DNA of 63,523 bases, filler included, from Folioceros fuciformis (Eukaryota): assembly GCA_049999805.1 (NCBI GenBank). It is 17 parts of 17 records of this genome, joined end to end, with 100 filler letters (N's around TTAATTAATTAA, not from the genome) between each part and the next. Parts side by side here need not be neighbours in the genome. Positions count along the whole stretch, not along the records: positions 50,334 to 52,336 come from JBNGIO010003297.1; 16 more parts are not named here. One strand, written 5' to 3'. Position numbers and translations under genes: made by a program. Of the stretch, positions 1-63,523 are shown piece by piece. The notes under the pieces are model-generated. The model searched no databases and had not been told where the DNA came from. It worked only from the letters and a program-made list of their open reading frames with translations. Each line of letters opens with the position of its first letter. Positions within the stretch are counted from its first letter, which is position 1.

Positions 1-177
1 TACTGGGGCCCTTCCAAGTGAAGGAATGGTGCCTACCTATTGATGGGACGTGTGGCTAGATTGGTAGGAACGTGATTGGAAGGTAGAAATCGGTAGGGGA
101 GGTACTTGGGCCCTTCCAAGTGAAGGAATGGTGCCTACCTATTGATGGGACGTGTGGCCAGATTGGTAGGTACGTGG
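1..177. repeat. Direct repeat, two copies of ~75 bp (1-74, 103-177)
   Basis: TACT(G/T)GGGCCCTTCCAAGTGAAGGAATGGTGCCTACCTATTGATGGGACGTGTGG occurs twice, about 102 bp apart. Confidence 0.8.
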
Positions 178-962
178 ATGGTAGAGTTGACTAGTGTAGG
201 GGAGTGATACACGTAGCTGACCAGGCTCAAAGGGGAGCGATTCCGGGGAAACCTACAATGACCGTGGGATTGATGTGGCCACGATACATGTGAGCGGGTG
301 CCTGGTAGGGATACCATGCCCGCTTGCCCACAATATACACCATCACAACCCAGCTCAACAATCTAAACTCCTTGTTTCAGGCAGTAAAGAGGTTAGTGGC
401 AAGCTTAGAGAAGGGAATGCTAGGAGTGTACTACATCCGTTAGCTAGAGGAGAAGCAAAGCATTTCAAGACGCAAGGAGCAAACGGTGTTCATCTCCTTC
501 AATGGTTTCTATTAGAATATGTCACCCTAGATATTAGGGACTAGATAGGTACGAAGGGACACACCCATCCACATAGACTATATAAGCACCCTTATGTTGT
601 GACCATGGTACTCATAAGCATTTTCTCTTTTTCCTTCATGTTCTCTTAACCATCCACTTTCCAATATGGCATTATCGAAAACGTATTTCTTCTTTAGATA
701 GTCCCAAACCTTCTTAGAAGTCAGGAGATGCCGAACGACGCTCATATGAGCATCCTTCATGTATGACATGAGGTTGGCACGCCTGCCGGTATTTTGAGTC
801 CCACTCAAGCTTGCTCCTAGAGCCCCCAAGATTGGAGTATGGTAAGTCATGCCTCCAGGTGTAGGGGGTGGAGTAAAAAGACGCGGCTCGCTGCCATCCA
901 GTATGCTAAATAGATCTTCTCAATGAAAAAAGGCGTCAATTTTGCGACTGCATGAGGGATAA

Positions 963-1166
963 TTGGTGCCGTCAAAGAAATTGACAAGCTTTTTCTACCT
1001 CGGCGATGACTCCAGCCATGAGATAAGGGGCTCAAGTATTGTGGCTAGTACCTTGCTTTACGGCCAAGTATCTGAGCTTGACGACGTTCTTTATGTTCCT
1101 CACCTTAGCAACAACCTAGTCTTTGTCAACCACGCTCTCAAAGCCGGTTGTCATGCCCAACAATAG
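963..1166 (+). pseudogene. Degenerate Ty1/copia protease-region fragment
   Basis: FYLGDDSSHEIRG...LDDVLYVPHLSNNLVFV resembles the copia V.LGD...I.G...L.DVLYVP.L..NL.S block seen in the other elements of this window. Confidence 0.5.
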
Positions 1167-1407
1167 GCACCGGAGTGGTGCTCCAGGGATCTGCCGGACT
1201 TGCTCCCAGAGTAAGTCGAATATTTGTTTTTGAATAAATGGCCACTTTTGGCAACGACTCCTAAAACTCGTCAAGCTATTAATGCAAGCAAGTGTGCAGT
1301 CGTGGGGTCCATCGGGGTCCACCACTCTGACACTGGTAGCCAGTGGAGCTAGCATGCCCTCGGTGGAGTCAGGCATGCACATAGTCATTACCTCATACAT
1401 GCACAGC

Positions 1408-1551
1408 CAACTCACATACACCCATGTATGCCGGGGTCGAACAACTCACACATGCCCGTGTATCCCGGGGTCGAAACAACTCACATACCCCCGTGTATGC
1501 TGGGGTTGAAACAACTCACATACGCCCGTGTATGCCGGGGTCGAAACTCAT
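1408..1551. repeat. Minisatellite, ~35-bp unit x4
   Basis: Unit CAACTCACATACGCCCGTGTATGCCGGGGTCGAAA, head-to-tail, no spacers. Confidence 0.9.
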
Positions 1552-2471
1552 ATGGACGTCGTTGCCACAATTTGCGATGGCAAACACTTCAAATCCAGTT
1601 TTCAAGTAAGGTTGTTTTTCTTCAGTACTAAAGGGAAGTATAGAGGACTCATTCTGAAGCTCACGTCAAGAGCTTTCTTCTGAATCAAGAATCAAAGTAT
1701 ACGGGTAAACATGGAGACAGAAAATTACATTCAAAGAATGAGTTGGTTGTTATCTTCTTTAACACATAGCAAGACATATACTGGACCATATTAAGATTGA
1801 GATAGCTTTTTCTGAAGCTACAATAAGAGCATTTTTTTCTAATGCATTCTTACACCTAAGAATCAGTATAGACACTAGAATGGACATTCAAAGAACTCAT
1901 AACAAAAGCTGAGTTGGTTTTCTTCTTTCACACATAGCTCAAAATGTCTTCAACAAAAACAGGGTACAGATGACTCATTTTGAAGCTTGAATTGAGAGCG
2001 TTTTTTTGAATCAAGCTATGGAGTTTGTGGGTAAGTATGGAGACTATGAAAACCATTCAAAGATATGATGGTAGAAGCTAGTTGTTGACCAAGATCACAC
2101 TTGATTCTCATCTCGTAGGAGGACTGTGGACATCTTCTCCTTCCTCACCTTCTGCGGATGCTTCCAGCTATTTGCAAGCTCAACAATGCTATTTTTGCGT
2201 TTCAAACTATCGTCAAGACCATTGTCCATTTTGTTGAGCTGAACAGAATTCAAGGTTTATGCTCCACATAATCGGGCTTCTACTTGTTGTAGTTGACATA
2301 ACAGAATGTTGGCGCCAGCTTATGCATGCTGAAGCAAAGAAGGATTTGCAAATTATACAAGATCCTGCAGTGCTTGAATTGTATACTCCCAATCTTTGTA
2401 TGAGCATTTTTGTAGCATAGCTTGAGGATTGTTGGAAGCTTGCACCCCTCCGACACATGATGTGTCCTCTC

Positions 2472-3852
2472 CTACATGACAAGGTTTAGTGTTTGTTGAA
2501 GATTGTTACGTACAAGTGTGAGAAGGAGGTCCCGAGTTGAATGCAATTGCCCTTTCATTTGTAATACCTTTGCTTGGTGTTTGCAGAAAAAGCCTTGCAT
2601 TCCTCTTGGACAATTGCAGCATGCCCAGTCCCCTACAGGATTGTAAACTGTGTATATCAGCCTTTTATTTGTGTAGCTTTGCACAGGAGCTAGTTCTAAA
2701 TCTTCAATAGGAAGTGTAACATGGTCCTCAGGTATAGAAAGAGAGCCCCTCATTGCATTTTCAATAATCACCTCTTGCTTTCCATTGTGCTTGAAGCCAT
2801 GTTGTTTTGTAAAGTGCTTGTGCCAATACACTTTGCATATTGTATTCGTTAGTGTATGGAGCAACCAATCCATACGCCGACCTCGCAATCGCATAAAATC
2901 ATGGCTCAACATGGACTTTAGGAAGCCATGCCAAGCTTCAATTGATGAATTGTAGTCCTGGCCAGCATGTGGCATGGTCCTGGAATACTTTAGCCACATA
3001 GGTAGCACCCCCTCCCACTGGTTCTTGAAGAACTGAATGAACTCTGGAGCTTCTCTTTCATAATCCACATATAATTGTTGTAGCGTCTTCCTAGCCTCAG
3101 CTTATGTGTGCCAATGACGAGAAACCTACATGATGTCACCAAGGCGACTAAAGATTGCCTCTCTTGTCCTCCATTGCCTAACCTTAAGCAAAAGGTGTTG
3201 TAGCCAACATTTTCTAACATGCCATAAACATAGCAAGATTGGTACAGCCTCCCCCCATATGGCTTGTAGAGCACCTATTTCAGCAAGAGCATCATCCACA
3301 CGGAAAGCACTGGGTTGCCATAGTGGACTATGATGCTGCATTTGAAATGCATACAACCACGCTTGGATATCCTCCAGTTTACCATTGTTCATGATAATCC
3401 AAGCAGTAGGGACTCCACTATAGTAATTATCAAAGACCAACAAGGTGTACAAGTGGAACTTGTACTTATTGGTGCCAAAAGTGGCATAAAGGAGGATTAC
3501 ACTATTATTTCCAAATTGAAGCATCATAGACCTCTGAAAAGTTGTTTGCACCCCTAGTGTAAAGGGGCCTGAATTGGAATGGTACCATACGATGTTATTG
3601 TGAGCTTCTATCCACATCTGGACACTTATCTCATCATTCAGATGATACTGGTAAAAGCCTGTGGTAACAGTTGATGCAATGTTATCAATGTCATGAGGTT
3701 GAAGGAAGTCATCATGACAGGGTTCATACCCACATGCCTGTGCTTTCAGATCCACTCTTTGAACGTGCTCTAAATAGATCTATCTTTTAGTGGCCCCTGC
3801 AAAAAGTCTGTGTTGGACCCATGTTCGTATCTCACTACTCAAATGAGCAGCG
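2472..3852 (-). pseudogene. MULE (Mutator-like) transposase with C-terminal SWIM zinc finger, disrupted
   Basis: ORFs 3126-3755 and 2472-3068 carry ATFGTNKYKFHLYTLLVFD, GVPTAW, DDALAE, LLCLWHVRKCW, NSSIEAWHGFLK and the SWIM motif WACCNCPRGMQGFFCKHQ. There are in-frame stops, and the first catalytic Asp appears as Tyr (LLYATF). Confidence 0.8.
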
Positions 3853-4181
3853 TGTAGGGTTATTGAAGCCCAATGTGCCTAGACCAATGTGTTTAGTCTA
3901 AGATTAGTGTCTAGTTAAGTATCATTAGTTTAGATTAGCTTAAGCTAATCTGTAGGAAGCTTCCTGTGCGCTTCTTGTGAAGCTTCATAGAGAGCTCTTC
4001 TAAAGGATATAAATACCCCCTTGAGCTCCTTTGTATATTGAGACTCATTGTGAGAGTGTGACCTCTCTTTCTCCACTCCTCCTTGCCTCCTCCTCTCCTC
4101 TCCCTCACCATGTAGCTCTTTGTAGAGAGCCTTCAAAGCTTACTGAAGAAGAGGACCAACAACATGAAGATAATCCTCACA
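3853..4181 (+). mobile_element. Solo LTR (329 bp) inserted in the MULE relic
   Basis: Begins TGTAGGG, ends CTCACA and is flanked by the direct repeat GCAGCG (3847-3852, 4182-4187). A related copy lies inverted at ~15340-15690 and an end of the same family at 16020-16035. Confidence 0.8.
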
Positions 4182-4214
4182 GCAGCGATGAGCTGCCTTA
4201 GTCTTCAGCGCTCG

Positions 4215-4934
4215 GAAGCCTAATGTATCTAATGGTCTACACTAGACCGGATATTTCATTCTTAGTGGGAGCCTTGTGTAAGTACTTATCAGCTCCTACT
4301 CGAGCTCACTAAAAAGTAGTGAAGAGAATCTTTAGGTACCTAAGGGTTACCTTAGATATGGGACTTCTCTATCACTCTCAAATCTAACAACATCAACCCC
4401 TACAACTTGAGGGGTTTAGCGACGCCGACTGGGCCAGCAACTTCGACGACAGAAAGAGCATAAGTAGCTATGTTTACCTACTTGGTGGGATAGCAAAATG
4501 CTGGAGCAGCAAACGACAACAAACAGTCGCACTCAGCTCAACAGAGGTGGAGTATTGCTCCTTAACCCACGCATGCAAGGATGGACTTTGGCAGCTCTAT
4601 GAGCTCAAGGAGTTAGGAGAAACTCAACGGATATCAAGACCCTTGTACTATGACAATCAGGGTGCTATCTCACTAACCTACAACTCGAAGTTCCACGCTC
4701 GTACCAAACACTAAGAGGTACAATTTCATTTCATGAGACAAGTTGTAAACGATAATAAGTTCATGGTACTCTACTGCCCAACGGAGCAGATGACAGTGGA
4801 CGTGCTAACAAAGGCACTCATCAGCGTGAAGCATCAAGAACATTCAGCCAACATGGGGTTGAAGAGGCTATCCAAGTTAACGAAGTACATGTAAGACAAA
4901 GGATCCAAGCCTAAGGCCTAAACACTAAGTGGGA
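4215..4934 (+). pseudogene. Degenerate copia RT C-terminus/RNase H followed by PPT
   Basis: Reads LMYLMVYTRPDISF, FSDADWASNFDDRKSISSYV, KRQQTVALSSTEVEY, KFHARTKH with many stops; purine tract AAGTGGGAG near 4927. Confidence 0.8.
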
Positions 4935-5785
4935 GTATTAATAATAATAGTATTTAGGCCTACCAGGGCACGATTCACCCTAGGTCAGGATACCAACGAG
5001 CATAAGTGAAACGGTTACAACCACACAGCGTCTCGCTCGTGACACTTGACTCTGCACAAAGGTGCAAACCTTCTATGCTTCAATCAAATGCTAAATCTAC
5101 CACCTGAACATCCATCGCTCTCGCCTCTTGCTCCATTTACACATGCCTGCATCACGGTCACTCATCGTGCCAGTAGTGACTGTACAACGACGTAGTAATT
5201 GTGCAAGGTGTTGTATGGAGTATTGGAGGAAAACTGTTCCGAGGAAATATTATAATATTCATAGGGGTTAGAATGATTTTAGGTTTGCGTCTTGCAGATC
5301 TTTGTCTCGGTTACTCCCTACAGAAGTTTTACCAGCTAGAAGAATGTGGCCAGGCCAAGGCATATCGCATTATGATGTGCCTTCGCTAGGGGATTTCGTG
5401 TTGCGCAATTTCTTTTTGGTAAGAGCGAAGGTGTCCATAGGGTTTGCTATCCGTGTGGTGATACCGAGCATTGCTCTTTGCACTTCAATGATAACAAATT
5501 CTACAGTTCAAAAGATTGGAGTCCTCCACTTTTCTAGGTGTGGGGAACAAACTAGAAGTGCACGATTTGATCTTTTCCACGTTCATAGCAATGAGCCTCA
5601 CGTGTGATCTCTCTGACTCTAACCACCACAACAACGCGCTTCCTTGTTCACCATGAAAGATGTCGAGTACTGTACGTAGTTAGCCAACCTTTTCATACAC
5701 AAGACTTAGGTTGGTTAGCTTCCTTTTGACAAATGGGTTTTTAGTCTTTTTGGAGGAGGAACTCGCATGACATGATTTCATGTTA

Positions 5786-7467
5786 CAGTCAGACCCCTGT
5801 AATTGGGAGCAATTGGGAGTAGCAAAAATCGTCCCATTTAGAGGGGTTCCTGTTTAGGCATTTTTATCTTTTTTGAAAATAAAAATATTTAAAAAAAATC
5901 AAAAAAATCCTTTAAGTCAAAAATTTGAGAGAGCTTAAAAGCTTCCAAAAAATCCAAAAAAATCCAAAATGCTCCCTCATACTACATAGCTGCCAACCTA
6001 ATTCTAGTTTGGAGGGTTAAAATAATCCTCAATCCTTGATTGGTGTTGAGTTATCTTTGCTATCCTCATAGCATTATCTACAACATCCTTTGTCGTACAC
6101 GGTCTTGGCACTATGGTTTCCACTGACGTTATATCATTCTCCTCACCCTCCTAATTGACAGGCGGAGGGATTAATGCTTGCTATATTTCGTCATCTATAA
6201 AAATATACGTAGTCTCCAATCCTTCATCCTCCTCAAAGTTCAGATACTCTTCAACTGTCATCGTTGGATATCTAAGATCAGCAATTCTTGTCATATCCTT
6301 AGATGTTAATAATGCTAAGCTTCGCATGGACTGTTGTAGCCCTTCTACCTACATTTCCAACAAATTAGAGTGATTTTGAGGATTGGACAATGGATCCTCT
6401 GGATCATATGGTGCGCTATTTAGATCCAAAGACCCACGGAACCGAGCATCTTGTGCACGCAATTCCGCATCCAAAGTGCTATGCCTCCAACAATTGTGTA
6501 TGGTATGAGGACTCACAAATGAAGTCCAAGCTTTTACGAGCATAACTATTGCTTGATATACATCAATAGTTGTAGCAGCATTGTCTATGATCTGGTTGCA
6601 TTGGTACGAAATCATCCACTTGCGATATTGAGCCTTGAAAGAATGGATGATCCCCTGGTCCAAAGGTTAATATACGCTTGTCACATTGGGTGGAAAGAAA
6701 ACTACCTTTGTAACTTGCAATTGAGCTGCATTACCAAATCGATGCCTAGGACAATTATCCACTATAAGTAACACTCTAGTCCGCCCTGATGTAACCATCC
6801 TTTGGTTAAAATCTAGCAAAAACTTCTCAAACAACTCTATTGTCATCCATGCCATTTGGTTTGCAAACCAGATAATATTCAAATTCTCGGGATTTTGAAC
6901 ATTCATGACGGAAAAAGCATGAGGCCTAAGATATCTATTAATCATGAAAGGTGGCAACTTGCAAGATCCATCAACATTTGTTGTCAGTCCAATTGTCAAC
7001 CGGTCCTTAAACTGCTTTTGTCCTGCAACACGCATTGTTGCAAGTGTCATGTTCGGCGGTGCTCTAAAGAAAAGACCAATCTCATTCATATTAAAAACAT
7101 TTGCAGCTCCATAATCAAGAACTTGAAGTTGCAGCTCTCTAACTACTGCCTTCACTACTTTTGTATTGTCAACACTCCCTATCTCTCCATGTATGACAAT
7201 TGATTTAAAATTATACCTTTTCTTCCAACGAGCAACCCAACCTCTATGGTATATCATTTTTGGTCTCTCATCTTCAAGAATCCTCTCGTGGAATTTGGAA
7301 GCCATCTCATGAAGCAAGTCATCTGAAATTGTGGCACCTTGAGCTTGGATTGCAAGAGCCCAAACGTGTATTGCGTGGTCAACTTGTAGGCATATGACTG
7401 GTCTATCCCTTATTCCTGCCATATTAGCTGTTGGACCAATGGCAGGGTCTAACCATTTGTCTTTGTC

Positions 7468-7515
<48 letters not shown>

Positions 7516-8027
7516 CTCTGTTGTCCATATAGTCAACTCTTTAAGTATGCAAGAGTGTTGGACATAATATTCAGAAACCTCTTTCTTTTGTTGCTTTGTT
7601 AGCGTAGTATGCTTGCGCGGCGGCTTGGGCTGCATTGTTCTTACACGTCAAAGAGAATGGGCAAGGAACACAAACAAAATATCTCACAGCAAGACAACAA
7701 CTTACAACACCATAAGACAACTTGTACAATGAAACAAGTTATGTACTAGGAACAATGCTTGCGATCACAAAGCGTAATGTTCAGAACTACTACAGGCCCA
7801 ATCTCGATGACTGTCTATGTTTTATGATATAATCTTGATAGCCTATAACTTAATATAATCTCAATAACTTATAATTTAAAAGGAGAAAATATATATTTTC
7901 TTCTTTTACAGAGATATACTTGCATTGAATGTTTGGGAGACATATTCCATTTACAAATTAAAGGGATTTTCATTTAGCATGTTGCACATTCAAGGGAGTA
8001 AGGGTCTCAATTAAATGGGTTTGACTG
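5786..8027 (-). mobile_element. pogo/Tigger-like (Tc1/mariner superfamily) DNA transposon, 2242 bp
   Basis: 23-bp TIRs CAGTCAGACCCCTGTAATTGGGA versus CAGTCAAACCCATTTAATTGAGA (19/23 match); TA on both sides (5784-5785, 8028-8029); internal transposase. Confidence 0.9.
6349..7635 (-). pseudogene. pogo/CENP-B-like DDE_1 transposase, inactivated
   Basis: HTH (LTKQQKKEV), CENP-B-type HTH (RGWVARWKKRY), VFNMNEIGLF (catalytic D read as N), KDRLT, AWMT, LLIVDNCPRH and PPNVTSVY*PLDQGII with a TAA in place of Gln. Confidence 0.85.
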
Positions 8028-8451
8028 TAATTTTCCATATAAGAGTCATTAATACCTTTCTACATGCTGCAACTTGGTCTCACTTGAAGGCCGTTAACGC
8101 GATCGCCAACAGGTTAGGAGAGTCGCAGAAGGGGCGCAGCGGTTCGGGAACGTCGTGGAAGCCGACGACCAAAGGGTCGAAGAGTGTAGGAGGGCTTGCA
8201 GTCCAAGCCAAGGCGAAGGAGACAGCCTTTACATAGGAGATGTCCTTTACAGTTCCGACAGATGGTGCTGTAGATGATGCCTAACCTGCTCCAATCAATT
8301 CGAGGGAGCCACGCGTGGGTTTGCTCGCCATCGTGCTTGTGCAGGCACTGACATTGCAGAGCTCACAACGCGGTCGCCGAGGCCACGCCCGGGTATGTAG
8401 GATTCAGTGGAGTTCCGGTTTGAGCCAGATCTAGGCTGAGCCGACGGAATC

Positions 8452-9489
8452 ATGGGGAGCACGAGGAATCCAGAGGACGAGTGGAGGTCTGCACAACCAA
8501 TACAAATCAGCGTGGATTTGATTGAAGCAGCCAAGCTCTTGTTAGATTTCCTTTCTGAGGTGGAGCGGTATCCATGTTTGTATTGGGACGAGAAAGCCAT
8601 CGCACGAGCCATCAAGAGGTAGTGAGGTGTTGTGTGCAGTTTTGGTGGATCACGTGGAACATATTCGTGGAGAATTGAGACTCTTGACAATGTGTGCTGT
8701 GGTCCAGGTATAAGTCCTGCTGGCTACCTCTGCCAGCTGAGGCAGATGGGCAGCATCTCGCTCCCCCTGTAGACTGTGCCTGGATCTGGCATTGTCATCG
8801 CCTCAGCCCCGTAAGTGATGCAGCCTTGCAAACTTTGTCCATAGATTCGCTGTGTTGAGCATGTGTGACGGTTGCTGAGCACTGTCTGCTGGAGCAGGTT
8901 CAGTATGCAAACCACTGTAAGGAACTGTACGGGAAAATCATCGATGCTCCTCCGCTGGCGGGGGTAAGGCCGCACACGGCGAAAGCAGAAGACCTTTGTG
9001 CTGTGGGGGAAGCGGTATTCGGATGAGCCTTACTTCCTTAACCTCCGAGCTTTCCCAAACACTAGCGGGATGGTCCTGGCACAAGCTCCTGGATCTTCGC
9101 AACCGCAAACCGGTGATTGCAGCTATGACTTGGCTGCGGCAGTGGCCAGGCAGAGATCCTTCGTCTACCAGGTGGTTCTCTCACGAATCTTTACTCCCGC
9201 CTCCCAGCTGCTGGCTTTTGAAGCAGGACGACGGTTTCTGATGCACGTCCCTAGTCTGGCTGGCCATGACTAGGGACGCCATATATATGGCGGACGCAAG
9301 GTTTTTGGAAGTGTCTTTGATGCGCTACAAAGCCTTCCTCTATCTGGCTCGTGTGAAACAATCCAGCCAGGCAGGCGACGTGTTTCTGGTGCCCACCTAC
9401 GACATCCATCTGTTCTGGCACGCCCATCAGCTGTGTCCTGTGGCTTATCAGGCTGACACGACGAAGCTTCTGGGAAGAATCTTCAACCA
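8452..9489 (+). CDS. GRDP: Glycine-rich domain-containing protein (GRDP, DUF1399 family), 5' part, intron-containing, 3'-truncated by contig end; apparent frameshift in exon 3
   Basis: Exon 8452-8618 reads MGSTR...ISVDLIEAAK...AIARAIKR; GT-AG intron; exon 8708-8810 reads YKSCWLPL...PPVDCAWIWHCHRLSP; exon from 8898 reads VQYANHCKELYGKII...LWGKRYSDEPY...YDLAAAVARQRSFVYQ; the last exon reads RYKAFLYL...FLVPTYDIHLFWHAHQLCP. All are DUF1399 motifs. The acceptor of the last intron is uncertain. Confidence 0.8.
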
Positions 9490-9589
9490 NNNNNNNNNNN
9501 NNNNNNNNNNNNNNNNNNNNNNNNNNNNNNNNNTTAATTAATTAANNNNNNNNNNNNNNNNNNNNNNNNNNNNNNNNNNNNNNNNNNNN
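9490..9589. other. Artificial contig spacer (first of 16)
   Basis: 44 N + TTAATTAATTAA + 44 N (stops in all frames). Identical spacers start at 9490, 15768, 19241, 25978, 27469, 33749, 36278, 43647, 47870, 49030, 50234, 52337, 54815, 56180, 59436 and 62248. Confidence 0.97.
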
Positions 9590-12500
9590 GTAGAAGAGAG
9601 GGCACATCTATGGAGACCACATGGTAGATAGGCCTCTTAGAAAATGGGTGGTATTTGTTTTTTTTTGGAGTTTTGATAGAATTCCTTGAAGACATAATTA
9701 GGAAACTATGTTAGATAGGGCTAGATTAGATAGGATGATCAGGGGATAGCGGTGGGGGAGTTTAGAAAGGCAAGAATCGTCTAGCTAACTCGTGGCCGTG
9801 GAAAATGCGAAGTAGGGGGTGCTTGTGGAGAGGGGTGCCGGCGTGTGTGGAACCCTAAGTCGAGCATGTGAGGGCAAGTTGTGTCCTCAGGAGCGTGCGG
9901 AAGGGGGTTGGGCATAGGCGTGTGGGTGGCGTGCTTGACTTGCCGTGGCCTTACCTAGGTGCGCTGGGTGCTGAGGATCTAAAGGCAGGCAGCTCATCTG
10001 GCTGGCAGGCTTGGCAAGCTAGCCTGGCCTCTAGGCGGACGAATCCGACAAGCAGCCAGGCTGGGCAGGCTAGCTCCCTGGCTAGATATGGAGGCCAGAG
10101 GTTGGCTAGTGGCCTCTGGCCAGTCGGCCTAGGCAAGCAAGCGATGGCCTAGGGGGCTGGCCAGCCAGGCCGGGGGGGGAAAAGGGCCGGACGGATGTGG
10201 AGGAGCTGTAGGGGGTGCTGCACCAGGCTGGCTGCAATCGGGGCCGGATCGGGTGGCCGACAGGTGGCTCGGCAACTGCTGGATTTGAAAAGCCAGCAGG
10301 AGGCCTAGCGGCAGTCGCATCCAGGCTAGGCGGCTGTGGGCTTTGGGGTGATTCGGGCTCTGGCTGATAAGCCAGCAGCCGCCAACCCAACAGATTGGGC
10401 TGCAGGCAGCCAGAAGCGGCTGGGGAACCGAGCAGTGTCTGGTTGCAAGACCCAAGCAGCCAGGCAAGCTGGCTACTGGCCTCCAAGCAGACGACCGGCA
10501 GGTAGTCAAGCCGGGCGGGCTGGCTGCCTAACTAGAACCGGAGGTAGGAGGTTGGGGTCTGACCTCAAAGTGGGCGGCCTGGCTGGAGCTGACGGCTGGC
10601 TGCCCACCAGATCCGGAAGGCAGGAGGCCGGGTGGCGGCCTCTGGGGTCAGAGAATCTAGGTGGTCTGGTAGCGGCAGTGGAGCGGGCAGTGGCTGACTG
10701 ATCTTGGAGCCATGCAGTCGGCGGCTGGCGGTGAGGCCAGGCGGGCTCTAGGCAGGTAGGCCAGCTTGCAGCGGCTTGTAAGCGGCCTAGCAGATGCTGG
10801 ATCGCTAGGCAGCTAGGCTGCAGTGGCTGAGACAGCTAGCTAGCGGGATCAGGTGGCCTCAGGGGTGGATTAGGTGACAAGCCTCGGGAGGAGTTGGCGG
10901 CTTGGCCGGATCCAGAGGGGCAGCAGGCCTCTGGAAGGTGGCCGGATCCAGGCAAGCAGAAGGTAGCACATCCAGGCTGGTGCAAGAGAATCAAACCCAG
11001 ACAAGCCATGGCAGCTGAGCAGGGGGCCGAGTCGCAGCGGTCCTGCGATCCGCTGGCCGGGGTGGAGCCAGGTAGGGGCTGGCTGGTGGGCACGTCCTCC
11101 TTGCTAGCCGGATCTAGATAGCCCAGAGCTGGCCAGGCGGCGGTTGTGGCAGCCTGTAGGTGGATCTGCTGGCTAGCTGCTTGGCCAGATCTAGGAGGAC
11201 AGGCCGGCCTGGCAGGCGGTCTGGAGGGTGGTCGGGCCAGTGGCGGCCCGGCTGTGCGACCAGTGGGACTGGCCGGCTGGATGCGGCTGCGGGCGGCCGG
11301 ACTGGTTGTGACTGCAGGCACGCAACCAACAGGCAGCTTGGTAGAGGCCTAGCTGGTCGGCGGCAGGCTGGCTGGCAAGCGGCCGGCAGGAGATCCTGCA
11401 GGTGGATCCGACTAGGCAGCCGCCTGGTGTAGGCAGGTTGGCTGGAGGAGATCCTGGCCGGCAAGGCGAGGAGCACGGGGTGCCGCTAGAGCAGGTACCC
11501 GCGTGGCGGCTGGCGGGTGGCTCAGCGTGATCTGGGGCCAGCCAGGTGGGCTGCAAGCAGGGCTGGGGGGACGATGGATCCAGCAGCCAGGTCAACTAGC
11601 TAGACCATGGCCAGCCGGCGGCTAGTTGGATCATGGCCAAAGCAGTTGGGCTGCAGGTAGGCACGGCCACAAGGCCGGTTGCGAAAGAGGCTGGAGCGGA
11701 CTAGGCAAGATCCGGGCTGGATCCAAGTAAGAAGGGAACTGGACCGGGACCAGGCGGGGTGCAGGCGAATCCTGGCAGGCAGGAGGCAAGCTAGGCGGTC
11801 CAGTTGTCCAGGCGGATCAGAGGTGGGCACTGGTCGGATTGCTAGGCAGCCAGCGGGCGGACCAGTAGCAGGTTGGCAAGCAGTCAGAGGGTAGGCAGGT
11901 CCAGTGCTGGCCGGATCACGGCTGGTAGATCAATTGGGGGCAGGAAGCTGCTCTTGTAACCCTGGTGGAAGGCTCTGGTGGAATCAGCGGCCAGATCCGG
12001 GCTGAGGTCCCGGCTGGATCCAGCGGGCAAGGTGGCCACAGGGCAAAAGGTGGGAAGATGGATCACCAGGCGGGTGCAGGCAAGCAGCCAGGGCCGGCTA
12101 GAGGTGACGGGATCCGGTAGGGGCAGGCTGGCTAGTTGACTTTGGTTGGCTGGCTAGCTGGACGGCTTAGGAACGTAGGCTGGTTGGCTATAGGATCCCA
12201 AACAGGTTGGCGACCAGTCGAATCTGGGCAGGCAAGCGCCCCAGCAGTGTAGAAACCCGGCTGCAAGTGGATCCAGGCAAGTCGGGCATGGGCGGGACGG
12301 GCGGATTGAGCTAGGGCCACCTAGGGTGGCCGACAGGCCAGGGGAATTGAAGGTGGACAGGGAGGCAAAGGTGGAAAAATGTGTGTGTTTCCCTAGTAGG
12401 CAGGAGGCGAGGAGGATGGAGGTGGATGATGTGAAGTCTGCAAGGGCTGCATTACGCCAGGCCATGCTCAATGTGGTCCGCAGGGGAGACCTTATCACCT

Positions 12501-14090
12501 TGCTGCCTGTGCACCCCTCTATCCTTGCCCGTCCTTCTTCCTCCGTTCACAGAGCAACATGCTTGCTTAAAGGCGGGGCCAAGGCTGTGGACAAGAGGAC
12601 CTCACAGGGCAACGGCGCTGGGGATGGAACGGAGTTGTGGAGACACATTTCAACCTCACTGCTAATTAGTGAGAAAACTACAAAACCTAGCCGAGGGGGG
12701 GGGCGGGGCGGAATCCCGACAGGTGGCTGGCCTGAGACGGCTGGGGTTGGATTCGGGAGCCGGGCAGTGGCTTGCGGCCTGGTTACAGGACCCTAAGCAA
12801 GAAAGACAGCGGGATTCGGGCTGTGGTCTCGAGCAGATCCGGCTGACTGCAGATGCAAGGGGAGGTGCCCGGGCCCTGGCTGACGGTTAGCTGTCTGGAT
12901 TCGGGCTGCAAGCACTAGATGAGTAGATATGCCGGGTCATGGGGTCCTTGGCCAGCAAGATGGGGAGTAGACGACTGGAGGAAGGTGGAGTCTTTGAGGG
13001 GTTGCAGATGACCTGAAGGAAAGGAGAGGATCGGAGAGGGGAAGAGGGTGTCGAGAGGCACTCGTGAGTTTTGGTAGTTTGGAGAGGTTGATTAATTTTG
13101 ATAAGAGCAACTAGGGCCGCAAGTTAGAGTTAGTTAGGTTAGAGTCAGGTTAGGTCGGAGTTAGGTTTAGGGTTTTGACGAGTGGAGGGTTCTGTCTGAG
13201 GCGTGCTGACCTGGTTAGGCAGTAACAGGGGTTCTTGGCCAAGGAGGTATAAGAGGCCAGGCCTATCATTAGGGGGGGAGGCTTTTTTTGGTGAAGAGCG
13301 CCCTTGACATGTGTGCAGGCTGCTGGGTTAGAGGTTTAACCTAGTGTGCAGATGTGCCTTGGCCTTGATTCCCTATGCCATTAGGGGAACGTGGGGGCTC
13401 CCAAAATCGCTGAGATCTAGGTGGCCATATCCGCAGGGGCCGACCTTTCTTGCATGCTAGTTGGGTGGTTGGGGTACCTTGACGTCCTTAAGGGGTTTCC
13501 AAGGCGAGGGATTGCAGGGCTGTGAGCCGAGGAGGCTATCTAGCCTGGGTCTGCACATCCCTATCTCAAGGACTGCAGGTGAGGGGCTGTTGTGTTCCAA
13601 AATCCAGGAGTGAGACGTGATGGTGAAGGGTTGAAGAGTTGAAGTGTTGGAGCAGAGATTTGAAGTGCTGGAGAAGTGCTGGAGTTTGGAGCTGTTGTGC
13701 CGGGGTGAGGAGCTTAGGTGCTGAAGTTCTCAATCAACTGCTGAGGTGGCTGGCATTTAGGGCTGAGAGTCAAGGTCGAGGCTAGGGCTAGGGCCTCCTC
13801 TCAGCTGCTGAGGCGGCTGATACCCGGAGCTGGAAGTGGGAGCTGAAGATGATGTTGAGTCCTCATTCAACTGGGGTTGTGGTTGGTGTTGAAGACAGGG
13901 TTCTGACCTTTTTGCTGTAGTGTGGTTAGGTCTAGGAGCCGGCTGATAGATAGGATTAGATTTGGGCAGTGTGGGGGAGATTGTAGGAAACCTTGACACT
14001 AGTTCACTCCCTTGGGAGCGAATCCTAGTACTACGACAATAATAAGGGGGACGTGTGGCCCTTTGTGGTTCTTGGGTGTAAGTTCTAGTC
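9590..14090 (-). mobile_element. Very long GC-rich LTR-like unit (family A), most complete copy
   Basis: The right end (GACACTAGTTCACTCCCTTGGGAGCGAATC...GGTTCTTGGGTGTAAG) matches 38610-38700, 43381-43470 (inverted) and 63421-63510 (inverted). The left end resembles 40770-40900. The core ~9950-12330 is a GGCTGG/CCAGCC/GGATCC/CTAG oligomer mosaic. Confidence 0.65.
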
Positions 14091-14722
14091 TTTAGAATTC
14101 ATCAAAGATGCATTTTACTATGAATCAGACGTTTACATAGCATGCGGCTGACGGTTACAACCGTTGGAGTTTACGTTCACGTGACTATTAATATCTAGGA
14201 CTATTTATGAATATATATATATAAATAAGTAATTAGGTTGTTTTCCTATTTAGCTATCCAGGCGGCTACCCTAGACTACTCTGCGATACTTCTTTACTTC
14301 CACTTAGTCAAAGCGGTAGCCGTTCAGTGTTGAACTTCTCGAACTTGGCCCGGCCGCCAGCTATTGCTGACAGCTTGACCATCTCTCACGATGTTGCAAT
14401 TCAGTGCGCTGATCCTTTACATTCACAACTGCAGCGGCTTTCTTAGCTACATTCAAGCGTACCACCGAGCATACCTGACAATTCTTCTCGCGTTTTACCA
14501 CGCAATCATGGTGACGGAGTGGCGTCGTCACAACTCCCACTCAAGCTCTCCACCCACGATAAGGGAAGAGAGAGCTCGCCACCAGCTTTGATTGTGGCAT
14601 CGCCACCTAGCGAAAGTTCAAGGGTTGAGTGCAACAACTGTCGACTCGTTGCGCACTCTTCCTACAACCTCACGCTGTTTGGCCATGTGGCTGACATTAC
14701 ACCAGTCACATGTATCGAATGA

Positions 14723-15075
14723 TGTGGAGGCAAAACCCCGGGCACTGATTGCCAATGGGTTCCACCTTTAGTGGCCACACTTATCCCACTATCGTTGAGA
14801 CAATGGGTTTCGTTGCCACGAAGGAGCGATGGGGTTCCTTGCTGCTGTAGATGGAGGGTCGGACTCAATCGACTCGATGATGGATTCGAGGGCTCTCCTC
14901 CAGCTCCGATCAGGTGTAGGATAGGCCTCGCTGTCCAGCAGTCAGCTGCACCTCTCTTGGTGCCCACAAACTCACTCCGGTCACTACAACGACCCTAACC
15001 TCTCAGATCTGCGACTTCCCTTACTCACTTCACTCGCTCTCTCACTCCAGCACCAACACCAGTAACTAACATCGA
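14723..15075 (+). mobile_element. LTR-like repeat (family B), 5' end
   Basis: Starts TGTGGAGGCAAAACC and is highly similar to 35923-36277, which interrupts a copia pol. Confidence 0.7.
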
Positions 15076-15339
15076 CACCACTACCTTCTTCACTTCCCTA
15101 TTGACTCCTCCTACCCGGCAAGAGTCACTAGACTAACCCCAAAGGAGAGAAAGAAAGGAACACACTCCCCCCACACCCCCTCGGATATCTCCTCCCCACA
15201 ACCTTACCAGACGCCATGAAACATGGCCGGCCTACATCACTTGTCCAAACGGGGAACAAGAGTGGACAGGTCGAGAGAAAGACACATCCTTTACAATCAA
15301 GAGCTAGGGGCAAGCCCCTTCACCCTGGTCATTACACCT

Positions 15340-15690
15340 TGTGATCCTTGAAGGATGGAAAGGGAGCCACATGATGAAGGAGAAGAGGAGAGGAGAGGAG
15401 AGGAGAGGAAGAGAGGAGGAGAGGAGAAAGAGAGGTCTCACAGTGTCTCTCACAGCTCTCTCTCATCTCTCACATCTCTCTTGCAAAGGGAGCTCAAGAG
15501 GATATTTATACCCTCTAGAAAAGCTCCCAAGGAAGCTTCACAAGAAGCTCATAGGAAGCTATGCAGAAAGCTTCCTAAAAATTAGCTTAAGCTAATCTAA
15601 ACTAATGATACTTAATTAGACACTAATCTTAGACTAATTACATTAAACTAATCACATTAGTTTAAGCACATTGGGCTTTAATAACCCTAT
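15340..15690 (-). mobile_element. Second copy of the 3853-4181 LTR
   Basis: Reverse-complement match, e.g. AGCTTAAGCTAATCTAAACTAATGATACTTAA...CACATTGGGCTTTAATAACCCTA. Confidence 0.75.
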
Positions 15691-15884
15691 GGCCCGGTAA
15701 CAGACCTAAACTTTCCCAGATCTGGAACCAGACCTGTACCCACTTTAATAACCAAACCAACTATTTCNNNNNNNNNNNNNNNNNNNNNNNNNNNNNNNNN
15801 NNNNNNNNNNNTTAATTAATTAANNNNNNNNNNNNNNNNNNNNNNNNNNNNNNNNNNNNNNNNNNNNCGGCCGGAGCGGCTGGG

Positions 15885-15995
15885 GGCTTGGTGCCCCCGC
15901 GGTGGGGCGGCCGGGGATCTAGCGCCCCCGCTGGCTGGGCCCCCGCGGTGGGGCAGCCGGGGATCTAGCGCCCCCGCTGGCTGGGCCCCCGCGGC
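15885..15995. repeat. GC-rich tandem repeat, ~46-bp unit x2+
   Basis: GGGGATCTAGCGCCCCCGCTGGCTGGGCCCCC repeated. Confidence 0.75.
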
Positions 15996-16172
15996 CTGGC
16001 GCGGCCTGCACCCTGAGGACTTTAATAACCCTACAGTGTATACCTTGTTTGGCCTTGGTGTGGTTAAGCTAGTGTGCTCCCTAACTTTGGAATGGTTGGA
16101 AACAAGTTCTATATGCACATTGCGTTCGCTGATAAACTAAAAACGTTTGCAGGGTGGTGAGCAATGCCTTCC

Positions 16173-16440
16173 TTATAGTCTTTTAAGTAGGTTTGAGGCT
16201 TCTCCCATCACTTTTTTCATGCTAAACTCCTCTTGAGTTAACCTCACAAAATCCCTTTTGGCTGTGAAAGCTGTTACCCATGTCTTACAACTTGAATTTG
16301 CAAGCAACAACTGTAAATGATAGTGTAGCCTACCACTTACAACTTTCTTACACTTTATGCACCAACCATTTTGGGCAATCACCATGAAACCAGTATCACA
16401 CTCTCAATACACATGTGAGCTTGCATCATAATCCTCGGCA
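16173..16440 (-). pseudogene. Possible RPA1 (RPA70) C-terminal OB-fold/zinc-ribbon-like fragment
   Basis: GWCIKCKKV...HYHLQLLLANSSCKTWVTAF resembles the RPA1 DBD-C pattern W.C.KC...RY.L...I.D.T...WVTAF. Short and degenerate. Confidence 0.35.
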
Positions 16441-16859
16441 ACCACGCACAATGGTATATAACTAAGTTGCATGGGTTCTTCTTCTTCTAACTAAGCAACC
16501 AGCACTTAGAGATCAATCCTCATTATGCATTAGGAAGCTTGCTTTCAATGTGCATTGCTATGTTGTCCTCTCAAAACAGAGGCAAAGTAACTTGATACAT
16601 GAACTTGTTCAAAATTGCTTGCCAACAATGATATATGCTCAACCTTGGCACCAAATGTTGATGCCTATCATATTTACGAGACATACATTTATGATTAATG
16701 GCAAGGAATGGAGGGATCATGCCCTATACAGTGCTAGCTTGTGTAAGTTGTTACCGAAACCCGGACAAGTGAAGCTACTATCATGGTTTTCATGACCTTC
16801 TAACCCAAACCTTGACAAAATATGGCAAACAATTGGTTCAATGGTGCAACCAAAGAATT

Positions 16860-16931
16860 CACCCTAAACCTTAAACCTTAAACCTTAAACCTTAAACCTT
16901 AAACCTTAAACCCTATACCCTATACCCTAAA
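16860..16931. repeat. Interstitial telomere-like array (AAACCCT/AAACCTT/ATACCCT 7-mers)
   Basis: CCCTAAA CCTTAAA CCTTAAA ... CCCTATA CCCTATA CCCTAAA, about 10 units. Confidence 0.85.
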
Positions 16932-17711
16932 TTGGTTGAATGGTGCAACTAAAGATGTCATCATCATGAATGCAATACAATAAGCTGATGTGAAGAATGT
17001 TAAGTTGCCCCTTAAGATTTCATGTCTAAAGTTAATAGTGCCTAACACTATGGGTAGTATTATTATGGTAAATAAATAAAATAAAAAGAAATATCTAGTA
17101 ATGTACTCATATCTAAGAGACATGCACCACATAAATAAAGATCATGCATTTTTTATATATTTGCATGCTCTTAGAAGATTAAGCAGAATAACTATTTGTA
17201 TAAGTTTCAATGCTGACTCAAGTCATTTGAAGTTGTACATGTACTACTGTCTCAACCAGTTGACTTGTATCACATAAATCTGCAAATGGAAATCTAAAAA
17301 TATGAAAAAGAGACGCCAAACGTTCTTGCAAAGTCTCTTTTCGAAGAGTCTTCATGTTTGCGCACATTTTGGTTTAGGACACGGTGGAACACGGAGGGCC
17401 TGAGATGAGATGCACACAGTACTGCCCAACTTATAATCTTAGAAGCAAGCAAGTACATCACACCACACCTACCGCACCCGGGCCTGAGCAGATGCAATGA
17501 ATGTGGCAATGTAAGTCCAGGTGCAGTCCTCGTGTTTGCAGCTTGCAAAGAGCATGATTTGTGGGATAACAAAGAGATAAAAAATGGCTCTCCGGATCAG
17601 TGTGAATGCACCACACAATGTGTGCCAACAGGGATCCCAAGCCCAGAAATCAGTTTGTAATCCCGTTGCATCACAGCAAAAATAATTCCAGCCTCGACAG
17701 GGAGAAAGGGA

Positions 17712-18650
17712 TGTTAGAAACCCATAGGGTTTTGTAACAACACATCTAGACTAGAATGTTGTAAGTATATCCCAGGACATATAGGATAATACCATGGTCG
17801 AGATATTGTTTATCCACAACGAGGTATTGTCATGCTTGAAGGCTATATATGTATGTATAGGTTATCAATCTAAATGTAATGAACTAGAGATTGATCTTGG
17901 GACTCATTGTTTTCAACATGATATCAGAGCCCAAGTACTCAAGTTTAGGAGATGCGTAGAGTACTCGGCACTACCTTGTATAGAACTATCTTTCCTTGCT
18001 TCTCTTGCTTAGTGTGGCTTCGCAGACTAGGTGTTTGTAACAACTTGTGCAAGTTCGTGAAGCTTAGTGATAGTTATTGGTGCGAGGAAATCATCTTATT
18101 TATTCGCTTATTACGCGAGCATGGATACTATGCGTCTTGTAGAGAAGTTTGATGGCAAGAACTTCACATCATGGAAGATGAAGTTTAAGGCTCTTCTGAC
18201 TGACAAAGGATTGTGGAAGTATGTTCAAGATGGACTTCCAGCAAATCATACACCAAAGGATATGGACAACAATGGTAGGGCTTTGGCCAATATAATCTTA
18301 TACCTAGTAGATAGCATATTCCCTAAACTGAGTAAGTGTTAGACTTCACGTGAAGCATGGGAAACATTGTGTGACACCTATGAACAAAAGAGCTTGGCAA
18401 ATAATATACTGCTCGAATGTAGACTCTCCTCATTCAAGATGGCTGAAGGTGATAGTATTCAAGACCACATCAACAAGCTAGAAAGCTTCGTAAACGAAAT
18501 GAGAGGCAAACATTGAACCCTCATAAGGCAAGATGATCACGACGTTGTTGTATAGCCTGCCACAATCATACAAACACTTTCTGGTATCCTACAGGTCATC
18601 TATAGCTATGAACTCAAACCATTATCAACCAACATTCAATGAGGTGGTGT
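17712..18650 (+). mobile_element. 5' fragment of a copia element: 5' LTR (17712-17918), PBS (17919-17931), degenerate gag
   Basis: TGTTAG...TCAACA, then TGATATCAGAGCC (tRNA-iMet PBS with one change), then EKFDGKNFTSWKMKFKALLTDKGLW and FKMAEGDSIQDHINK. Confidence 0.85.
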
Positions 18651-19666
18651 CCTGCGTGCATCACCGGCTGTTGGGCACACAAGGTACGTGCATCTCACGC
18701 TCCAGACGGGCCCGGCCTTCAGCTACAACAAGAAAACAAGGCAAAAAGGAAATTTTGTCCATGCCACACAGACAAGCCAGCAGCTCTCATGTGTGCTGTG
18801 GCGCACTTCGGTGCAAATACAAATCAAAAGGGCTGCCCTCCACGGGCTGCCTAGAGTTGGTAAATCCGTGACCTGCCGCAACACCCACACACATTGCAAT
18901 CGTTTTGAGCCACATGCACACCAAAGCCTTGCATTCCCAACAGAAATTCAGCAACATTCCCTTTTCATGGACTTCGACAACTGGTTGTTGCAGCTGCCAT
19001 TGCCAGTCTTGAGGTCTTGGCCGCCATCATGAGCTAGCACCTCCCTCTCGGTGTGATGAGGCCACCACCTCGCGTGATCCTTTGGCCGTTGCAGCAGCGG
19101 GCTGCATGATGTAGCCCACGAGCCACCTGCCAGGTTTGCAGCCCTGGTTCTAGAAATGACCTAAATGGCCTAATAACCTATCCGGATAATGTCAGCTAAA
19201 TAGCTTCATATGGGGTAAGCTAATTAATAGCTATTTCCTANNNNNNNNNNNNNNNNNNNNNNNNNNNNNNNNNNNNNNNNNNNNTTAATTAATTAANNNN
19301 NNNNNNNNNNNNNNNNNNNNNNNNNNNNNNNNNNNNNNNNCTAAGCCATGACACCAAAAGAGAATCTGACAATAATAATAAAATAGTATAGTCTTCTTAA
19401 AAATACATAAAGAGATCTTAATGAACCATAGTTAACCACCTAACCCAGGTAGGTTTACTAACCACAGGTTAAGTTATATACCAACACTCCCTCTTAAACT
19501 ACCAGGGTTGAGTACCATCCATATCTCCAAACCGCGCGCGCCAAATTAAGAAGAAGCCACGAGAAGAAAACCCTCAGGCTTCAGCAACGAATCTCAGCGC
19601 GTGTGACTAACACCGTGCCACCCACCAGAAACAAGAGAAGACGGTCTGAATTCCAAGACGGAACAC

Positions 19667-20233
19667 ATGGAGCCTACCGCGTGTGATGTATTAAGCTGGC
19701 TCTCAACTGGTCTTGCGGCAACAGCACTTCTGATTTCCACCTTAGTAGCTTGGAAGATGGCGCGCACACACCCGAACAGCGGACTGACAGCCCAGACAGG
19801 ATAGACGCCACCACAAGCACATGCTGAAGAAAGCTGCATCACCACTGAAGCAGACAACAGCTCCAAGGAGAAGAAGACTCGATCGCACTCTCCAAGCAAT
19901 TCGGCTGAATCTGCAAGACGGGAAGCAATTCAAGCAGAAATGGCAATGCTCCGAAAGGCTGACTTGGAGCTATTACGCCATCTGCGCAGGACGGCTTTAA
20001 AGTGTGAAGAAACTCAGGCAGCCATGGAGACAGCACGAACAAAAGTTTTGGAGCTCAGAGACATGCTGTCTACAACACCTGAGAACTGTGGTTTTGACCT
20101 CCCTCTTACACTGGACGAGCTGACGGCTATAATCGAAAAACTAGAGCAACTGGGATACAGTATGACGGACACACCCACGATTAAATTCTGCAGCTACGTT
20201 TCATCCACTGAGTGTGACCAGGATAGCTTGTGA
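19667..20233 (+). pseudogene. Antisense accessory ORF (188 codons, one TAG): N-terminal hydrophobic helix + Ser-rich linker + coiled-coil
   Basis: ATG at 19667 is in frame with listed ORF 19940-20233. It reads MEPTACDVLSWLSTGLAATALLISTLVAWKMAR..., has a single TAG at 19802-19804, then ...ARREAIQAEMAMLRKADLELL... Confidence 0.55.
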
Positions 20234-20340
20234 CACCTGCAGGTGAAGGAGAAAAGCCTGGAAACCTTCCAAAGTACCTACAACTCTAGAAGAAACCAGG
20301 ATCCTTAGCTGCAGACTGCAGGTAGCTCACAGAAGTATAC

Positions 20341-23300
20341 TCATGTCTTAAATAAGGGTAGTGAAAACTCTCTTAGCCCCATTGCTGCGAGATGCTGGTA
20401 GTGTTTTGACTGTGGCAGAGCTTTGGTCATAATATCAGCTGTATTAAAATCTGTGCTGATGTACTGAACAATAGCTATGCCTCGTTCTACCACGTCTCTT
20501 ATATAATGATAATAAAGCTCGATATGTTTGGTACGAGCGTGGAACCGTGGATTGGAAACTAACGCAATTGCAGACATGTTATCGCAGTGAAGTAAAGTTG
20601 GGCCTGGCTGATGTAAGTGAATTGCTGCTACGAACTGTCTTTCCCACTCTAACTCCTTGCAAGTATTAGTGAGCGACTTATATTCAGCTTCTGTAGACGA
20701 AAGAGCCAAAGAAGTTTGCTTTTTGCATGACCAGTTCACAACACCAGAAGCCAGGAGAAAAACATAAGTGGACAGACTGCGTCGAGAGTCCGAATCAGCA
20801 GCCCAATCAGCATCAGAAAATGCTGTAAGTGTAAACTCCCTCTGTCCGCTTGATGTGTAATGCAAACCATAGGTCAAAGTTCCTTTCAAGTATCTGTAGA
20901 TTCGCTTTACAGCAGACTAGTGAGCCTTGCCAGGATTTTTGAGAAATTGGGATACTATGCTCACTGAATAACTGATGTCTGGTCTTGTCCAGTTAGCCAG
21001 AAAAATGAGACAGCCCACGGCTTCTGCGTAGGGAACTATCTCTATGAGAAGCACATCAGAAGAAGTTTGAGAAGAATGATCAACAGTAAGTTTTACCCCA
21101 GCTGCAGAAGGCGTGGAAATAGGTTTAGAACCGTCCAAGTGAAAACGTTTAAGTATTTCTTTAATATATTTTGTTTGATGAAGAATTATAGACTTGGACT
21201 GTCTATCACGCAGGATCTGCACTCCCAAACAATACTGCAAGGGGCCTTGATCCGTCATCTCGAACTCTGAACGAAGAAGGTTCTTAACCTTATCCAAGTG
21301 GGCCATCTGGTCACTAAGTAGGATGGCATCGTCAACATAGAGTGCCAAGATAACAAAGGAAGACCCAACTGGAAGATAGAACACGTTTGAATCTGCAGGT
21401 GACTAAGCAAAACCATGTTGTTTAAGAAATGCAGTAATCCGTTTATACCATGCACGTGGGCTCTGCTTAAGCCCATAAATTGTCTTTAAAAGCTTGCAAA
21501 CCTTATTAGGATGTCGTCCATCAACAAAACCCTCAGGTTGGTCAATATATAGGACCTCTTCAAGCTCTCCATGCAGGAAGGTGGTACATACATCCATTTG
21601 ATGGAGTTCAAGATCAAATTCAGCTGCCATGGCAAGAAGAATACGTACCGATGGAGGTTTGACTACAGGGGAAAACGTATCCCCATAGTCAATACCAAGT
21701 ATTTGCGAAAAACCTCTCGCCACCAGTCTGGATTTGTAATGAGCTATAGTCCCATCTGCCTTCAGCTTGGTTTTAAAAACCCATTTGCATGATATAGGTT
21801 TACGTCCAGAAGGAAGATCAACCAATTCCCAGGTATGATTTTTAACCAGCGAATTGTATTCATCATCTATAGAAATTCTCCAATGAAGGCCATCAGGGCC
21901 ATTCAAAGCTTCTAAGTAACTTTGTGGATCTGGCCTGACCTCAGGAACATGCAAGTCCACAACATGAGCTGAAGATCCTCGAAAATCAGCAGCTTGATAA
22001 GGGGCTTCAACCCAGTCAGTACGAGCTCTTCTCTCACGAATGGGATACCGCGGTGGTGGATCAACTGCTGGTTCAACCTCTGCTGGAGTCACAATAGAAG
22101 CTGCTCCCTCTAAACCGGGAGAATTAGAAGGTACATGCTCAGTATCACTGGTCACTGATTCTGCATTGCTTGCAATAGAGGGACCATCAGAAAACACGTC
22201 ATCTGCAGGGTCGGCAGTAGCCACATCTGAAATATCAGCTCCAGGTAATGATGCATCTCCTATATTGTGGTTAACAGCAGAACCATGAGAGTCAGCTTGA
22301 TCTGTAGCAATAGGGTCCCCATCTGAAACAAGATAAAGTGCTGGAACTGACAGGTGTATTGAATCAGAATCAAGAGGCAAATCCTCAGACCTGTTAGCGG
22401 AATTTGGATTGTCAAACTGCTCAACTACAGATGCTGATCGAGGAGACAACAATTCCTTAAAGGTAGCACTCCGAGAAAGAACAATCTTCTTTGAAGTAGG
22501 ATCTAGTAGTTTGTAGGCCTTTGATTCCTCTGAGTAACCCACAAAGACAAGTGGCTGAGACCTATCATCTAATTTGTCTCATTTGGGTTCAGGAATATAA
22601 GCATAGGCCAGTGAGCCAAATACTCTAAGATGTAAAAGACTAGGCTTACGACCCCACATAGCCTCATACGGAGTACGGCCTACCACAGCTGAAGTGAGAA
22701 CTCTGTTTAGAGTGTACGTGGCATTGACAATTGCTTCAGCCCAATAAGCTTCCGGAAGTGCTGACCAGGATAACATACTGCGAACCATGCCCATCAAGGT
22801 TTGATTTTTCCTTTCTGCCACTCCATTCTGTTGCTAAGTGTAGGGAATTGACAGCTGCCTGGTAATCCCATATTGCTGAAGCAATTCATCGAAATTTCTG
22901 CCAGTGAATTCACCACCATTGTCAGTCCGAAAACATTTAACCAGTTGTCCAGTCTGTCGTTGAATCATTGGAATCCAGGTTACCAGAACATCATACACTT
23001 CACTTTTCAACGCCAAGGGAAAAGTCCAAGTGTAACGAGAATAATCATCTATCAAAGTGAGGTAATACTCTGCCCCTCCAAGTGATTTGATGGGTAACTT
23101 GCCAGCAATGTCCGCATGAATCAAATCAAGAATTCCTCTTGCACGTGTTGCAGATTTATTGAAGAAGGGGAGTTCCTTCTGCTTAGATAACACACAAGAG
23201 TTGCAGACAGGCAAATGCTTGAAGCAAGAGGGAAGACTCTCTCTAAAACAATTAGAGTGTGATATCAAATCCAACTTGGAACGATTGATATGCCCAAGAC

Positions 23301-24927
23301 GGGCATGCCAAAGGTGAGCTTGAGCACTAGCAAATGACAGAAAAGCCCTAGCATTCCTACTAGTAACTGCATCTAACTGATATAGATCATCAACTAAAGT
23401 GGCTTTTGCTATATAATTATCCGGATTAGACAAGAGATAAATATAGCAGGACTTGGCTTCAAAACGAAATCCATATCTGTTACTGTGAACAATTGCACGT
23501 ACTGACAACAAATTCTTGCTCATATCAGGAACATAAAGAACGTTGTCTAGCACAAGAGAGGATCCATCCATCAGAGGTAGCTGCACCAGACCTGATCCTT
23601 TAACATGCAAGCCTCTGGAATCTCCTACAAACACAGATTGAGGAGTGGACTGTGGATGAAGAACTGAGAATTGGTCACGGTTGTTGCAGACATGAGTTGT
23701 TGCTCCAGAATCAACAAACCAATGGGACAATCCTTCAGTAGACGAAGTGAGACAAACTGTCAAGGCAGTACTGCTACTCCGAGGTAAGGATGACGAGAAG
23801 CCTGAACTTTTAGAGTCCTTTGAGGCAACATTAGCGTCAGGCTTAATTTCTCGTTTTGGTACTCCAGCCTTTTTCTTCTTACAGTCTCTTTCCCAGTGAC
23901 CTGATATACCACACCAGTTGCAACTACCCTGGCGCTTAACAGAAGAGGAGGAAGTTGAGTCCACAGAATTTACAGGTTGAAACATCTGTTGCTGTTGTTT
24001 TCCTTTGAATTTACTCTTCCATGGTCCTTTAGTTTTAGCATAAAGAACCTTCTCACCCTTAAGGCGAGAAGAGCCTGATCTGTGATGGCTCTGTTCTTCT
24101 TGCAGAAGAGCGCCGACAACCTCATTTAGACTCAAGGTTGTGGGTCGATTAGCAGCCACAGCCTTGTAAGCATCTCTCATAATTGAGTTCTGACTAGATA
24201 CGAAGTTTTGATAAGATAAGTTTTGACAAGCTAGATAGCAATTGAGCAGTCGCGCCCAACTCAGTCATCGTGCTATCCAATGCCGCTAGCTGAGCCCGTA
24301 GGTAACGCAGACGAGTGACGTGTGCTCCAACTGAATCTCCTTCCTTCAATCTTAAACCAAAAACTCGCTTCTAGCAGCAACTAACGTCAAAATGTTCTGA
24401 ACTTGATAGGTATCCTTGAGTTGACTCCAAACAGCAGCAGCAGACCCAAGAAACTCAACCTCCGTAACCATTGTTTCGTCCAGTCCTGATAAGAGAATAG
24501 CAAATGCAACCTTGTTCCCTTTGTTCCATTTCGCTATCTCATCTAATAATCCCATAGGTGTTGTTTTGGAAGGATCAGGAAAAGAGCCATCAACATATTC
24601 CCAAACATCTCGAGCATCAAGGTAAGCTTTCATCCTTGCTTTCCATCCTTCAAAACGTCCAGGTTTACCATCGAACCGGTCTTTCTCTTTAAAGTCACCT
24701 CCATAAGTTGATGTAACAGCGGCTGTAGATAGACCAGATGACAAAGAAGAACTAGCCATGACAACTACCTGATGTGGCTGATTAGCTGTTGAAGGTGTGA
24801 CAGACACTTGTGCAGAAGGATTAGGAGTGTTGAATCCAAGCTCTTCTACAGGATCTGTTGACAAAACTAAACGCGAGAGGGACTCTGACAAAGTGTCAAA
24901 ATCCAAAGGATCAGGATCCTCGTCCAT
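20341..24927 (-). pseudogene. copia gag-pol polyprotein with stops and a frameshift
   Basis: Gag, zinc knuckle CNWCGISGHWERDC, protease WFVDSGAT, LWHARLGH, integrase IDDYSRY/RTDNGGEF/AERKN, RT YKSRLVARGF/LYVDD, RNase H FSDADWAAD...RTKHIE. Confidence 0.95.
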
Positions 24928-25207
24928 TCAACAAGCTCAACAACACACACAGAACGGATCAACTGGGTAAGTCCTGTGACGAAACACTGCTCCATGATTG
25001 AGCCAGAGCAGTCACACTTGAACCAGCAGAGGAAAAACTAATAGATCATTAGCAAAACTCTGAATTGAAACAACAAACTTAAATTAGGTGCCAAAACAAA
25101 AAGTGCCCTAACTTACAACTTCCGTCGTTTCATATGAACAACTAAACTCTGGAGCGCGCCGACAGAAACATGCACCGCTTCAGATCTGTGCCTCTGCGCC
25201 AGAAGAA

Positions 25208-25717
25208 TCATGCACTCCAGTGTTTGGGCGATGTCGCCCTGATCTCTGAATTCGCAGTAGCAACTGAAGCATGTACAGAACAAGCACAGTTCCGAACTAT
25301 AGGTATGTTTGAATTGGTCACTGAACTGATAGCATGTGTCTCTTTGCCACAATCCTTAAGCAGTGAGGCAATTCCACACTCAATATCATGAAGTTGAGTC
25401 GCCACCACTCGTTGGCTATCCAGAATACGCCGCAGCAGGAAAGTTATAGAATCCAATCGTACATTTAGATTAGCCACTGCAGGATCAACCACCTTGTATC
25501 TGATTCGTCCTTTACGAGCCCCTAGGGACAAATCTCTTGTAAAAACATCATCAGAGAACGAAGCAGACGGAAAATCATGCCAGTGCAGATGTGTATTCAG
25601 TCCTGAATTTCTCCGAAACTGAAAAGGCCTATTAGGCAAGTAATCCCGATGAGAAAATTGCCTAGCCAGAAACTAGGGCAGCGATTCCGTTGAGAACCGC
25701 TGTCTGCCCCGTGCCAT
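25208..25717 (-). pseudogene. ORF0: 169-codon accessory ORF between PBS and gag (one TAG)
   Basis: ATG at 25717 is in frame with listed ORF 25208-25639: MARGRQRFSTESLP*FLARQFSHRDYLPNRPF...PAVANLNVRLDSITFLLRRILDSQRVVATQLHDIECGIASLL... Confidence 0.6.
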
Positions 25718-26077
25718 TAACACATCTAATTAAGAAACATCTAAACATCAATCGATTCCATAAAATTCCACAACTGCCTAAAGAAAAGTTTTACTAGATC
25801 ATAGCAAACACGCGTACACCTATTAAAGAAGACAGACTACACAAAGAGAAACTGTCTCTAACCAAGGATGTGCAAAGAAATTCATGGCTCTGATACCATG
25901 TTTGGCGGAAGCATGAAGATTTACAAGACACTAAGCCATGACACCAAAAGAGAATCTGACAATAATAATAAAATAGTNNNNNNNNNNNNNNNNNNNNNNN
26001 NNNNNNNNNNNNNNNNNNNNNTTAATTAATTAANNNNNNNNNNNNNNNNNNNNNNNNNNNNNNNNNNNNNNNNNNNN

Positions 26078-27468
26078 CCACTGGCTAGCCGCCTGGCCAG
26101 CCTGCTGCTGGCTAGATCTGGCTGGGCAGCCAACCGGATCTAGTAGGCCCCCCTTACCAACCTGCCCGCGTGCCTGGGCTCCAACAGCCGGGCCTGGCCT
26201 GGATCCACCTCGGCCAGCCGCCAGCAGCTGGGCCACTGCTGGCCCGGCCACCTGCTAGATCGCCTACACTCTTCCCCCTCCCGGCCAGGCGGCTACCTGG
26301 CTGCCCAGCCGGATCTACTTGCCAGTCCGACCGGCCCTGGCCGCTGCTTGCATGCTGACGACCCGGGCTACCTGCTCCTTGAGCCTGCGGCCAGCCGGAT
26401 CCCGGCCCGACCAGCCATGGCCGCTGCCTACATGCTGACGACCCGGGCTACCTGCTCCTTGAGCCTGCGGCCAACCGGATCCCGGCCCGCCCCAGCCCGG
26501 ATTCGATCCCGGCCTGCCCTGCCCAGAGTGCCCTGCCGACAGCCCGCCTCCAGCGTCCCGCCAGGCCGACAGCGCCCGCCTGGCCGACACTAGGCTGCCT
26601 GCCTGCAGCTGGACGAAGCTGCTTGTTTCCAGGCATGACCAACCACAACCAGCCTAGGCGCCCAGCCGGGCCTCTTGCACTCCGGCTGGCCGATTTGCCC
26701 AAGCAGGTCGGTAGTCCGATCAGCCAACCTGTCCGCCCTGATCCGACTGGCCGACAGCCTGCTTGGGATCTTGCAGCCAGGCTGCTGTCTAGCTTCTTGA
26801 TCTCGCCCCGGCCATCTAAAGCTCCTAGCCAGCTGTCCTGATGGACGCGATCCAAGATAGCCAGCCATGACTGTCTGAACCCTGCGTCGCCTGGTTGCTG
26901 CTATCAGGCTGCCCCTTGTGCATGTGGCCAGCCGGTCCCGCGGCCCAGCAGAGATCCTAGCCGGGATCCGATCCCGGCAGCCTGCTTGCCACCGGCGCAG
27001 GCTGGGCTGCTTGGCTAAGCTCCTTAGCCAGCCATCACCAGCCAGCAGCCCCTCTACCATCCTTCTCGCATACCTGGCCCCCCTCCTGGCCAGCACGATC
27101 TGGATCAGCCAGAGGCCCGTTTGGCTACGATCCAGCGCCGCCTTAGGCTGTCCAGCCCAGCTGCGACCAGCCGCCATGGCCAGGCCACCTGCCCAGCCAG
27201 CCTGAATCCGGCTGGCCAGGCTGCTTGGGCCCTACAGCCAGGCTGCTGCTTGGCTTCCGGATCCGGATCCGGCCCAACCTGTTGCGTCTTGATCTGCCCC
27301 TGTAGCCGGCCAGCGGCCGCCTGACCTAAGCCTCACCTGCCAGCCTTACCAGCCAGCCTCCAGCGCCGCCTCTGGGCTGCCTAGTTCAGATCTGCCTCTG
27401 CCGATCGATCCGGCTACTAGCAGGCCTGGATCACCAGACCCCGCCTAGCCTGGATTCCTACAGCCTCT
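26078..27468 (+). repeat. GC-rich oligomer mosaic (family A core, opposite orientation)
   Basis: Whole contig is built of CCAGCC/GGCCAG/GGATCC/CTAG motifs; internal ~80-bp tandem duplication at 26351-26490. Confidence 0.7.
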
Positions 27469-27568
27469 NNNNNNNNNNNNNNNNNNNNNNNNNNNNNNNN
27501 NNNNNNNNNNNNTTAATTAATTAANNNNNNNNNNNNNNNNNNNNNNNNNNNNNNNNNNNNNNNNNNNN

Positions 27569-30500
27569 CGGGGCTAACCACTTTATGACTGTCGTTGATG
27601 ACTTCAGTCGATATAAGTTTGCGTTTCCCATCCATCTTAAGAGTGACTCGTTTAATGTGTTCTCACCCTTTGTTGCTATGGTCGAGTTACAGGCTGGCCG
27701 TAAACTTCGATGTATTCGGTCCGACAATGCGGGAGAACTCAACAACCATCAGTTTCACGACTTCTGCGTGCAATGCAGTATCTTGCGTCAGTTCACTATT
27801 CCATACACCTCTGAGCAGAATGGTGTGGCCGAGAAGGCTAATGGCGATTTGATGTCCATGGCTCGTGCCATGCTGACTCAGTCTCAGCTACCCAAGTCCT
27901 TCTAGGCTGAGGCTGTGTCTACTGCGGCATACATTAAGAACAGGGTCCTTACTAAGGCGGTTTCGGGCCGTACACCCTACGAGTGCTGGCATGGGAGCAA
28001 GCCTCTAATTTCACATCTTCGTGTTTTTGGCTGCCCTGCCTATGCTCTTGTCCCTTTGCAGCACCGCGACAAGCTTGATGCTTGTGCTCGGAAGCTGGTC
28101 TTTGTGGGCTATGGTGATGATCGCAAAGCCTACAAGCTCGTGGACATTGCCACTCGGACTCTAATCTATGCGCGCACTGTCACCTTTGATGAAGCCAATA
28201 TAGTGCCTGCTCTCAGGACGTCCTTGGAGCTTCCTCTGGCTGGAGCACTCCCCGCTCCCCTGGTGACATCTCTCTTGAACACATTGTTCAGCCCTTTACT
28301 TTTCCAGCTGGTGGTGTTCCTCCTCCTCCTCCTGTGGCTCCTATCCCTCAAGCAGGTCCGGTGCCGCCAGTTGCTGGTCTTGCTCCTCACATGTAGCCCG
28401 CTCCTGCGCCCCTTGTTCCTGCTCGAGAGGGGGACATGGAGATAGACCACGAGGCAGTAGCGGAGGACCCTCCTATGGAACAAGGTGATGTTGAACATGT
28501 TGGTTTTGATCAAGTGGTGCCCCCATGATATTCCTCCATCCCCTCCTAGGCCATTGGCTGCTCCCGAGCGTAGATATCCCACTCGTGTGCGTCAGCCTAG
28601 GCATCTCTGGAAGGACCTACCATTTAACATTGAGTTTAATCAAGCTCACTTAACCTATTGTGATTCTATGGATGCTCTCTATGCCTTAAGTGTTGCTGTT
28701 GCAAAGGGAGATCCTTTAACCTTACAGGAGGCTTACTCCAGACCTGAGGCAGCTAAATGGAAGCTGGCCGTCGATGATGAGTATAACTCATTAATCAAAA
28801 ACAATACCTGGTCTCTTGTCAGCCTGCCCAAGGGTAGAACTACTATCAAATGCAAATGGGTTCTTAAGACTAAGTTCCAGGAAGTTGAGCCTAGAATCCG
28901 CTACAAAGCGAGATTAGTGGCTAAGGGGTATAGTCAGAAAGAGGGAGTTGATTATCAGGGCGATAAGGTCTACTCACCCATAGTTAAAGCTGCGTCCGTA
29001 AGGATGCTCCTTGCTTTATGTGCTAAACTAAACTTAGAGATTTATCAGCTAGATGTGTGCACGGCCTTTCTCTATGGTCATTTACAGGAAGAGATCTACA
29101 TGGATCAGCCTGAGGACTACGTAGACAAGGCGTGCCCACACAAGGTGTGTAAACTCAATCGATCCATTTATGGACTCAAGCAGAGCCCATGCTTGTGGTA
29201 TGAGAGGATGGACTCTTATCTCAAGAAAATAGGGTTTGTCCAAAGTGAAGCTAACACTAACATCTATGTTCTACGCAAATATAGCTCTCGTGCTAGTCGC
29301 TCTCTATGTGGATGACTTGGTCATTCCAGGGAACAACGTAGACCTAGTCAACAAGATCAAGGCTGACCTCAACAGGGAATTCGAGATGAAGGACCTGGGA
29401 AAGGTTAAGTATATCCTTGGCATGCATGTACACAAAGAGAGTACAGGTGCTATTTACCTTCACCAGGGTAGATACGTAGCTGGTATGCTCAAACGCTTCA
29501 ACATGGAGAATGCAATGGTGTCAACCACACCAGGTGCCTTTGGCGTCAAGCTCTCTTCTGCCTCATGTCCACAATCTAAAGAAGACAAGAAAGAAATGGA
29601 GAATATCCCTTACCGTATGGCCGTAGGTACTCTTATGTTCTTGAGTAATCAAACAAGGCCCGATATCTCCAACACTATAAATGCAGTTGCTCAATTCTCT
29701 GAGAACCCAGGAAAGGTTCACTGGATAGCCCTTAAGCGTATCATGAGGTACCTCATGGGTACACCCAATTATGGTCTTTGCTATAAACCCAGCGGGAAGA
29801 AGCGTCTGCAACTCACCTGCTACATAGATGCAGATTGGGCTTCTGACGCTGATACCCGCAAAAGTATATCAGCCTTTTGCTTTCTCGCCAGCTCCTCCGT
29901 AGTTAACTGGTCTTGTAGAAAACAAGCAGCCATCTCTTTATCTTCCACAGAGTCAGAGTACAAGGCACTCACCGAAGCTACAAAGGAGGCTGAATGGGAA
30001 AGGAAGCTATGCGAAGACTCGGGTATGAAGCAGGAAGGGCCAACTATTTTGCATTGTGATAACATGTCAGCAATTGCTTTGGTTGCTAACCCCGTCTTCC
30101 ATGCACACACCAAGCATATAGAGATACAACATCATTATATCAGGGATGCTGTTGAGAGAGGTATTGTCAAGGTTCAATATATACCTACCGACAACAACAC
30201 AGCAGATGTGCTGACCAAGTCCTTGCCCAAGTTTAAACACTGTTACCAAAGGGAAGGGCTTGGATTGGTGGATTGTAGTAGTTACATGACACTAGATAAG
30301 TCACTCATTTGGTAGGACCTTTCACTACACCTATTATCCGTCACTTGGGTTGGTGTTTCGAAGCAGACGGCATGCTTCTCCTCTGGTCTCTAGAGTGGTG
30401 TTCTACTTTGAGAGGTCCTGTAGGCTACAGGCTCTGCAAGAGTGAGGACGACCGACTCTTGATGATAGCCGATTTGAAGATGTTTGAAGCTTGGCGTCAA

Positions 30501-30776
30501 CGGTGGTGATCTCCGTTTGTATTTAGGAGCTCTCAGTTCACAGCAACCAGCATGTGTCTGAGAGGGAGAGTTAGAATATAAGGCAGACCACGTGGTTCTG
30601 TATCACATTGGTTAGTCTAACTAGACCTAGTTATAAGTGCAGTTAGTTAACTGGTAGGCTAGTTATAGGACGCACCCCTTGGTAAACCGCTATTTAAGGC
30701 CTACCTTTGTATCCACCTATTCAGTTGCTAATAGATCATCTTCGATGCATCTGTTTCCGCGTTAGCAATTCTAACT
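27569..30776 (+). mobile_element. 3' half of a copia element (INT-RT-RH, PPT, 208-bp 3' LTR)
   Basis: VVDDFSRY, RSDNAGE, YKARLVAKGY, LYVDD, YIDADWASD, KHIEIQHH. PPT GAGAGGGAG at 30560-30568; LTR 30569-30776 bounded by AGTTAGAAT/ATTCTAACT. Confidence 0.92.
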
Positions 30777-32039
30777 TGATTTGCTTAGGAGTTGAGAAGA
30801 AAGAAAGGTAGACCCTCCATCCCTCCTGTAGAGAGAGACTCTGTCACTCCTTCATGCAAACAAAACGAAAGTGGGATAAGTGTGGAAACTAGAGGCCAGT
30901 CCAAGCCCTCTCAACAGACAGGTGCCTAGGGTTTTCCCATCATACCATGGCCGTTGCACTTTTGCAGGGCCATGATGCAAAGATCTTTTCCTTACATTGG
31001 ACTTTTGGGGAGCTCTTGGACCCGACATCACTACTCCAAAATGTGGCCACATTGTGATTGGCATGCTTGCATGCCAAGTAAGGGAAGTTCACGTCACAAC
31101 GATAATGGGCCCCAAAGAACACAACATGGAAACTCTATGTTGACAACTTTATATAAATTTAGATCAATTATTCACTAGATAAAAACATTGTTTGTTAAGA
31201 CTAACTTGCTTATGCAACAAAAACAACTAAACTTGGAAAAGTGAAAAGGTCTATCTAATCACCTAAATAAGAAAAACCTAATGAAAGGACACTACTTGGA
31301 TAACCCTAGCTCAACATATCATAATTAAATATATGTACTAAACCCTTAAACCCTAATCACAAGGTCAACATTATTTATCAATACTCCCACTTGTTGATTA
31401 TGATTCAAGGACAATCTTCACTTACACAAGCTACTTATGAGACTGTGGAGTTGAGCGCTGGATTGCCCAAGTTTAAGTTGTGGCACCTTCTTGTATGTCG
31501 CTTTAAACTCCAACTTGCTGACATTTTTGGTCACCATAGATAACTATTCTAGTGTGAAGCCACCAAAATACAGGTGCGTTCCTTTAATAGTTCTCCTTTG
31601 TGGCTTGAGGCTTAGTTGTGTAAAGCACCTTGAAAGCAGACTTATTGTGCTCACAATGTCGTCTTCACCTAAAATTACTCGTAAGCGTCAAAACCACCTA
31701 TGGGATAGCCTAGGCAAATTTGCCTCTACATGAGCAACTGCCTCATGCAAGGGAAAAGTGCCAGACACAAGAGTTGGAGAAACGATTGCCAAGCGCAAGC
31801 TAGGTAGACCTAAAGGCACAACCAAGGAGTATATGTAGCACCGCCAGAAGGTGACTTCAAGAACTACCAAGAAAGGAGCAAACATGGGACATCCATATGC
31901 TCCACGCACTACCATTGAGAATGCCAAAGTTGTCAAATATGTGAGACCGCACCCTATGCATGCAAAATTTTCTTACTCCGAGGATGGTCTAACCCTCGTC
32001 ATCCTTTGAGATTTCCTAAACCATTTGACTTGTTTAAGG

Positions 32040-32680
32040 GACTTCATCCGCAAATTTGTGGATGTAGTTTTAACGGAGGATATGGTGCACATCAAGGACC
32101 TTCATCAGCTTGGGGACCCATAGGTGGCCTACGGCATCCTCTCCACCGGCTTTGCGTGATGCCTCAAGTACCTTATCCGCACTGTGCCTCCATCCCCAGA
32201 TTTTCTTCCCAAATTTAGGGACTTCGACAAGTAGGTATTGAAGGAATTAGGGGACATTGTTGGCCCGGGTTCATTCACCTGTACTATAGGTGATTTGGCT
32301 AGGAGACATGCATCCCTACCCATTGCTTTGGGCGGCATTGGGCTACTTGCCATGGAGGCCTCTGCGCCAGCTGCTTTTCTTGGTAGTTGGGCGCTCTCTG
32401 CCCCAACTTTGGTGACTCGATTCTCCATCAAAAACTCGGGCGTTTTAGAGTAGTTTAGCACCGAAGTTGAGGAAGGGTCATTCCCCTTCCAGAATTCCCT
32501 CAGGAAGGCCCAAGTTCTCTTATTCTCACAAGCCCAATTGGTCGTGCCTTCTTTTTCCTCCTGCCTTTGTGGGGGAATGAGGGGGCTTCATGCCACCCTC
32601 ATGGAAAAGCATTTTGGGCAAGAGCTGTAGGCCCTCATGCTAGATTCCTCCGTTGACAAGAAGGACTGGGCACACCTTTG
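32040..32680 (+). pseudogene. Degenerate non-LTR retrotransposon RT C-terminal region, CRE-like
   Basis: LHQLGDP*VAYGILS...KYLIRTVP and LARRHASLPIALGGIGLLAMEASAPAAFLGSWAL match my recollection of the CRE-clade pattern Q..LP...GG.GL......AF..S. Confidence 0.5.
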
Positions 32681-32957
32681 TGGAACATAGAATTTCGAGC
32701 TAGTGTTCCAATTTTGGTACAATTTGTACAAATGCGGCTAGTATAGGGAAGGTTGGTTCCTTCCTAGTTGGTTTTGGTTCTATTTTCTATTTTTATTTTT
32801 CAGCGGCTGTATATGTGAGTGGGTTGTTCACGCATGGTAAGGAAAAGCGTCTGTCCGAGGGACATGAGTCTTATGGATCTATCAGGGGGGGCAGAAGTGG
32901 TTTGGTACCAAACCAATAGGTTTGGTAAGAGGTCCAGGCAAGGACTTGGTAAACCTG

Positions 32958-33146
32958 GCTGCATGCAAGAACCCTAAGTCCCCAGATTGCATGCCGACAC
33001 TCTAAGTCCCCAAGTGGCATGCGAGAACTCCAAGTTCCTAGGTTGCATGCAACCACTCTAAGTCCCCAAGTGGCATGCGAGAACTCCAAGTCACCAGGCT
33101 GCAACCACTCCAAGTTTCCATGCGACATGCGGCCACTCTAAGTCCT
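32958..33146. repeat. Degenerate tandem repeat, ~28-bp unit
   Basis: Recurring GCATGC...ACTC(T/C)AAGTCCCCA. Confidence 0.7.
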
Positions 33147-33848
33147 TAGGTGCTTGGGAGCTTAGGGAAAGTAGCGTTTGTGAGCAAACGGAGGGGCAGC
33201 AGGGATATGTGAGTTGCAGGAGGTAGGGAGGCTGCCATAGTGGAGGGGCAACGAGATTGGACAGTGGAGAGGTAGTGAGGCTGCCAAGGGGGAGAAGAAA
33301 CGCGGCGGTTGCCCCTCCTATTGTTTTTTTCCCCTTCCGTGATCAAGGAGCAACCTGGAGGCAAGATCCTAGGGATCTGTGAGTTGGAGGTGGCCTAGGC
33401 TGCATGCGAGGAGGGCTGAAGCAACGTGGAGGAGGCTGTGAGCAAAGGGAGTGAAGAGCCGCCTCCCAAGACTCCACTTTTCTCTCTAATTTGCTGATCA
33501 AGGAGAGCTGGTTTCAGTGGGGGTTTTTGCACCCACTTGAGCTGCTGATTTTAGTGTGGAGAGCAACGTGTGGAGTCAGCCAACCACCCTCTAGAGGGCT
33601 GTTCATAAGAGCTGATTGCTTAGGCTGTGAGAAAGGGGAACGGGGTGCAGATCTTGGTCTTTTTGTGTGTTTCTTTCCTTTCTTTCACTCACAGGCAAGG
33701 AGCAAGGCAGGTGCCTCAATCTCCACGGGCTGTGGCTGAGCGTAAAGGNNNNNNNNNNNNNNNNNNNNNNNNNNNNNNNNNNNNNNNNNNNNTTAATTAA
33801 TTAANNNNNNNNNNNNNNNNNNNNNNNNNNNNNNNNNNNNNNNNNNNN

Positions 33849-35922
33849 CTGCTATGACAGGGGAGAAGATGTCAGAGGTGGACGCTATCGCCCAACTGCT
33901 GAGCAGTCTTCCTGCCTCCTATCAGACCTTTGTCACTAGCCAAAACGGCCCCATACGTGTTGCCGCAGTTGCCTCTGGCCAGATAGCGACCTTTACCTTG
34001 GAGGAGGTGATTGGTGCCCTATTCCAGGAGGAGCAAAGCTGCACCTTCTCATCCACCTTCAAGAACAGAGGAGAGAAGGTATTAGCCATAAACTTCCGAA
34101 AAGGGAGAACCAAGCCCAGAAGCACAGTAATGCAAGGACAGAGGGGGAACCTTCAAAACCTATTAAGAGGCCTGGCAACTGTAATTGGTGCGGCCTCCCT
34201 GGCCACTGGGCCAGAGAATGCGAGAAAAGAAGGGCCGGCGACCCCTCCAGGTAGCAAAAACCAGCTGCGAACGTGGCCGTGAGGCAGAACAAATCAGGAG
34301 ACTCTCAGGCTCTTGTTAAGATACTGACAGTCTGTCTGTCCAGCACTCTCAGCGACGATAGCTCCTGGTACCTTGACTCTAGGGCAACGACCCATATCTG
34401 CAAGAAACAGGACCTCTTCAGCACCCTTGACCTAACACAAAAAGGAGGTCAAGTATACCTCGCAGATGAGCAGAGCAAGACAAGCCTGCATATCGAGGGC
34501 AAGGGTACTTGTGTTTTTAGCCTCCATGACGGCACTAAACTAACCTTAACAGACGTCATTTATGTTCCAAGCATGGCCAAGAACCTCGTGTCCATGAGCC
34601 AGCTCATGGGACAACGGGCTTTCTACATGCATGCAGACTCTGAGCACTGCTGCTTCTGCAGGCAGTCCTCTCCCCACACATGTGCCTTTGAGGGATTGCC
34701 TGAGAGCAACCTATACAGGCTTAATATCACCTGTCATAGCTTAGACCTACATACAGAGGCTGCCCACTCAACCACAGGCCCCAACCTAAGCCAGGCACAG
34801 CAGGCTTCGTTGTGGCATGCCCGCCTAGGACACGTCAATAGGTCCAAGCTAATCAATATGTCAGCCCTAGAGTGCCACCGAGAACCTCTACCTAAGTGCT
34901 TTCAGCAGTTACCTGTGTGCGAATCATGCATTATTGCCAAGCAGAAGGAGTCTTCATTTCCCGACTCACCTGCATAGAGGGCTACCTGGGTTCTTGAGTT
35001 AGTCCATGCGGACATTTCAGGCAAAGTCCATGAACCCTCCCTTGGAGGTGCTCGCTACTTTCTAACAATCAATGATGACCACAGCCATTATACATGGACC
35101 TACGCCATGCAATTGAAGAGCGACACCTATGCCTGCTTCAAGGAATGGCTTACCATAGGCAGTCGGGACAGCTCCTGAAGACCCTTAGGACTGACAACTG
35201 CACCGAATTCATCAACTCATCCTTCGATGACCTCCTACAGGCCTCAGGAATCCTATGCCAACTTACAATGCCCTACACATCGCAATAGAACGGTGTGTCA
35301 GAACGTAAGAACCAAACCCTGCTTCAATGACAAGAAGCATGCTCCTATGGGCAAACGTACTACAAGGCTACTGGGCCGAGGCCATAGTGGCAGCGACCTA
35401 CATCCTTAATTGCATTATTACCAGTACTGTCCCAACCAAGACCCCTTTTGAGGTATTCTGGAACAAGAAGCCTAGCCTCCTGCACCTCCACGTTTTCGGA
35501 TCTCATGCCTATGCCCATATTCTTGCAGAGAAAAGACACAAGTTGGACAACCGCTCAGAGGCACTCATCCTGGTTGGCTACAGTGAGCATTCCAAGGCAT
35601 ACAAGTTATATAATCCTGATACTGACATTATTGTGCTTGCAAGGAGCGTCACCTTTATAGAGCCCTGTACTCTTGCAACATAGGACTCTCCTCCAGTGGC
35701 CCCAATCCAGCCAACTGATCAAGCCTCAGTCTTCCCTGTCGACGACGACGAACCTGCACCGACAGCACCAATCCCTGTTATGACACCACCCGATAACATC
35801 CCTGCTGATCCCGCTACAGCCTCGAATCAACCTGCCTTGGACGTAGAGGGGGAACTGGGGACAGCTGACCTGGGGATGGCTGATGAACCAGTCGAGCCAG
35901 CTGACCCTCCCGAGCCTCCAAC
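33849..35922 (+). pseudogene. copia gag-PR-INT fragment, truncated by family B LTR insertion
   Basis: LLSSLPASYQTFV, CNWCGLPGHWAREC, WYLDSRAT, LWHARLGH, RTDNCTEF, WAEAI; several stops and frameshifts. Confidence 0.9.
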
Positions 35923-36277
35923 TGTGGAGGCAAAACCTCGAGCACTGATTGCCAACGGGTTCCACCTTTAGTGGCCACACTTATCCGACTGTCGTTGAGA
36001 CATTGGGTTTCGTTCCCACGAAGGAGCGATGGGGTTCCTTGCTGTTGTGGATGGAGGGTTGGACTTGATCGACTTGATGATGGATTCGAGGGCTCCCCTC
36101 CAGCTCTGATCAGGCGTAGGACATGCCTCGCTGTCCGGCGGTCAACTGCACCTCTCTCGGTGCCCACAAACTCACTCCAGTAACTACAACGACCCTAACC
36201 TCTTAGATCTGCGACTTCCCTCACTCACTTCACTCACTCTCTCACTCCAGCACCAACACCAGCAACTAACAATGACA
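35923..36277 (+). mobile_element. LTR-like repeat (family B), 5' end
   Basis: TGTGGAGGCAAAACC start; near-duplicate of 14723-15075. Confidence 0.75.
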
Positions 36278-36377
36278 NNNNNNNNNNNNNNNNNNNNNNN
36301 NNNNNNNNNNNNNNNNNNNNNTTAATTAATTAANNNNNNNNNNNNNNNNNNNNNNNNNNNNNNNNNNNNNNNNNNNN

Positions 36378-38709
36378 GCCCGGGTCGGACCCATGGCGGG
36401 CTGGCCTGGAGCGTGTGGCGGGCCGGCCTAGAGCGTGTTGCAGGCTGGCCTGGATTGGGTCTAGCAGGGATGGCTGGTCCGCAACCAAGCAACAGTAGGG
36501 CGGGGGCAGATCTAGCCAGCAAGATGGGTAGCTAGCTCCGAGCAGGCCGCCAGGAAGGCAACCTGGTCCTGCTGCAAGCAAGTAGCAGGCAGGCCAGTAA
36601 GCTAGTTGCCTGGACGGGATTGAGGCAGGCAGGAGGCAAGCTGGGGCGGCCCAGTCGCGACCAGATTATCGGCTGACGGCGACCATAGAGCTGGCTGGGA
36701 TCCAGGCTGCAGGTAGGCGCCGCCATCGGCCGGTTGCGGATGAGGTGGAGCGGACCCGGGCAGGCTGCGTGCTGGATCCAGCAGGTCGACTGGCTAGGTG
36801 GATTCGGGGAGGCGACCTGGCTGATTGGTGTACAGGCTAGCAGGCAAAACTAGGCAAGTAGCCCAGGCGGGGCAGTGGAGCTTGAAGCAGGCCAGCCAGG
36901 TTAGCGGCGGGTTGGCTGAATCATGGCCGAAGTAGCCGGGCTGGCAGGTGAAACAAGGCGGGGGCTGACTGGATCAAGGTGGACATGCAATCGCACATCA
37001 GGCTAGTGCAATCGAATCGGATCCAGGCACACTGGATTGCGGCAGGATAGTAGGCGGAGTTGATGGCCAGTAGTGAGGCGCCTGATTCGGGGTTGGACCG
37101 GTTCTGGCCAGGTGATTGGTGCTCAGAGACTCATGATGGGTGTGACTGTAGGGAGGATGGGGGTGCTAAGTGGCGGGGAGGAGGGATGGAGGCTCGTCGG
37201 CCTGTTCTCTCCTGAACGAAACCATTCACATCCTCGTGTCCGAGCCAAAATTGGAATCCAGTTTTGCTGGGCACTGGCAAGCGAAGGTGGCTCCAATAAA
37301 GGAACTAGCCAGGGGAAGTCTGGTGTGGGGGACTTCTGTTGCTGCGAGTTGGATGGGACGAAGAAGTTCGGGGAGCTGCTGGAAGGCTGATGGCTGTGGA
37401 GCGGATTGCTAGGATAATAGCTGGCTGACAAGGGGGAAACAAAGGAGGATGGCTGAGTGACTCTGCAAGGATGGCAGGCTGTCCTAACAATCTGAGGGAA
37501 TGGGGCATTCTTGCGCCTAACTACTGCCTGTCTATATGTGGCTCGTGGGAAGCAAGGTCATGAGAAACCACCTTGTGAACTCACGGCTCGAGGAGAAAGA
37601 GTGGTCAATTTTGAGGGTGTGATCACAGGACTTGCAGTATGAAGATCCATTTGAAGGAGGAGAAGGGAGTCTTGAGGGGCACGGTTGATTTTTGGTAGTT
37701 TTGAGAGGATAGGGGCAACCAACCAATGGTGTCAAAGGGACACAACCCCTCTTAGGTCAGAGTTAGGATTAGGTCGGGTTTAGGATTAGGTTGGGGTTAG
37801 GATTAGGTTGTAGGATTAGGTCAGGATTAAGGTTAGGTTAGAATTAGGGCTAGCTTTAGGTCATAGTTAGGTCTAGGTCAAAGTTAGGGGCGGCTTAGGT
37901 CAGAATTAGGGATAGGTTAGGTCAGAGAGAGAGAGTGTGGGTAGTGGACTGAGGCTAACCCTAGTAGACAAAGATGGGGTCTTGGGCTAGGGTAGTTTAA
38001 GAGGCCAGACCTGCCATTGAGGAGGGGGTGGTCTTACGGTGTGATTTCCCTTGACCTTGCGTGCAGGCTACCGGATTAGAGTGGCTGATCCGGTGTGAGT
38101 CTAACCAAGGGCTTGATCCCCCTTGCCATTAGGGGGACGTGGTGGATCCCTAGACTACTAGATTTGTGTGGCCGGATCTGCAATGGCTGATCATTTTGCA
38201 GGTCGGTTAAGGTGAAGTGGCAGGGCTATGAGCCAAGGAGGCTATCTAGCCCTAGTTCTCATACCTCTACCTTGAAGACTGCAAGGGGAAAAGTTGTTGT
38301 GTCCTAAATTCCAAGTTGAGCTGCACATTTTGGGAGTAGAAGATGAAGTGAAGTGCTGGAGTGAGTTGAGAAGAAGTGTTGAAGTGATAGAGCGAGTTGA
38401 AGAGAAGTGTTAAAGTGCCAAAGTGAGTTAAAGAGAAGTGCTGAAGTGTGAAGTGAAGGGCTGAATTGTTGGGGCGTGGAATTGGGGGGGCTGAGCCGAA
38501 GACAAGCTAGGGATTCTAACCTAGGGATTCTAACCTATTTGCTGTAGCGTGGGTAGGGCTAGAAACCGGCTGATAAATAGGGTGAGATTAGGGAACTATA
38601 AGTAACTTTGACACTAGTTCACTCCCTTGGGAGCGAATCATAAGACTGCAATGATAATAAGGGGAAGTGTGGCCCCTTGGTGGTTCTTGGGTGTAAGAAT
38701 CACTCCATA
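36378..38709 (-). mobile_element. Family A long LTR-like unit, 5' 2.3 kb
   Basis: Minus-strand start TATGGAGTGATTCTTACACCCAAG (compare TGTGGAGTGA at 63406); collinear with 12900-14090; TTAGG-rich tract at 37750-37925; GC-rich mosaic at 36378-37100. Confidence 0.75.
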
Positions 38710-39870
38710 GTGGCTGAGCTTGCTTCTAGGAGAGGAGTATGAGCAGTGGGAAAGATAGAGAAGAGGTGGGAAGGAGTGGGATCAACAGCCGGAACCTGGC
38801 CTGAAAACGGCAGGTTATTCAATAGAATCAGCTTCTAGTCAAAGTGGTTCCTCGGCCATGGAAGAATGACCCCGGGGTGCTGGAATAGGCCTCGATCTAG
38901 GAGAGAAAGAAAGCACGTGAAATAGAGTTGAGTTGGAATTTATGGAATTAAATCCAAAAAAATAAGAATGAAAATAGAAAAGAGGAAATTAAGAAAATAA
39001 AAAGAAAGAAATTCAGAAATACATATATGTTATAAGTATCAATACAATATAAAATATGGATGCCAACAAATGAGAAGGGGAGTATGTAGAGGAAAAAAAC
39101 TTTCGGGATTCCCATTTTGAAGAACAGAATGAACAAGGTGTGTTTTTTTTCGTGAAGATACGAATGGATCGGCTTAGTATGGAAATAATACTTGGGTATT
39201 TATACCCAAAAGGCTCCTTGGCCCGTGGTGATTTGATAGGATTGGGTGACAGTACTAAGGAGAAGTGTGGGCTAGGGTGTCCTTGGCTCTTGGTGGTGCA
39301 GGGGCACTCAGGTGTCTATATATGTACCCCCCCCCTGGAAAAAAAGAAACAGGAAATGAGGTAGGGGCTTAGGTAGTTGTGGACTTAGGCGAAAAACCGG
39401 AGTGTGATGACTGGGGGATAGTAGCTGGTCAAGCAACCGTTGTGGAAGGGAAACCGGCAGTAGCCCAACTGGCGGTAGTGGAACGGGAACGGCAGCATAA
39501 AACCCTAGGGTGAATCAGGGGAGGACCTGGGCAGTAATCGAGGTAGAAACTTTCGCGAGTTGGACCAGGAGCGGGAGTAGCCGCAAAGCGTGCCGGCGGC
39601 CGGAGGGGCTACCGGTAGTCGAATGGCCACATCGGTAGTCGGGGGGGCTACCGGTGGGGGAGGTACGGCGCCGGTAGCTGAAGTCACGACCCTGGTAGTC
39701 GAAGCAGTAAGGGCAGAGGCGCCTGTGCCTAGGCGTTCCGGGAGGGTGACTTGCACCAAGTGGACTGAGCTAGGGGAAGCAGTAGCAGCTGGAGGAATGA
39801 AGGACTCTCAGGTACCCCAGGAGAGCAGGGGTCAGGCAGCCCAAGGGAGGAAGGGGTAAGCACCTCCCTT

Positions 39871-40341
39871 ATGACAGAGGGTCAGGTTATGCTGCAGTAT
39901 GAGGAGGAGGCTTCTTATGTGCTAGGCCTCTATGTGAAGGGAGCCCGAGTTCTGAAGCTGTTTTTGTATGTACGTATGGGCACAAGAGGGACACGGGGCT
40001 ATGCCCTACAACTGAAGACCCGCAGGGGCATCTACTACTACCGCTGGCGGGTATGGGGGCTGCCCCACTGCTATTCTGACGCAGTCTTGGAGGAACTGAC
40101 GGAGGAGGAGGCGCAGCGGTGGGTTGAACGGGAGCCTGTCCTCATCCTTAGTAATCGGCAATGGAGGGAGGAGAGGAATTTCCTGCAATGGGACCCACCT
40201 GTGCCACCACCAGCGAGGGCCAGTAGTAGCAACAGTGAGATGGAGGTCCTGTGGGAGAACTTGCCTGACCAGCGGCAGGGCAGGAGGGCCAGAGGCGGAC
40301 CAGTAGGGGGAGGAGCGCGACGGCCAGGAGGAAGGCGCTAG
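39871..40341 (+). CDS. Orphan ORF, 156 aa, unknown function
   Basis: Uninterrupted ATG-TAG ORF with a non-repetitive, protein-like core; no family recognised. Confidence 0.25.
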   Translation: MTEGQVMLQYEEEASYVLGLYVKGARVLKLFLYVRMGTRGTRGYALQLKTRRGIYYYRWRVWGLPHCYSDAVLEELTEEEAQRWVEREPVLILSNRQWREERNFLQWDPPVPPPARASSSNSEMEVLWENLPDQRQGRRARGGPVGGGARRPGGRR

Positions 40342-40711
40342 CGGCAAAGAGGGAGGCGTTAGTAATTACAATCTAAACTAGTTTTTTTTTAGATTGTTTT
40401 TGCTTGGACCTAAGCTGCTCTGAATTTAAGAGCGCTGACTGACTCCTGACAGACTTTATGGCGCAAAGACCGCCACTACCATGTACAAGAGGCCAGTTTG
40501 AGGCCTCGGAAAAATTAGTAAGAAACCAGCTAGACATTCCGACCTTGTGGAAGCCTAGCGATGGCCGTTGTTGGATAGGAGGTCCAGGCAAGCGAGCGCA
40601 CGTAGCGTTCTGAAGGTGTGGGTGCAGGTGGTGGATGCTCCTAATCAGAAACCAGGAATGAATCGGGAGGAGGGACCTCACCGAGTGGGAGACAAACTCC
40701 CTAGCTATTCC

Positions 40712-43366
40712 TGTGACGGTTGCATGGAGTGGTAAAGGTGCTGGAGGTCGGAGTGGAAGTGGATACCTGTGGGCTCCACATGCTGAACAGGTCCCTGGAA
40801 AATGGTAGGATTTCTTTTTTTGGACACTTTGAGTGAATCCTGTAGTGAAATGGTTAGAAAATTAGGTTAGATTAGTAGCTAGATTAAGGGTGAGTCGATA
40901 GGGTCGAGGTGGGTGTGTGGTAGATAGACCCGGGCTCCAGTTCCTCATGATAAGGTAATAGAGGACCAAGCACCCTATAACGGGCCATGGGAGGTGAGCC
41001 GGGGCTCTCTCCGGCTGATGCTGGTGGAAGTGGGATACAGGGATAGAGGTGCCTGTGACCGAGGGTCTGAGAGTAGGAGGTCACGCAGGGAGGGCCTAAG
41101 GTTGTGGGAGCATCAGAGTCGGGAAAAGCTAGCCAGCCAGATGGCTAGGTCAGGGGGAGCATCGACTCAGGGTAAGTATGCTGGAGGGTAGCCGGATGAG
41201 GAATGGGCCGGCTGTTCGGCTAGCCACACTAATCGGTTGACTTGACCTGGGCGAGACCGGGCAGTGGCGGTTGAGGCAGAAGGTATAGCAAACCGACTGG
41301 TCGATCTGGCTAGGCTAGTTGGTGGATCGACGGCGGGAGGGGAGCTAGATGGGTGCAGCCGGCCGGCAGGGAGCTTTGGCCGGCGAGGCAATCAACCAGG
41401 TGAGTTGCTGGAGCACTGGCGGGAGTCGGACTCGGCAGCCGGATTGGACGTGCTAGTTGGCAGGGCCGATGGCCGGGTCTTGGCTGACAGGAACAAAAAG
41501 GCTGGTAGCTCACCACAGGGAGCCTGACCGGATCGGTAGGCCGCTCAAGCTAGGCGGCCTGGAGGAAATCTATCAGGCTGTACGCAGGCGGCCAGCAGCA
41601 TAGGCAGGTGGCGATCAGATTGCGAGCACCAGCTTATGTGGGCCAATCGGAAGGAGGATGGCTACCAGGTTTGGGGGGCTCTCGGCAGGATCTAGCCAAC
41701 CTGCTACATCTGGCCGGCTGGGCGGCCAGCAACAGCAGGGCGTCGGACTAGATGGATCGGGGGCCAGCAGCAGCCTGACGGAGGACTTGGAGTAGGATCG
41801 GAGCCGAGATGAGCGCTGGCTCCAGGGGGCGAGTTCGGCTGGGCGGCATGGCTGGTCCTGGTTGGGCACAGTGACCTGGTTGGCCACCTTAGGTAGTCGA
41901 TCGCCCGGCCCTCAAACAGCCAGGATGGGCCGGGATGGCAAGCACCTGGGGCCAGAGGATCTAGAAGCCAGGCCAAACCACAGGAGCAGATTGAGCCGGA
42001 AGGTAGAAGAGAGGGCTGCTGAGGAGGATCGGCAAGCGGGGCTGGCCGGGCAAGTTTGCTGGCGTCCCGGGCAGCCCAGTTGATCGAGACAGAAGACCGG
42101 TCAAGGCTGGCTCAGCAGGGGTCGGCTGCTCAGCAGCAGCCGGGATCAGCGAAGGCGGGCTGGCTAGAGCTAGATAGGCGGATGTTTAGGGTTTAGGCTG
42201 CCCGACTAGTCGGCCTAGTGAGCTGCAAGTAGGCCGGCCAAGGGCTGGGTCGAAGCAGGTCGGCGCAGCCAGTTCGGCCTGGCTGCTCAGCCATCCGGGC
42301 TAGCGGGATGCAAGCTCTAGGCAGCCAGGCTTACGGGCTACCTGCAAGCTGGGGAGTAGCCTGGCCAGGTAGGCAATTGGACTGATGGGAGGCGGTCTTG
42401 CAGGTCCAGGCTTTAGGCCGGTTGGTGGATCCAGCTGGGCTGGACAATAGACCAGGCTGGAGCTTAGAATAGGCCGGGGAGGCTGGGGGTTTGGCTGGCT
42501 GGCCAGGTTTGGACCAGCAGCCCGACGACCAGGAGCGGCCGGGCTGGCCGGAGCTGGATGAATTGGGAGTCCGCAGAGGCAGAGCAGCCAAGCTAAGTCC
42601 GGACAAAAGTCAGAAGAAAGGTGACGGGCTGCTGAGGAGTCTCGACAACCGTGAGCATGGGACGGATGCATGCGGGCTGGGTAGAATCCAGGCAACAGCC
42701 GCCTAGCTGTCATAACCAGGCAGTCAATGGCCCGCTGATGGCGTGGTAGGATCCGGAAGCCAGGTAGTGAGGTGCCTAGCTGGATCGAGAGGTTAGGGCC
42801 TCGGGCCTGTCGATCGGGCAGGGCTTGGTGACTGAGGATGTCCTGGCGGGTATGACCGTAGGTGGAGGGCCAGCAGACTGGCCCGCCAGCAGCCAGGCAC
42901 CATGGAGGGGGTCGGCTGGTCGATCCAGAAGGCTGGCTGGTTGGCTGGCCGGGTTGGCTAGCGGGCCAGGTGACAAACGGATTCAGCCGCCAACGCTAGG
43001 CTAGGACGGGCTGATCGGGCGGCTTGGCTGGTCACAGTTGGGAGCAGAGCAGCGAGGTCGGAGCCAGAAGCAGGCCTGGCAGGCAGCTGACAGACAGGAC
43101 TTGGTGGCACATACCGATGGGCAGGCCAGGCCAGAGGCAGCACTGAAGCCTGGCCGACGTGGATGAGGTTGGTTGCAAGGCCGATGCGTCAGGATCAGCT
43201 TCGGGGCTATGGCAATCAGGATGCAAGGCAAGCCGGCTTGAAGGCACCTGGACTGATCAGCAGCAGGTCGGCGGGGCCAGCAAGCTGGCTGGATCATGGC
43301 CAGGCCAACCCGGCGGGGAACAAGGTGCTGCCTCGCAATATGGGGAGGCTGACGAAACCCGGCAGG
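40712..43366 (-). mobile_element. Family A long LTR-like unit, distal 2.6 kb
   Basis: 40770-40900 resembles 9610-9750; GC-rich mosaic 41100-43366; candidate terminus ...CCGTCACA on the minus strand at 40712. Confidence 0.55.
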
Positions 43367-43646
43367 TGTGGAATGGAACTTGCACCCAAGAACCTCCAAG
43401 GGCCACGCTTTCCCCTTATCATCGTCGTAGTACTAGGATTCGCTCCCAAGGGAGTGAACTAGTGTCAAGGTTCCCCACAATCTCCCCCTCACTGCCCAAA
43501 TCTAACCCTATCTATCAGCCGGCTCCTAGACCTAACCACACTATAGCAAAAAGATCAGAACCCTGTCTTCAACACCAACCACAGCCCCAGTTGAATGAGG
43601 ACTCAGCATCATCTTCAGCTCCCACTTCCAGCTACGGGTATCAGCC
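43367..43646 (+). mobile_element. Family A LTR 5' end nested in another family A copy
   Basis: TGTGGAATGGAACTTGCACCCAAGAACC..., reverse complement of 13815-14085. Confidence 0.8.
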
Positions 43647-43746
43647 NNNNNNNNNNNNNNNNNNNNNNNNNNNNNNNNNNNNNNNNNNNNTTAATTAATT
43701 AANNNNNNNNNNNNNNNNNNNNNNNNNNNNNNNNNNNNNNNNNNNN

Positions 43747-43894
43747 GGCCCATACCCCTAAAGAGCACCTCTTAGAAACCCTAGGCCCATACCCCTAAAG
43801 AGCACCTCTTAGAAACCCTAGGCCCATACCCCTAAAGAGCACCTCTTAGAAACCCTAGGCCCATACCCCTAAAGAGCACCTCTTAGAAACCCTA
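43747..43894. repeat. Perfect 37-bp tandem repeat x4
   Basis: GGCCCATACCCCTAAAGAGCACCTCTTAGAAACCCTA repeated four times. Confidence 0.95.
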
Positions 43895-44109
43895 GGCTCG
43901 TAGCCGCACAATGGCGTAGCAAAGTTGCACACACACCTATGCCATACCACTACCCTACGCTCCACATTCATCACCACCGCCCTACTCTCCATCACACCTA
44001 TGCCATACCACCACCCTACGCTCCACATTCATCACCACCGCCCTACTCTCCATCACCACTGCCCTACGCTCACCATCGCCGCACGCTCACCTATGGAAGA
44101 AGTAGGGAC

Positions 44110-44491
44110 GGTGTGTGTGGTGTAAGAGGGTATGATTGAGCAATATGATTGAGTGGTGCGAGAGTGATAAGAATGATGTAGGAGTAGTATGATTGTGTGG
44201 TGTAAGAGTAATATGATTTAACAGTATGATTGAGAAATATGGAGTTATACGACTAAGTGGTGTAGGGGCTATATGATTATGTAGTGTAAGAGCAATATGA
44301 TTGAGCGATATAGAAGTTATATGAGTGAGTGGTGTAGAAGTGATATGACTGAGTGGTGTAAGAGTGATATGATTGAGTGGTGTAGGAGTGATATGATTGA
44401 GTGGTGTAGGAGTCATATGATTGAGTGGTGTAGGAGTGATATGACTCAGTGGTGTATGAGTTATATGATTTGATGTAGGAGCAATGTAAGA
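44110..44491. repeat. Degenerate 24-bp minisatellite
   Basis: TGAGTGGTGTAGGAGTGATATGAT units. Confidence 0.85.
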
Positions 44492-44790
44492 GTGAAACAA
44501 AGCGCCAGGGAGTGGTATAAGTGCATAGATAAGTATCTGAAATCGATAGGGTTTGTACAAAATCCTGGAGATGCAAATGTGTACATTTACCTTAAAGATG
44601 GGCATCTTGTCATCCTGGCTCCATATGTCGATGATGCCATCCTTGCGTCAAATAGTCCTGAGCTGTTAGAATGGGTCAAAGGAATGTTACACAAGCAGTT
44701 CGACATGAAGGATATAGGACAGCTTACCTTCGTGCTTGGTGTACAGCTGGTGAGAAACAGGGCAGATAGATCTATAGTCCTGCATCAAAC
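44492..44790 (+). pseudogene. copia RT fragment (KQS...YVDD...LHQT)
   Basis: KQSAREWY...HLVILAPYVDDAIL...FDMKDIGQL. Confidence 0.85.
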
Positions 44791-45549
44791 TAACACCAAA
44801 AACACCCCTATTCAAGCAAAAAGGATCCTCACCTGTATGGTCCAGAAGATCTTGAGGAATAGTGTCATGAAGTTTGGGGTAAAACAGCATAAAGTGCAGT
44901 AATGATGTCCTCAGTTGTAGATGCTGCCTCCTCCGAATGAGTGCTCTAGCAGCCCTAGCATATTCACCATCTTTGCCCAACATGGGACACTGCTTAAGAT
45001 GTGTTTTATGGGTCATGCAAACCTTGTCAACCTTAGCTCACTCTAATCAAGATTTTGCTACCAGTAGATTAATCTCCAAAAACGATAAAATCAGGAGGCC
45101 ACCTCCTTATGACTGGAAGAACCACCCCTAGAGCTTTGAACACACTACTTAGGGAGGAAAGGAACAAAGTCAAGGCATCCTGATCCCTCAAGTCTAGAGC
45201 AAGGTGATCTAAGGAAAGACAATAAGGAAGACAAATATCATCATGTAGGCGCCTAGGGAGAGGTCGGAGGAGTAAGGACATGGAAAACAAGCATGGAAAA
45301 GAGCCAACAATTGATTAGATTGCCCTCAAAGCCACAACCAAGCCTTCGGGGGTGGCCCTTGGGGATCCATTGGACGAGGATTGGCAGCTGGTTCAAAAGA
45401 AGAAGCAAGTCGCACTTGTGCCACGCAAGTGGTCCTGTTACAGCCCTTATGCTTGTAACCAATGTGGCATTTCCCCCCTTTGACCTCAAAACAAAGTTGA
45501 GAGCATATTGGGAAAGGGATGTCCTTGATAAGCAAAGGTTGGGTGTTAC

Positions 45550-47424
45550 GCTGTAGAGAGTTTTCTTAAGACGACACACCCAATCAAGGTGCTCAGGGTC
45601 AACGAAGCCTTCTGGCTGCTCCATGTATATGTCTTCCTCTAGTTCCCCATACAGGAACGCAGTACAAACGTCCATCTGTTGCAGATCCCAATCATTGGCA
45701 GCTGCAAGGGCAATGATCATCCTAATTGACTAAGTTTTCAAAACTGGACTGAAGGTCTCGATAAAGTCCACACCAGGAATCTATGAGAAGCCTCTCGCTA
45801 CAAGTCTTGATTTATAGCGTGCGATTTCACCATCTGCATTTAGCTTGTGTTTAAATACCCACTTGCAACTTATAGTTTTCCTGCCAACAGGTAGAGGACA
45901 GAGTTCCCACGTATCATTCTTCATGAGTGACTGGTACTCATCCTGGATAGATGGGATCCAGTGATGTTTGTCACTTCCTGTTACTGCTTGCTGGTATGTT
46001 TTTGGTTCAGCTTTAACAGAACTGTCTGCTTTGGTGGCAGGTGTTGCCCTGTGACGGCGAAAGTCTATGGATTCATATGGAGTCTCCTTCCACTGATCTC
46101 GAGGTGGCCTGTGTCTCCTAGGATACCTAGTTTCTGGTTTCATGGGTCGAGGCTCCTTTAAATTCTGTGGACCAGGTTCATCTTCAAAGAAATCATCAAG
46201 ATTGTCAGGGAGGTTGACTCCATTTTCAATATCTACATCTGAATCGGCATTTCCTGGTTGTGCTTGTGCAACATCAGCAGCCTGCAGTTGCTGTGCTGCC
46301 ACCTGCGGCTGTTGTGCAACTTGCTGTGGTTGCTGTTGTGCAACTTGCGGAGCAGCGTGTACAGGCTGTGGTTGCTGCTGTGCAACTTGCTGTACTGGCG
46401 GATTTTGAACTGGAATATTTATCTGCTGAGCCTGAATTTCGCCCCCATCAGGTGTAGATGTTGAATCATCTTGAGGGTATTCAACTGGTACTTCATCCAG
46501 GTTGTCAGAAGCTGTAAGGGCAAGGGGCTCACCTATTTGTGAATGTGCAGGTAAGAGCAACTCCTTGAAGGTGACACTGCGTGCATACGTAAGTGTATTT
46601 GAAGATGGGTCATAAAGCTTGTAGGCTTTGGCCTCTTCGCCATAGCCGACAAAAATAAGAGAACGAGCTCTGGCCTCCAGTTTTCGTCGTTTGGCTTCAG
46701 GTATGAACGCATATGCAGGAGACCTGAACACTCTCAAATGTAAGAGACTTGGTTTCTTTCGCCAAATCACCTCAAACGGTGTTTTGTCGGGTACTGCACT
46801 TGTCAAAATTCTGTTAAGAATGTATGTTGCAGTCACTACTGCTTCTGCCCAGTAGGCCTTGCTGAAGCCTGCCCACTCTAACATACTTCTTGTCATGCCA
46901 AGCAGGGTCTGATTACGACGCTCTGCCATACCGTTTTGTTGTTGTGTGTAAGGCACAATGAGTTGTCGAACAATACCATGTTCAGCAAGAAGTTGATCAA
47001 ACTCAGTATTCACAAATTCAGATCCGTTGTCAGAACGGAGACATTTCAACAGCTGGCCTATTTGCCTTTCGGCCATAAGCAACCATTCACTGAAAAAGGT
47101 AAGTGTGTCAGATTTCCTGTGAAGAGGGTAGGTCCAAGAGTACCGGCTATAGTCATCTGTGATTGTGAGATAATATAAGGCTCCTCCCAATGATGGCACA
47201 TGTATTTTACCAGAAATATTAGCATGCACGAGCTCTAAGGGTTGGGATGCCCTGTGGGCAACCTGCTTTGGAAAAGGAAGTTCCTTTTGCTTTGATATGA
47301 TGCAGGCGTCACATAAGGGCAAATCCTTGAAGCATTTGGGAAGGAGGTCCCTATAGCATGTCATTTGTGACATTTTGATTAACTTATCTTTGTTTGCATG
47401 CCCCAAACGGGCATGCCACAAACT
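45550..47424 (-). pseudogene. copia INT-RT fragment
   Basis: WHARLGH, ITDDYSRY, RSDNGSEF, AERRN, Gln-rich linker, YKSRLVARGFS*, QMDVCTAFL, CRLKKTLY. Confidence 0.92.
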
Positions 47425-47440
47425 TGTTAAGCATAATTAA

Positions 47441-47823
47441 TGTTGAGATTAATTAGTGCTAATCCAGCTGATTGAGTTTGTACTAATTAGTGGTAAGAGT
47501 GATTAAGGTTATGATTAATATATAAATATAGCTTATTAGACTTTGCTATGTTAGGCAAAAAAGTATTGTAGGGTTTGGGGTCATTTATCCCATATTGGGC
47601 ACGAAATGAGAGTGCCACCCATAGGTCCATAAAAGAAGGGATGAACCCACTTAGTATCAGTAGTCTAACTCCCTCTTCACTTGTATTGTGTTGTTTTTGT
47701 AATTCTCCTTTTTATTTGAGTTTAAGAGCCTCGTTATAGTGCTCTTATTTTTGGGATTCTGCATCTTGCTTCAACTAACTTGTTTTAACCTCCTTTGAGC
47801 ATGGTGGGGGTGACATCTCAACA
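47441..47823 (+). mobile_element. LTR-like segment
   Basis: 9-bp terminal inverted repeat TGTTGAGAT...ATCTCAACA; no TSD or PBS found. Confidence 0.45.
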
Positions 47824-48319
47824 CAAGGACTCGATCTTGGTGAAGACGAAGACATTGGCGTTTGCAAAGNNNNNNNNNNNNNNNNNNNNNNNNNNNNNNN
47901 NNNNNNNNNNNNNTTAATTAATTAANNNNNNNNNNNNNNNNNNNNNNNNNNNNNNNNNNNNNNNNNNNNAGCTGCCACTCCCAGCCTGCTATTTGCCATC
48001 GCTGTTTAGTTGTAAACGCGCTATATCTTTGGTGACGGCCAGCCATCTGGGCTATGGAGCCGGGCATGTTTGCGACGTCACTCAGCCAACTAGCGTGCTC
48101 CGTTTACGGGGGCGTGTTAGAAGAGAACCCCGTTATGGTTCTTGTATAAACGTAGCAGCTTATTAGCTGATAGTTATTTATACCTAGGTTAATTTGAATA
48201 GACATGACTCTTGGACAGTTTTTGATATATAAGACACACTTTGTATGTTCATGACAACATAACTCACTTTGTTTCAAGCACCTGCGTGCATGAGTACATC
48301 TGATTTAGAAACACCATCT

Positions 48320-49029
48320 TAGAGGAGCAGGATCTTCTGGACATAGTCTTGGGAACGAACGTGAAGCCACCAGTAGGTTCCCCACCAGCGGACATTGAGG
48401 CCTAGGTCAAGGGTGACTGCCGAGCACAGAGCATCCTTGTAGCAGGACTTGACAAAAATATGTTGCACCATGTGCAAGGACTGGACACAGCTGCTGAGAT
48501 GTGGTCCACCTTTGATCAGATGTTCTAGACAAAGAACTCTGCATCCATGGTTAACTCTACACGAGCCTTTTGGCACCTCAAAATGAAGGAAAGTGAGCCA
48601 ATTGAGGCTCACCTCAATAAGTTCCGAGCACTTCGAGCTCGTCTTGCTGCATGTGGCACTAAGCTAGACGAAACCCAGGCTGCAATAGCTCTTCTTATGT
48701 CACTACCTTCCAACTACCGTACATTTGTCTCCTCACAGAATAACAATATGCGGGCTGCTGGTGGAGGTAACCTGACAGAGGTCATCGGTGCACTGCTAGA
48801 AGAAGAAGCAACTAGACATGGCAGTCGCCATGATGGCAGGCATGATGGTGCAAGCAACTCAAGCAGGGTGTTGTATTCATCTAAAGGAAAAGGACCCTGC
48901 TCGTCAAATAGCAGGCAAGGGGGAAGACGTACCTCAATGTCAAAACCCTACAGCTCCAAGAAGAAGGGAGCTTGCAACTGGTGCAAGATCCCGGGGCACT
49001 TCGAGAAAGAATGTCGGAAAAAGGCTGCA
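48320..49029 (+). pseudogene. copia gag fragment, preceded by a PPT + short LTR (about 48115-48313) of another element
   Basis: LKMKESEPIEAHL, LLMSLPSNYRTFV, CNWCKIPGHFEKEC; GGGGGCG-TGTTAG at 48108-48120. Confidence 0.8.
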
Positions 49030-49136
49030 NNNNNNNNNNNNNNNNNNNNNNNNNNNNNNNNNNNNNNNNNNNNTTAATTAATTAANNNNNNNNNNNNNNN
49101 NNNNNNNNNNNNNNNNNNNNNNNNNNNNNTTCACAG

Positions 49137-50233
49137 GTTGGCCGTGGACCACAAACTGGATGTCTCCCTCTTTGAGGGACTGGTTGCCAGTGGTGTGGAA
49201 TACAAGTCTCTGGAGGTTCAAAGGAGAATGAGACCAACCATATCATCCCTCCTAACGCCAATCTATCCGTACCTCACAGACGATCCTTCGGTCAGCGCTT
49301 TCCCCGATGTGCGTGGTATGAAACATAATGTGTACTTTGTAGATCACCAGGAGGAGGAGAGCTCCGTCAGGGATTCAGACAATGGGTCTAAGGTGAACAA
49401 GGAGGAGGCAAAACTGATCGTGGAACTTTGCACCTACCTTTTGAAGCAGGACTGCTATTGTGCGAAGGACATCACAATTTTAAGCATGTACACCGGCCAG
49501 GTAAACAGCTCACAGATGATGTACAGTTTGTATCAAAGGAGACTGAGCGCACACAATCCTTTCGGTGCAGTAAGTTGGGTGTCCCTGACAAACTCGTTTG
49601 ATGTTCAGGTGGAAGAAATCAGGCGTCTCCTGAATGTGCGCGTGGGAGGTAGATGCCGGCCAAGGGCGATTGCAGCCGGGCATCCTAACCAGCAGGGTGA
49701 TTTGCCCAGAGTCACAAGCGTTGATGGTTTCCAGGGAGAGGAGAGCAAGATCGTTCTTCTGTCGTTGGTGCGGAATAACAAGCATGATAGGACTGGTGGA
49801 ATAGGGTTCCTCGACATACACAACAGGGTCTGTGTTGCCCTTTCCAGGGCAAAACATGGAATGTATATCTTCGGAAATGCAGATCTTCTTGCTGCGTGGA
49901 GTGAAATTCGGGGCACAATCACCGGAAACCTCCGACATTCCGGCCTGCTGGGCGCACAGCTGATCCTGTGTTGTCAGAATCATCCTGAGAGAGAGACCAG
50001 AGTGACACGAGCTGTTGATTTCACACAAGTTGAGGATGGGGGTTGTGGTCAGCCGTGCGAGTTCCAGTTACAATGTGGCCATGTTTGCCCTCGGCGGTGC
50101 CACCCTGGTAGCAATCATGAGCAAGCCGTCTGCTGTGAAAGCTGCTCAAAGCAGCATGAAACCTGTGAGCATACTTGTTCAAGGATATGCCACCATGGAT
50201 CTAGCTGCCCGCCCTGCACAGTTCTCATGAAAA
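49137..50233 (+). CDS. ZNFX1: ZNFX1/Hrr1-like SF1 (UPF1-like) RNA helicase with NF-X1-type zinc fingers, internal fragment
   Basis: LDVSLFE, VQRRMRPTIS, SKVNKEEA, ITILSMYTGQ, VDGFQGEE, LSLVRNN, RVCVALSRAKHG, then Cys/His repeats CGQPC...CGHVCPRRCH. In-frame 108-bp GT-AG intron at 49501-49608. Confidence 0.85.
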
Positions 50234-50333
50234 NNNNNNNNNNNNNNNNNNNNNNNNNNNNNNNNNNNNNNNNNNNNTTAATTAATTAANNNNNNNNNNN
50301 NNNNNNNNNNNNNNNNNNNNNNNNNNNNNNNNN

Positions 50334-51719
50334 GACATGAAGGACGTTCAACAGCTCCAATTTCCTCCCATGATGCAGCTACAAGGTAACCTTCCCTGTC
50401 CCTGCAATTGGAAGAGTGCTATCATCTCCAAGGAGTACTGACTGTACATCTTGATAATGCTGGTAATCACAAAACTGTGCACGATCATGGCAGATGTGCG
50501 CCGATGCACCCGAGTCTATGAACCAAGCAAGAGTGTGAGGGCCAGATGTTGTAAGACACACAGTCAATATGACCTGTGTCGGCTTCTTCCTAGAAGCTTG
50601 CACAGCATGTGCTTCCGGAGAGCCAGCACTCTCCTTTCTCGGCTCACCAGCTTGTCGCTTGCGACAATCTCGAGCCCAGTGGCCAGGTATGCCACACCAG
50701 TTACAATTTCCAGACTTTTTCTGATTACTTGAGCCTTGACCAGGTCCACTGAAATTGGACCTGCCGCCCCTGCTTGCACTCCAGCCTCCTCGTCCTCTTC
50801 TGTAGGGCTTGCCCCTACCAGCAAAGAGGGCTTGCTGGCCCTGCACTTGCTGTTTCCCAGAGCGAGAGGACAGCTGAGTTGCTTCCTCTTGAAGCATAGC
50901 CCCCACCACACCGTTAAATGTAAGGGGTTCAGCGTCAATCTTCAAAGCCTTTGAGAGACGAGCTTCGACCTTCGCCATGGCTTGCTGGCCGGTGACAAAG
51001 GGCTCGTAGCTCGGAGGAAGTGAATTCAACAATCTGCAACTGGCATCATAGTCGGTAATCTTCGTTCCTGTAGAACTTAGCTTGGCTCGGGCAATGCGAA
51101 AACGTGCAACATAGTGCTCCACTGTCTCACCCTCCTGCATTCTAAGAGAGTGGTATTTTGCTGATGCAGCCATGGAAGCCGCCATATCGTGGGATGCAAA
51201 CATCGTCGCCAGGTGCGTCCACATGTCCATGGCAGAGTCCCCAGGCCCATCGGAGGCTTGCCTCATCATCTCTGGAGACAAACCTGATCTAATCAGGTTC
51301 TTTGCTCGGATGTCAGCCAAATGCCAAACCGGCATGTCTGCGGAGGTTACATCAGGTTTGAGAGTCTCCCCATTCACCATGTGCCACAAATTCTTTTCTT
51401 CAAGTGTGCCTTGCATGCGCATCGCCCATATATCGTATTCGCTTCCAGTAACAAGGTGGTCCTTTTCCTTAAACCCGCCACTGGTAAGAGATTGAAGTGC
51501 CTGGAGCACATCCTCCCTCGCTTTGTTGTCTAAATCACCCATTCTTCTACTTGGATCTGACCAGTTGGTAGCTACTGACGCTCGTGCTGAATCAACATCC
51601 GTGCCCCCCGCAGACCTAGTGTCTGTGTTTAAATCTTCGTCATCAAGGTCTATCAGACCAGCTTCACTTGCAAGATGCTGCAGCCAGGTGGGCGTCCTGT
51701 ACAGCCCTTCTTCACTCAT
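50334..51719 (-). pseudogene. copia gag-protease
   Basis: YDIWAMRMQGTLEEKNLW, LRMQEGETVE, LLNSLPPSY, CNWCGIPGHWARDC, WFIDSGAS. Confidence 0.92.
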
Positions 51720-51734
51720 CAGCAGCTATCATTT

Positions 51735-52253
51735 TTAGACTCGACTTATTCGCTGTTGACACTGTGTGCAAATATTGTGATTTTGTTGGGTAGCAAGTGA
51801 CTCTAAGATTTTGGTTTGTTCCTGGATTTGCGGTTTTGCAAGAATGAACAACTTAGCATCTACTTGCTGCAGGTGGGAGTCAAGTCTAGTGATCTGGTCA
51901 GTAAGACTATCTAAGGTTGACAAGATGTGTTGGGTGCGACAAAGTGCAGTGCCGTTTATGTTATCCAGACGCTGGGTAAGGTGCTGCACAGAGGCAGTGA
52001 GAGACTCTTCCCTCTCCCTTCTCAAAGACTCAACCTGACGACACGCTGATTCTCTACGACTGTTCGCTAGAGACCTGCAGTAAGCATGAATGCTCGGATT
52101 GGGAGTGGCAAGGTGTGGAATTCTCTCAAGAAAGTTGTGCGGCCTACTGACGTGCTATCCCCTTGGTGAAGGGATGTTTGTGACTTCGTAAGGTGGGACT
52201 GTATGGAAAACTCTTCGCTGGTTTCCACGGCTGTGCCTCTGGCGTGGTGCCAT
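51735..52253 (-). pseudogene. ORF0: 172-codon accessory ORF immediately upstream of gag (one TAG)
   Basis: ATG at 52253 is in frame with listed ORF 51735-52025, with a single TAG at 52155-52157: MAPRQRHSRGNQRR...ASVQHLTQRLDNI...LDSLTDQITRLDSHLQQVDAKL...CTQC. Confidence 0.6.
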
Positions 52254-52517
52254 CTTCAAGCACCAGACTGGTTTTTGTTTGACATTTGTGCAGGCGCAAC
52301 TGCGCACGCCTTCCTCTCCGCTATTCTGAGGTTAGCNNNNNNNNNNNNNNNNNNNNNNNNNNNNNNNNNNNNNNNNNNNNTTAATTAATTAANNNNNNNN
52401 NNNNNNNNNNNNNNNNNNNNNNNNNNNNNNNNNNNNGAATCAGATCACAAGCCAGAGTCGGAGACGCGTGCACCTACCTCAGCCGATCCTGACATAAGTC
52501 TGAGATTGTAGACGCGC

Positions 52518-54814
52518 ATGAGCGCGCCCCCGACTCCATTGCCTCTTCCACCTACACCTCCCAAGCATACTATTAGAATACCAGGGAGAAGAGGAATGGC
52601 GACGGTCAATAACAACTACACAACCTTCGATTTTAAAGAAAAGGACAGGTTCTTAGGGAAAGACTTCGAAATTTGGGCTGCAAGGCTCAAATCTATATTA
52701 GAAGATAAAGAGATTTGGGGACATGTCACAGGTCAAACGGCCAGACCAGTCCCTGCAGATCCTGCACGTCCCACAGCAGCTGAAACCCGGGACATTACGG
52801 CCTGGGATAAGGATGAACAAAAAGCTAGAACAATTCTCATGCAAGCCCTGTCATCCAAAACCATGCATCACATGCTTAGTACAACCACGGCGAAGGAGGC
52901 CTGGGATCAAATCCAGGACAGCTATGCATCAAAAGACACTGTATCGCTAGTAATGGCAACTCAAAACTTTTACCAGCTCAAAATGACAGATGCAAATACG
53001 GTCGAGAAGCATGTGACTCAGTTCAGGGTGAATCGCTCCAAGCTAGCCACCTGGGGACAAATGTAACTGAGGAACACGCTGCTGTTATATTACTTTCCTC
53101 CCTACCAGCCTCTTGGTTTGCGTTCATCACCTCACAACAAGGCAGAGCAAATTTAATGGTAACGATGGTTATCTCAACCATGTATCAACATGAGAATACA
53201 AAGAAGTTAACTGGAGTAAATAATACCTCTGAGGGAGGAGGTGCCTTGTTTACGAGAGGCCGGTTTCAGAAGGGTAGGAAACCTTGGTAGCAGAACAGGG
53301 AAAACCAGCAGTCTGGTTCAAGTAATCCAAATTTCAACAAACGAGGATTCAAGTGCTCATACTGCAAAAAGCCGGGGCACTTTTGGAAAGAATGTCGTAA
53401 GAAGAAATTTGACGATAAAAAATGTGGTATATCCACAAATAAGTCCACTCAAAATCAACAAACGTCATCAGCAGGTTGCTTCATCGCTACATGCACCTTG
53501 TCAAGCGGAGTTGGACGGTTCAGTTTGGTATCTCGATTCTGGAGTGTCGAATCACTTCTGCTTCGATATAATAGTAATTGGAGACCTTGAACCCTTTGAT
53601 CCTCCGTGACAAGTAGCTCTGGGCGATGACCGTCTTTGTCCAATCCTAGGACAAGGCAAGGTTACGCTAAAGCTTATAACTGGGGCGACTATACAATTGT
53701 ACCCAGTTATGTATGTACCTGCATTGACCAAAAACCTCATGTCTACACTCAGCTTGATGTGGATGAGAGTCAGAGGGAGTACTGACACGGATCATGATGC
53801 CCATGATGGCTTTGATTTCACTGAATATCCAGAAGAACCTGGACAGCTAGAATCAAAGTTGGAGCTTAACCCGCCAAACTCACAGCTAAGACCACAAGCG
53901 CCTTCTGTACTGAATTCTCCGCGTGCGGGTGCTCCTAGGCCATCGGATCCAAGTGGAGGTAGTCAGGTGAGTGATCCATCCTACCGCTCACCATATGTTC
54001 CACATGATCATACACCACATCAGCGGGAAAATCAAAACAACAACCCGACTGAAGAAGAAGAGGAACTTAATGCACCTGAACCAAGACGTTCCACAAGATC
54101 TAGGCTGCCGAGAGAGCTGTGGCGAGAACCTCCTCTAACATATAACAGAGTTAGTTCACTTTCTATAGAAGCAAGTTTGGCAGCAGAAGAATCAGAGAGG
54201 AGAGGATCTAGCCACTTACAAAGAAGCTATTAGCGGTAAAAATGCAGAGAAATGGCAGCAATCCATTCAGAGGGAGCTGGATGCCTTGTCCAAAAATGAA
54301 ACTTGGACCCTGGTTCCCCTGCCACCAGGCCGCAAGCCGATTAAAACTAAATGGGTTTTTAAAACAAAATATAGAGCAGATGGAAGTATGGATAAACTGA
54401 AATCCCGTCTAGTCGTTAAGGGTTTCTCATAGAAACCAGGTGAAGATTACTTTGAAACTTTCTCACCAGTTGTGAGAATGAACTCTATGAGATATCTTAT
54501 TGCCTTGGCTGCATATAAAGACCTCGAATTACATCAGATGGATGTTCAGTCCGCGTTCCTCCATGGGATTATCGATGAGGATATCTATATGGAACTCCCA
54601 CAGGGTTATGCAGTCAAAGAGGGGCAAGAACACCTAGTATGTAAATTGAGAAAAGCTCTTTATGGGCTCAAGCAAAGCCCAAATCGCTGGTTTGCTTGCA
54701 TAAGGGATTATCTGGTTGAAATGGGTTTCAAATAGAATGCGTCTGACTTAAATGTCTTCCTCTTCAAAGATAATGAAGGCTTCGTAATTTTAGCACTCTA
54801 TGTCGACGATACCA
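52518..54814 (+). mobile_element. copia internal-deletion derivative (gag-PR-RT, integrase missing)
   Basis: Gag, CSYCKKPGHFWKEC, WYLDSGVS and YVPALTKNLMS, then a jump at about 53770 to the pre-RT linker (PRRSTR) and RT; no integrase motifs. Confidence 0.85.
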
Positions 54815-54914
54815 NNNNNNNNNNNNNNNNNNNNNNNNNNNNNNNNNNNNNNNNNNNNTTAATTAATTAANNNNNNNNNNNNNNNNNNNNNNNNNNNNNN
54901 NNNNNNNNNNNNNN

Positions 54915-54956
54915 CGATTCGCAAATGGTTGTTGCAGTTGTAAGGGTCGACCATGA
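54915..54956 (+). CDS. Last 13 codons of a second GRP-type PPR-DYW gene
   Basis: RFANGCCSCKGRP*, identical to 61206-61247; the ~800 bp downstream is also homologous to 61248-61988. Confidence 0.85.
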   Translation, partial: RFANGCCSCKGRP

Positions 54957-55883
54957 GAAAAATGAAGAAGTGAGTGTAGCCAGTGCCAGGCGGATTCCTA
55001 GTGGTCTTCGGATTCTTGTTGGTGGCAAGTACCATTGTTCGCCTAACAAGAAGAAGAAGAAGACGGAGAAGAAGCAGCAGAAGGAGAAGAAGAAGAATTG
55101 TATGATCGTGCACTTGAGAGCATTTCGCTCTGTGGGACTAGGTACTTCACAACTTTGTAGCAAGCCTAGCATGTATTCCCTCCACCCCTGCACACTCTTC
55201 ATGAGGAGCCCGTTGTACACGTGCTTTGCAGGGTCTCGTCAACTCCTTCTCCTTACCAATACTGCCGTATGTATATGATGCTGTACAGTGCAGGTGAAAG
55301 CACATAGGTAGCCAGTATGCCGACGAGTATCAAGGCACAAGAGCTTGGCAATTCACAGGATGCAGGTGAAACTAGCAACCCCAATTAGAACCCAGGCAGT
55401 GCGAGGCACATATCTAGACTTTTACTTAACGGCAATTCCTCGTATAGTCACATCCAGGACCGCGTTGCCGTTTCGGCCTTCAAGATACCAACTGACCCAA
55501 CGGCGTGATGAGAAACAGAGACCGTGATACCATGGCTCGTTTAAAATTTCGTGGCGTATGTAGGTTGGCATGCACTTAACGTTGACAAGTCTTAAATGAA
55601 AATCTTGTTTTTCTTATGGCAGTTGACAAGCATTTAACTGTTTTGTATATCTAAACTGAAACATAAAGTTACTACCAAATATCCCTCATATGGTCTAGTG
55701 GTCTGAAGTACCATTCCGACAGCTCGCCCACAGGTGTTATAGGACGGCTCACCCCTTTAGGCAGGACGGCTCACGGTTCACCCCTTCAGGCTGGTGTGGT
55801 CATACATACGTACAGTGTACCCGGCTGGGGAGCTGCCGAGACGAGAGTTGTGTGAGCGTTTTTCCGACAGCGGTCCCTGAAAG

Positions 55884-56179
55884 ATGGCCACAGTATGGCA
55901 ACCGGACCTGTTGTGGACCCAACAAATTGGAATTGGTGTGTGTACAAGGACTCTACCAGGAACCCCCGCTCACCTGAGCTTCGGGAGTGAACCCTTTGCA
56001 AACAAAGGCTCCAGGTGCAGCAGTGTGAGGAGCCCAGCACTTCCACCTCCGAGAACGAGAACGTGTGTGGGCAGGGACGGGTTTTCCGACGATGCTGGTA
56101 GTTGCCAGGAGCAGCAGGAGCAGCAGGAGCAGTTGTGGCAACAACTTTTTCTGGACCCTACCATGTGGTGGGATAACAG
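55884..56179 (+). CDS. N-terminus of a putative organelle-targeted protein with the start of an OSB-type PDF motif
   Basis: Ser/Arg/Pro-rich leader, then LWQQLFLDPTMWWDN(R), matching the PDF-motif start LW..FF..P..WWDNR; truncated by the contig end. Confidence 0.6.
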
Positions 56180-56279
56180 NNNNNNNNNNNNNNNNNNNNN
56201 NNNNNNNNNNNNNNNNNNNNNNNTTAATTAATTAANNNNNNNNNNNNNNNNNNNNNNNNNNNNNNNNNNNNNNNNNNNN

Positions 56280-59200
56280 GAGAGCCCAAGTCTGCCAATA
56301 TGGTAGTAGCTCCTAAGGCCAAAAATTAGTCTAAATCAGAGATTGCTCTTACTGTGTGCCTTGTTACCTCGGCACTCAAGACATCGTGGCTCCTTGACTC
56401 TGCGGCTACTGCTCACATTTGCAGTTCCAAGCATATGTTTACTACCTATGAGGTTTCTTCTGATCCTCCACGGTACGTGCTCCTAGGAGATGATTCCGGT
56501 CTTGCCATTCATGGCATAGGGACGGTAACCTTCAAATTAGAAGATGGTTCTATCCTTATGCTGAAGGATGTACTGTATGTTCCACAAATGGCCAAGAACC
56601 TTATCTCCATTCGTCATCTTGTGCACGATGGTTTTTATAAATTGGAGTTTGACAAATCCGCTTGTCTACTCTATCACTCCTCTCAGCCACACAAGGTGGT
56701 TGCTAGAGGTTGTCTTCATAGCAATCTCTATATCTTTTCAGGCACCCTTGTGTCTTCCTCCAGTGTTTCTGTGGTGGACTTGACTAAGGATGCAGTGGCT
56801 GCAAGGCACTCACCCTCCAAGCAAGCCTTTTTATGGCATTGTAGACTTGGGCACCTTAACTCTGCCAAGCTTCTTGCCATGTCCATGCAGGATCTCTACA
56901 GAGACAAGCTTCCCGTCTTGGCCAAGACTCCCCCATTTTGTGAAGCCTGCGTGTTGGCCAAGCAGCGTAGTGCTCCATACTCTAGTCTTCCTGCACATAG
57001 GGCGTCTCAGCCATTGGAACTAGTACATGTGGATCTGTGTGGACGTCTACCTGTACCTTCTTTAGGCGGAGCTCGCCATTTTATGACGATTGTTGATGAT
57101 TACTCTCGTTATACTTTCGTGTATCTGCTCCGTCTCAAGAGTGACTCCTTTGCTGTGTTCCAGCCTTTTGTCTCGATGGCCGAGTTGCACACAGGCTGCA
57201 AGCTGCGGTGCATTCGTTCAGACAATGCTGGGGAACTCAACAACCGGCTCTTCCAAGCCTTCTGTGAAGATAGAGGGATTACTCGCCAGTTTACTGTCCC
57301 TTACACTTCTTCTCATAATGGCGTTGCCGAGAAGGCCAACGGTGATCTTATGGCCATGGCTACAGCAATGCTCACTCAGTCTGGTTTGCCGAAGTCCTTT
57401 TGGGCTGAGGCTATCTCCACAGCTTCTTATATTAAGAACCGGCTGCTTACGAAGGCTGTTACTGGTCGTACACCTTTTGAATGCTGGTTTCAATACAAGC
57501 CTCTTATCTCTCACCTTCGGGTTTTTGGCTCTCCCGCCTATGCCTATATCCCCTCCCCTTTACGAGATAAGCTTTCTTCTCGTGCACAGAAACTTGTATT
57601 TGTTGGCTCTGGGGAGGACCACAAGGCTTATAAGTTAGTAGATACTCAATCTCATGCACCGGTCTATGCTCGTACGGTAACTTTTGACGAAGGCTCTGTG
57701 CTGTCTCATGGCCCTGTTCTGGATGGCGACGAGGATGATAGTTCTCACACTTCTAGCCCTCATCCCCTGGACGATCTATCCGTTTCCTTTGACTTTACTT
57801 CTTCGTCCTTTCCTGATGCTTCTGTTCCAGAGGCACCTTCATCTCAAGCAGCTCCGGATTCTCCGGATGCTGCTCGAGGGGGGGAAACTGACGATGATGA
57901 AGACGAAGACGTTGCATATCCAGACATAGATCCACCTACTTCAACTCCTGTACCAGATGTGCCTATGACAGGTGACAGGACAGGGGATAGTGCTCCAGAG
58001 CGGAGGTATCCTTCACGTTTAAGACAGCCAAGACATTTGTGGGGGGAAAAACCATTTGATTTAGAATTTAATCAAGCTGGATTTATTGGTGTTAATCCCA
58101 CTATGTATTCTCTAGCCATAACCTCTGCTCTTTCAGAGGGAGATCCTCTCACTCTTAGAGAAGCATATTCTAGACCGGTCGCTGACAAGTGGAAGTTAGC
58201 TGTTAATGATGAGTACAACTCTCTAGTCAAAAATAACACTTGGCAGTTAGTAGATCTTCCCTCAGGCAGGACTACAGTCAAGTGTAAGTGGGTGCTAAAA
58301 ACCAAGTTTCAAGAGGTAGAGCCCCGGATAAGATACAAAGCCCGGTTAGTGGCCAAGGGTTATAGTCAGCGAGAGGGAGTTGACTATAAGGGTGACCAGG
58401 TTTACTCACCTGTTGTCAAAGCAGCATCTATAAGAATGCTTCTGGCTCTGTGCGCTAAACTTAACCTTACCATTTATCAATTGGATGTCTGCACAGCCTT
58501 TCTGTATGGTCATTTAGAAGAAGAAATCTACATGGATCAGCCTGAGGACTATGAAGATAAGAAACATCCTCATAAGGTGTGTAAACTTCTACGCTCCATT
58601 TATGGGCTTAAACAAAGCCCACGCCTTTGGTACAAGCGAATTGATACATATCTTAAGAAGATTGGCTTTGTGCAAAGTGAAGCTGATACTAATCTCTATG
58701 TACTGTGACGAGACAGTTCACTTGTTTTAATAGCATTATATGTTGATGACTTAGTCATCCCTGGAAATAATGTGGAGCTGGTTAACCAGATCAAGGCAGA
58801 TCTCAGTAAAGAATTGGAGATGAAAGACCTTGGTCAAGTTAAGTATATTCTAGGTATGCATGTTCATAAAGATAGGTCTACAGGAGCTATCTATCTTCAT
58901 CAGGGAAGATATGTAGCTGGAATGTTGAAGAAGTTTAACTTGGAACATGCATGAGCCGCTGCTACTCCAGGTGCCATTGGCACTAAGCTGTCCTTCTCAT
59001 CCTGTCCGCAGTCTGAAGAGGATAGAAAGGAGATGGAGAGTGTGCCATATCGAATGGCAGTAGGCACTCTCATGTTCCTAAGCAACTGGACCAGACCAGA
59101 TATATCTAACACTGTGAATGCAGTTGCACAATTCTTTGAGAATCCAGGAAGAGACCACTGGGTTGCAGTTAAAAGAATAATGCGATACCTTGAGGGTACT

Positions 59201-59435
59201 CCTAATTTCGGTCTCTGTTACAAACCCAGCGGGAAAAAGGATCTACAGCTCAGCTGTTATGTAGATGCTGATTGGGCTTCTGATGCTGATACCCGCAAAA
59301 GCCTTTCTGCTTACTGTTTTCTGGTTGGCTCCACAGTAATAAACTGGTCTTGCAGGAAACAAGCCTCCATATCTTTGTCTTCTACAGTATCAGAGTACAA
59401 GGCATTGACAGAAGCTACAAAGGAGGCTGAGTGGG
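56280..59435 (+). pseudogene. copia pol (PR-INT-RT-RH), same lineage as 27569-30776
   Basis: 784-aa ORF with WLLDSAAT, LWHCRLGH, VDDYSRY, RSDNAGE, KTKFQEVEPRIRYKARL; two in-frame TGA at 58706 and 58952. Confidence 0.95.
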
Positions 59436-59537
59436 NNNNNNNNNNNNNNNNNNNNNNNNNNNNNNNNNNNNNNNNNNNNTTAATTAATTAANNNNNNNNN
59501 NNNNNNNNNNNNNNNNNNNNNNNNNNNNNNNNNNNCG

Positions 59538-61247
59538 TGCCTTCTGAAGGCGTGTGCAAGCACTGGTGCCTTGCAGAAGGGCAGGGAGCTCCACTCACAG
59601 ATTGTCAAGAGAGAACTCCTGGATGATATAGTGGTGGGAAACTGCCTGGTGGACATGTATGCAAAATGTGGCCAAATGAAAGATGGACGCCAGGTTTTTG
59701 ACAGCATGGACACGAAGAATGTGGTTACATGGAACGCTCTGATTGCTGGGTATGCACAGCAAGGGCTCGGGCAAGAGGCGCTTGTTGTGTATGGACAGAT
59801 GGAGGAGGCAGGTTGCGTTTTGGCTGATGATGTTACTTTTGCTTGCATTCTGAAGGCGTGTGGAAGCACTGGTGCCTTGCAGAAGGGCAGGGAGCTTCAC
59901 TCACAGATTGTCAAGAGAGAACTGCTGGATAATATAGTGGTGGGAAACTGCCTGGTGGACATGTATGCAAAATGTGGTGAGCTGGAAGGTGCCCGCCAGG
60001 TTTTCGACGGCATGGCCTCAAAGGATGTGGTGACTTGGAATGCCATGATCGCTGGGTATGCACAGCAAGGACTCGGCGAAGAGGCGCTTGTTGTGTATGG
60101 ACAGATGGAGGAGGCAGGCCTCGTTTTGGCTAATGATGTTACTTTTGCTTGCCTTCTGAAGGCGTGTGGAAGCACTGGTGCCCTGCAGAAGGGCAGGGAG
60201 CTGCACTCACAGATTGTCAACAGAGGTGTGCTGGATAATGTAGTGGTGGGAACCTGCCTGGTGGACATGTATGCAAAATGTGGTGAGCTGGAATATGCCC
60301 GCCAGGTTTTTGACAGCATGAACACAAAGAATGTGGTTACATGGACAGCTCTGATTGCTGGGTATGGTGCTTGTGATGAAGGTCGCAAGGCGCTAGCTTG
60401 TTTTGAGGAGATGTTAGCTGCCAGTGTTCAGCCTCACGATGCTACTTTTACTTGCCTTTTAGTAGCATGCAGTCATGGGGGTCTGGTCCAGGAGGGTCGC
60501 AAGCTCTTTGATTCCATGGCTGAACAGCATGGTGTCATACCTACTGTTGAGCATCACACCTGCATGATTGATCTTCTTGGGCGTGCTGGCCAATTAGATG
60601 AGGCAGAGAGGATGCTGTCATCATGTGATGGCGAAAGTGAGGTGGTGTGTTTGACATCTTTGTTGAATGCCTGCAAAAGTCACGGAGATCTAGAGAGGGC
60701 TGTGTGGTGTTTTGAAAGCATTGTTAGGCTGGACCCCCAGAAGGCACCTGCCTATGTTCTCATGGCCAATGCCTATGCAGATGCAGGTAGGTGGGCCGAT
60801 GTAGACAGGATTGAAACACAGAGAAAGGCAGCAGGAGCTAAGAAGAAGCCAGCAGTGGCAAGCATTGAGGTGAATAAGGCGGTACACAGATTTCTGGTGG
60901 GAGAAAGGAGAAAGGATATTGCGCTTAAGGTAGAGAGCACGAATGCGCGTGTGAAGCAGGAAGGAGGCCACGTACCTCACACAAAGTTGGTGTTGAAGCC
61001 ACTGAGTGAGAAGGAAAAGGAAGACGTGCTTTGTGGGCATGCTGAGAAGCTAGCTCTGGCGTTTGGTCTGTTGAACACTCCGAATGGGACACCTCTGATG
61101 GTAACCAAGAATCTACGCATGTGCAGTGATTGCCACAGCTCCACGGCGATCATGTCGAGGCTTGAGCAGAGAGACATTGTTGTGAGGGATGGGTACCGTG
61201 TGCATCGATTCGCAAATGGTTGTTGCAGTTGTAAGGGTCGACCATGA
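59538..61247 (+). CDS. PLS-class PPR protein with E1-E2-DYW:KP (GRP-type) domain, 5'-truncated; candidate organellar U-to-C editing factor
   Basis: Intronless ORF with near-identical 102-aa P-L-S triplets, P2-L2-S2, E1, E2, then KKKPAVASIEV (KP in place of the PG box), CGHAEKLA, MCSDCH and the terminus CSCKGRP*. Confidence 0.93.
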   Translation, partial: CLLKACASTGALQKGRELHSQIVKRELLDDIVVGNCLVDMYAKCGQMKDGRQVFDSMDTKNVVTWNALIAGYAQQGLGQEALVVYGQMEEAGCVLADDVTFACILKACGSTGALQKGRELHSQIVKRELLDNIVVGNCLVDMYAKCGELEGARQVFDGMASKDVVTWNAMIAGYAQQGLGEEALVVYGQMEEAGLVLANDVTFACLLKACGSTGALQKGRELHSQIVNRGVLDNVVVGTCLVDMYAKCGELEYARQVFDSMNTKNVVTWTALIAGYGACDEGRKALACFEEMLAASVQPHDATFTCLLVACSHGGLVQEGRKLFDSMAEQHGVIPTVEHHTCMIDLLGRAGQLDEAERMLSSCDGESEVVCLTSLLNACKSHGDLERAVWCFESIVRLDPQKAPAYVLMANAYADAGRWADVDRIETQRKAAGAKKKPAVASIEVNKAVHRFLVGERRKDIALKVESTNARVKQEGGHVPHTKLVLKPLSEKEKEDVLCGHAEKLALAFGLLNTPNGTPLMVTKNLRMCSDCHSSTAIMSRLEQRDIVVRDGYRVHRFANGCCSCKGRP

Positions 61248-62347
61248 GAAAAATGAAGAAGTGAGTGTAGCCAGTGCCAGGCGGATTCCTAGTGGTGTGC
61301 GGATTCTTCTTGGTGGCAAGTACCATTGTTCCCCTAGCAAGAAGATGAAGGAGAAGAAGAAGAATTGTATGATCGTGCACTTGAGGGCATTTCGCTCTGT
61401 GGGACTAGGTACTTCACAACTTTGTAGCAAGCCTAGCATGTTTTCTCTGCACCCCTGCACACTCTTCATGATGAGCACGTTGTACACGTGCTTTGCAGGC
61501 AACTCCTCTCCTTACCAATACTGCCGTATGTATATGATGCTGTACAGTGCAGGTGAAAGCACATTGGTAGCCAGTATACCGAGGAGTATCAAGGCACAAG
61601 AGCTTGGCAGTTCACAGGAAGCAGGTGAAAGTAGCAACCCCAATCACAATCCAGGCAGTGCGAGGCACATATCTAGACTTTTACTTACCGGCAATTCCTC
61701 GTCTAGTCACATCCAGGACCGCGTTGCCGTTTCGGCCTTCAAGATACCAACTGACCCAATTGCGTGATGAGAAACAGAGACCGTGATACCATGGCTCGTT
61801 TAAAATTTCGTGGCGATGTAGGTTGGCATGCACTTAACGTTGACAAGCCTTAAATGAAATTCTTGTTTTTCTTATGGCGGCTGACAAGCAATTAACTGTT
61901 TTGTATATCTAAACTGAAACATAAAGTTACCACCTAATATCCGTCACATGGTCGAGTAGTCTGAAGTACCAGTCCGACAGCTCGCCCATGGTCGAGTGGT
62001 CTGAAGTACCAGTCCCAGGTCGAGTGGTCTGAAGCTCGCCATGGCGGAGTGGTCTGAAGAACCAGCAGCTCGCCTACAAGTACAATCGACCCTCTCTAAG
62101 TGTAGATTTTAATATGTGTACAGTTTCGATATATGGAAGGTTTCCTCTTTTTGCGGACGCGTTTGCGGTTTGGGCAGTGCCAGTCAACTGCGCGAAGGAG
62201 GTGGCCGTTTGGGCGTCGCCAGTCCGGTGCGTGAAGGAGGTGGCGCANNNNNNNNNNNNNNNNNNNNNNNNNNNNNNNNNNNNNNNNNNNNTTAATTAAT
62301 TAANNNNNNNNNNNNNNNNNNNNNNNNNNNNNNNNNNNNNNNNNNNN

Positions 62348-63384
62348 CCAAGAATGGGTCAGTCATGCATCTAATGATAGGCTCGAGGCCTGACTTGGCC
62401 TTCAGCAGTGGACTGACCTCAAGATTCGTCTCCAACCCGAATGCAAAGCATAATGATCTCATGACGAGGCTATACCGGTATATTGCAGCCACTGTGGACT
62501 GGGGCATCCTATACAATTCAAAAACACACAAAGCTTTGCAAATGGTGGCTTACAGCGATGCAGACTGGGCCGGAGACTCTGACAGCAGGAAGAGTATCTC
62601 CAGCTACGTGACTTTGCTTGCTGGAGGCGCCATCGGCTAGAGCAACAGGAGGCAGCCCATCATTGCGCTGTCTTCAACCGAAGCTGAGTACAAGAGCCTC
62701 ACAGAGGCATGCAAGGAGGTCACCTGAACAGTGGGAGCTCTCACAGAGCTTGGAGTGCCACAAACCCTGCCGGTGACCCTATTTTGTGATAATCAAAGTG
62801 CGATAGCACTAACTATGAACCCCAGGTTCCACGCGCGGACCAAACATGTTGAAGTCCAGCACCACTACATCAGAGAAGAGGTGAATGCTGGAACAGTTAG
62901 AGTGGAATACTGCCCGACGGAGCTGATGACTGCAGATATCTTGACAAAGGGGCTTGGACGTGTGAAGCACTACCAACACGCAGCTGGGCTCGGGCTCCGC
63001 GCATCGGGCAAGGACCTGAAGTGGAGCACAGCTCCGGATCCGGCAATCGGCAAGGGCAAGGCGGTGGCAACGCGCGAGGACGAAGACGAAGATGAAGACG
63101 ACCCTTGAGTCGAGCTTCTTTAGATTAGGGTTCTAAGTTTCTTTTAGCTTTAAGTTTATAGGCTAGAATAGTTTTATATATATGTATAACTTAACTACAC
63201 TAACCCTGCACCTGAGTGGGAGTGACAGGTTATATTTTAATTGCCTTTTTATTAGTTCATGTTAGGGTTAGAGGGTTAGGTGACGGTTACAACTAATAAC
63301 CGTCACCTAGTCAAATTCACAAGATATGTCCTGTAACATTCTATTCTAATCTAATCACTTCTCTACGCTCACGTGAACATGTCA
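62348..63384 (+). mobile_element. 3' end of a copia element: RT/RNase H, PPT, 162-bp 3' LTR (63223-63384)
   Basis: SRPDLAF, YSDADWAGD, RFHARTKHVE; GAGTGGGAG followed by TGACA...TGTCA. Confidence 0.88.
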
Positions 63385-63396
63385 AAATTGGCCTTT

Positions 63397-63523
63397 AAGG
63401 GGGAGTGTGGAGTGATTTCTTGCACACCCAAGAACCACCAAGGGGCCACACTTCCCCTTATTATCGTTGCAGTCTTATGATTCGCTCCCAAGGGAGTGAA
63501 CTAATGTCAAGGTTACCTACATC
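63397..63523 (+). mobile_element. PPT and start of a family A 3' LTR
   Basis: AAGGGGGAG (63397-63405) is directly followed by TGTGGAGTGATT...CCCAAGAACC...CGCTCCCAAGGGAGTGAACTA. Confidence 0.8.

Follow-up and report, generated by a model that had tools for sequence, protein, structure and literature searches.

The 172-codon frame that lies directly upstream of gag in one copia element of the window (the whole stretch of DNA analysed here, 63,523 bases), hereafter ORF0-2, is in our judgement probably a genuine 5′ extra ORF of its copia family, most likely a fast-evolving one, that codes for protein in intact copies or did so until recently. That the frame is probably coding follows from the statistics of the open frame, a stop codon private to the window copy, an internal indel with a net length of +3, a helical periodicity in the hydrophobicity of the product and a helix that AlphaFold2 predicts with confidence. 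The stronger notion of a lineage-wide conserved gene is unproven. The first-pass annotation had put the frame forward as a candidate for an undescribed system, a description that we do not retain, since by its position and its orphan nature ORF0-2 fits the 5′ extra ORFs already known from LTR retrotransposons. It is probably best seen as one more orphan example of these, below the size threshold of REXdb and set in a copia element. Such extra ORFs are common in LTR retrotransposons and almost none has a known function, and the main plant survey, by the criteria set out in its text, ignored those of fewer than 250 codons (PMC6317226).

The frame ahead of gag, its host element and its product

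The window is made up of 17 short contigs with N44-TTAATTAATTAA-N44 linkers between them, and ORF0-2 is carried on a 2003-bp contig (50334..52336) in which all relevant features lie on the minus strand (Table 1). Translation of the window confirmed the original claim of a 172-codon ORF with one TAG that ends 15 bp ahead of the gag ATG, the TAG at codon 33 being the sole in-frame stop within it. The 15-nt gap on the sense strand between the TAA (51737..51735) and the gag ATG (51719) leaves the two frames in register, and the junction reads TAA-AAA-TGA-TAG-CTG-CTG-ATG. A read-through fusion of ORF0-2 with Gag, suggested by the common frame, was considered and dropped in view of the three stops in this spacer. 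Beyond the premature TAG that closes gag, its frame stays open up to the end of the contig. The LTR and primer-binding site (PBS) of the element are not visible because the contig stops 83 nt upstream of the ORF0-2 ATG. A PBS at the very start of ORF0-2 (TGG after the A of the ATG) was considered and dropped, as the preceding bases do not resemble the end of an LTR and as the PBS of the other copia element in the window, element 1, sits 169 nt upstream of the corresponding leader frame, ORF0-1.

Table 1 Features of the ORF0-2 element and of element 1, in window coordinates
Feature	Coordinates	Strand	Description or basis
ORF0-2	51735..52253	-	172 codons + TAA, upstream of gag; no Pfam family
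In-frame TAG, codon 33 of ORF0-2	52155..52157	-	window copy only; run contigs read a Gln codon
ORF0-2 residues 1-52, Arg-/Pro-rich, basic, little predicted structure	52098..52253	-	composition and low pLDDT
ORF0-2 residues 53-171, predicted single long amphipathic α-helix	51741..52097	-	AlphaFold2 and hydrophobic period
Stop cluster TAA-AAA-TGA-TAG and 6-nt spacer, then gag ATG	51720..51737	-	sequence
Upstream mini-ORF, 9 codons, ending 2 nt ahead of the ORF0-2 ATG	52256..52285	-	sequence
gag of the ORF0-2 element, 446 codons, closed by a premature TAG (50381..50379)	50379..51719	-	Pfam domains
ORF0-1 (comparison frame)	25208..25717	-	169 codons + TGA, TAG at codon 15; leader of the other copia family
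PBS of element 1	25886..25898	-	directly after the 178-bp LTR (TG..CA)
gag-pol of element 1	20341..24927	-	1529 codons, single frame, 8 internal stops, no frameshift

The host is identified as a Ty1/copia LTR retrotransposon on the strength of its Gag domain, its zinc knuckle and its Pol β-barrel. Gag matches PF14223 (Retrotran_gag_2; E 5.5e-27; 94.8 bits, cut-off 27), a Pol_BBD match follows downstream (Pfam, E 2.1e-11), and the CCHC knuckle CNWCGIPGHWARDC is visible at the end of Gag, with zf-CCHC scoring 20.7 bits, just below its cut-off of 20.8. The knuckle CNWCGI.GHW.RDC, which had been reported as common to the Gags of this element and element 1, is indeed present in both, and the accompanying description of two Gags that differ greatly and carry acidic N-terminal extensions also holds: they share 29% identity (E 2e-43), and each extension has a net charge of -9.

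The product of ORF0-2 is basic (pI 10.2, net +9) and rich in R (11.6%), Q (9.9%), L (9.9%) and S (8.7%) as well as in T, a composition and charge that are near those of a random translation of such DNA. The charge is concentrated in residues 1-70, which are net +8 with a pI of 11.6 and contain 15.7% Arg and 12.9% Pro, while the remainder is net +1. When residues 34-172 were modelled as a single sequence with AlphaFold2, the mean pLDDT was 90.7 and the model formed one helix of 119 residues (model residues 20-138, pLDDT 88-98), with its first 20 residues at pLDDT 59-66. The hydrophobicity of the whole protein has its best period at 3.65 residues (p 0.0145, unbiased scan from 2 to 7, 2000 shuffles), and power at the heptad period of 3.5 is not significant, either over the whole protein (p 0.71) or over the segment (p 0.23). 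The peak is closer to an 11-residue repeat than to a heptad, and in an 11-residue layout the hydrophobic residues fall at positions 3, 7 and 10. The sequence has no hydrophobic stretch that could span a membrane.

No relative of this protein emerged from the collections searched. Pfam returned no family and only sub-threshold coiled-coil noise, a word-indexed protein search found no homologue, and a full HMMER search against 1.84 billion representatives found no genuine one; its sole match, a 2774-aa tandem-repeat protein in which a 20-residue stretch was matched 16 times, was rejected as an artefact (BLASTP E 1.1). Against the sequences of the PDB the best E was 0.23, and Foldseek with the single-helix model gave 0 matches in the PDB. 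A protein atlas gave a top score of 0.85, which we treat as a lead only, and its recognition score for ORF0-2 was 1403, where 91 of 100 known-family proteins reach 2300. Viral contigs searched with gag and with ORF0-2 yielded nothing. Metagenome contigs queried with an alignment of four Gags provided 80 loci, every one of them distant (mostly 20-32%), and tblastn of ORF0-2 and ORF0-1 against these copia loci (473,618 nt) reached best E values of 1.7 and 3.9, respectively. These blanks weigh little, since the Gag of the same element is itself nearly matchless, finding one protein at E of at most 1e-10 (24% identity; among proteins of 245-781 aa), and the protein collections thus appear to be without this lineage.

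Other copies in public reads and the case for coding

The window copy was compared with further copies of the family in public reads. Two DNA runs of one sample contain 79% and 77% of the sampled words of the contig, and contigs from the runs were aligned to it at a likeness of at least 80%. At 52157 all run contigs differ from the window, with depths of 70.5/70.5 in run X1 (2 contigs) and 35.6/35.6 in run X2 (1 contig), and the letter that they carry turns the TAG of ORF0-2 into a sense codon (Gln). One of the two X1 contigs over this position is a diverged one, which over 51992..52216 (225 nt) departs from the window at 33 positions (about 15%) and has 3 gap letters. The TAG at codon 33 is thus peculiar to the window copy. 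At the premature TAG of gag, too, every contig of runs X1, X2 and X3 has a sense codon, so that the runs showing ORF0-2 open at the position of its stop also show gag open at the position of its own. Seven of the nine differences confined to the window are C>T or G>A on the window copy (among 40 of the 415 read differences), and the window contig is a decaying copy in which ORF0-2 and gag each carry one nonsense codon.

Two insertions in a diverged contig, +1 after 52043 and +2 after 52045, lie inside ORF0-2 and sum to a net +3, and a 1-nt deletion at 51751 in diverged contigs falls in the fifth codon before the stop, both among the differences listed (40 of 415); near-identical contigs hold up to two more differences inside ORF0-2, conceivably stops. 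A further 1-nt deletion inside the frame, at 51911, is seen in one low-depth contig of run X3. On its strong excess of G>A and C>T, run X3 looks bisulfite-treated, and the 18 of the 40 listed differences that occur in X3 only were excluded from the substitution analysis. Over stretches covering ORF0-2 the diverged contigs differ from the window at 33/225, 30/266 and 55/469 positions (11-15%), and over gag at 38/371, 27/264 and 20/176 (10-11%). Of the non-fixed substitutions in gag, 11 of 13 are synonymous (again among 40 of the 415 differences). As the gag substitutions are mostly synonymous, the subfamilies must have diverged under purifying selection on gag, with neutral sites well above 10% diverged; the 11-15% in ORF0-2 lies well below the neutral rate that the third positions of gag imply, which argues that ORF0-2 too is constrained. 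Run X4, which we guess to be RNA, contributed a single contig, about 80% alike, that covers parts of gag only.

The length of the open frame can be set against two chance expectations. When the 617-nt leader of ORF0-2 was shuffled 2000 times with its dinucleotides preserved, 139 or more codons without a stop were reached with p 0.03, and 198 or more codons interrupted by one stop or none with p 0.004; for the 1050-nt leader of element 1, a run of at least 154 codons had p 0.01 in shuffles of the same kind. An empirical background, in agreement with this, was provided by upstream windows of up to 1.5 kb at 24 of the 80 metagenome copia loci, selected because the match extended into the N-terminal region of Gag. 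Upstream of gag, 10 of the 24 loci have a sense ORF of 100 aa or more, three of these being pol remnants of the element before, and 6 of 24 have an antisense ORF of that size, with one locus reaching at least 139 aa; with sense at 10/24 against antisense at 6/24, this 24-locus survey gave no shared ORF0 signal. Each of the two leader frames is on its own mildly unusual, and the occurrence of both on the sense strand, in two related elements, is harder to dismiss.

Codon-level and RNA-level signals were also compared. The order of G+C content by codon position in ORF0-2 is that of gag, and of the six frames that of ORF0-2 alone has a positive codon score, a weak one (0.035, against 0.21 for gag) and partly circular in that the score penalises frames containing stops. 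An A at -3 together with a G at +4 constitutes a strong start context, and this is what surrounds the ATG of ORF0-2, whereas around the gag ATG position -3 is C and position +4 is A. Between the two starts there are 3 ATGs in 531 nt against 7.1 expected (p 0.07). Tandem Repeats Finder returned 0 rows over 51700..52336, no Rfam family matched the ORF0-2 leader, and its RNA stability is not unusual (z -1.25; a stretch of gag of the same length, taken as control, has z -0.40). A purely RNA-level explanation of the leader gains no support from these three results.

These data bear most directly on the alternative that ORF0-2 is a chance frame in a non-coding 5′ leader, the apparent conservation of which would stem from cis-acting RNA functions (packaging, dimerisation or reverse-transcription signals). 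We consider this unlikely, although several observations are in keeping with it. The chance level of the stop-free run is modest (p 0.03), antisense ORFs of at least 100 aa and at least 139 aa turn up in 6 and 1 of the 24 metagenome upstream windows of up to 1.5 kb, the composition is like that of random translation, the atlas recognition score of 1403 is low, and there are no homologues in the word-indexed search or among the 1.84 billion representatives searched with HMMER. Furthermore, an unrelated multi-copy copia family has its LTR and leader open in three copies (L033, L037 and L030) and closed in others. A chance frame is harder to reconcile with a stop that is private to one decayed copy and with an internal indel of net +3 (among the differences listed), and non-coding sequence offers no reason for a hydrophobic period of 3.65, within the helical range (p 0.0145); the AlphaFold2 model has a pLDDT of 90.7. 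The leader also carries no excess of RNA structure (z -1.25) and no Rfam match that would speak for the RNA functions invoked, and the leader of a second family is open on the same strand.

It is also conceivable, though improbable, that ORF0-2 is a long upstream ORF whose translation, rather than its peptide, throttles or times gag, so that the frame is kept while the sequence drifts. The strong start of ORF0-2 beside the weak one of gag, the stop cluster 15 nt before the gag ATG, the scarcity of ATGs between the two starts (3 against 7.1 expected in 531 nt, p 0.07) and the lack of sequence similarity between ORF0-2 and ORF0-1 would all suit such a role. A drifting peptide, however, would not retain an amphipathic helix of some 120 residues, and the geometry is not common to both elements, as ORF0-1 ends 280 nt before gag with 12 ATGs in 787 nt. 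Capture of a host gene or of a piece of another mobile element, which is documented for LTR retrotransposons in the passages of a review that treat the subject (PMC7264820), is very improbable here, given that nothing similar was found among 1.84 billion protein representatives, in Pfam or among PDB sequences (best E 0.23), and that the window holds no further copy outside the element. A coding ORF0-2 is the reading that we prefer.

The leader frame of a second copia family

The proposal that ORF0-2 belongs to a conserved accessory gene common to both copia families of the window rested on its parallel with ORF0-1. Element 1, which carries the latter, has a 178-bp LTR, a PBS, which we take to be the complement of the 3′ end of initiator tRNA-Met, and a polypurine tract (PPT), and Pfam places its integrase after the protease. 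As ORF0-1 starts 169 nt downstream of the PBS, it is internal to the element. It has 1 internal stop in 169 codons, a TAG that the first-pass annotation had passed over, compared with 8 in 1528 in the gag-pol of the same copy and 66 and 131 per 1528 in the other sense frames, and this stop load relative to its own gag-pol is in favour of past coding. Like ORF0-2, the frame has no homologue in the word-indexed search, no usable atlas match, a best E of 0.23 among PDB sequences and no Pfam family. Neither leader has a second copy in the window, and the 5′ region of a third, more distant copia element (contig 15868..19240) contains no such frame.

The architectures agree in part, namely in the length (172 and 169 residues), the layout of charge and a central amphipathic helix. 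Both proteins have a net charge of +9, of which +8 falls within the first 70-75 residues and +1 beyond them, and the amphipathic helix starts near residues 75-80 in each; a basic charge as such is expected from random translation. The helices differ in length (119 residues in ORF0-2, 43 in ORF0-1) and in period (3.65 against 3.55). AlphaFold2 gave ORF0-1 a mean pLDDT of 39, with its 43-residue helix at pLDDT 50-60, and its heptad-like period of 3.55 has p 0.06 over the whole protein; in residues 75-130, a segment picked after looking, a/d occupancy is 0.81 and was reached in 0 of 5000 shuffles. The distance and frame relative to gag do not correspond either, as ORF0-1 ends 280 nt ahead of gag in a different frame, with 12 ATGs in the 787 nt between starts.

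The sequences themselves give the idea of a shared gene no support. BLASTP of ORF0-2 against ORF0-1 returns E 0.96, a global alignment z 1.08 (p 0.14) and a local alignment p 0.43 (1000 shuffles each). The strings quoted by the first-pass annotation are all present (MAPRQRHS and MARGRQRFS at the N terminus, SVQHLTQRLDNI and AVANLNVRLDSI at the opening of the helix, CTQC and NCAC towards the end), but the resemblance of the N termini, of the RLD.I motif and of the Cys pair is not above chance. The relation between ORF0-2 and ORF0-1 is one of position and architecture only. With Gags that are only 29% identical, a faster-evolving ORF0 partner would lie beyond detection by sequence, as is reported for the ORF0 of Retrosat2 (PMC3485330), and homology is thus neither supported nor refuted; we regard common ancestry as possible but doubtful.

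In a more speculative model, which we hold to be rather unlikely, both families would have inherited an ancient, very fast-evolving first-cistron gene whose product, an Arg-rich tail with a long oligomerising helix, would be the partner of the unusually long acidic Gag extension, with gag expressed by termination-reinitiation. Such a gene could be likened to what ORF1p is for LINE-1 RNA and Rev-type proteins are for retroviral RNA. If true, this would be a bicistronic lineage of copia elements that possess a protein dedicated to RNA handling, overlooked so far by surveys limited to ORFs of at least 250 codons.

Known extra ORFs and a candidate mode of action

Plant LTR retrotransposons are well known to carry extra ORFs on either side of gag-pol, according to the sections of a review devoted to such ORFs (PMC7264820). 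The REXdb paper, in its main text, counts 582 Ty1/copia and 3372 Ty3/gypsy elements with eORFs of 250 codons or more; these eORFs fall into 45 and 314 mutually dissimilar groups, respectively, and only 21.4% of them have a known domain (PMC6317226). The closest counterparts of ORF0-2 are the eORF-5′F class of that work (Neumann et al. 2019, PMC6317226) and the 5′ aORFs of Vicient and Casacuberta (2020, PMC7264820), which are likewise sense ORFs between the 5′ LTR and the polyprotein and whose products, as these sources characterise them, are likewise orphans without conserved domains that form strongly diverging groups. ORF0-2 lies upstream, in the forward orientation and outside the polyprotein, with three stops between, and is free of tandem repeats, as the published definition of eORF-5′F asks; its 172 codons fall below the 250-codon threshold, so that it would not have been catalogued (PMC6317226). 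Among the papers that our literature searches brought up, none describes a small 5′ ORF in Ty1/copia.

Among individual families, 5′ ORFs are characteristic of Tekay chromoviruses, for example Retrosat2, RIRE3 and RIRE8, in the portions of the reports that deal with them (PMC3485330, PMC11728184). The ORF0 of Retrosat2 shows about 10% similarity between rice and sorghum where ORF1 shows more than 60%, on the figures quoted in PMC3485330, and the 5′ aORF protein of sunflower Tekay is described in PMC11728184 as containing a basic stretch that resembles an NLS, together with a few helices and long regions of disorder. Compared by these descriptions, the ORF0 of Retrosat2, RIRE3 and RIRE8 and the Tekay 5′ aORF resemble ORF0-2 in lying upstream of gag-pol on the same strand and in having no homologue outside the family, and they evolve much faster than the polyprotein, as ORF0-2 probably does. 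The elements that carry them, however, are Ty3/gypsy chromoviruses, in which the LTRs measure about 3 kb and the proteins about 400 aa, as given in the same accounts, whereas ORF0-2 is a 172-aa frame of a Ty1/copia element whose sister family has an LTR of 178 bp. Closer in size are sORF1 and sORF2 of the Drosophila MDG1 group (about 110 and 70 aa), small forward ORFs before gag whose functionality was, by the preprint's own account, likewise first inferred from substitution patterns (bioRxiv 10.1101/2025.03.14.642691). The MDG1 group, as presented there, consists of insect Metaviridae with a FAST-like sORF2. The sequence of ORF0-2 shows no membrane-spanning stretch.

The first-pass annotation had suggested RNA binding, targeting or anti-silencing as possible roles. 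We tentatively propose the following mode of action for a coding ORF0-2. The product would be a 172-residue orphan protein with an Arg/Pro-rich, basic N terminus of about 50 residues followed by an amphipathic helix of about 120 residues, and it would be made from the first cistron of the genomic RNA, as scanning ribosomes are expected to start at ORF0-2, with its A at -3 and G at +4, in view of the weak context of gag. The gag ATG, 15 nt past the stop cluster, might then be reached via termination-reinitiation or leaky scanning. The basic part may bind nucleic acid and the helix may self-associate, and the protein could act on the element's own RNA in packaging, chaperoning or export and possibly dock onto the acidic N-terminal extension of Gag. 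Taken as a specific function, this modelled combination of nucleic-acid binding, self-association, action on the element's own RNA and possible Gag docking is unlikely at best.

If ORF0-2 is translated, small first-cistron genes with a basic-tail-plus-helix design exist in Ty1/copia too, and the question arises of how translation of gag is achieved 15 nt beyond a long upstream ORF. Should ORF0-2 prove untranslated, it serves as a caution that open frames in leaders can seem gene-like from one copy. A separate observation, which counts against coding, is that gag translation would suffer from a first cistron of 172 codons with a strong start, absent a special mechanism.

The LINE-1 protein ORF1p is a first-cistron product that combines a coiled-coil oligomerisation helix with basic, nucleic-acid-binding parts, and the next cistron of LINE-1 is translated by unconventional reinitiation. 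ORF0-2 would resemble it if the proposed mode of action holds, by analogy only. Unlike ORF1p, ORF0-2 has no RRM, no C-terminal domain and no Pfam match, and it belongs to a different class of element.

Decay of the window copies

Both copia elements carry internal stop codons in the window, and the coordinates of these and the other features considered here are collected in the table. At both TAG sites of element 2, every contig from the public sequencing runs that we compared with the contig at 50334-52336 has a sense codon. Seven of the nine differences private to the window copy of this element are C>T or G>A, the pattern typically left by deamination when a copy is silenced. In element 1 the gag-pol reading frame is interrupted by eight internal stop codons and contains no frameshift, remaining in one frame throughout, and has decayed through point substitution only.

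Features of the two copia elements and other open frames in the window
Feature	Position	Strand	Remarks
Stop-free frame, element 1	19805-20233	+	142 codons; antisense to the element
gag-pol, element 1	20341-24927	-	single frame, 1529 codons
Acidic Gag N-terminal extension, element 1	24703-24927	-	
Primer binding site, element 1	25898..25886		follows the 178-bp LTR
ORF	44087-44605	-	172 codons; degenerate peptide repeat (..NHITPTPL..)
Open frame, separate contig	49228-50233	+	many Cys/His motifs
Nonsense codons, element 2	50379-50381 and 52155-52157		both TAG
Acidic Gag N-terminal extension, element 2	51450-51719	-	

Variant contigs of element 2

One contig from the DNA run X2 (depth 14.5) links 50492 directly to 52273 and omits the intervening 1780 nt, which contain gag and ORF0-2, the 172-codon frame just before it. 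The sense-strand ends at the junction are not GT..AG, so that the contig appears to be a chimera or a deletion derivative rather than a spliced form. In a further run, X3, compared over window positions 50334-52336, G>A (156 places) and C>T (43 places) differences are in strong excess, and the run appears to have been bisulfite-converted; its conversions might be informative on the methylation of element 2.

Organisation of element 1

The two ends of the contig at 19341-25977 have 47 identical bases in common, showing that the two LTRs were collapsed by the assembler. The LTR is just 178 bp long with TG..CA termini, whereas the leader from the primer binding site to gag has an unusual length of 958 nt. 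At the other end of the element, the stop-free antisense frame falls in the interval bounded by the end of pol (~20341) on one side and by the polypurine tract and 3' LTR (~19490) on the other. Its translation appears helical and matched no Pfam family, and in position the frame resembles the antisense extra ORFs described for some plant elements, which lie after pol and before the 3' LTR.

Gag extensions, distant loci and other frames

In both Gags that bear the CNWCGI.GHW.RDC zinc knuckle, an acidic extension of ~75-90 residues precedes the conserved core; at 19 of 24 distant copia loci, 30 residues or fewer separate the first in-frame ATG from that core. Ten of the metagenome loci (L006, L007, L009, L010, L014, L027, L030, L031, L033 and L037) represent one multi-copy copia family, eight of them with an identical Gag start motif. 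The LTR and leader are open in frame in only some copies, for 234 aa in L033 and 143 aa in L037, and in L030 the element is inserted within the reading frame of an LRR protein.

Elsewhere in the window, the ORF at 44087-44605 is of low complexity and, although equal in length, not related to ORF0. The Cys/His-rich frame on a separate contig looks more like a gene of the host than one of a transposon.
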